Shown piece after piece: positions 1 through 64,000 of a DNA stretch of 64,000 nt. The number at the start of each line of letters is the position of its first letter. The first letter of the stretch is position 1. The notes beneath the pieces were generated by a model, which ran no database searches, was not told where the DNA came from, and saw nothing but the letters and a program-made list of their open reading frames with translations. The position numbers and the translations under genes were made by a program. Origin of the DNA: Balanoglossus misakiensis (Eukaryota; Animalia; Hemichordata); the NCBI GenBank assembly GCA_040954595.2, contig CM082597.2, forward strand, positions 2,310,835 through 2,374,834. The letters are read 5' to 3'.

Positions 1-769
1 TGTTATCTGTGTTATTATTGTTGAAGAATGGATCTGTATTCATTTTGACAACTTGTTATGTGGACATTGTGAGTTCATTATCATCTTTGAATAGAGTGTC
101 AAACGTGAGTGGTTTCATGAATAAGCACCTCATTAGCTAGGCTAGGCCCCCCTGCAAAATCATTAGAATTGTGAAGAAAAAAAAACTACGGAGACATGAT
201 ATTGTAGGGTCACAACTCCCCGAAAAAAAAATTAAAAGAAAATTAAATTGTCTACCGCTGTGCAGATATTACTAAAGCACAGAGAAATAAAATGCAAAGT
301 GACTGCAACTGAGACGTGAGTGTTTCTGTCGTAAATGTCAAATCACGGTTGTGGAGGATATCTTTGCAATAAAATTTTGTGAACGCATAAAAATATTAGG
401 CAGATGATGCCAAAGAAAAGCGATGTGACTCGGGTGATTTTTTATTGATGATAAATCCTGTTTATGGCATGAATTTGAAATGGAAAAAAGGGTCAAATTT
501 TTGATGGTGTTGGGGTAATCAGTTAATGTGATTGGTGATACAGTTTCGTTTATTTTGTATGGTTGAAATTGTCGTGGTGAAGTCGTGGACGTAAATTGCT
601 TTTGAATTGTTTGGTTGGTGAGATTTTCAGTGATGGGGTTGGTAGCTGAATTGTGTTTGGCAAACTGGGACTGAGATGAGGACTGGTGTCTATGGGAGTG
701 GCCGTCGTTGCCGTAGATTGATGGGATGCGATAATGATATGCGCAGACTAAGCCACTCAAAAGCGGAGA

Positions 770-960
770 GGAAGGTCCCCGCCCACTTCTATTCAGGGCC
801 CCATTACGTATGTCGGGCCGAGTGAGGCAGGCACAGGTCAGCTGATAGCAGCCCTAGCCGTGCAACAGCTCTGCTGATTGGCCGAGTCCATCAGGGGCTT
901 CTCGTGCTGGCCAATCAGGAGAGGCGTAACGCGGCGCCGGGGTACGTGATTAGAGCACTA
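770..960 (+). promoter_or_regulatory. Candidate CpG-rich promoter (GC box plus two oppositely oriented CCAAT/NF-Y boxes) for a DYRK1A first exon
   Basis: CCCCGCCC near 778, CTGATTGGCC at 874-883 and GGCCAATCAG at 909-918 (reverse complements of each other). The region is locally CpG-rich and lies upstream of a candidate exon ending at the GTATGT donor at 1382. Confidence 0.5.
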
Positions 961-1257
961 TGTATGCAATGCAGTCTAAGGCGTACTGGTGAACACAGTA
1001 GGATTGTATTTTTTTTCTCCCCTGTCACTGCCTCTGTCCTGTCTGTGTGTATGTGTTCCGCGATGAAGAATGGAATTGTCACTGCCTCACTACCCACCAG
1101 TGGGTTCCGGATCTTAATACTGGGAACAGCCAACTAGACACCGCCCGGAATCGTCCCCAGGATTTACTTTTAAAAAAAAAGATACATTGGTGGACCCAGG
1201 AACACATACACAAGTCGCTACAATTCTGGTCGGAAAGGGGGGTTGTTTCGTTCACCG

Positions 1258-1381
1258 ATGGTCTTCCGGCAGAAGATCGCCACTCAGGATATGTCTTCCA
1301 GTTGCCGGGTTCTCTGGGTTAAACGTGATATGGTTCCCTATATTCCGGAGGAGAAAGCCGGCAAGCAAAGGACCATGAAAC
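1258..1381 (+). CDS. DYRK1A: Candidate first coding exon of DYRK1A (MVFRQ...KQRTMKR; a shorter start accATG at 1375 is also possible)
   Basis: In-frame ATGs include 1258 and 1375. The exon ends ATG AAA C|GTATGT (phase 1), which fits the phase-1 acceptor at 29489. Vertebrate DYRK1A also has a very short first coding exon ending in phase 1. There is no protein homology to confirm it. Confidence 0.45.
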
Positions 1382-4300
1382 GTATGTATTTAATTGAGTC
1401 CTTGTCTTTCTGGCCTTCCCTATTGAACATGTGTGAATACACCCGTCCACTGTTAGTGGCCAACCGGCTGTCTGGTCTGGTTAAACGCAGACAGAGACTA
1501 GACTGGCTGGGCGGTGAGAGATGACAGCCCCAAAACAAACCATTTCCCCTCTTGTCTCCCTGCTACCCCAGTCCAGTCTGAATATAAAATCACTGAGGAT
1601 TTTACCCAGGCTGGTATCAGCCCTGTGACGGCTTGTTTTGGTGGCGAAATGTTGAAAACAAGCTAGCTGTCCCGGTACACAGACAACAGCTAGGTTGTCG
1701 GCTAGCCGGCATGTCAACATGTAAATTCTAAAAAGCCATATAATATCTCCCTGTCATATCACACCCCAGTCGACATTCCCTCACGGATACATCTGTATCT
1801 GCATTCTGTTTGATAATATTTTTTTTTCTCTTTCACGTTGCGTCACAGTTGTGATGTCACATCAAAACATAGGGCTGTGGTTCTTTGACAAGGGGGGCAA
1901 ACACTGCAGAACGGCAGCGGCCACAGTGCCAGTGTTCAGGGACTTGTCTTAATAGTCTCGCTGTGCCATTCATTACCGCTGACCCCCCAGTGTCAGTCTG
2001 CCCTTATCAATTATGCGGGCGCGACGCAGACAAGAGATTACCCGGTCTGTCCAAGGGGCACGCTGTCTGTCTGTCTGTCGGTACAATCTCGAATAACCTC
2101 CTCGGGTCACTGGAGAAGTTCTCGGTTCTCCGGCTGAGCAGAGTGTTCGACAATGGAAGGTTACACAACTGGACAATTATGTCCACCCGGTCCAAAATTA
2201 AAGAACAAACCGGAGAAAATGTGTAAAAGGAATTTTGGCGTTGAAAGCGTTAACTGAAGTGACCCATCTTTGAATGTCACGGACTATATCTGTATGTGTA
2301 GTAGTTTGCCTATGAGACTCTGTGACAGCAGTTTCAATATGGACCTATAACCTGTAGGCGATGAAATCCTCTACAATCACTGGCGTACAGACGCCCACCT
2401 CTTCATCCATATTCTAGTATTTTTCTTGCTATTTTCAACATTCCCCATAACAGTATTGTAATTTTCTGTCTTACATATTCAGGAGTCGTTATGTGTACTC
2501 GGAAAACGAACTGGATGTGTGTTGAGATGTCTCTGTTTACATTGTGTCTCCATCATATTCTGTATCACTCAGTCTGTGTGTATACAACTTTGCCAATAAT
2601 TAAGTCTTTGTTTGCAGTTATCTGTACAGGAAAGGTGAAAAACCTGGCAACATAAAACAGTTCAGGGAGACCTAGTTTTATCAAAATAGAAATTGCGTCA
2701 CTGCTCGGGGGAAGGTTCTCCTTGGTGTAACCACACTGAACGTGATCGTTTGTCACCAGTGATGTTACCATCTCTGTTCAATTAAAAGCACAGACATATA
2801 TTGGTCTGTTTGGAAATCGCCGGGTCTAACAAGATAAACTTAAATATCTGTACACAGTGAACTCGCGTGCGTGCGTGTCCACGTGATCATAACTAGAATA
2901 AAGAGATAAAATTAAAAATATAACGATTATCATACGTGGTTAAAACATGTACATCATTGTTTGTATGTAAGGCTTTAGTTTTATAACTCAAGCCTTTTAA
3001 GTGATGCAGTCGTGAAAACTTACAGTGCTGTTGGTTGCGTAAGTTTATGTTTTGAAACGTGACGAGCGTGGTCAACATCCCACACGTCTAGATGGGGATG
3101 TGTTAATTCTAAAACTTTCTGGTTAAATTTTGTGTCTGTAGAAAATGTCGCAGTGCTGGTGCAGCTGATTTTGAGAATGTGTTTCCTAGATTAAGGCACT
3201 TTAACTGTCGTGGGTGCAGAAGTTATTTTTACGCAGCAAGATGAAAATAAGAGCTCTGAAGACATCGCGGAAATATTTGGACGACTTTATCTTGTGCGGT
3301 GTACTTTGTCCATGACCTATGTGCGCTTAGACTCATATACAATACAATACATACACAGATGACAGACATACACACACACACACCCTTGGCTTATATCTGT
3401 CAGATATTTTTATTCTCGTAATACCAGGATGTATCTGATCGTTGTACAAGGCGCAGTTACAATAGGACATCAGAGATCACATTATACCGCTAGCCAATTT
3501 TACAGTTAACATTTCCTTGTTGAACAGATTTGTGCATCTCAACAAATATTTTATAATCACCAAAAATATTTTCTCTTTGTGTACATTATGAGTATATGAA
3601 CCAACCCTTTCACCCCCATTTCACTGTATGTGGTTTCAGCCTCACCATTGAAGACAGTTGGACTTACCCAAATAATGGAGGTGGTAGAGGGGTAGTCTCT
3701 GATAGATGCGTTTGGGGAAGAAAATCAACATGGCCGAAAAAAGTGAGCAAAAAAAACTTAAATCGTGTAGTTGTTGAAGTGAAGGATGCATCTCTGTAAA
3801 ACTCCTCCGGAGAGAGTCATGTTTGGTTTCTGTGTTATTCTGTCGTGTCTATCCTAATCAGGGCGTTGAATCCGTTTCAATGTTGATTACGTATGCGAGT
3901 CGTGTAGTGCCACGTTTTATTGCCAATTGAAAATGTCAGATCTGCTCTCGCAGACGTCTGTGATTTTCAATGCACCCGAAGCCCCTCATATCGCCCTGTC
4001 AAAAAGAAAAAAAAAATGAAAGACCAGACTTTATGTTACAGGACTATGTACCCCCTATTTTTGTTACCACTTCCTGCTTGGACGATTGAGATATGTTACC
4101 TCCATATCGGCCCTTAGGCTCGTATATTGTTCGTATATTGTCTCTACAGTTAGATCAACTTCACCTATTCATGTACGCCTTCAGAAAAATTCCGCATATG
4201 TCCACAGAAATACAGGTAATACGCTTTTAACAAACCTTGCAGCTTCTATCAAGTCCTGCAGTGTTCATTTCAATACCAGTGGAGAAAATACAGAATGTTG

Positions 4301-7300
4301 AAGATATTTTATGTATTAATACTTTCAGTTTTACAGAGAGAATAAAATCATCCTGTTCCAGTATTTTTCGATATTTCAAAGAAGATGAATGTCTGCTAAG
4401 TTGAAATGAAACAAGAAGGACAATTATGGCCATCTTTGCTGTCTCAGAAATTTATCCTGCCTATTTTGAATAAAAATCCGTCACATTTATTGTCAGATTT
4501 ATTTCAGAAGAAGAAAATATAGGGAAAAAATTGAGCAGATTGCGCGGTGTCTACCTGATGTTCGTTACATGTAAATTACAAAAACTCTTTTTAGAGGCGA
4601 TGGACAATGATGGCATGAGAAGAGATGACCACAGCTGTATTTAATACTTCCACAGATCTCACTTGAATATTTAATATTTGTTCAAATTCCCGTATCTGGT
4701 TGAAATGACTGCGTTATTAACACCAAGCTCATAAAAACACAACTTGTATGAATAAATTTATCAGCAGAACCTCGTCAGCAGTATCGGCTGTACGAAGATT
4801 ATCTGCTTTGATAAAGCGTGTCGGAGTTGGATATCGTAAAATGTCTGTGATAAAAAGTCTGATTTCTACAGGAAATTTAGTCTTTAAATCTTATGCATGG
4901 ATTTATTTTCATGGCGCAGTAAAAAGTGATTTTTTGTTCAAAATTTTACTTTTAAATCTATGATAGAGATTATTTAAATATCTGTAGCGATTTTTGGACA
5001 GTTGCTGATGATAAAAATTCCACTCATTCATATTAAACTAGAAATCTCGAGAATAGAATATGGAAAATAATTTCAAATTGCATTGGCCCGTAGCTGACCC
5101 TATGTTCAGATGTGACCTTCACTGCTTTGCAATGTCACGTAAAGGTCGCGATGACACTGCCAATGTGAATCAGGTTTGCTTGCAAAAATCAACTTTTGTA
5201 TAAAGTAATTTTCATTGTAGTTTTCCCAATAGCGCTTCCCCAAAGTTGAAACTAGAACTGTTAAACAAGTGTACTCAGGAGATGATGGGGTTATGATAAC
5301 AGTGATTATCAAAATTAAGAACCCCCTGTTGTTATAATCTTCACCGAGAGACCCAGGGCATCCTGCACAGTTGTGATGTGAGCCATTTTGTTCAGGTCAA
5401 CAGCTCGACTGTAACAGATGCATCCAGTTATAGCCATCAATAAAACTCCGGCCGGAAACGTTACTTATTTTAGAAAGGCTACCATGGAGATTTTCTTTTT
5501 AAAAAATCCGCACAACGTGGCGAATTGATACTAATGATGAATGTCTGAAAAACACAAGGTGGGGGCGATGTATTTATAGATCCGTTGTTTTTTCTGTTAC
5601 CGGCTTTTGATCATGTGACCAATTAGCAGTGAAAGTGAGGCTTCTATGGCAGGCGTTTTTGCTGAGATATAGCATGGTTCATCTCGCGGTCTTCTAAAGC
5701 GAAAAATGCTTCCTGTGTTTTTACAATGTACTGTACATAACATACAACAACCTTCATCTTCCTTTAACTGAAAAGTCAGGGAACAGTTTAAATATTTCAC
5801 ATGAAGGAAGGTTCTACAGAGAAGCAGGTACCAGCCTATGAAAGAATGTGACCTTTGACCCCCACGAGTGCGCGATTTTAAGGTCAAGGGGTCGCGGGGG
5901 TTTCAAAGTGAACCGTGGATCCCAGATTTGTCCTGGTATAGAAACGAAAGAAGGAACTAAAATGGAATCATCCAGTCAGAAGGTGCATTGAAATTGAAAA
6001 CTGCAAGAAGAGAAGAAAAAAACATCAAATAGCTTGAATTTGGAAATAAAGCGCATTTTGCTAAAATGTACGACAGCTACAGAAGATGCGTAATTGAGAT
6101 ACTGTAAGTGTTGTAATAAAAATGAGAGAAAATTGGAATTTGATGTGCGTTTTTCATGGAGCTCGTATTAGACAGCGGGCTTGTACGTCCGTGTGTGTGT
6201 GTGTGTTGTAGCGGCTGGTGAAGCAAATCTCCCAATGCGGTTAGCTGTACATCAGGTGGTGTTCTATTTATAGAAACACAGACTTGTCATGCGTGTCAGT
6301 CCGCTGTGTTCTAGACAGTCATGGGGCCTACAAGGGGGATTGTGAAAAAGCTAATATACAATACTCCTGTTTTAATACAACCGCCTGTCCTCATAAAGTG
6401 TATCACCACAATTTTTTTCCAGTTTATTTTATATGACCGTGATACATAAATTAAAAAAAAATGCTCTTTGCTTGTGTTTCAAAGAGCTGTCAGAAAGCTA
6501 CAGTGTTTAGTCTAGTAGGGCTTAACAAATGGCCGCCTTTTGATGTTGTTAGCTATTTTTGTACCAGACTGCAGGCGTTTGTCATCTAACCTCTTACCTT
6601 TCAATACAGTATCATAAAAAATGGTAATTTTTTTGTTTGTTTTTTTATTAAAAATGTAAACATGTCATCATGAAGCACAGCTGTAACCCATTGTTCATTA
6701 AAAAAACGTCATTATGTTTATTATGTAACATTAAAACATTAACAAAGACATGAAAGGAATCAGTTCCTAACAATTCATGGTATTTATCATATGTGTTCAT
6801 TGCCTCTTTTCACAGCTGGGAGGGAGACACATCACACATTAAATTCTTTTCGGGTGTCTTGATATGTGTAGTGTTTGCGCTGCTTTCATTTTGGAAACCA
6901 TTTGTATATTAAAATATAAATGTTTTCAAAAATGAAAATGAGAGACAGTGTGAGGTAGAGAGACAGGGAGAGAGAGACAGACAGATGGGTAGATAGACAG
7001 TCAGTTATAATATTGACATTTTAGATTTTATTTGAATTTAACATTGAAGTTTTAATCATCACGTGAACCCTGACATTTGCAGAAACTGACACATAATTCA
7101 TGTCATTGTGATTTTAATTTGCGATTGCGATATCGATAATTATCCCCGATATTGGAACTGCCACGAATAAAAATCATCAAATATGCCAGTGGCCAATAAA
7201 ACGCCAACGATCAAACCGACACCATCTGGCTGTCTCGCGGGGCTAATTCCGAAGTCACGAAACATCAATTTTCGTATCTTTTAGCCCCGTTATGCGAGTG

Positions 7301-10300
7301 GTTCCACCCACTGTTGATTTCAGTTGCCATGGATGTGATCCATTTCCAAGAAAAAACGGGGGTGTGTGTGACATATTTGTCCCCCGATGGCCGACTTGAA
7401 AAGCAATTCAGTGGGTTGGATTCTCATTCTGTGGGTGTGTGTCGGCACTCTGCCTTGTGGCTAGAAACCATTATGATCAGCTGATGTCAAATTTCAGGAA
7501 AAGTGGCTGTCTCGTGTCAGTCAAATGATAATTGACAGCTGTCAGTTTCCTTTGTATCAAATCTGTCACAATTAAACATTCCATGAAAAAATACTCATTG
7601 AACGTTTTGTACTGTAATCATCAAAATTTCTTCTAAAAGTTGAGAACATATCTTGCAAGATTCAAGGTTATAAAGGGAAGGAAAGTGTTTTAATAAAAGA
7701 AAATAGAAAGTGTTATGTAAGGCTGGTTGAAGGTGTGAAATGTTTTATTGTGGTAATAATGGTTATGAAGTCTTGTATTCAGTAGATCATTGTTGTGTGT
7801 ATAAAGTGGAGATCACGAGACTATAGCTTTGTGGCTATTTATAGTGTTTTATCGGCAATTGGTATATTCATATGGAAATCAATGGTTGGACACACTGATA
7901 TGGAAATTGATATGGTTTGTCTGTCAATACCGGTATGGTGACCGACGTCATTTGTATCATAATGTGTTAAGGTAGTTCGGAGACCGAACGTGGTTAAAAA
8001 TTGCAACGTGGGAGGGGGGGGGGGTATTCGTCCTCGCGTTCGTTAGATGTGCACTTTTCCGGAGTTGCTGGCGTGTGGAAGAGTTTGAAGAGGGAACAAA
8101 AAAATGCTTTTAGTGTTACAGGCAGGTGTTCTTGCAGATGTGCCGTGATAACAAGAGAAGATAAAAATGATGGCTGTTATGGCAGAAGGAGATGACATAT
8201 AACGATAGAAATAAATTGAATGACGCAACTTTATGGAGCTTATCGGTAATTCATGAGATCACGAGTGACCGTTTTGCGGCAGAGATATTCGTCAAAACAT
8301 GCACCTGTTATAATAAAATGGTTCTGTAGAACCACAAAAATAGAAGCTTGGCTGTTCAGTTTTGATTCATTGGGTCAACCATTGGCCTGACCCCTTCACT
8401 AAAGAATTCTCTTTGGTGCAGTTCCATTGTCTGTTGTGATATGGTTGGTTTCATTTTAAGGGGAAATTGGGGTGGAAGGTTTTAGTTAATGGTGCTTCCT
8501 TTTATGTGAATTGTCGCTGAGATGAACAAAAAAACCCTCAAACACGAGTTACCGGTACCATAGGTGGACTAAAGACCGTCACTGATTACTCTGTTTCAAC
8601 CAGAGGGAGGAGTTTACTATTGACACCATTGTTTGTCTGTTGTCTGTAGTCTGTGTATTGGTGAAGATTTAGTGTCAGGGTGATCTTTTTGATCTGTCTG
8701 GCCATTGTAGAATTGAAAGGCACCAAACAACCTGCTGAGAACAGCACCTGTCTTGTCTGGGTCAGTTTCGGAGTTCATCGACCAAATCTCATGGCTTGTC
8801 ATGAAGACGAGGATGCAACAGTAGATTGCTACAGTAAATTTCCTCCTCCTGGTCTGGCTTGGCCTGGCCAAGAACTTGATTGACTGCTTGTGGAGTGACT
8901 CCCTTGTGGTAAAACAGTTGACTTCTGCGACCCCTCCGTGTCGCGTTACCATGGCGCACTCCCGTTCCTGCTACTGTTCATTGTGTTTCTGCACGATAGA
9001 AAAAATTATCTGAGATTATCAATCATTACAAGCTATAAATTATAACCAGCGCAAACACATTCTAGGCATGTTCTCTGTATTGTATTACAGCCGTAGGGGT
9101 GACCCTGTTCGTAAATTTTCTGACACTGGCAATGAGCGTTAATTGATTGAATCGGCTTCTGTTTTTCGCGTAGATCGCAATAACAGGTGCGGGGAGACAG
9201 CTATGTGGTTTGGTGTTGAGCTTCGCTGTTCATGGAAAGTGGATGCTACTGAGCAAATGATTGGTCCACAAATGGTTGTATCTGGTTTTATGCACCATCT
9301 GACCAATCAGGGTTGGTGATTCAAAAGCAGTACGAGCCCTGAGGGAAACGTTATTGTCGATTGATATTTCGAGGAAAGGAAACATTACTAGAATACATTG
9401 TTACAAGTGCTTGACTTCAGTGTAAGTTGCATGCATGGCAGGGGAGCCTGGCAACTGCTGTATGCCGTTGTCTCGCATTAGTTTGCGTTTCCGTAAGCCT
9501 CGACACGCGTCTGCGTCCGGTATTTGCTTTGTCGTTTCCTGGCAGGAGGGCCCGCGAGCCACCATCGACACGTTTCACGATTTGTTGTGTTTGCGATTGC
9601 AAATTGAAACGTGAAATGTATCGTTTGAAGATGGCTTCCGCACCTCCACAGGAAGTGGTCCATTCAAGCACAGCTGTAAATCCCAGGTTGCCAACCGGCA
9701 TGCCTTGAAATCACTCATCCATGCTTGTATTGTTGTCTGTCCTCAGTTTCAACATGAATTACGTTTTCCCTTTCTGTGTTCCCAGAACAAAAATGGTATA
9801 TTATTGTGGGAACATTACAGGAAAATTCCCAAGGAAAGTTGTAGAATTTCAAGTGACGTTGAGCGTCTGAACCGTGGAAGTAATTGTTTTATTTCGTGAC
9901 AAACCGACATTTTTCATTCAGCTTGATGATCTTCATATTGCGTTTCATTGGCACTGGCATGCTGTGATGTCACTTGCGTGCCAGAGGAGACGACTTTGTT
10001 TCTGTTTTTTGTGTCTGTTGCCAGGGCAACGGGACAGCGCTTGTGGCCAGCGGTGCACGAGGGGGGGGGGGAGACTTAATTGCATTGCCAGTCAGTCCAC
10101 AAAGTGATGGGCTGACTGTCCCCTCAGGGTTAGCGTGAGCAAAGACTCGACAACAACTCAGACGAGATGTTCACTGGCAGGGATGATACAAAAGGCCCCT
10201 GTCTGGTCTGAAAACAAGAAAAGTCGCACCTAATCGACGTAAAAGGTGCGATGTCCGCCGGTATACATATATAGATTCTATTGTGAAACACAGGGTTGCA

Positions 10301-13300
10301 GTGACATACATATATTTAACTGTAGTGAGATGTTTTATCTCGGGTGTCGGTGTTTGCTTTCTTTCTGTCAGCTGTGTCTGCCATCTTTTTGTGCATGTAG
10401 ATTTTTTCAGAATTTCCAGATGAATAAACTGATCTGTTTTTGTGTGGTCTTTTACTTTGTTGGTAAAATATTCTAAAAAACTGGGCTATTCCATTTGCAT
10501 TGAAATATAGGGATGGCTTGTTCGAGAGTTGGTCAGACTCATGGTTGCGTGCATACAATCCTGGTTGAAACAAGTTGTAAATTTGCACCGAAATTGTCCT
10601 GTCTTCATCTCATGCTTTGAGCAACCAATCAAGGCCTTTGTACCGTGCTCTGTAGCTCTCTATCTTGTAACAAACGAGATGATTGGTCCTCAATCAGGAC
10701 AGACAGGCGAAGGTTGTTCGGCACCATCTGATGGATTAGGCGAGCGATTCAAGCGTGGCCTTCTCCTGGCTTTCCCTGGTAATCAGTCTCAGACATCATC
10801 AACTCGGAATGGAAATGATCCCAGCGGCCTTGGGAATAGGCCATTACAACTGAACCATACTCAGTGGCAACACGTGACTGACCTTGGAAGAAAGTCTGTT
10901 TACAACCAGTATTTACTAAGTAGCAATTCTTCCAAGCTGCTGGAAGATATTATCAGTACACAGGAACCAATGCTGCAGATGAAAAAGAAAGTTCAAAAAG
11001 TCTTAATTCTCACATTTCAGTAGCCAGAACTCATTTACATACCGGACAAGGCCCAAGATTGGCCAGGCTGTGCGTACAGACGGAACCCCCAGACAGAAGG
11101 CAAAAATCAGTATTCCAAGGCCGTGACCTTAACTGTTTCAACTTCTTAATTGAGTTGCGTTGAACTGATGCTGCAGATAAGTAGCATTAAGTGCCATCTG
11201 GTGGAATTCTCTTTGGAGATTTTGCGGTTATAAAATCATCAGAAAATTTCTCTGATTTATTATTGTGTGTGTATCCAAAATAATTTACTAAAATATTCAA
11301 ATGATGAACTTAGAAATGATTGAAATTTTCCTGTGTTAAAAATTTCCATCAAAGTTTCTTTATGGAATGTACTTTATTCGGGCTTGGAATACATGTATAG
11401 AATATTCTAAATATTTCTTGATGATTTGTCTGAGATTGAAGTTGATACCATTCTCGAAATAAGGGGTCTTCTCCCCCTCCTCTGGTTTATCTGTGGTCAG
11501 GTAGACTGAACCACATCGAATTAGAGGGGTGAGTGGACGCGGTCTTTGAATCGTCAATTTCCTCACCTAATTAGGACATGGCCGCTGCCGGTGGTGTGGG
11601 ACAATGCTCTTCTTTCTCAAATTCCGGGAATTCCAGACTGCTGCATAAGCAGGCCGGCCAGATTCCAGTGCCGCCGTCATTGGAATTCCATCATATCTGC
11701 TCATTCCTTGGATTTGTCATTCTCAAATTTCATATCAATTCCGAAAACGTCCCCCACTGGAGTGGAAAGCTGGTCGGAGTGTGACCTGCAAGTGCAACCC
11801 TCAGTAAAGGCAAAAGAAAACATTGTTATCACTATCAGACAGATTGTCTGCCATTTGCAAAGAATTCCATAAAGACTTTTGCCGTTTATCTATGTCAGCC
11901 CTAGCTTTGTAGTGGATTGAGGGAATCGCTACATTCATACACGAACATGTTTGCATATTAATGAGCAAATATGGCCGCCTGAATGTCGTCCGCAAAAACA
12001 ACCTGGCGACATGTTAGCAAGAATTGGGAGAAAATATGAATAGATTTTTTTCTAAAAGAACCAAGTTACAAGTAGCTTTGGGAAATCACTCAACACCGCT
12101 ATGGAAAATTCACAATAAAAGCGAGATGTAGTCGATGAAATAAAAATCTCTTGAGAAAAAAAGTACAGCTAGCATCCCTTGTAATAATCCAATCATCTGT
12201 CTGTCACGAAAGTGTGATATTTATTGTGACGAGATTGGAGTTGGCGGAAGTATTCAGTATTTACAGACATGGTATTGAAGACTTGTAGATCTCTGTCTCC
12301 ATTGATTGCCGTGAAATCTAATCAGACGCGGTGAATGAGTGACTGGCTGGGTACAGGGTACCCTGGGGCCATTTATGGATTAGTGTATTCAAGAAGTGGC
12401 TGGTGTCGGCCATTGACAAGTGTTTGCTTGTCAGTCTCAGCAGTAGAGGTCACTAACCCATTAGTGAGATAATTGCCATGGTCACGGTTTTGAAGGATGG
12501 TTGACTTTGTGTTCTGATCTGTGGGTTGGCTGATCTGGTGGGGGGTATTATCCTCAAGGGATCTCTGAAATGAATGCCTGTGACAGTCTGTGAGGGGCGT
12601 TAGAAGATGAAGAAGAAACTGTTTGCTGTGACGAACTATTGCTTGGGAGAGTCTAGGAGGATGAGATGAGTTCAATCTCTGCCAACGAACTGATGCAGGA
12701 TGTTGCATAGGGTGATGGAATAGATTCTTTTCGTCTCATAATATTAAAAAAATAATGAGGTTCAAAATAGACACTCAGATATAATGATTCATAGCTGGGT
12801 GTTGGGGCTCTGGAGGGTGTAAACTATATGTGGAATATATACAGCCGTGTGGGGGTTATGTGTGGGAGGTAGAGAAGGGATTTGCTGATGCCAGCTATTT
12901 TCTATACCATGCTGATTTAGCTGTTCCATTTTTGGGGACAGATCAGTGTGTGGTCATGTATGGCCTACCAGTAGAGAGTGATGGCCATATCAGAATGATG
13001 CTATGATCGATATCAGTGTCATCGATGTTTCATGAGTCATTGCACTGACTGGCATCTTTCTTTAGATCGATGACTGGATGGAGCAGGTCAGCGTTATGGC
13101 AACACATTAGTCACTTTGCTAGGTTGTCACCGAGGGCGATGACCGATAGGAAGAAATCAGGTTCTTTTGACCCAACCTTTTACATCCGTGCCTTGAACAT
13201 CTGTTGCCACGGAGACAAGAGCGAAGGCCATTGATTGGCCGGGGTGGCTCAAAGCTAAACGGCAGCTTGGAGGATGAGATTAAATACAATGGGTGTACAG

Positions 13301-13328
13301 CAGACTGAGTTCATTTGCCTGTTTAACT

Positions 13329-13422
13329 TTAACCCTTTCACCCCCAATTTTCTCTATAGAGGTCCATCTTTACCATAAGAAACAACTGGATTTGGATCAA
13401 ACCATGGTGGTGGAAGGGTTGA
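13329..13422. mobile_element. ~90-bp TTAA-flanked MITE with CCCTTTCACC termini (piggyBac-like ends)
   Basis: TTAACCCTTTCACC...GGTGGAAGGGTTGA. A related copy in the opposite orientation lies at 36369-36461, with partial copies elsewhere in the window. Confidence 0.65.
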
Positions 13423-15785
13423 CTCCTAACTACGATAAAAAGATTAAACCCATCTGCGATGCTTATCGAAAGAGCTGACGATGTCGCCATTTCTTTTCAT
13501 TTTCCATTACTGTGGTTTTGCCATTCCCCTGTAGCTGTGCTCAGATAACATAGTTAGGGTTCACCAATTAAAACAGGATATCTGCAAAGGCTTGCAGCAA
13601 CAAGAAACGTGTGCAGTGTAAATCCGCCAAGCAGCTGACCGCTCAGACACTGGGTTCTGTGTGTACGTGTGTGCAGTCGAATTGTGACATCATCATTGTG
13701 ATGTCACGTTAATGTCATGACGTACGCGAATCTGCATCAGCCTGTACCTCGTGACGCCAACTTGTTGCTATGTGCGTCAGTACAATATGATTTCCCCGAG
13801 GCATTGTTGTTACAGAGACAATCCAGCAAAGTGTATCATCGTGATATTGTCCTGTGAATACTGTAAAACGGGAAATTTTTCGCGACAGTTTTGTGTGATA
13901 TCAACAGAGGTGACTATTTTGCATCAATTAATGTTTTTCGCTGGCCGTCCACATTGGCTGATGTGCCATATGAAGACAAAACAGTTTCTGTGGTTTTGAT
14001 ACCAGCATTTCTGATACTCTAACTCAGCTACATCACTATGACTAAGCATTATCTCCAGGCAAGACTGAAATTTCGGAGAACGTAGGGTACATTAACAGGA
14101 TTGTGCTGGTCAGGCTAGTCTATGAAGAGTTAACCATCTCAAAAGGGACCTAAAAATAGCAAAATAAAAATGATGGGATCCAGTGTGTTATTAAGCTGCT
14201 AAACATGGTACCGTCATACGTGATAAACTGTCACGTGTCCCAAGGTGACATTGCAGTGCTGTCATGCTGGTGACTGCATGTCATGGGTCATTTACGTTAC
14301 GTGTCATTCCATAAAATCTCGAAAGCCATGAAGCATCCGCCATCATGCCTGGGACGCATCCAACCAACAAACCATGCATCCTCTCATAGCCGTTTAGTTC
14401 AGTTCAGGGGTTGCCAGTTCCGACAGACAAAAAGTTAGTAGCTTCTGGGGTCCATACACACAACTGTTGCATTTGGTGAATGATGAACTTTTGAGTGAAA
14501 CCAGCAAATGGGCGTGCCTCTAGCGAATGTGTCGGTGGTTACTGTGAAGCAATTCAGTGTAGGACGCATGTCAATGAACCAATGTACGTAACCAGCTGGG
14601 ATTTGGTGTTGATATTGTCCATTGACAGTTGTGATCTTTAATGGACTTGACTCAATCAATTGTTGAGTGCAGGCAGCTGTGTTCTGTACACACTGATGTA
14701 ATCAGTGCAACTGACATGCACAAAGAGAGTCTGGACATTGGTCTGCATTCTCCTTGAGGTCAAATGTCTTTCCACCTGATGCTTCATTTGCATAACGTGA
14801 CAAAGGCGCGGGAGTCGTACCCTGACTTTCCTCGAACGTGACTAGACTTCACTGAAAATCTGACGTTTGATTGACAGGATTAAATGCTAATGCCAAATCT
14901 ACAGACATCTTGCTTGCGTTGATGTTCTTTTTCAAAAGGAGAAACATCTGAGTTCTTTGTCGCTTTTGTGTCGCGGTGACATCTCTTTGTGCGCGCGAGA
15001 GGTCAGATTTGCGAACACTATGATCATAGACCATGACTTAGCTGGTATTCTTCTGCATAGTTCTGACTGTCTGCACCTGTCACAGTGAGATACCAATGAA
15101 GACACCTTGACCAAATGCCCGTCGTTTACGACAGTTCTTGTTAATCATAAAAATCAAAATTTCTCGTAAATTTTCACAGAATCTTTCATTCATTTTGGAC
15201 CTGTAGCTCTATGTCTGGGTCCAACATTGTCACTGAAACACTGGTATTCAACCAGACAATGGCACTGAAATGTTACCACCTTGTGACATTCTTCAGAATA
15301 GTCTTGGATGGTTTATGTCTCTTGCCACTAGTAACAGGTTGATGTATAGCATCAAATTGTGTCGAAATATTTTCCTCTAATGTGTAGTCATGGTCCATAT
15401 TGCCAACCTGGTCATTAGAAAGTCGTAACAACCGAATAGTTATTTCCTCAAAAGGCGACTGTAACACTTGAGAGATTACGTTCATAATAGGCCGTGATTA
15501 AATACCTCTGAGTCCTTAGTGTGTTGTAGAATTTTATGCTTAAATTGTTGGTTGAGAAAGAGTTAATGTGCGATGACACAGGTCTGCGAGGTTATTGCCC
15601 TGAAGGCTTTGCAAAGTATATCAGGTGGAAACAATGTAAAGCGCTTGTAAGGAATCTTGTTAAGATGTTGCAGTGGAGCTGAACAGACGCTGCGATCAGA
15701 CGATCACTGCGACTGCGCTGTACATGTTTTCAAGTGACACACATGGCTTCTAGCATGTCTCATACTATGACCCATCTTCAGAGTA

Positions 15786-16056
15786 CAGTACAACCTGTCT
15801 AAACCGAACACCAGCGACATTATTAGGTTTGCAGAGGTGTCCGGTTTATCAAGGTTCTTTTAAAGGCCGATGATTGTCATATGAGCATGTGCATAATTTA
15901 TTTGGACATCACACCACCTTATGGCATTCTGTAACCAGAGTCTCTTGTTTGGCACATGCATGTAAGACGATTGTTGCCCTTTAAGTGTTCAGTATAGACA
16001 GGTTTCCCGATTGGTAGATAGAGTTCAGTTCAGACACTGTGAGACAGGTTTTACTG
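15786..16056. mobile_element. Tc1/mariner (pogo/Tigger-like) MITE
   Basis: TA|CAGTACAACCTGTCT ... AGACAGGTTTTACTG|TA: a 14/15 terminal inverted repeat with a TA duplication, internal subterminal repeats and no ORF. Confidence 0.7.
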
Positions 16057-19000
16057 TACTCTAATTTTGGGCTTATGCTGAGAAATACTGGTAGTGAAAA
16101 ACATCTGGGACTTCATCATGCATTGTTGAGTGATTTCCAACACATGGAGGTTTTAAATTAAACGGGCAGGTCATGCAAAGGTGGAAGCTGTTCATTCCAC
16201 TCAGTGACCTGCCTGACCTGAGTGCATTAACCAGCTCCCACCTGGTCTACTCTTGTTTTGCATATTTTTTAAACCTACCCAGAATGTTTCACTGGAAACA
16301 TTATGCTAATTTATGGAACTATATCAATGTATGCATTAATGCCAATGTATGTAAATATGTCAGCTATGCAAATTATATAAAAACAGTTAATTTGTAAAGT
16401 AATCGGAGTGTGAAATAGGCTAAAACAGTCTGATCAAGGATATATGCTAACAACAAGAACAACACAGATGTTTTTATTCATCTAGGTAAATAGGCCAAGG
16501 GTATTGTAAAAGAACGAAACTATGGCAATCAGCAGGATTGTAGCTAAGCAGATAAGTTGATATCAAAAATTCAAAAGTACATGTGGTAAAAATGATATAG
16601 GGGAGAGTAGTGATATTGTTAGATTAGTAAGATTATTAATATTTGAGAAGTGGCTAGTTTAACCAAAGTTTCAGCCGGCTCACATCTGTCATCTGCACCT
16701 CTGGTTAGTAGCATGTTCCATTGTGACCCACGTTTTGTGAAGACATGAATTCAGGTCAAAATCTGGATGTGTGCCAACAACCTACAAGAAAAGTGGTCAG
16801 CGATAAATGGAAAAGTTTATTTTGACTGGAGTGTGTGGCCTACATTTGATGAATGCAACTCCCTGCATACTGTTTCTTGTTTTCTTGACCTAAGGAGTAA
16901 AGTTATGATTCTGTGGAATTACTATACTCAACAGTCAACAGTAGTAATTACTAGCCCATCTTGGGTTAGAGCTTGGTAAAATAGCATTAGCACCCTCCCC
17001 CTTATTTATTCAGGTTTCTTGATTTTTCCGAATTATCCGACAATTGCTGAGGTCTTCCAATGATTGGGAATGTTATCAAGTTATTACGAGTGCTCTAATT
17101 GGTTCATATTGGGTCTCGACTTCATTAAAATCCAATTAACACACACATACTTTCTTGGCAATTAACCACTACTTCATTTTCTAAGAGGCAGAGTCATTAG
17201 TGTTTTAATCAGTTTCTTCTTTTCCCTGATGAATTGTTGTAATTAAAGCCAGAACAGACATGACCGATCTTCCAGTTGTCTACCCTTTGCTTCTTGAAAA
17301 GGTTACTTGTAGCAAGAGATACCGACCGCCGGGGTTGAATTCTCGGCCATGATTGAGGTATTCACAACAGCAGTTGCGATTGGCTGTTCTCTGTTTAATT
17401 ATACTATTTCAATCAATCAGCCGATAGCTTTCAAAAGGGGTTCATCGGCACAAGTTTGAAGTCAGATTTTGAAGGATTGAGTTGTTCAGAATACTGAACT
17501 TTCTGCAACCTGTTGATTGCTACAACCATGCCATCTTTGCCTGCCCAGGTCCCAACGACCCTTGCGAGCGGACAATGCGTCCGTGCAGTAAAATTGGATG
17601 ATCGTGAAGAGGATTTGTCTGCAGTCGGTCAGATATGTGTGGTGTACTAGCGTAGGTGTGTTTGCAGAAGATTTGGGACGAGCTCACATCCAGGGCACAG
17701 TGGAGAAACCAGCTTTTCCTATTAAACCTATAATTAAGGGACCCCCTAGTGACAGGACAATTGTACCGCAGCTAATAACGCCACTGACACAATGCCTTAT
17801 ATTCCGAGACTGCCCCCGGAATCGCTCATCTGTGCAACAGCTCCGGAATTTCTAGTGTGAAGGAATTTGGGATACACGCACCTGTCAATACTTGGTTGTT
17901 TTTCAGCTGTGATTTTTCATCTGCCCTTGAGTGGCCATTGTACTTATTTAGCAAATAACTGTTGTTTTTCCGGCTGTAAATTTTTCAGGTCTTCAACATT
18001 ACACAAAAGGGGTATTTATTTTGCTTGCCAAATCCAGACATTGAGTATTTTGAGGAAAGCGTTACTACTCATAGCCTGAAGGCTACTTGTCTCAGCGTTA
18101 CTGCTGGTACTAATGATTTCACTTGCAATGCAAAATAATCCCTCTCCCACTTGTAAATGCCCCTCTCTCCTCCCCCTCCTCTTCCCAACCTGTTGCTGTT
18201 CTAGTTTCATCTCTGCAAGCAACAGTTTTTGCCCCGGAGCAATTGGGAGGGTGGTGATGAATAGTCTTGACAACTGTGAATGTAAATGTTTTTGAGCGAA
18301 GAACTGTGATTCTACAGAAAGATTAGAACAGCTTCCTTGAAAGATCAGACAGCAAAATCTAGGACAGAATGGACTTCTCGGATTCGAACGTGCGCTATCG
18401 TTCTTTTAGCAAAGCGCTGCATTTCCATTTCAAAGCGTTGCGTTTAGCGAAAGTTGACTCGCAAGTAACGCAGATTACGGTTACTGCGACTGTAACTACC
18501 AGCCAACAAAAACGCAGGAAGTGGGGTCTTTGTTGAGATGATTAGCCGAAAGTCAAGATGCTAATTGATACACGCAAAGGGCCGAGCGAAAATACTATAC
18601 TCACATGTGCATCAAAGAAACCTGTGCACGTGGTCATTTAAATTCAAGTTGGTAAACTATGAACACTCGCTTTGATCTACCGCTTTAATTACAAAAATGA
18701 AATGTTGCATAACCGGGTCCGTTGGGTGTAAATTGAGGTGGTGGTTTGGGGTTACAAAGCTGTGCTTGGAGTTTGAATGCTTGATTAATTTGAAGCGTGA
18801 ATCAAGAAGTGGCATCGGCCGTAAAATTGATATTATTTGGTGGTTTCCAATGGGTGAGCAGCTCAAAACATATCTCGCTAGCCAAAATGAGGTTAATGAA
18901 ACTTTTGATGTAATGAAGTCTCCATCACTTGATCACATCAGTTTTTGTAGACTTACACTGCAAAAACCAACATTTCTACCAGATGCAAATTTTGTTGGAA

Positions 19001-20181
19001 ATGTAATCTTGTATTGTTGTAATTCCCAAGCAGCCACTTACACTGGCCAATTAAACTGGTTCCTAAACCCTTTGTCTATAGCCGCTCTTTGTACTAATTA
19101 CAAGTGGGATTAAAGGAAGATTAATAGTCAGAGAACTGGTGCTGGTTGAAAGATTGTCAAAACTATAAATGAAAAACATGGTGATCAGTTGTCAAGGAGA
19201 TCGAAAAAGGGGACTGAAACATAAAATGATGATTGTCATTGGACGCTGAAAAGTAATTTAGGAAAAACAATAAAAGAAGGGAAAAGTAAAGGGAACTGGA
19301 GACAGGGATATGGGTGCTTTGCATCAGATGAATGCGACTGTACAATTTCATTCATTTGTAAAAGTTTCCAAAAGTTCAGTATGTAAATGTGTGGTCTTTT
19401 TTCGTTTCTTAGCGAACAAAACGTTGGACAGCAATTTTTGTTTTTACTTTGATCGGCTTTCATATTTTACCATGATTAATGAGCTTGTAAATATTTTGAA
19501 TTGATAGGGAAGTAAATGAAATTAATTGAAAGCATGTACTCAGATAGATAAGAGACACTGCATTCTGATTTCCTAGAAAAAGCTGTGCAAAAAATGCTTT
19601 TCTAGGTATGTGGTTTTCTGATTACGCAGGGGAAAATGAGGTAATTACAGAAAGTCTTTTTCTTGCTTGGAAATTTTCTGAGCTCGATGAAGTTCAAAAG
19701 TCAAATGGATGTTTTTGAGTCGGTGAATGTCATTATTGATCCAATTCTGGCTTTTGTAGTTGAATGCTTAGCATTCCATTGACTGTGGAGATCTTCAGTG
19801 ACCATTTAGCAAAAGCACGTGGTACTGGCTTCTATACAGGCCCCGCTACCACCGCACTGTCGCGACACCCAACAGTGTGCGTATGCGCGTTCCACCACCA
19901 CGAGGCAATGTTTTGGCGGGAGTCCGGGCCCTGCTAATCCTCCCTAGAGAGATACCATGTTATTGTAAACTCTCCTCTTGAATAGGACGACTGAAGAGAA
20001 CGAGTCTTCAGAGTTCTGGTTCCCAGGATGACTGGGTATTGTGTCAGGGGGCATTAATCAGTCGGGCCTTTGTACCCATTGTGTCGGTCTTCCCGCCAAA
20101 ATCTGCAGATTGTTTGTGTAGTGGTGATTCATTGACCACAGTGGGGGCCCTGTTGACCATTCACCGTAACTTCGTAGCAGC

Positions 20182-20227
20182 ATGGGGATGAGTAGTGCCC
20201 TGGCTTTACGGAGATTCAAAGAAACAG
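20182..20227 (+). CDS. Candidate alternative first coding exon of DYRK1A (MGMSSALALRRFKETG)
   Basis: ATG...GAA ACA G|GTAAAA is a phase-1 donor compatible with the acceptor at 29489. A GC/CpG-rich promoter-like patch lies upstream at about 19840-19935. Confidence 0.35.
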
Positions 20228-23200
20228 GTAAAAAAAATTGCATTTTCTGTATCATTTCTTCGCTCTACCATTTTATTCGGGAGACATTTTGGCCCGTTCT
20301 GTGCATGACTTTTTATCTCACATGTGAGTTGGTACGTTCACAGGGGTTAGAGTTGACATCATGGTCACTGCTTGTTTGCTACATGTAGGTGTGTACCGGA
20401 CATGTGTGTTTTGGGACTGCAGTGGGTCCATGCATAGTTGCTATGGTGTCTCCCGCCCTGAATCCAAAGAGTCAACATGTGCTACGATTACATGACACAC
20501 CAAGCTTCCAACACAGTTTTTGCATCAAAATTCACACTCTGTCACTCGGCTGCACATGGTTCCATCTTCGCAGCAGATTTCCCAAACCTCCATGACATAA
20601 TGTTTGTAAATCGTGGATTTGAATATGGATTGGTGACCTGTGACAGATTTTCCCACGCTGTACGTTGACATCTGGAAGGTGGTCAGTTGTACACAGGTCT
20701 TTCAAATCATCAAAAATCTACCTGACATTATAGTATACAGAAACAAACACAGAAGTGTATATATTGTGACCAAACAAAAAAATGTGATCAAGTAATTTTA
20801 TAGGTTTACTGCAGCTAGTCATTAGCCCACATTCCGATACACAGAAGATTACATGTAAAGACACATGTGATGGGACTCTGTCTCTATATAGAGACAAACA
20901 TGCAGTAGCTGTACTCCATTACAATCTATTTGAACACCCTATAACACAAATACGTCATATTAACAGTATTGTGATGGGCAAACAGAGTTGTTTGACAGAA
21001 TCTAGCTACGTAATGATGTAATCTTTTGCGTAATGTAACTGTGGTAAACTTGCAGTATTATACAATGCGTGGTATGTGTGTTATCGCTACAATATAGGTT
21101 GTAATCTTGGCTTCTCTTTACTGTCAAGGTATTCTGTTGACTTAGTTGAAATAGAACTCATTCGTTTAGAATCTGAATTAGATTATAGTTTACAGTTTTA
21201 CTGAAGAGGAACTGTATGACACATCAGGCTATATATCAAGTAATAATCTCTGGATTTGTCTTGTAATTGCTGCCTCCAAGAGAACTCAATGAACATTTTC
21301 ACCACAGGTTAAGTTCACATTTACTGTAATGCTAACCACTGGTATGTGCATGTTTAGGAGAGGTTTGGGAAGTTTATATACCACAATGATATTGTGATGA
21401 GGTTTGACGTGTGTGTGTGTCCCACATTAGAGGGTATGGACAGGCAGCATAACTGCACGTAACTTGCGTCGTGTTTCTGGAAACGAGGGCATGTTTTGCC
21501 CCTCTGCGTGGATTTCTGTTTAACTCTAAGAACCAAGTGAAGGACCTACTGATGGAGGCCTTCGCTTGGAAGGTTAAGCTGACCAGCAAGAAGCTAGCCT
21601 GATGTTTTTGACAGAGCCAAGGCAATCTACCTGAATATCTATTATTTGTCTGTCGTGTTCTAGTGATGCGTTGGGGCGTTGTAGAATTCAGTGTGTGTAG
21701 GAACACGCCACAACCTTGCCCTAGGTCTTCAGTTGTCTCTTAAATTCCTGCACCAGACAAACAGCAGTTGCTGGCATCAACAAAACAGTGAGAGAGAAAA
21801 AGCAATCAATATACCGTGTCTGGGGCTGATTTTATGGCGGTACTTTTTCATTGACTGGTGGACGTGGTATACTGAGGGCTCCATTTATTATGTGTACCTG
21901 TATGTGTGCGGTGACACCCCTTATCAGACACGTTATTATCAATGGCCCAGTGTTCCAACCTTTAGTCGCCCGGGTGAAGGTATTTTCTGAGGGTTGGCAG
22001 TGAAAAGAGGGGTAGAAAATAGAGATGTCTGAACCAGTCCGTGCTCTGTGGGCAAGTGTGAAGGAGATTTACGATGGGATAAATCAAAATAATTGTGAAG
22101 TTGGCGTAGAGTTTCAAAGGGTGTCAGAAGTGGTTGAAGCTATGTGAAATAAATATCACCGTGTTAGGAGATGCGGTTTAAAGGTTGTGGAACTTTTCTC
22201 AAGTTTTTACGGTGTTTACTCCAGAACAGTGGTTCCACTTTCTTCCACCACATCTGTCAGACTAGAGGAACATGCTAGGCACAGATAGAGTAGTGTGCTA
22301 GGTCACCCTAAAAGATGTGTTTTCTGCATTTGTGTACTAGAACATTCAGAAAGATAAAAATGGTTGGCTTGATGGAGTGTGCGATATAAAACAACAAACT
22401 CCTTCAGCTGAAGAGGATGGCCCTTGAAAATGCTTCTGTGGGAACCACATCACCCATCTATCTCTCATAGTAGAATGATCCGCCAGTACAAGATGTGAAG
22501 ATCTTGTCGATCTTTGCAAGAAATCCAGGGGTTTGTTCTATGAGAGAAGGGGTAATCACGACCACTGGCAACTCTCAAGTGTGCTCAGGCAGCTACATGA
22601 GTGAGACAATCACATTGCCCGGGAATGTTTATTTGTAAACGGGGTGTAATTGGTCCAGTGTGTCAGGGCATGCGACCTGTGGTGCGATTATAGCTGTTGC
22701 AGGTTATCCCGCTATTGGCTTTGTCTAGAGTGCCCTGATAAATCATGCGGCGATAACTGGTCTAACTGTGCCACGCTATAACTGTATCATGTCTCTCCTC
22801 TTCCCCCCTGAGACGAGACAAGACCCAACTTGCTTCTCACCTGGGTCTGTTCTCTCCGATTGATTTACTGTCCACTTTCAGCGCCTTTTACTGGATACCG
22901 TTACACCAATTATCAGCTGATTGAATTGTTTTGTGATAACAAAGCCCTCTCTTTTCTCCAATTTCAAATCTCCCCTCAATCCCCCAAACCCTTTTTCTCC
23001 AATTTCTATCCGCAAAATGTCTCCCCTCCCAACCTCATTAAGACCAGTCCGTAATCTTGGATCCAAAGTGATGTCTTCATAAACCCCACCTTCTCTGACA
23101 CTAGTGACAGAGAGAAGACTTTCTTGCTTTTTGCACAAATTTTAACTCCTTCCCAAGGCATCTTTGCCATCTTGCCAACAAATAGCAGATGAAAAGAAAA

Positions 23201-23407
23201 TAATGACTTCAAATTGTAAATTCCTGACACCTATGTGTGGTGTCATACCATGTCTGCAATGGTCAATTTGCAGTCGTATGAGGAAGCTATCATTTTGATG
23301 TGTCTGGCCGCCCATTCATGCATTCAAGTGACTGCATATAACTGTGGTTGTAATTGTGACCTGCCCGCTCTGCCTACACATGTAAGATCTCTGTCAACGC
23401 CTATGCT

Positions 23408-23411
<4 letters not shown>

Positions 23412-23444
<33 letters not shown>
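23412..23444. repeat. (TG)n microsatellite
   Basis: About 16 perfect TG units. Confidence 0.95.
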
Positions 23445-23447
<3 letters not shown>

Positions 23448-25035
23448 TACGCTGCGACCTTCAGTAATCATGTTTAACATCCCAGCTTGTGTAGGTACAT
23501 AAAACGTGCCTTAATCAAACGCACAACTGTTCAAGGTCCCTATCAGAGATCAGGGTTGCTGTCATAATCTCTCTCTCTCTCAGTTTCCATCTGTTGGTGG
23601 AGGTTATCAACTGTTTCGTACCTTTCTCCACACCACTGTTTTTCGGTATCGTGTCTGTTTGACCCACTCTCGTTCCGACACTTTACAAGCGGTACAAACG
23701 GTGCTGACTTTTAAAGAAAAAAAATCGACCTGTGTGGGATTTTGGTTGACCTTCCTGATAACGAATCAACTGGTCATTTCCTATTCTCCCCATCATTCCA
23801 GGTCTCACATATTTTTAGAAAACCAGATAAAGATAATAGTTCAATATTTAAAAGAAATAAACGGATTTTGAAGGGAAGTCTTGCTAGGATGACGTCCTGT
23901 GATATTTCTGACCTGCCCCAGTCCCACTGATTTACATAGGGCCGCATTATAACCTGTCTCACACTCTGACATTGTTCGAAGAAATTATGTAGTCAAGGAC
24001 CATGTCAAAGGTCACGGTTGATTAAGTAGCAGGTTCAAAATGGAAGGTAACTGATACACATACATGTTAATTTGCTGAATAGATCTTTCTACCTGATACA
24101 AAGTGTTTGTAAAAGATTAGCGCGGGAGACTAGATGGTCGGTCAGTTTGCAAATTGTTTTGTAGTGTACAATGGTCCCTTATGCTTTGGACTTATACCCC
24201 TTGTGGTTAAGAACATTCTCTGAGTGGGACGTAGATGATCTGACAATTTTTCATGTGTATCTGTATTTGTTTGACCCCCCCTCTCTTCAACAAGATGGCC
24301 CTTACCAGTCACAAAGAAACCCTATCTTTAATCATTTCATGGTGGCTTCCAATGGTTGCCTGAGTATTGTCATGCAAATTAAACTACCTGTTTGAATGGA
24401 AGGCAAAGTCACTTAAAAAAATCTGTACTTTTTTTCTTCAATCGATGTTTCTGTTGTAATCCAGGTGACCCAAATCTTGAGTACATACTGGTCCTGTACC
24501 ATGGCAACTCAAGATTTGTCCGAACTTGTAGTCCCCAAGGGCTCGGAGAAGCGCCCTCGGTTTTGCAACAAGTAGCTACACGCTTCATGTATGGTTTCGG
24601 GCTGGGTATGTTCTTTTGTCCACTTGTAATTCACACCTTTTTGTGCATTTGCATGAGAGCTCCATTGTATGGAGGGGCGCTGCACGGACATGCATAGAGC
24701 TCGGGTCTGTTGCTATGTAGGTCCATGTCCGGTTGTCCAGGTATGCGGTCGCTCGCCCCGGAAGGTATGCGCTCACAGCTCTACAAGGCCGCAACTTGTC
24801 GCTACAAGTTAATCCGTGCATGACTTCTTTGTAGAGGAGACCATCCAGTGGACAGTTTTAAATCTGTTCAAATTCGAGTGTGCTGGTGTGAAGTTCACAC
24901 ATCCAGGTACCTGTCTGCTGCATGTGTATTCACCAACCCACAAGGTTCTTGAAACTTGACGAGTCTACCGCCCGCATTTCAGCTTGAAAGCCTTCAGTGT
25001 GTTTTTTTAATGGACGCCGGATTTTGGATTTTACT

Positions 25036-25120
25036 ATGAGATACAAGGGCTTTATTTCTATTGATCAGTTGCTGTCGACGACATCCAGTACCCCCCAGCT
25101 GGTCGAACCCCAGCTTCAAG
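25036..25120 (+). CDS. Candidate alternative first coding exon of DYRK1A (MRYKGFISIDQLLSTTSSTPQLVEPQLQG)
   Basis: Open frame from the ATG at 25036 to CAA G|GTAAAT, a phase-1 donor compatible with the acceptor at 29489. Confidence 0.35.
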
Positions 25121-26340
25121 GTAAATGCCATTGCTAGAAGTCTCCCTTGGGTGTGTTGTGCAACTTGGGGCAGGAGTATCTGTCAGTTGTTCTCTGTTTT
25201 CAAACCCTGGTGTGGGAATGTTTCAAAACAGGACCTTAGCAATCTTTTGACAGGGAGAGACCTGAACATGTTGCATGTTTTTTTTCGATATTCACTTCAT
25301 ATGATGATTGACATTATCATGACAGGCAACCAACAGCTAGATTGAGACCAAAAGTAACTGACAAGCTTCTGAAATACACTGTTAACCCACTCATTGCAAA
25401 CAGAAACTAAAACTGACACAGTTTTCACCTGATCGAATGCTACGTTACGGAATTCACAAAATATGTGATCAAACTACCACTGTTTGCAGTCAGCTTGGTG
25501 ACCCTATTCATATGCTAATTAAATGTCGCGGGTCAAACTTCTGACAGAGATCTGAGTACTGATACGTAAAAGGAAAAACCTTGCCCTAGTGGTTTGCTTC
25601 ATACTCATATCAAAGTCCTGCGACCCCTTTCACCCCTAATTCTCACAACAATGAAATGACCTGCCATAGAGCACCATGGAGTGTTTCATTGTGTTGTCAG
25701 AGAAACGTTTCGTAGGATTTGAAACTGGGTCAGTTTGAAGAATTACAAGGGGAAATGTATCTTGTGATGCTCAGTATGTTGCAGTCGGACTTGACATGAG
25801 TTCTGTTTAGCAACAAGCAATGTCAGTTGGCGGGCACATCCGTAGAGCGTATAGTGTGACAGGAGACACTTGAACCTGCCCTGAATGTATACATTAGGTG
25901 ACCTTCGATGACCCCTGGCTTGGCGGTTCACACTGGACGTAAACGTCGACGCTTAGTATACCACATGTGTATTTTATGTTACATGTCTTAAGTACACACG
26001 CGAAATTCTGTTAAATTGACATTAATTGGCGCGAAACATCTCATTATAGCTATTGGAGCGATGTACGTCAACGGCATAACACCGTATCATTTATCAAGAT
26101 AGCGTACATTTATGTGCTGGCAGGTGCAAAACAAATACGAATGCCGTCTGTTGTGGGTTACCATTAGAGATTTGACAATGCAAATAGCATTATTTCCGTT
26201 TGTGTAGTTTCTGTGGCTTCGATTTGCGTAACGGATGCAACAGATGGTGGTTTTGTTGTAGTTCGTGTCTTTTAAAGGGCAGGGTCATCTTGTCTGCGAG
26301 TGCGGGTACAGGTTCAATAAGACACAAGGCAAGACGTGAA

Positions 26341-26804
26341 GTGTGACTGCTACAGTTTACATCACTGCATACAATGTGGTTGTTACTTTGTATTACACTG
26401 TAGTGTAACTGCTACAATGTACACCATTGCAAACAATGTGGTTGTTACTTTGTATTACACTGTAGTGTAACTGCTACAATGTACACCATTTCAAACAATG
26501 CAGTTGTTACTTTGTATTACACTGTAGTGTAACTGCTACAATGTACATCACTGCAAACAATGTGGTTGTTACTTTGTATTACACTGTAGTGTAACTGCTA
26601 CAATGTACATCACTGCAAACAATGTGGTTGTTACTTTGTATTACACTGTAGTGTAACTGCTACAATGTACACCATTGCAACAATGTGGTTGTTACTTTGT
26701 ATTACACTGTAGTGTAACTGCTACAATGTACATCACTGCAAACAATGTGGTTGTTACTTTGTATTACACTGTAGTGTAACTGCTACAATTTACATCACTG
26801 CAAA
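26341..26804. repeat. 62-bp minisatellite, about 7.5 copies
   Basis: Unit GTGTAACTGCTACAATGTACA(T/C)CA(C/T)TGCAAACAATGTGGTTGTTACTTTGTATTACACTGTA, repeated head-to-tail with no spacers. Confidence 0.95.
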
Positions 26805-29457
26805 TAGTGTGAACCTCTTGTGTAAATGGATCTCAAGAGACCCCTTGCTTTTTAGCGATCACATACTGGATTAAATGTGACAATAGGCGTGCACTGAGAG
26901 ACACTGACAGATTTATCAAAGTAAGGGTCACAGAGCCCCATTTGGTATCGGAAACCTTTGACTTAACATGATATTATAATGCGAAACTAATCCATCGTCA
27001 TCAACTCCCATTTGTTTTGATGGTAACTTGATGAGGTTTCTAACAAATTCAATCAAACTTTGCCAGGGAATTCTCATGAGATGATTCAGGAACGAAAATT
27101 ATTGCACTGTCTGGAAAAGTGACAGCATCAGTCGTGACGTCATGTACACTACACATCCAAGGATGTTCTCATCTAGAAATGAAAAATTGAAATGTGAAAT
27201 GTTGTAGATAATCACAGGGTTGAGGATGATGCACTCAAAGGCTATCAACATCAAATGTTAACACCCCTAATTCTGAATGCAGAGATCCCCAACTCCATCA
27301 GTGATAGCCACTGAGTTGGACCAAACTACAATGACCAATAGGGATAGATGTCTACTTTTATTTCATGAGTGAACGACCTTCTACTGCGGGATGCGTCGAG
27401 AAAACCGAGACTTGTGAGAATGCTCAATTATCGTGACATGAAACCACTTAGCATGAAAATTGAAACAAAAAATGACAGATTACTGTACTGTGGCCTAGTA
27501 AAAGTACGACAGGGCCAGAACGCCTGATGACAAGTCTAGGCCATTGATACAGTAATTCCATTTATCAGGTCGACGGCACTTTCCTTCGAGTTGTACATGT
27601 AGTTCATGATGACACACAAGGTGCATTAGACCTGACAGCTGTGCGAGATTACGACACTTGGATTATTTTTAGGGTGTAGTAGAACTAGAACTACTGGTAT
27701 ACTCAAATGTCTCGTTTTTTGTGAATACAACATTACTGTATCATTGCCTTTTATTTAGGTTAACATGCCCTATCCACCTCAGCAAGCACTGGCAGTCAGA
27801 TGACAACAGGTATCGCAGTTTATTCCACCTTGTCCCTCGGTGCTGTCTCTGTAATGAACTGGAAGGGTGGAATCCCTCCAGACCTGCAACAGAAAATTAT
27901 CGTCGTATATTGAGTTCTCTCTGGAGTTTCTCTTCAATCAGGCTGCCATAGTGAGATCACGAGTTTCAATTCTGTCTGTTTCATATGCACCTGGCATCAT
28001 TTGATTATTCAATTCCACCTGGGTTTGTTGGCAGGGCAGTTTTCATAATTATTTGTCAGTTTCACACATGACATATGGTAGTACAGTCCTGTCAAAGTGG
28101 GAGTACATTACAATTTACAGTAACAGCACCTATCAATTGGGACGTAGGTTGTCATTGGTGGTTTTAAAAAAATTGTAAATTCACTCGGTGGTGACTATTA
28201 TCCTCCCAGCTATCAATGTTTGCAGCAGGTGTCGTTCAGTGTGATTAATTACTCAATTAAGCTGAAAATAATTTTATTTGTTTTTCGTCACCTAAAGAAT
28301 AGGTGATAGAGTCTCGGTCTGTTGGTAATTTCACTGCCCTTTTATCAGGTACAGGGTTGATTTCGTAGGCAGCCAATTAATCATTGTCGGGCGTGATGCA
28401 TGTGAACTTGTGATAAGTGAAGAGTAATCATCACACTTGTCAGAAATGACAAGAATTCAGAAGAACAATTTATTAATTTACATCTACAGGACATTCATGG
28501 AAATCATTCATCTTCTGTTAAATTTAAACAAACTGTGCAGTGAACTTGAATTTCCAATCTTGAAATCATAATTGCTTTTTCGTATGTCATGAAGCGGAGA
28601 AAGCAAAATGATCAAATTCTATTAAAATGTATTTAGTTCGGGTGTTACAGTCGGCCGTCAGCACCTTAAATTGACGGCTGGTAATTAGAGAATGCAGGGA
28701 AATGGGTTTTTGGGAGTTCAAGGTTCCTGTGTCCCAGATACCAAAGCGTACACTACCTGCAACTTTGGCTTAGAATAGAAAATGTTTCGCAGGCGCGGCT
28801 GGCAAACGTGTGCGTCAGTACACTGTCAAGTGGTCGCGTGTAAATTTCAGTAGTTCAAGGAGTGCACTGTGACGATAGATGGAGATTGTTGTTAACTATT
28901 TTTTGGCTGCAAGGAGCTGAGTTGAGACCATCTGTTTCAGTTGAACTCTTGTAAACAATGGTCGAGTTTGCAGCCACTGCAGATGACGTCTGACTGTGAA
29001 TCTAACCACAGTGTAGAACCATCCTTCGCTTAGTAGCCCAGTGGTTCATGTCGCGATTAGTCTGCCTGCAGTGTTTTCTATGCTCGGGCAAGACTGTTCG
29101 GTGATAGAGGCAGGTGATCACCCCTTGTGCTGTGGTACGACCCTACTATTATCAACCATGAGGACAGCTCCATCAACCAGAAAACGGGGGTGGCCATGGG
29201 GTGTTGATGCGTTCGCCTCAGGTACCCGAAAAGGATACATTGATACATCAAACCTGTCCATAGTGGCCAGTCAAGGGGCTTTCCTACACTGGCCTTCATA
29301 GACAGGTTGCCTGTACAGACAGATGTGAATTGCACAGGGACTGTAACAAATTGGTCACTATGAACAAGTGTTCACTATATAGAGGTGGCCACTAGCATAT
29401 GGTTAAATACTGTACTTTCCACATGTTGAACGTACATCATTTTCAACACATCACTAA

Positions 29458-34526
<5,069 letters not shown>

Positions 34527-36368
34527 CGAGGACTTCAACATAGTAGTACACTAGATTCGTAGCCTCGCAAAAAAATTTCAAGAACGTGTCGAATGAATTT
34601 TTTTTCTCGCGTGTGTGATCACCGATTTCTTCACTCCTGTCTGGGAACAATTTTCTGTGGAAGACGACTTTCTGCAGACTCAAGACGGAATCATGTAAAG
34701 TGAATTGAATGTATAGAGGATGGGAACGGAAACAAACTCTTTTAAAAATATGCCATGATACAAAATGGACCTGTACATTTGTCTTAAAAGCTTTACAATT
34801 TTTTCCTTCAATTTTTCTGAGGCAGCGTCACTACGGCAACCAATGTGAATGCTGTTTTGAAGGATTTTTGTGGGTTAGTACCTTTTTTGGGTGTCTCAAT
34901 GTGTGCTGGTTGATACTGTTTATTTTTACCACTTTCTTTTTCTTTATCCCACTACGATAAGGAGTACAAATAGGTCAGAACACGGGATACTGCATTATGA
35001 TTGGGCTGCCTTCAATGTGTGACACCCTAACTTGTGTAAGATTTGGAAAAGCATTGATTTTTGACTAGGGGAGGTTTTTCAGCTCTGAATGAAATGACAT
35101 ATGGGTAGAAAAAAATACATATATGCAACTTTTTGGTCAGTGAATATTGTGGAAGAAGAAAGGAGTGTTTTCTCTGGTGTACATAATTTTGCAGAATTTA
35201 GGGTACGACAGTTCAATGCAAGTTTGCGCGTAAGGTTTGATGTGCTCACCCCTTGTCTCTGAATGGTATGGTCTCGCTTGTTGCAAGGGAGTCGTACATG
35301 TCAGGGAAAGTGTATTCAGGAGAGGGGAGACAGGGCTAAGTAGATTGACTGAACTTTTACCTGAAAACCAGAAGAAAAAAAAGACAAAACTGGAAGTTGT
35401 GGAGGAGTACAGTAGTTTTGTGTGATTTTTCAGTACAGTGCAGTTGGTTTTGGTAGATCTGTTGTACGTGGCTTGAGCAGAAAACAGCACCTGGTTTCTG
35501 TTGGCAACAGCGGTTTTCTCAGAAATGTGTTACTGGCGTGTGTGTTTGTGTGACCATCTAGCTCTCTCCTCCAGTGGTAGCACGACCCCAGGGTTGGCCA
35601 CCTGTCATGTAACCATGGCAACACAGCTCACTGCCGAGATTTTAGAATCGTAGAGCCCACCCCTAGAATGAATCAATGTTGTGTAGTTCAACGCCAAGCG
35701 GTCGTCAAAAATGATAAAAAGGGAGAAGAAGAAAAAAAGAAAGCCTTCTGTTTTATTGTTCAGACACTTTTATGTTTCTTGCTTTTGGCATATTTATTTT
35801 ACTGTTTGTATGTTTTTTTAATGAGGCAGAATATTTGGGTAAAACTCTATGTCTTTCTGTCTCAGCTCTGCCGTCAACCCTGCCCCTATACCCCCCGAAA
35901 AGAGGAACATTTTTTGTGAGATTGTAGCATTTTTTTTAACCAATGAACTTCTTCCTCTCGTCTCAAGGGCTTTTAGAAAAATACACAGTTATCCTCTGTT
36001 AATTTTAGACCAATTTCTTTTTATGCACGCCTATTTTTATTCCTACAAAACAGCATTACATAACGAAAAAAGTAAAGAGTGTTGGGGGATCGATGTTGTA
36101 TGGTAAAATGGGTTGTATGTCGCGAGGGTATTGGAATAGTTATGTGATTTGGTAATGAGATGATATGTACTGACTGAAAAGTAATGTCAATATTAAGAAT
36201 CTTTTCTGTCACAAGCAACCCAATAACACTTCTGTCGGCCTTCCTGGAAAATATCTCTCTACCCTCTTCTCTCTCCCTCCCCTCCCCTCTCTCTCAAATT
36301 GTCAAGACATTTTAATGAAATATATTGATTCCTATGGAAACAATAGAAAGCAAATTCTCCACGTTCTT

Positions 36369-36461
36369 TTAACCCTTTCACCACCATGGCTTGGTCCAAA
36401 CCTATTGTTTTCTGTGGCGAAGTTGGACTTCTGTACACAAAATGGGGGTGAAAGGGTTTAA
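36369..36461. mobile_element. ~90-bp TTAA-flanked MITE (same family as 13329-13422)
   Basis: TTAACCCTTTCACCACCATGG...GGGGGTGAAAGGGTTTAA with terminal inverted repeats. A degenerate copy follows at about 36497-36582. Confidence 0.7.
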
Positions 36462-37484
36462 ATCCTACCTGTTTTAAAATCTGAATCAATCTTATGGCTT
36501 TCACCCCCATTCTGTGAATATGAATTCACCCCAGCCATTGATGACAATAGGCTCGGACCAGTGCTAGGTGGTGGAGGGGGTCTCAACACTGTATTTTGTA
36601 AAATAACTCCTTTGAGCTGTAGATTTTAGCGAGTACATTTTCGTAGATTTAGCCAAGACTGTGTAGTCCAAGTATAATATGTAAACAAAACAAAAAAAAT
36701 GGAACAATTGGACGTTTGTGTGTTGAAAGTCATTTTTATATGTATAAAAAATGAGAATCCTCTTTCTGTATGCTGTAACATACAGCAGTAAACAGTCATA
36801 CAACTGAATCCATTGTTAACCAGTTAACAAGTATTAACCAGTGCTAGTATTGCATGGTCTGTGAAATAGTGCTTAGTATACTACATGTACATTGCTTTCG
36901 GGGGAGGGGGCAGTTTACTGAACATTGGTAGGTTAGCTTTATAATAGTGCTAGTTATATGTCTAGTATTCAGTGGTTGTCAGTGGTTAAGTAGCCAGTGA
37001 ATGACAATCGGATATGTATTCTTACAGAACTGGTTTATGATGGTTAGGTATGGTAAGTAAACCAATGTTAGTCATGCCATGGGAACTTTCAGGAATGGCT
37101 GACAAACTAACCTGGTACACTTTTAAATAGTCTGGTTAAATATGTAGCAGTACTGGTTAATACTTGTTAACTGATTTCTGTGTCCTAATTAGTGGTAGTT
37201 AGTCATAGTAATTGATGACTTTTATCAACTGTCATGAGAAATGCCAATTAACAATTGGTCTTGATTCTTGATTATTGGCAGAATAATTAAAGAGATTGTT
37301 ATTATGAAAATGGTGGTGTGGTGTGTTTTCATTTAACATGTGTGTTCAGTTCTTGGAAATCAGAACTTATCAGCATAAAGGTGATAATGGCTTTAACACG
37401 AAATAAAAAAAGCCAGAAAAGGAAAAAAAGTAACAAAGAATAACAAAAACATAGTTATTATTTATGAAAAATGAGGATGGGAAG

Positions 37485-37491
37485 AAAAAAA
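37485..37491 (-). terminator. RNA Pol III terminator (T7) of tRNA-iMet
   Basis: An A7 run on + (T7 on -) just 3' of the tRNA. Confidence 0.75.
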
Positions 37492-37496
37492 GAAGA

Positions 37497-37568
37497 TAGC
37501 AGAGCATGGTTTCGATCCATGGACCTCTGGGTTATGGGCCCAGCACGCTTCCGCTGCGCCACTCTGCT
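37497..37568 (-). tRNA. tRNA-iMet: Initiator tRNA-Met (anticodon CAT)
   Basis: The reverse complement reads AGCAGAGTGGCGCAGCGGAAGCGTGCTGGGCCCATAACCCAGAGGTCCATGGATCGAAACCATGCTCTGCTA. It has the A1:U72 pair, three G-C pairs in the anticodon stem and the initiator-type T-loop (ATCGAAA). An oligo-T Pol III terminator follows, and TTTATAAA lies about 30 bp upstream. Confidence 0.98.
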
Positions 37569-37879
37569 ACGTTGAGAAGAGATGGTATTTACCCGTTTAT
37601 AAAGCAGAATCCATCAAACACACCTAGTATTATTTTGGCATGCTGGGATATATTGATACTGCTAAATGATAGATTATAGCAAGAAAAATGTCTAAATTCA
37701 CTTGAATTGAGGAAAATAATCCCGAATGATAGATTGTAAGTGATAAAACGACAGTTGTGAAAACGTAGTAGAAGTAAAAGCGGTCAAAAACGATTGACTT
37801 TTCCTTGGCAAGTCCATCACTCTTACTATATCTTTTATGCAATTATGTTGCGTTTGTAATAAAGAGAAAATCACACGTA

Positions 37880-38030
37880 AACCAGGCTGACGTAAAACTC
37901 ATGAATTTGCCCTTTTTCCACGTGTATTATTCACAGGAAATGGATTGAGGGCGATCCCAGTATTTGGTGCATTGTGGGTAGACGTGTTCGCAAGTGACGT
38001 GGCAGCCATATTGGTTGGAAGTCACCGGTG
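37880..38030 (+). promoter_or_regulatory. COPA promoter with ACGT-core secretory-stress elements and a YY1-like site
   Basis: TGACGTAA (37888), CCACGTG (37918) and TGACGTGGC (37995-38003), the last followed directly by AGCCATATTGG. They lie about 100-230 bp upstream of the COPA ATG. Confidence 0.6.
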
Positions 38031-38110
38031 CTTCATTGATCAGGTGTGAACTGATTTTAGACGTTTTGTGAAGATATCTGGTCGCAAAAGTCGGGTGTTA
38101 CAAAGTCAGA

Positions 38111-46116
<8,006 letters not shown>

Positions 46117-49100
46117 AAAAAATTGAAGTGAATCTCATCTTTTTCAGAGTCTCGGGACACAAATTTGCTTTTTATTTGAGAGTTTGTCAAAGCATGTGAG
46201 GTCAATACTGAATGTTCATCACTAGTTTAAATAATCTGGCCTGCAAGTCTGTCCTGATCATATTTCAAAAACACTGACCACAAGTCAGCCTCCCAGCCCA
46301 AACCACAAGTCCGAACAAGTTTTGTAACGATGGCAAATTTAAAGTATTCCAACCTTACAGATTTGCCCACCCCTCAACTTCTACCAGTAGTTTTGTCCTT
46401 GTGTTCCCCTGCATAGGGATAGACCAAAGAGTGGAATCAGTATAGGGGTGTGCAGGATGAAAATAAAGTCTCTTACTGTCCGTATAGTGATGGACCACTT
46501 TGCTATTTTTTCTTCGGTCCTTCCTTGTTTGTCAAAGAAAGCAACCCAAGTTATTTTGTACAGTAAACATGTTCAAAAAATCCAATGATGTACACAAATG
46601 TCGTACAGCAGATGGAGCAATTATCTTTGGTTGATGGTGATTAGATTTGAAGAAATAACTATTTGATATTCAGATGTCTGGACAAATTCTTGGTATTCCT
46701 AAATTGGTGCATTTTAAATATAAAAAAAGAGGATATCAGTTTTTCAAGGTCATGTTGACCTTGGCAGCTTATTTATAGGAGACAAAAGTACTATTTAGCT
46801 GGTAATGAAACATAAGAAGCAAGTCAGATTTCTGAAACACATACAATGACTAGTAATCCTTATATGAGGTATTTTTCTTGTGCAAGGATAGGAAACAGTA
46901 TGAGTTAGACTCGAATGGAGATGTTTTTGTCCATTTTGGGAGACAACCCAATCCTTGCTTTTTTTCTGTGCTCTGTCTTCTGTAGATGATCTTGCCCACC
47001 AATGAAATCAAGTCATTGTAATTACGGGGGGAAATTATGTAATTTTTTGCACGCTGCGAAGTAATAAATGTTATTTCATGCCAGAAACTGAAGATGTCTA
47101 TTGATGTATATGATAGTTTTTTGTTCTTGAAGATGGGAGGCAGTGTGAGGTGAACTTGGTAGAGTTATAATGTAGACATTCATGTGTTAACACAAGGTCA
47201 TGTGGAGAGCCGCTCTTGATAACGACATTAAATATGTTTGCCAGTAATGACTGGAGCATTTGCCTATCTGCAATTGAATTCTACACTTAGTAAAAAAACC
47301 TTCACGGTTGTTTTGAGGGCGCTTTTTAATAGTATAGCCTACACAATAATTGAGTCCACTAGTCCGCAAACCCGATCAGAAACTGTTTATCCAGCCTACC
47401 ATATACAAAGATTTATCCGCTTTTAATTCCATGGGCCGGGAGGCCTGCTAGATACTTTAAGATTATAATTGTCTGAAGGAGATGGTCTTTAAATTGAAAC
47501 CAGAAAAGCCCAAGGTCCTCTGTCATCTTTAGAATATTTTTCTGTCTAAAATATCCTCACAAAAAAATATAAAAGAAACTATTTGCGATGCCTAACAAAA
47601 TATATTCCCAAAGTTTTCCGTTCTATTGTTAACTTAAAATATTTGCTGTATTTTATATGGAACAACAATATTTGATGATGCCAACTGTTCGAGTCTTATA
47701 TTGGCCGACTCATCTAAACACACAACGATGCTATTTCTGGTATGAGGTTTCCAGAATGTAAGGAATTTTCCGCTACCGCGTCACCAAGTGTAGCGATTCC
47801 ACACCACTCCCGAAAGTGCCGCCTAACTTTCTGTGAAATATCATAACAGGGATATGCCTCAGTTTATCACCCACAATGCATATATGTAGGAATATATTTT
47901 CACTGAAGCACATTGGGGAAAAATCGCCAATATAAATTTTTTTCAACACATTCACCAAGTGGAAATGTTGAGAGATGAATTGCTTTAAGACGAGAGTGCT
48001 TTGGTTTGGCTGAGATCAAGTAAACTCACATCACTCAAAGAAGCAGCAGAGTGGTTTATATGAAACACCAGGCAACATACTAGTATTAAAAATTCGTTTG
48101 GTACAGCACATTCGCATCGCCATCAGTACAACAAAAACCTGATTGTAGGTGAAAGCACCGGTTTGTCCCTCCAGGGTTGGATTTTCGGAGCTGGCGGCGG
48201 CGTCGCTTTTACATTAAGTAAATTAGGAAATCCGCGTAGGCCTATGGCATGAGATAGTATGATTATAAAATACCATCTAATGGAGAGAGAGAGACTACAA
48301 CATCCTAAGGGCAACCGATGAAAAGAGATGACAGACAGTATAGACTACACCTGTTGATGTATTTTATTTCTGTCTTGGGTCGTAACTTTTAGGCCTAACA
48401 TTTCCATCTTACCCATCGTGGCCTAGTTGTCGAATCGAATACCACGAAGTCCTCCAAAGATCTCCCCTTAGAATAGCATGTGAGCCAGCCCTAATACCTT
48501 ATAACCATCAACAGGACTAACACAGGCACAGAAAGCCTGTACCAGTCTAATAAGACACCGATTTGAAAAGCTTACGCCAATCTGATATAAGAACTATTGT
48601 GCGTTAAGATGAAAAATAATGAATCATGCATCTGAGAAATGTCTGCCTAGATGATTGATTGTGCTTGTGAGACAGTCTTTCTTTTAAAGTCTGCATGGTA
48701 GCCATCGTGTCACATTTTCTCTGCTTAATCCATGGCACACTGACTGGTTGCAACGTTGAGATGCCATTCATCTTTTTTCGCTGAGGGCCTACATTGTGCC
48801 GATTGCCAAATTTACAAAGAGAAGTAATTTACCTTTTTCAGTTTTCAATTTTCACACTAAAAGAAACGTGAGTCGCCCATATCTGCTTGCTTTTGTTGTT
48901 GGACATAAATCACTTATTGCACGACAGATATTGTATTCCAGGTTGAATGCGATCCGCGCAGGGGTATGTTGTCATAGCAACCACACAGGATATTTTTATC
49001 ATTACTTGTTTGAAGATTTTCAACAAAACTTGCGTCGGGTATTACTTTGTAAACGCTTTAAACATTGCTGGATCAAATGACATGCCTTTGAAAATATTAT

Positions 49101-49397
49101 TTATGGAAAGATGAAGGTTTTTTTGACAGCGCATCACAAATTGTCGTCTGCTGCATTATTGGGCAAAGACACCAAGCTAAGGGATCTCATCAGCCTTCGT
49201 TGAAATTGCTACATCCATCTACCACGCGGTAAGTTTTCGTCGTTGGCCATAGCACGGCAGACGTCCCCTCCAGCGACTCAGTCCTCCCGGAGCAAATTCC
49301 TGCTTTTGCCGTGCTCATCTTCGACGAAAATGGGAACCTACAAGACCATCAGTGCCACGGGACGCTTTTAGCATCACTCGCTTCTTCACCAGTGCGG

Positions 49398-49407
49398 CTA
49401 AAAATAG
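49398..49407 (+). promoter_or_regulatory. Consensus MEF2 site upstream of the calsequestrin-like gene
   Basis: CTAAAAATAG, a perfect YTA(W)4TAR match, 150 bp upstream of the ATG. Confidence 0.55.
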
Positions 49408-49547
49408 TGTCTATCTGGAAGTGGGAAGTTGTAATGCAGTGGGATTCCTCGCGTACTTGCAGCATCCAATTTCAGGCCGACACCACATCTGAAGCAAGAC
49501 CTATACACGAGCAGTTCTTTCTTATTTCGATATTTTGACTTGTCAAA

Positions 49548-52500
49548 ATGAAGGGCTGTGGTGTGTGTATTCTCGTGCTACTTTTTCTCGTGCTCGCCCG
49601 GACAGAATTTCAATTCCCGGAGTACGATGGAACCACGAGGGTGGTGGATTTCACCGATGTCACTTTCCAACAGAAACTCAAAAGACATTCCCTGGTAGTT
49701 GTCTTCTGCACGGACAAAAATAAAGATGCGACCGCGGCTCGCACCCGAGATATAAACAAACAGATGCTTGAGGTAGGTACGAAATGATTTATGCCCCAAC
49801 CACACACCATGAAAACGTTTAATTTAAAATTGATAATCGTTGCATGGCCGTGAGGAGACTTCGTGTCAACGGTCACATATTGACAAAATAATAATATCTC
49901 TCAAACTATAAATTTCAACTGAGCGTACGCATGTGGCATTCACTTATTTTTTACATTTGGAAAAGTTAAAAAGACTCTTTTCCTATAGTAATCCAATGTA
50001 AGCCACACAATATTCTTGGTTATTTTTCTGTATAAAAGATAATCGAGATAATTTGCTGCTCCGTTGACCCAGAACAATTTGCCTGATGACGCATGTTGCC
50101 GTTTGTAAACATCTCTCGACAAAATACGACCAAATATTTTCAAAGCCAAACAATTAGGGTGTACGCGATAAGGACAATCACTTGTGACCACATGGTTAAA
50201 AGGGTGTGTCTACTCTATGCCTTCTTATGAGTGACCATGTGGGGGCGCACTTTTCTTGTGGACGCTCACGTGAAAACCTGTCATTGGTTAGATCTCAAGT
50301 TCCATATTGGTAACTGGTTAAATTTGCATTAAACTTTGACAATATCATATGTTTGAGTATTTTCATATTTTTTTGATTGATTGCTGAAATGCATTTAAAC
50401 TATCACGCACCCGTCTCATATATTGTGTTCTGTGAAGAGGATTTCAGATTTGTAGTGGCTACATAAAACATCTGTGATGAGTTGATCTGGTGATAATGAT
50501 GTTTGACTTTGGCATCATCTGGACTCTGAAATAGCACTGGCATTATGCCAAAACATTGTGCATATGTGCCTGCAAATGAGGTACTGATAAAGTCTCATCA
50601 ACTATTATTGGTTGACTTGTGTATTTAGGGTAACATATTAAAGCCTATGGGATTACTGTTAACATGGAAAAATACTTTGTTTTTGTTCATGCAACCACGT
50701 TTTCTTGTTTATTAAAGGGACGCTACCCCATTATTTCTGTTTGTGCAACAATTTTTCTTGTTAGTGTATTAAAGGAACACTAGCTGTACCTTTTAGCTTT
50801 TGTACTGTATTTTTATTCAGTGTATCAACTATATTTCCTTTTCATATTTGAGACAGTTTTATGCATGGGCATTGTGACTTCAATAAAATGTCACCACACA
50901 CTATGTGATGTGGCTTGTGTACAGTTGTCAGACACTATGGAAATTAAGTGACACCAAAGCTGATGTGGTCAATGGAAACTACAAATTTATGTCAATATAA
51001 ATTGAAAGCAAGCTCCCAAAGGCACTGCTTGCCCCAGGGTTAATTAAAATACAAAATTTTCAAAATACATAAAGATTGACATGAGCATTCAGTCAAAGCC
51101 AAAGAAGTTTGATGTGTTTATTAAGATTAATTTGATTCAATTATTCTTCAAGTGAGTGAAATATTTGATTGATATCTGCTGAAGGATAATTTGCACTTTT
51201 CAGATAGTTTTATTTTTTATTTGGTGTGTATATTACAGCTGCAAGATTCTATTGTTTTAGCATTTTACATGTCATTCTATTGGACGAGACAGAATCGATG
51301 GCCTACCCTCTAAATAAAGGTACCCAACATACAGATCAGGCAAGCTGCGTGTTCACGTCCACAACTCATACTTGGCATACACTAGCAAGATGAAATTACA
51401 ATCTCCTTTGGTCCAATTTTGAGTAATATCATTCCAACAAGAATGAAATTTCTCACATTAAATGACAATGACGAATGCCTCATACAGAAAATAACTGTTA
51501 AATTATAGATTAGTAATAAATTATGGATATCTGTTATTATCTTTTATGAATGACCTACCTAATAAAACTAAAAGCAATCAGCAATTGTGGGTAATTTTCT
51601 CCCCAGAACAACGTCGATGTTTACAATAGACTGAAGGGGCATCATTTCAGTCTGATATGATGTAGATGCATTATAGATACATTTACAACTGACAGGCAGA
51701 GGGAGGGAGGGGAGAGAGTGAAAGAACAGGGGAAAGGTAGAGAACCAGACGGTTTTTATAAAATAATTGATTTTGTCAGACAATTTTTTGCCTCTGTTAT
51801 TCAACAACTGTATAAATATTACAAATTAATATTGTTTGTAAAATGATGACTGCTTTTCACAGCTCTGTGTTTCATGATAATTGGTTAATATCGCCGACAA
51901 TCATGGTTCCTTCCTACACCACTGCAAATGTCAAAATCTAAATAATATGACATGATTATCTTTCAATCATCTCTAAAATTGGGCTTCACGTGTAATACTG
52001 GTAGCAGAAAGCATCTATTACAATGGGAGATTAAATATCAATTGATGATCAACCAATCAAAAAACATGATCAGATCACATGTCCTACAAAAGGCAAGTCA
52101 TGTGATTAAAACTATCATGCTGCACTACATGTACTTGTACAATTTTATGAAATGGTAACTGTGATAAAACACACTCTATCACTGATATTCTGTTCAAGTT
52201 ATATTCAATTTTCAACAAGAGACAATTAACTCGCTGAGATCTCTGCAAGTAAACGAATATTAGTCTTCTTAAAAGCTAGCCAGGTCCCATCTGATTTACT
52301 GAACTGACATATGTTACTCAGGGATATCACATGTCAACAGTGATTACAGGTCACATTACATTTATCAAAAAAGTTATTAAGCTGATAGCAACAGATGAAC
52401 ATGACAGGAACATTATTGGAAGATCTTTTGATAGAATTTACGCAAGAGCAATTTTGGGTTAAATATTATTTTGGTGAGCAGAACACAGAGATATGCAAAA

Positions 52501-55500
52501 TATATTTATCACTGAGTAAAGATAGAATGAAAGATGAAATGCTGTTTTATTGAAACCTTTCAATAAATATTTCACAATACTTGCTGAATATAGATGGTGT
52601 GAAATATCTTTTTGAATAATGTACATCCTTTCCTCCCAGATATCATGATGTGATGACTCGGTGATATAAGATGAAATAGTCCATCTTGTTACCCCTGAAG
52701 GGAAATAATTTTAGAGATTGCAGATGACAGTCTCTCGGGTTATGACAAAGTAGCTGTTGTTTGGGTTAGATAGTAATGTCTTTTAATATCAAATATCTAC
52801 CTCTATGTACATGTCTTCCGTTGTGAACTTTTGATTTCTGATGTTGAAATGGCCTTGAAGGCACTGTCATACCGTACACGATCCTATAACATTTTACTCA
52901 TGATCCATTAAACTGTGTCTGTGATAGGGCATTTGTTGTGTTAATGTCTGAAATATCTTCATGACTGTATTCCGTAAAAGTTGGAGTTCATGTAAAATTA
53001 CTTGGAATATTTTCAACAAGTTACTCTTCCACTGTGTCTTGAAGCTGACTTAGCTGCTCCAAGTACATGAGTCATCTATGTTCAATTTTCTCAAAAGTCA
53101 TCCTGATGTTGAGTTCTGATGATTTGGAGGTTGATGTTCTCATAGATTTTGGAAAATCTAGGAATACATGTATGTTAAAATGTGTACAATTCATAACATG
53201 AGTTACGCTGGTATATACAGGCCTGTTGAAATGCCGAAGGACTTATTCTTCTGGAATTTATATGTGGAGACTTGCACTGAAGTGGGCTGTGGGTTATATT
53301 TTCTAAGACTGACTACCAGAGATTGATAGTAAAAATATATAGCATCCATTGACTTGGAGATAATAGTGGTCATCATCTCCCCAGGCGGGCTGACCATTGG
53401 AGTACTTGCCCTACAAATCAATGATGTATATCTTTTAACTTCAAAGAGTAAATAATTGGTGTATAATGTACAAAGATTTAGTACTAGCTGACAGTGTTTT
53501 AAAATCCGATATAGAGTTGGCTCGATCTTTACATTTGCTGATTCTTTGCTGATCTGTTGTTCTGATCTGTCCGTCTAGGAACAGAACAGCAGAAAACCAG
53601 CATTTTATAGATCGAGCGAACTCCGATTTTAATCAGACTAACACACACTGATGGTTTCAAATCCTGATCGAAACTTGAAGCCGGAATTTCATGATAGCTA
53701 GGGTGTGCGGACAGGTTTAGATGTGGATGCCAGCCATCATTACTCTTGTGAAGTTTGTTATTGTTGGAAGTAAATTGTGGCACTTTAAAGGTCAGAGGGG
53801 TATCACTGTACTTAGCACTGATATTCAACATGTCATCATGTATCCACAGACGGTTTCAAATTAGCTTGATGATTATCTACATGTGAATACATGTATGTAC
53901 AATATAAATGGTAAACTCGGGGGACGCAACATAAGTAGGAAGTATCAATCACATGGGCAAATATGTGGGACCCAGTGTGGGCTAAAATGGTCCTCTCTTG
54001 GAGATTTGATTCATGTTGACACTTTTTCATACCTTAATTAAGACTGACCTGAATTTATAGTGTTTGGTATTAACTGTACCCTAACTTCTAACATTTTTTT
54101 CTGATTGCTAATAGGCAATTACCATTTACCCTTGTTGACAGGATTTGCAACACTATAGCCTCGATAATCTTGATTTATTACAACAACAGCTTGTATATTG
54201 TTGCTTTAGCCAGGGACATCAAACAAGTTGTTGATGTCACAGGTGTTGTGGTGCAAAGTTACCATGGTGCTAATTTTGGCACCAAAACCTGAGAGGATGA
54301 TCTACCCAGAATAAATGAAAATAAATTTTGACTGCAGATGGCTTTCTGCAGTGGTCTTCGACTTCACACGTTTTGGCGTTAAGGAGATCGAGTTGCTACT
54401 TACATGTCTCTGGTACAGTACATGTTTCTAGTAAATTTCTTTGAGTCAGCTACATATATATCAGTACAAGGAAAAGGAAAAAAGTTAAATTAATCCGTGT
54501 GAGTCAATGACATGGCATTTTCCTCACAGAGGACAATACTTCCAGTCGATTTAGCACGTCAGTGCATTATTGCCGCACAAGAGATATTTAATGTGCTTCT
54601 CGAATAAAAGGAACGCAGATCAAATTAACGGCAGTCTAACTTGATCAGGGGTAATTTGAGTACAAAAGGCACGGTATGGAAAGCTTAGGACTATACAGTC
54701 TGTATAAATCTAGATGAGATTCTTTATTAGAGTTTCACCAGCGGGTATGGTGATGCATGGTAATCATGCTTTACTGTAGAGGGCTTGATGTCTGGTGATT
54801 AAGCCATACAAAGTAAACTTTGTGTTCTACCACATAAAAGAGTCAATTTTTAGTTCATATATGCTTTAATTAAAGCTCCAAAAGCTGCCATTTTTTTGCA
54901 TTATTTTAATGATTTTACTTTCAGAATTGTCCATTTAAATAAGTTAAATTTACCATTGGGTATACACAAAGATATTATCAAACTCTGATTGTAGCTGTAT
55001 ATTTAAATATGTGTACAAGTTAATTATTAAACGGGTGCCACACCCTTTTATTCAGCCGCACATTGCAAAAGTACACAGCTATTGTGATATGCGCACATGA
55101 AATTAGAATCTCCACAAATTCTGTCGACTTAGGATAAAGAAAAGAGTGAAGGATTTTACAGATTAAAAATATGTTAAAAGTGGCAGCTATGGGGGCTTTA
55201 AATATAGGAGAGAAAAATGTGATGTTTTCCATTAACTTGTGTGCATAGTCGTCACAACTGTGTCACTTTCATTCTACTGCAACTCTGTTCTGTCTATTTT
55301 CATCAACTCCGCTGCAGTTCACTGCATAAATCTGTTGCGAACGCTGATCCATCCAAGCGTAGAATCTCCGTGCATCTGTTACCATGGCAAATAAAATCCT
55401 CCGCAAATTGATTTAGCCAACTAGACATGGCTGTTTCTTGTCAACGATTTTCGAGAATCCACACATCAGAAAAATCTGAAAATTGATTTTTCCCAATGAA

Positions 55501-58500
55501 TAAAGACATATTATGGCTACCTTCTTTCTTTGATGCTTCAATATTTAGACATTTTGGCTTCAAGATAAGACATCATCTCGACTGAAATGAAACTTGGAGA
55601 CTGCAGATACCTACTTTGTCTGATTGATTTAAATAGCTAGTGATATTGATCCTCTGGATAGATCAGTCCATTTTCAAGATATATTATTCTGAACATGAAA
55701 TATTTCATTTTCTCATCATCATTTAAAAACATGGTGTTTAAATTTAAGATTGAACTTTGAAAAATAAATTAAAAGAGATATAGTGATTCTAAATTGACAA
55801 AAAGAGGAATACACGCACAAACTTGATAAGATTTTAATTTATATGAAAGATGAAAGGAAGTATATTTTAGCTTTAAATGATTTCATGTCTTAAACAGACA
55901 AAATTAGGCATCATTGCTGTCTGTACGAAACTCTCATCAACATATTGATTTTATGTAAATCTTTACTTTACTCTAATGGATTTGTGAATTGAAGAAGCTG
56001 TTTTGAATGCTTCATCATGTCTGTCTATGCCATCTGCATGGTAAATGCCTTTACAAGTCTGATCAGGGACTTTATGGTAGAGTGTCTGTTTACATGTATG
56101 GATAACCGCGTACATATTAAAAGCTGTGAGCTCCTTGGAGGAATATTGATTGAACAGATGCATCTCATTGTCACCGCGGACGCTAACAGCTTTTAAGGTC
56201 ATTGATAGTTCAGAGAGTTCACAGCGTACAATACTTAGCAGAACTTTTAGTGATTCTAATATAGAATTGGTATCTTCCATCTCCATATCCTAAAGTGTAC
56301 ATTAGATAAACAACACCCGCAGAAATCATTGTTGATGACACAGTCATTATGTATTTGGAGCTTACATCATCAATCCAAAGCTTATTTGTCATAGGAACAT
56401 ATTCAATTTCATGATTCAAAATTCCTTTTTATTCAATAACTAATAACTTTCTGTCAGAAATATTTGATAAACCATTCCCCAAGAAACATGTCATACTATG
56501 ATATAGTAGAAAAAGTTAACTACTTAAAAATATTGACATTTGAGAACTATTTTTGTCTTTATATTGATGGTACTTAACTAAAAATAGGGTAGCGTGTTTA
56601 AAACATGCTGTTTAAATAGACTTGATTATGTGCAGGTATGTCTGGTCGCTGCATTTAAGAAAACTGAACTGTCTGTTATCTGTGATGTTAACTTAGATGT
56701 ATGATTCAATGCATAGGTATTTGTTATACTGGGGCAGTGCTGGACCTCAGTACATGAAAATATGGGCAATGATAATTTAAAGCAGTTTACTCTGTCAAAA
56801 TTGGAACTCACTTCTTGAATTTTCAGTAATGAGAATTCTTGAGCGAAGCCCTTTATGGTCTGGATACTTTGAAAGGTTGTCATGGTGACCAGAGATTAAA
56901 TGCATGCATGATTTCATATTATGTATTCTTAGTCTTTTATGAACTGGACTCATCAGTGTTGTCTTGAATGTAAATTTGCATAATCATCTACTGGAACCTA
57001 TCTAATCAGTCTGAGTCAATTCATCATCATTTTAATACCAGTTCTGCATTTATAATAAAGAACATATTATGCAACCATTGTACCCTCTAAGCCAATATGA
57101 CATTCAAGAAAATTTGTATAATACAAAAATGTATATATGTGTATGTATGGAGTCACACAAGGCTTTTGACATGATGATTCCTGTGCAGATATATATATAT
57201 ATATATATATATGCATGCATGACATTCACCAGGAACTTAACAACTTTTCCAATAGTAATTTCCGGGAATGATCACCCCATGAACATAACGACTATGACCT
57301 ATTAACCTAAAATGGTCAATACACTGCAACTGGAGGCCGCTGACTCTCCATTCTTCGCCGCAGCATGATAGCATTTCATGAACGCAATCTGAAACCGCAT
57401 AATTCCAATCGTCAGCGACAGATTCAAAATAAATTGGATCAAGTCTGTCCTGGCTGTTCAGACTGCAGCCTCGTTATACTCTTGTTAAAGCCCCAGTATT
57501 TCTCGTGTGCATCCATTTTTCATCATCGAAAAAAGCCCGTTTTTCCAGTACATCCATCATGGAATACTATATAATGAAGATGTAAGAAAGGTTTGGGCAA
57601 CTGTAGCTACGTGCAAGCTGTAAATATTGCCTGTAACACTTGAAATGATGCGCGGGTTTGTTTACAATGGAAATGTTGTACATGTCGATCAGCAAACGTG
57701 CCACTTTGACATTTTGATGGTCAGACCATTTTCGGATTTGATCTGGTTCCATCGACTGATTTCTCCCATAAAGTTATCTTCCCAAAATTTCGCCGAATTA
57801 GTGCGCATTTCTTCGCTGAGTCGCTTGATTTGGGGCGACCAAACCTCTTCCGCATAGATTCACATTTGAGTGCGCATGCGCACTAGTCACGTGTGTCAAC
57901 ATTAGCCTGACTCACGTGACTTTCTGTCCGGACAGAAAGTCATTCTTCACTCGTTATATTGTAAATTGTATGAGTTTATCAGCAGAGTTGGGGATGATGA
58001 CTGTTCGATTCAGTATCAATTATCATCTACTTTTAGAAATTATAGATGCCGTTTCAAACAAAATTTTGCCCCTACGAGAAATACTGTGGCTTTAATAGAG
58101 ACAATTTCAGTCTAAGGAGATGAGGCATTGCACCAGTAATGAACTTTGGGCGAAAATCCGTTAAAGGCCATGTTGTAAAAGATCCCTGCTGGGGTCGAGA
58201 TCAAGTCTCTTTAAAGTACAAGAGAATGTCTCCCTAATTTTCTAATGCAAATTATGCTATACTGTGAATACATGTTTGATCACATGTATCACTAGTATCA
58301 GATCTCTGTAGATATAACTTTCTGTGTGTGTATGCATGCTGTATGTATGTATGAGCATATATTTTTTATTTATTTATCAGACATAAAAATTGTGATAATT
58401 GCATTTGATATCAAAATATATTGAAATATATATTTGTGCTTCAGCTTGCAGCTCAAATCATGGAACCGAGGAATGTGGTTGTTGGCATAGTTGACCTAGA

Positions 58501-61500
58501 TGACGACAAAGAAGCAGCAAAAATCATAGGTATTGTATTTTTAAAAAAGACTCCTCTAAAAACTCGTCATCTACACTTAGCTTGTGTATACTAACTCTCA
58601 TAGCCCTAGGTCAGAGCTACATTAACACTGATGTCATTACTATACATAAAGCCAGTTTTTAATGCTGGGTTTGAAATTTCATGAGATCTATGATGTTCAG
58701 TCCCTTACTACAACAAAGGTTACCTAGGTAAACATTAGTTGTCCTTTACTTCACGCCACGAGTGACCCATCTGGCATTTTTTCAGGACAATTAGGGCTTC
58801 CTGATATCTGACTGTTTTCAATTTGATTCCAATACTCAGCTAGAAAAACTGGCTCACCTCAATTTTCATGCGGTTATAGGTTACACTTACTGCATTCGTG
58901 CATCTTGTATTGTGTGTAATTGAGTACAGAATTCATTACTGAATTATAATTATATTTATTGTACAGGTGCATCTCATGCAGGACAAATATTTGTATACAA
59001 GAATGGTAAAAGGATAGAATTTACAGGCCATAGAGCATCAGAAATACTTATAAGTTTTCTCATAAAGGTAAGAACAATTATCTTCCTGATCCCAAATGAT
59101 CACTTTACATGTGATAGACGTACAAACAGAAAAACAATGTACCGGGTATGTAAAGTTGTGTGTAAAACATAGTGTATTCCTAGACCACTTTTGTCATAAT
59201 AATTTTTCAGATTTGAAAAAGGGGTGATTCATAATAGTAAGTTTGATATATTCCAGTTGTTCGATGATCCAGTGACGACTATAGACGGCAAAGCTGAGAA
59301 GAGAGCCTTTGAGAAAGTGGATTTGCCAAAGGTTATCGGATACTTCGAAAAAGACAGCAAAGGTTAGTGATCGAAATAGCGCCCCTACAGTCATGTTGAA
59401 ATGGTAGTTTTGTTTTTTATAGTGAGTTGGAAAAGCACTGCAGTTTGTGCACTGATAGTAAATAAATGTATTTTTCCATCTTTTGAAGAATACAAAGAAT
59501 TTGAAGATGCTGCCCAGACCTTTCAACCTGTGATACCATTCTATGCATGTTTTGACAAAAAGGTGAGTGTACTGACTGCCTGTAAATACTAAATTAAAGA
59601 AGAGAATTGAACTCCATTCTATATTAAATGACATCGCAATGTAACAGGAGATGTGAAAGACTAATTTTTAAGAATAAGCAGATAAGAGAATTTGAATTAT
59701 ATTTTTTTACATGAACATGCAGCAAATTTCAACTTTCAGATTTAATGTGTTCTGTAATGTTTTGATTGATTTTTGATTGATTACTACTTACTCTAGTATT
59801 ATAGACTTTTGTTTACCTATTGGCTTACAGCTTGCGAAGTCTTTTCATCTGAAAAAATTAAATTTGATTCAGTTTATAAGACCCTTTGATAAAGCCTTAG
59901 AAATTCCACAAGTGGTAAGTTGCTTTTATTTTTTATTATATTGTTCGATGTTTTCCTGGGTTATTTTAATCCATAATAACTGCTGAAGGCAATAGTATGA
60001 CAATGACATTTCTTTTTAAAAGCTAACATTTTAAATGGTTTTTCGTTGACAGCCTGCATCTTCCAAGGATGTACAGAGATTCATACAAAGAAACAAAAAA
60101 GGAGGACTGAGAAAACTAAGACTGGAAGACTTGCATGACACCTGGGTAAGTACAAACACACCTGGTGAAGTGTCACGCCACCTGGATTGTTTCTCAATAT
60201 TTCCTGAAACATAGCACTTATTTGAGTGTTTTTGCGGTTGTTATCCAGAAGAAAACCAACACAGAAAAACTTTACTCAACACTTATTCTTTTTAATGTGG
60301 ATTTTGATGATATCAATAAAGGATAATTTGAAACACATAACTCAAGGAAATGGACCTTAAGTCCAGCCTTATGATAGTGTCAGTGTCATCAATAACGGAG
60401 CATGTGCATTTTTTACATGTACCATTGTCCGCGGTCTGCTTGGCTTGGCTATGTTGTTCTGTGTCGTCCCCTGACCAAACCTGTGCGACCAACCCCTATA
60501 GTTTGCATGTCTCTTTTCAGTGTGTGTCTCATATTTTTGTGGACCAATCACAGCAAGTGTCATGCACCATCTAATAAACATGGTAATCTAATTTGGCACC
60601 AGCTAGCTGCAGATTGTGCGACACTCGTCTAGGAGCATTCGACAGACGAACATTAAAAGTTTCACCCAAACCTTTGTACAACACTTGTTGATTTTTTAAA
60701 GTGAATGTACAGATGCTATAGCCCAAGGTGTTTATCTGCACACCGTGAAGTGCACTTCACGGAAGTTCGGTTACCACTATATGATAGTGCACCTCAAACA
60801 TGCTAGCCTGTGAGGCCAAGGGATATTTTGAGGGACGTCTTCCTGCCCGCGATCAGCTTTGGCAAGCACAGATATCCAAAGTTTGGTAATAAACTGTGCC
60901 ATCGCGTATTTCACTTCCGGTATATTGAAAAGAGTCAACTTTTGTTGATGTATAAAACTAAAATACAGAAGAAAGTGATCGAAGTTAGAGCTACCATCCC
61001 TGTAAGGCCTTGCTAGTGTGTTTATTCACTCTACAGTCATAACTGCATGATGCATGTACACAAGACGTCTCCTATTCACTTTGCATGCAGAGACTGTTTG
61101 CGGATATACCTGGTATAACTTGGGTAAGTCAGCACTTTACAACTTAAAACTTGACTGATTATTAGACCAACTGCACTGTAATTAATGCATGTCAGTTTTG
61201 CTGTTATGATGGCTTTGCATTGTATTGTTGTTTTGTGCCGTTAGACAATGATCGACATCTGAAGCAATGGCGATAACATGTACTATATGTGAAGAAGCAT
61301 ATTTAGAAAACTGTTATTGTTTTGAAATCCCTCTATTAGATTGACACAGATTGTATTCCAAACCTTAAATGTATATTCTGGTATATTTACTTCTATCAAC
61401 ACAGGAACATGATTCAAAGACACATCTTATTGTAGCATTTGCAAAGCCACAAACATCAAGGGGATCAGAGTTTTTCTCTGTGTTGAAGAAACTGGCAAGA

Positions 61501-64000
61501 CATTACAGTGACTCGCCGAAATTCAGTTTTGTCTGGATTGATCCAGAACCATTTGCAATGGTAAGGAAAGATATTTGCTGTGAGGGATGGAATATATCAG
61601 AAAGATGAAATTGGAATTGTCTGTTTAGTGATTTTTGCTCTCTTAATTAGGCATCGTCTGATTGACACTGAATTCTTTCCAGATGCATGATTACTGGGAA
61701 AATTTGTATGCCATTGACGTTGACCAACCAAACATCGGATATGTGAAAATCAAAGAGGTAAGAATTGAATTACTGTTGTCTATGTGATTTGGAACTTATG
61801 AAAACGTTGATGCGATTTATATCTGATAAGATTAATGTACATGTTATTTAAACTTGATCAATTCATCAGATAAGTTTTTCTTTTTTTGAAAAACAGAATG
61901 AAAGCTCATGGTACCCCATGCCAAGTGATTCTGTACCACTTGCAAAAGAATTACAGAAGTGGTTAGAGAAGATTATTGCTCGTTCTGTCTTCATTGACAC
62001 TGACGGCGATGGTATCCCAGATCATTTAGATGATGATATCGATGGAGATGGTATCCCAAATGAAACGGATATTGACAGTGATGGCGATGGTATGTCAGAC
62101 TATCTAGAAAAAGACATTGATGAAGACGATGGAGATCTCGATGGAATTCCAGATTACTTGGAAAAAGACAGTGATGGAGATGGCATACCAGATTACTTAG
62201 AAGATTCTGATGGTGATGGCATTCCTGATTATATGGAAATTGATACAGATGGAGATGGGATTCCCGATTACCTAGATGATGATATTGATGGAGATGGGAT
62301 TCCAAATGATGAAGATGATGTTATCGATGGAGATGGAATACCGAATGATGAAGATGAGGATGCAGATGGGAATGGTATTCCCGATTACCTGGAAAGGGAC
62401 ACGGATGGAGATGGCATTCCAGATTATTTGGACGATGATATTGATGGAGATGGGATTCCAAATGATGAAGATGATGATATCGATGGAGACGGGATTCCAA
62501 ATGATGAAGATGATGATGATGATGGCGATGGCATTCCTGATGACTTAGAGAAAGACACAGATGGAGATGGCATTCCTGATTATTTGGACGATGACATTGA
62601 TGGAGATGGGATTCCAAATGATGAAGATGATGATGATGGTGGAGATGGCATTCCTGATGACTTAGAGAAAGATACGGATGGAGATGGCATTCCCGACTAT
62701 TTGGACCAGGATGATGATGGAGATGGTATCCCTGATCACTTGGAAGTAGACAGTGATGGTGATGGCATTCCAGATTACCTTGAAGACGCCAATGGAAATG
62801 GCATTCCTGATTATATGGAAAAGGATACAGATGGAGATGGGATTCCCGATTATTTAGATGATGATATTGATGGAGATGGGATTCCAAATGATGAGGATGA
62901 TGATATTGATGGAGATGGAATCCCAAATGATGAAGATGAGGATGCAGATGGGAACGGTATTCCCGATTACCTGGAAAGGGACACGGATGGAGATGGCATT
63001 CCAGATTATTTGGACGATGATATTGATGGAGATGGGATTCCAAATGATGAAGATGATGATATCGATGGAGACGGGATTCCAAATGATGAAGATGATGATG
63101 ATGATGGCGATGGCATTCCTGATGACTTAGAGAAAGACACAGATGGAGATGGCATTCCTGACTATTTGGACGATGATATCGATGGAGATGGGATTCCAAA
63201 TGATGAAGATGACGATGATGATGGCGATGGCATTCCTGATGACTTAGAGAAAGACACAGATGGAGATGGCATTCCAGATTATTTAGATGATGATATTGAT
63301 GGAGACGGGATTCCAAATGATGAGGATGATGATATTGACGGAGATGGTATCCCAAATGATGAAGATAATGATGATGATGGCGATGGCATTCCTGATGACT
63401 TAGAGAAAGACACAGATGGAGATGGCATTCCTGACTATTTGGACGATGATATCGATGGAGATGGGATTCCAAATGATGAAGATGATGATATTGATGGTGA
63501 TGGTATTCCAAATGATGAAGATGATGATGATGATGGAGATGGCATTCCTGATTACTTAGAGAAAGACACAGATGGAGATGGCATTCCCGACTATTTGGAC
63601 GATGATATCGATGGAGATGGGATTCCAAATGATGAAGATGATGATGATGATGGAGATGGCATTCCTGATGACTTAGAGAAAGACACAGATGGAGATGGCA
63701 TTCCCGACTATTTGGACGATGATATTGATGGAGATGGGATTCCAAATGATGAAGATGATGATGATGATGGAGATGGCATTCCTGATGACTTAGAGAAAGA
63801 CACAGATGGAGATGGCATTCCAGATTATTTGGACGATGATATTGATGGAGACGGGATTCCAAATGATGAAGATGATGATATCGATGGCGATGGGATTCCA
63901 AATGATGAAGATGATGATGATGATGGAGATGGCATTCCTGATTACTTAGAGAAAGACACAGATGGAGATGGCATTCCCGACTATTTGGACGATGATATTG
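49548..64000 (+). CDS. CASQ: Calsequestrin-family protein with a very long C-terminal Asp-rich TSP3-like repeat tail (3' end outside the window)
   Basis: Exons: 49548-49772, 58445-58529, 58967-59067, 59257-59362, 59489-59562, 59831-59914, 60053-60145, 61405-61560, 61683-61757, 61897->64000. Signal peptide MKGCGVCILVLLFLVLA, then calsequestrin motifs FPEYDG..RV, LAAQIME, LFDDPV, YKEFEDAAQTFQPVIPFYACFDK, LRKLRLEDLHDTW, HLIVAFA, VWIDPEPF, YWE...ID..QPNIG, ELQKWLE. Splice phases are consistent throughout. Confidence 0.93.
54870..55201. mobile_element. TTAA-flanked MITE (Kolobok-like ends), ~330 bp
   Basis: Left end TTAAAGCTCCAAAAGCTGCCATTTT; reverse complement of the right end TTAAAGCCCCCATAGCTGCCACTTT. 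Confidence 0.7.
57485..58095. mobile_element. TTAA-flanked MITE (Kolobok-like ends), ~610 bp
   Basis: Left end TTAAAGCCCCAGTATTTCTCGT; reverse complement of the right end TTAAAGCCACAGTATTTCTCGT (21/22 identical including TTAA). The interior is more CpG-rich than the flanking intron. Confidence 0.78.
61996..64000 (+). repeat. Coding tandem repeat, 39-bp/13-aa unit DxDGDGIP(D/N)xxxx, at least 51 copies
   Basis: Hand translation of the frame continuing exon 10, e.g. DTDGDGIPDYLDD-DIDGDGIPNDEDD-DDDGDGIPDDLEK. No stop codon up to the window end. Confidence 0.95.

What the first reader, a model, noticed from the sequence alone, without database searches (positions are those of the whole stretch)
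61897..64000. Calsequestrin fused to a >660-aa array of thrombospondin type-3-like Ca2+-binding repeats
Seen: the last visible exon of a clear calsequestrin gene continues in frame past ...ELQKWLEKIIARSVFI into at least 51 copies of a ~13-aa unit, DxDGDGIP(D/N)xxxx. The array has no Cys and no stop before the window ends, which is probably why the ORF track misses it. Known: vertebrate calsequestrins end in a short disordered poly-Asp/Glu tail. The DxDxDGxxDxxD 13-mer is the thrombospondin type-3 motif, which wraps about 2 Ca2+ per motif. Inference: this may be a different design of ER/SR calcium store, with a polymerising thioredoxin-fold scaffold carrying an ordered Ca2+ array that could bind around 100 or more ions per chain. 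If secreted, it could instead be an Asp-rich mineralisation protein. I do not know of this architecture being described, but I cannot search to confirm novelty.
Basis: partly seen in the sequence, partly recalled or inferred. Interest (0 to 1): 0.9.

Follow-up and report, generated by a model that had tools for sequence, protein, structure and literature searches.

The report
Calsequestrin with thrombospondin-like calcium-repeat tail
An animal gene for the calcium-storage protein calsequestrin continues in one open frame into at least 51 thrombospondin-like acidic repeats, which are likely translated and likely hold calcium inside the cell in place of the usual plain aspartate tail.

Summary
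Observation confirmed. Ten GT-AG exons (49548 to beyond 64000) give one open frame of 1034 codons: a signal-peptide-like start, a complete calsequestrin core (43% identical to a nemertean calsequestrin; exon sizes match hagfish), then 51 Cys-free 13-mers (668 aa, 319 D/E). Changes between repeat copies are mostly silent (pN/pS 0.03-0.19, no stop), so the array is very likely translated. It scores as Pfam TSP_3, but only 14 of 51 units fit DxDxDGxxDxxD strictly (48 loosely), and like arrays occur in bacteria. The core is not acidic (+6 against -28 in cat CASQ), like other non-chordate calsequestrins, which have short tails ending in xxEL (12 of 12 complete non-vertebrate C-termini fetched). So nearly all calcium capacity would lie in the array: likely an independent route to an ER/SR calcium store. 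Not shown: RNA, the C-terminus, location, calcium binding, folding, polymerisation. A secreted or mineral role stays open. No relative with this build and no paper was found, but the searches were weak for animal genomes. The scan had not noted it on other DNA.

The parts
49548..49772 (+). Calsequestrin exon 1 (ATG, hydrophobic signal-peptide-like start, N-terminal arm with PxYDGxxR)
   Evidence: PF01216 E 1.3e-5; hydropathy
58445..58529 (+). exon 2, 85 nt
   Evidence: aligned; same size as hagfish exon 2
58967..59067 (+). exon 3, 101 nt
59257..59362 (+). exon 4, 106 nt (hagfish 112)
59489..59562 (+). exon 5, 74 nt
59831..59914 (+). exon 6, 84 nt (exons 6+7 = 177 nt = hagfish 131+46; intron at another place)
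60053..60145 (+). exon 7, 93 nt
61405..61560 (+). exon 8, 156 nt (= hagfish exons 8+9, 55+101; one intron fewer)
   Evidence: PF01216 33.5 bits; 11 PDB calsequestrin sequences, no other hit
61683..61757 (+). exon 9, 75 nt
61897..61995 (+). [quoted passage not shown]
   Evidence: alignment to six calsequestrins
61996..64000 (+). array of at least 51 Cys-free TSP3-like units, Dx[DN]x[DN]G[IM][PS][DN]xx[DE]x, three kinds A (..PDYLDD), B (..PNDEDD), C (..PDxLEK) in A-B-C and A-B-B-C order; open at the window end
62090..62091 (+). possible alternative splice donor in unit 3 (untested); if used it would drop most of the array
   Evidence: score 8.4; the nine real donors, on which the matrix was trained, score 5.3-11.1

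Best explanation
This is a calsequestrin gene of a likely non-chordate animal whose last exon carries at least 51 thrombospondin-type-3-like acidic repeats that are likely translated and likely act as a calcium buffer in the ER/SR lumen. Shown: gene structure, orthology, in-frame fusion, silent-change bias, a near-neutral core and a tail of net charge about -305. Inferred: the signal peptide takes the chain into the ER; each Dx[DN]xDG loop wraps Ca2+ as in thrombospondin, COMP and BamM, so the tail folds when the lumen is full and unfolds as Ca2+ is released; the thioredoxin core supplies ER/SR residence and possibly dimers rather than capacity. The array grew by tandem duplication of 39-nt units and of A-B-C blocks inside the terminal exon, at the place where chordates grew poly-Asp, so high acidic capacity would have been added to calsequestrin twice by different chemistry.
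For: One open spliced frame; exon 10 holds the end of the third thioredoxin domain, so it cannot be skipped. pN/pS between copies 0.027, 0.08, 0.19 for the three unit kinds (47 of 51 units used); distinct variants 45 silent, 29 replacement, 0 stop, Fisher p 1e-10, 1.5e-7, 1.9e-7 (49 of 51 units); all length changes are whole codons. TSP_3 102 bits against a cut-off of 25; best PDB sequence hits COMP, BamM, TSP-1, the A-B pair in register with a COMP motif pair; BamM's matching C-terminal domain has no regular secondary structure and is held by seven metal ions assigned as calcium (PMC12611786, passages); type 3 repeats fold on Ca2+ and unfold without it (PMC12291261, passages). ER residence looks ancestral: 12 of 12 complete non-vertebrate C-termini fetched end in xxEL. 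Core charge +6, Lineus +11, coral +7, against Ciona -26 and cat -28; pre-duplication calsequestrins have few acidic tail residues (PMC7582152, passage).
Against: The stop codon and C-terminus lie beyond the window and no genome is held, so ER retention is untested. Only 14 of 51 units fit the strict motif, and the disulfides of thrombospondin repeats are absent. Structure models are weak: pLDDT 49 alone, 63 with a self-alignment; best Foldseek E 3.5e-3, TM 0.24; VIA Z 2.7, rmsd 4.6 over 49 residues. A fair splice donor lies at 62090. Repeat copies are related by duplication, so the variant counts are not independent events. No second species with this build was found, so conservation across species is untested.
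Confidence: 0.6

Rival explanations
1. The protein is secreted and the array serves as an Asp-rich calcium or mineral-binding matrix (ossicles, tube, statolith, mucus), calsequestrin having been co-opted for the outside.
For: The repeats are 42% Asp; TSP3-type loops in the hits are extracellular or cell-envelope (COMP, TSP-1, BamM, OmpA); a review names calsequestrins as possible sources of acidic mineralising proteins (PMC8906573, passage); two N-glycosylation sequons.
Against: All 12 complete non-vertebrate relatives end in xxEL; no second calsequestrin gene is seen in this window and most invertebrates surveyed have one copy (PMC7582152 section 5), so the ER role would have to be given up, though Lineus has two.
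Confidence: 0.2
2. ER/SR protein, but the array is only a long flexible polyanion that screens Ca2+ as poly-Asp does; the likeness to TSP3 is motif convergence without an ordered wire.
For: No Cys, no capping domain in view, low model confidence; 37 of 51 units depart from the strict motif.
Against: G6 is kept in 51 of 51 units, D1, G4, I7 and P8 in 50 of 51, and the 13-residue period in 47 of 51; charge alone would not need this. Bacteria have evolved or kept the same Cys-free 13-residue period.
Confidence: 0.12
3. The array belongs to a minor long isoform; the main product splices at 62090 (or another site) to a downstream exon and is an ordinary short-tailed calsequestrin.
For: Donor-like site at 62090, in the one unit that reads M-S in place of I-P.
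Against: Strong silent bias over the whole array; in hagfish and axolotl the matching exon is the last one.
Confidence: 0.06
4. Assembly artefact or bacterial contamination joined to the exon.
For: Like peptides are common in prokaryotes (71 loci); one internal 206-bp exact repeat could misstate the copy number.
Against: No N in the window; 38 different DNA versions among 51 units; the junction is in frame at the place where tails begin; best DNA match among the 81 fetched loci is 66% over 322 nt; GC3 0.25 in the array, 0.40 in the core.
Confidence: 0.02

Closest known systems
Non-chordate calsequestrins (Lineus longissimus XP_064650789.1, Pocillopora, Rhopilema, Trichoplax; PF01216)
   Same: Core aligns end to end, 43% to Lineus; near-neutral core; R33, K180, D307, P308 of CASQ2 numbering kept.
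   Different: They end 10-60 residues after the core in a weakly acidic tail with xxEL; none of those fetched has a repeat array.
Chordate calsequestrins (CASQ1, CASQ2, Ciona, Branchiostoma japonicum, hagfish)
   Same: Four exon sizes identical and two sums identical to hagfish; acidic extension encoded in the last exon.
   Different: Their core is strongly acidic and the tail is short plain poly-Asp (PMC12037077 passages). Here the core is +6 and the tail is over 660 aa of periodic G/I/P-containing loops. The window's core falls outside the chordate clade (100/100) in the tree.
Thrombospondin/COMP type 3 repeats (Pfam TSP_3 PF02412; PDB 3FBY, 1UX6, 1YO8)
   Same: 13-residue DxDxDG loop; unit A plus the next D matches a TSP4/Nematostella 14-mer at 10 of 14 places (PMC3575656 passage); A-B pair in register with COMP.
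   Different: No Cys, no EGF domains in view, at least 51 motifs against eight repeats with one or two motifs each (PMC5993830, whole text); E at position 12 in 18 units.
Prokaryotic Cys-free TSP3-like arrays (Pfam TSP3_bac PF18884; BamM 9N2D; L065 Opitutales MAG, L012 Alphaproteobacteria MAG)
   Same: Cys-free 12-14-residue period; 35 and 25 contiguous units in L065 and L012; 5 of 71 loci have five or more in a row.
   Different: Other protein contexts, no thioredoxin core; DNA only 64-66% alike over 300-400 nt, so no recent transfer is shown.

Membership tests
Calsequestrin (PF01216) | Three thioredoxin-like domains matching the family over their whole length | tested here: met
   7 of 10 exons hit PF01216 in order; spliced residues 1-359 align to Lineus calsequestrin at 43%; exon 8 hits only calsequestrins in PDB
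Calsequestrin (PF01216) | No redox CxxC in the thioredoxin domains (feature recalled) | tested here: met
   Cys only at 4, 7 (signal-peptide region), 54 and 193
Calsequestrin (PF01216) | N-terminal signal peptide | tested here: met
   hydropathy up to 3.9 over residues 5-16 after M-K; hydropathy only, no dedicated predictor
Calsequestrin (PF01216) | Orthologous exon layout | tested here: met
   85, 101, 74, 75 nt identical; 84+93 = 131+46; 156 = 55+101
Calsequestrin (PF01216) | ER/SR lumen residence (xxEL end in non-vertebrates) | not testable with these tools
   C-terminus beyond the window; no genome
Calsequestrin (PF01216) | Ca2+-dependent oligomers, high-capacity low-affinity binding | not testable with these tools
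   needs biochemistry; the spliced core could not be handed to a folding tool
Chordate-type acidic calsequestrin (CASQ1/CASQ2) | Strongly acidic core | tested here: not met
   +6 against -28 (cat) and -26 (Ciona)
Chordate-type acidic calsequestrin (CASQ1/CASQ2) | Short poly-Asp/Glu tail | tested here: not met
   periodic array of 668 aa or more instead
Canonical thrombospondin type 3 repeat (TSP_3) | Pfam TSP_3 above cut-off | tested here: met
   102.4 bits, cut-off 25, 18 stretches
Canonical thrombospondin type 3 repeat (TSP_3) | DxDxDGxxDxxD consensus | tested here: inconclusive
   14 of 51 strict, 48 of 51 relaxed; COMP itself has N at position 9 in some motifs
Canonical thrombospondin type 3 repeat (TSP_3) | Cys pairs forming disulfides between repeats | tested here: not met
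   0 Cys in 701 codons; filed as TSP3-like, not canonical
Canonical thrombospondin type 3 repeat (TSP_3) | Ca2+-wrapped wire fold | tested here: inconclusive
   pLDDT 63; all 6 Foldseek rows are TSP/COMP/OmpA/BamM but E at best 3.5e-3; VIA Z 2.7, rmsd 4.6, 49 aligned
Thrombospondin protein family | EGF domains before the type 3 repeats | tested here: not met
   a calsequestrin core stands there

The most novel reading that the evidence does not exclude
A second design of intracellular calcium store in animals: a charge-neutral, ER-retained calsequestrin core carrying a Cys-free wire of 50 or more thrombospondin-type loops that folds and unfolds cooperatively with luminal Ca2+, evolved independently of the chordate poly-Asp solution and, as far as I could find, the first use of this extracellular motif as an ER/SR buffer in an animal.
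Probability: 0.4. Interest if true: 0.8.

Novelty: new variant of a known kind. Interest (0 to 1): 0.63.

Why it matters
Non-chordate calsequestrins are weakly acidic, and it is open how calsequestrin became a high-capacity store. This gene suggests that a second lineage added capacity at the same spot, the last exon, with other chemistry and without acidifying the core. It splits scaffold from buffer, so one can test whether the core polymerises or holds ER partners without surface acids, and whether a cooperative, folding buffer releases Ca2+ differently from poly-Asp. It is also a natural, disulfide-free, 13-residue-periodic metal-binding polymer. If it proves secreted, it would be a real case of the proposed recruitment of calsequestrin into mineralisation.

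Tried and rejected
No genome is held for the window, so the end of the gene could not be read. No RNA holder was listed, so no reads were laid. Word-based homologue search with exon 8 alone found nothing. With the alignment A1 no calsequestrin of 747-2130 aa scored among 6701 candidates (the tool calls this weak), and the near-length search returned only 4 proteins, missing many known members, so it is shallow. The full HMMER search with exon 8 gave 19 proteins, the longest 426 aa. The metagenome scan gave 10 loci: 5 spliced sequences with short tails, 5 genomic pieces that do not reach the last exon. The protein atlas did not answer in 10 tries. AlphaFold on the repeats alone was uninformative. 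The wide fold search reported one row only. The 559-aa His-rich frame on the minus strand is rejected as a shadow: third-position changes of the plus frame fall on its second positions. No complex prediction was sent. Papers: calsequestrin + 'thrombospondin type 3' 0; calsequestrin + thrombospondin + repeats + aspartic + invertebrate 0; calsequestrin + hemichordate 2, neither describing this in the passages read; one search counted TSP3 twice, so it is a poor test (calsequestrin in 0 of 40 listed, 324 matched); 'acidic-repeat protein' in 0 of 15 listed. DGDGIP-type strings were absent from the 3 readable supplements of PMC12037077 and the 1 of PMC7582152; their FASTA alignments and one large PDF could not be read and might hold such a sequence, although PMC12037077 says tails were trimmed. 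The original TSP and COMP structure papers were not held, so '2 Ca2+ per motif' is recalled.

Full report
Observation. The window from 61897 on is one open + frame of 701 codons with no stop and no Cys. After 33 codons it turns into 51 units that begin at 61996, 668 aa with 279 Asp, 40 Glu and 14 Lys/Arg. Tandem Repeats Finder sees periods of 39 and 117 nt over 62140-64000. Shuffled versions of the exon reach at most 138 open codons in 500 trials.

The gene. Nine upstream exons, read from the sequence, all have GT-AG ends and join with exon 10 into 1034 open codons. Pfam Calsequestrin hits 7 of the 10 exons in profile order; exons 2, 6 and 10 miss on their own. Exon 8 finds 11 PDB sequences, all calsequestrins. 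The spliced core aligns over residues 1-359 with Lineus longissimus calsequestrin at 43% and with coral ones at about 40%. Hagfish exon sizes in the supplement of PMC12037077 (234, 85, 101, 112, 74, 131, 46, 55, 101, 75, last) match ours (225, 85, 101, 106, 74, 84, 93, 156, 75, last), with one intron fewer and one at another place. The first 33 codons of exon 10 finish the third thioredoxin-like domain, so the exon is needed, and the array starts where relatives begin their tail. In a 15-row tree the core stands on its own branch, outside the chordate, cnidarian-placozoan and Lineus groups (the tree is unrooted, P0009 and P0019 were cut to their aligned parts, fragments under 200 aa were left out). 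The host is thus likely a non-chordate animal that these searches did not sample; I could not name it.

Is the array translated? Units fall into three kinds, ordered ABCCCCABBCABBCABCACCCABBCABBCABCABBCABBCABCABCABBCA. Within kinds pN/pS is 0.027, 0.08 and 0.19 (47 of 51 units; the four of other length dropped). Counting each variant once against its kind's majority gives 45 silent, 29 replacement and 0 stop changes, where silent changes are about a fifth of those possible (Fisher p 1e-10, 1.5e-7, 1.9e-7; 49 of 51 units; transitions alone 33 silent of 45 against 41 of 117 possible). Copies share history, so the p values are rough, but the bias is large. All length changes are whole codons. 38 different DNA versions among 51 units and a longest exact repeat of 206 nt argue against an artefact, though the copy number could be off. 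Against: a donor-like site at 62090 scores 8.4 where the nine real donors score 5.3-11.1 on a matrix trained on them, so a short isoform is possible. No RNA could be laid.

What the repeats are. Pfam TSP_3 scores 102 bits (cut-off 25) and TSP3_bac 56. The thrombospondin consensus is DxDxDGxxDxxD (PMC10702128 passages; PMC5993830 whole text). It fits 14 of 51 units strictly; 19 units have N at 9 and 18 have E at 12; the relaxed form fits 48. By sequence the nearest solved proteins are COMP (E 1.4e-9), BamM (0.0024) and TSP-1 (0.047); the A-B pair lines up with a COMP motif pair, and unit C lies over the Cys-bearing insert. BamM's C-terminal domain lacks regular secondary structure and is held by seven metal ions assigned as calcium (PMC12611786 passages), which shows that such a region can be ordered by metal; type 3 repeats fold on Ca2+ and unfold without it (PMC12291261 passages). 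My models add little: pLDDT 49 and 63, Foldseek rows limited to COMP, TSP-2, TSP-1, OmpA and BamM at E 3.5e-3 or worse, VIA Z 2.7; these hits lean on sequence likeness. The repeat class is common in prokaryotes: 71 loci from a capped scan, 43 with ten or more motifs, 5 with five or more in a row, two with 35 and 25. DNA likeness is low, so the source (a thrombospondin exon, a bacterial gene or fresh growth from a GAT-rich tail) is unresolved. The array type is not new; its place on calsequestrin is what I could not find.

Comparison within the family. Of the complete non-vertebrate C-termini fetched, 12 of 12 end in xxEL and none has an array (P0002, P0003, P0005, P0012, P0013, P0035, P0036; L001-L005; several group with corals in the tree and are not independent; the fetched vertebrate rows are partial or aberrant models and were not counted). 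Amphioxus has an acidic core and plain poly-Asp with no xxEL (supplement of PMC12037077). Over the same span the core charge is +6 here, +11 Lineus, +7 coral, -26 Ciona, -28 cat. PMC7582152 (abstract, sections 3 and 5, passages, part 1 of the supplement) notes that pre-duplication calsequestrins have few acidic tail residues and likely low capacity. So this protein keeps the old neutral core and puts about 319 carboxylates in a tail.

Mechanism. Most likely (0.6) the chain enters the ER, stays there or in muscle SR, and the tail binds on the order of 50-150 Ca2+ (bounds from one ion per loop up to charge neutralisation; inference), folding when the lumen is full. Per mass this need not exceed vertebrate calsequestrin (recalled 40-80 ions on about 45 kDa); the novelty is the chemistry and the split between scaffold and buffer. 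Polymerisation is not shown and is doubtful in its vertebrate form, since many surface acids are missing. Rivals: secreted mineral or matrix protein (0.2), plain polyanion tail (0.12), minor isoform (0.06), artefact (0.02). The unseen C-terminus decides between the first two.

Novelty. No paper held joins the terms (weaker checks 63, 77, 85). No calsequestrin longer than 455 aa turned up in any search, but these searches were shallow for animals, no animal genome collection or InterPro was on hand, and an automatic annotation may exist. Five look-ups in this scan's notes showed nothing on this architecture; one note agrees that the repeat class is common in bacteria. Verdict: a new variant of a known kind, interest 0.63.

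Noticed in passing
window 38600-46116 (+): Coatomer alpha (COPA) exons end about 3.4 kb before the calsequestrin ATG, same strand. COPA lies near CASQ1 on human 1q23 (recalled; PMC12037077 names PEA15, DCAF8, ATP1A2 but not COPA), so this may be an old linkage or chance.
   Followed up: partly
window 30762-34526 (+): Protein kinase exons (Pfam Pkinase) with a His/Gln-rich last exon that looks like DYRK1 (name recalled from the motifs).
   Followed up: partly
window 59831-60145 and 61405-61560: One calsequestrin intron sits 47 nt upstream of its hagfish position and one is missing; coral-like genomic pieces L007-L010 break at the missing one, while fragments P0001 and P0004 appear to lack it too.
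   Followed up: partly
P0002, P0003, P0005, P0012, P0013, P0035, P0036, L001-L005: All complete non-vertebrate calsequestrins fetched end in a KDEL-like xxEL and, except Ciona, have neutral cores, so the ancestral protein may have been an ER resident rather than a high-capacity buffer.
   Followed up: partly
L065:2128-4458 and L012:1180-4044: Two bacterial MAG proteins carry very long Cys-free TSP3-like arrays (35 and 25 units in a row); L065 has a signal-peptide-like start and almost nothing else but a C-terminal part, L012 has the array after a membrane-like segment.
   Followed up: no
window 26340-26811 and 45015-45167: A 62-bp minisatellite (7.6 copies) and a TGTA microsatellite inside a COPA intron.
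   Followed up: no
P0003, P0035: Lineus longissimus has two calsequestrin proteins, 70% identical, although PMC12037077 reports no duplications outside chordates in its set.
   Followed up: no
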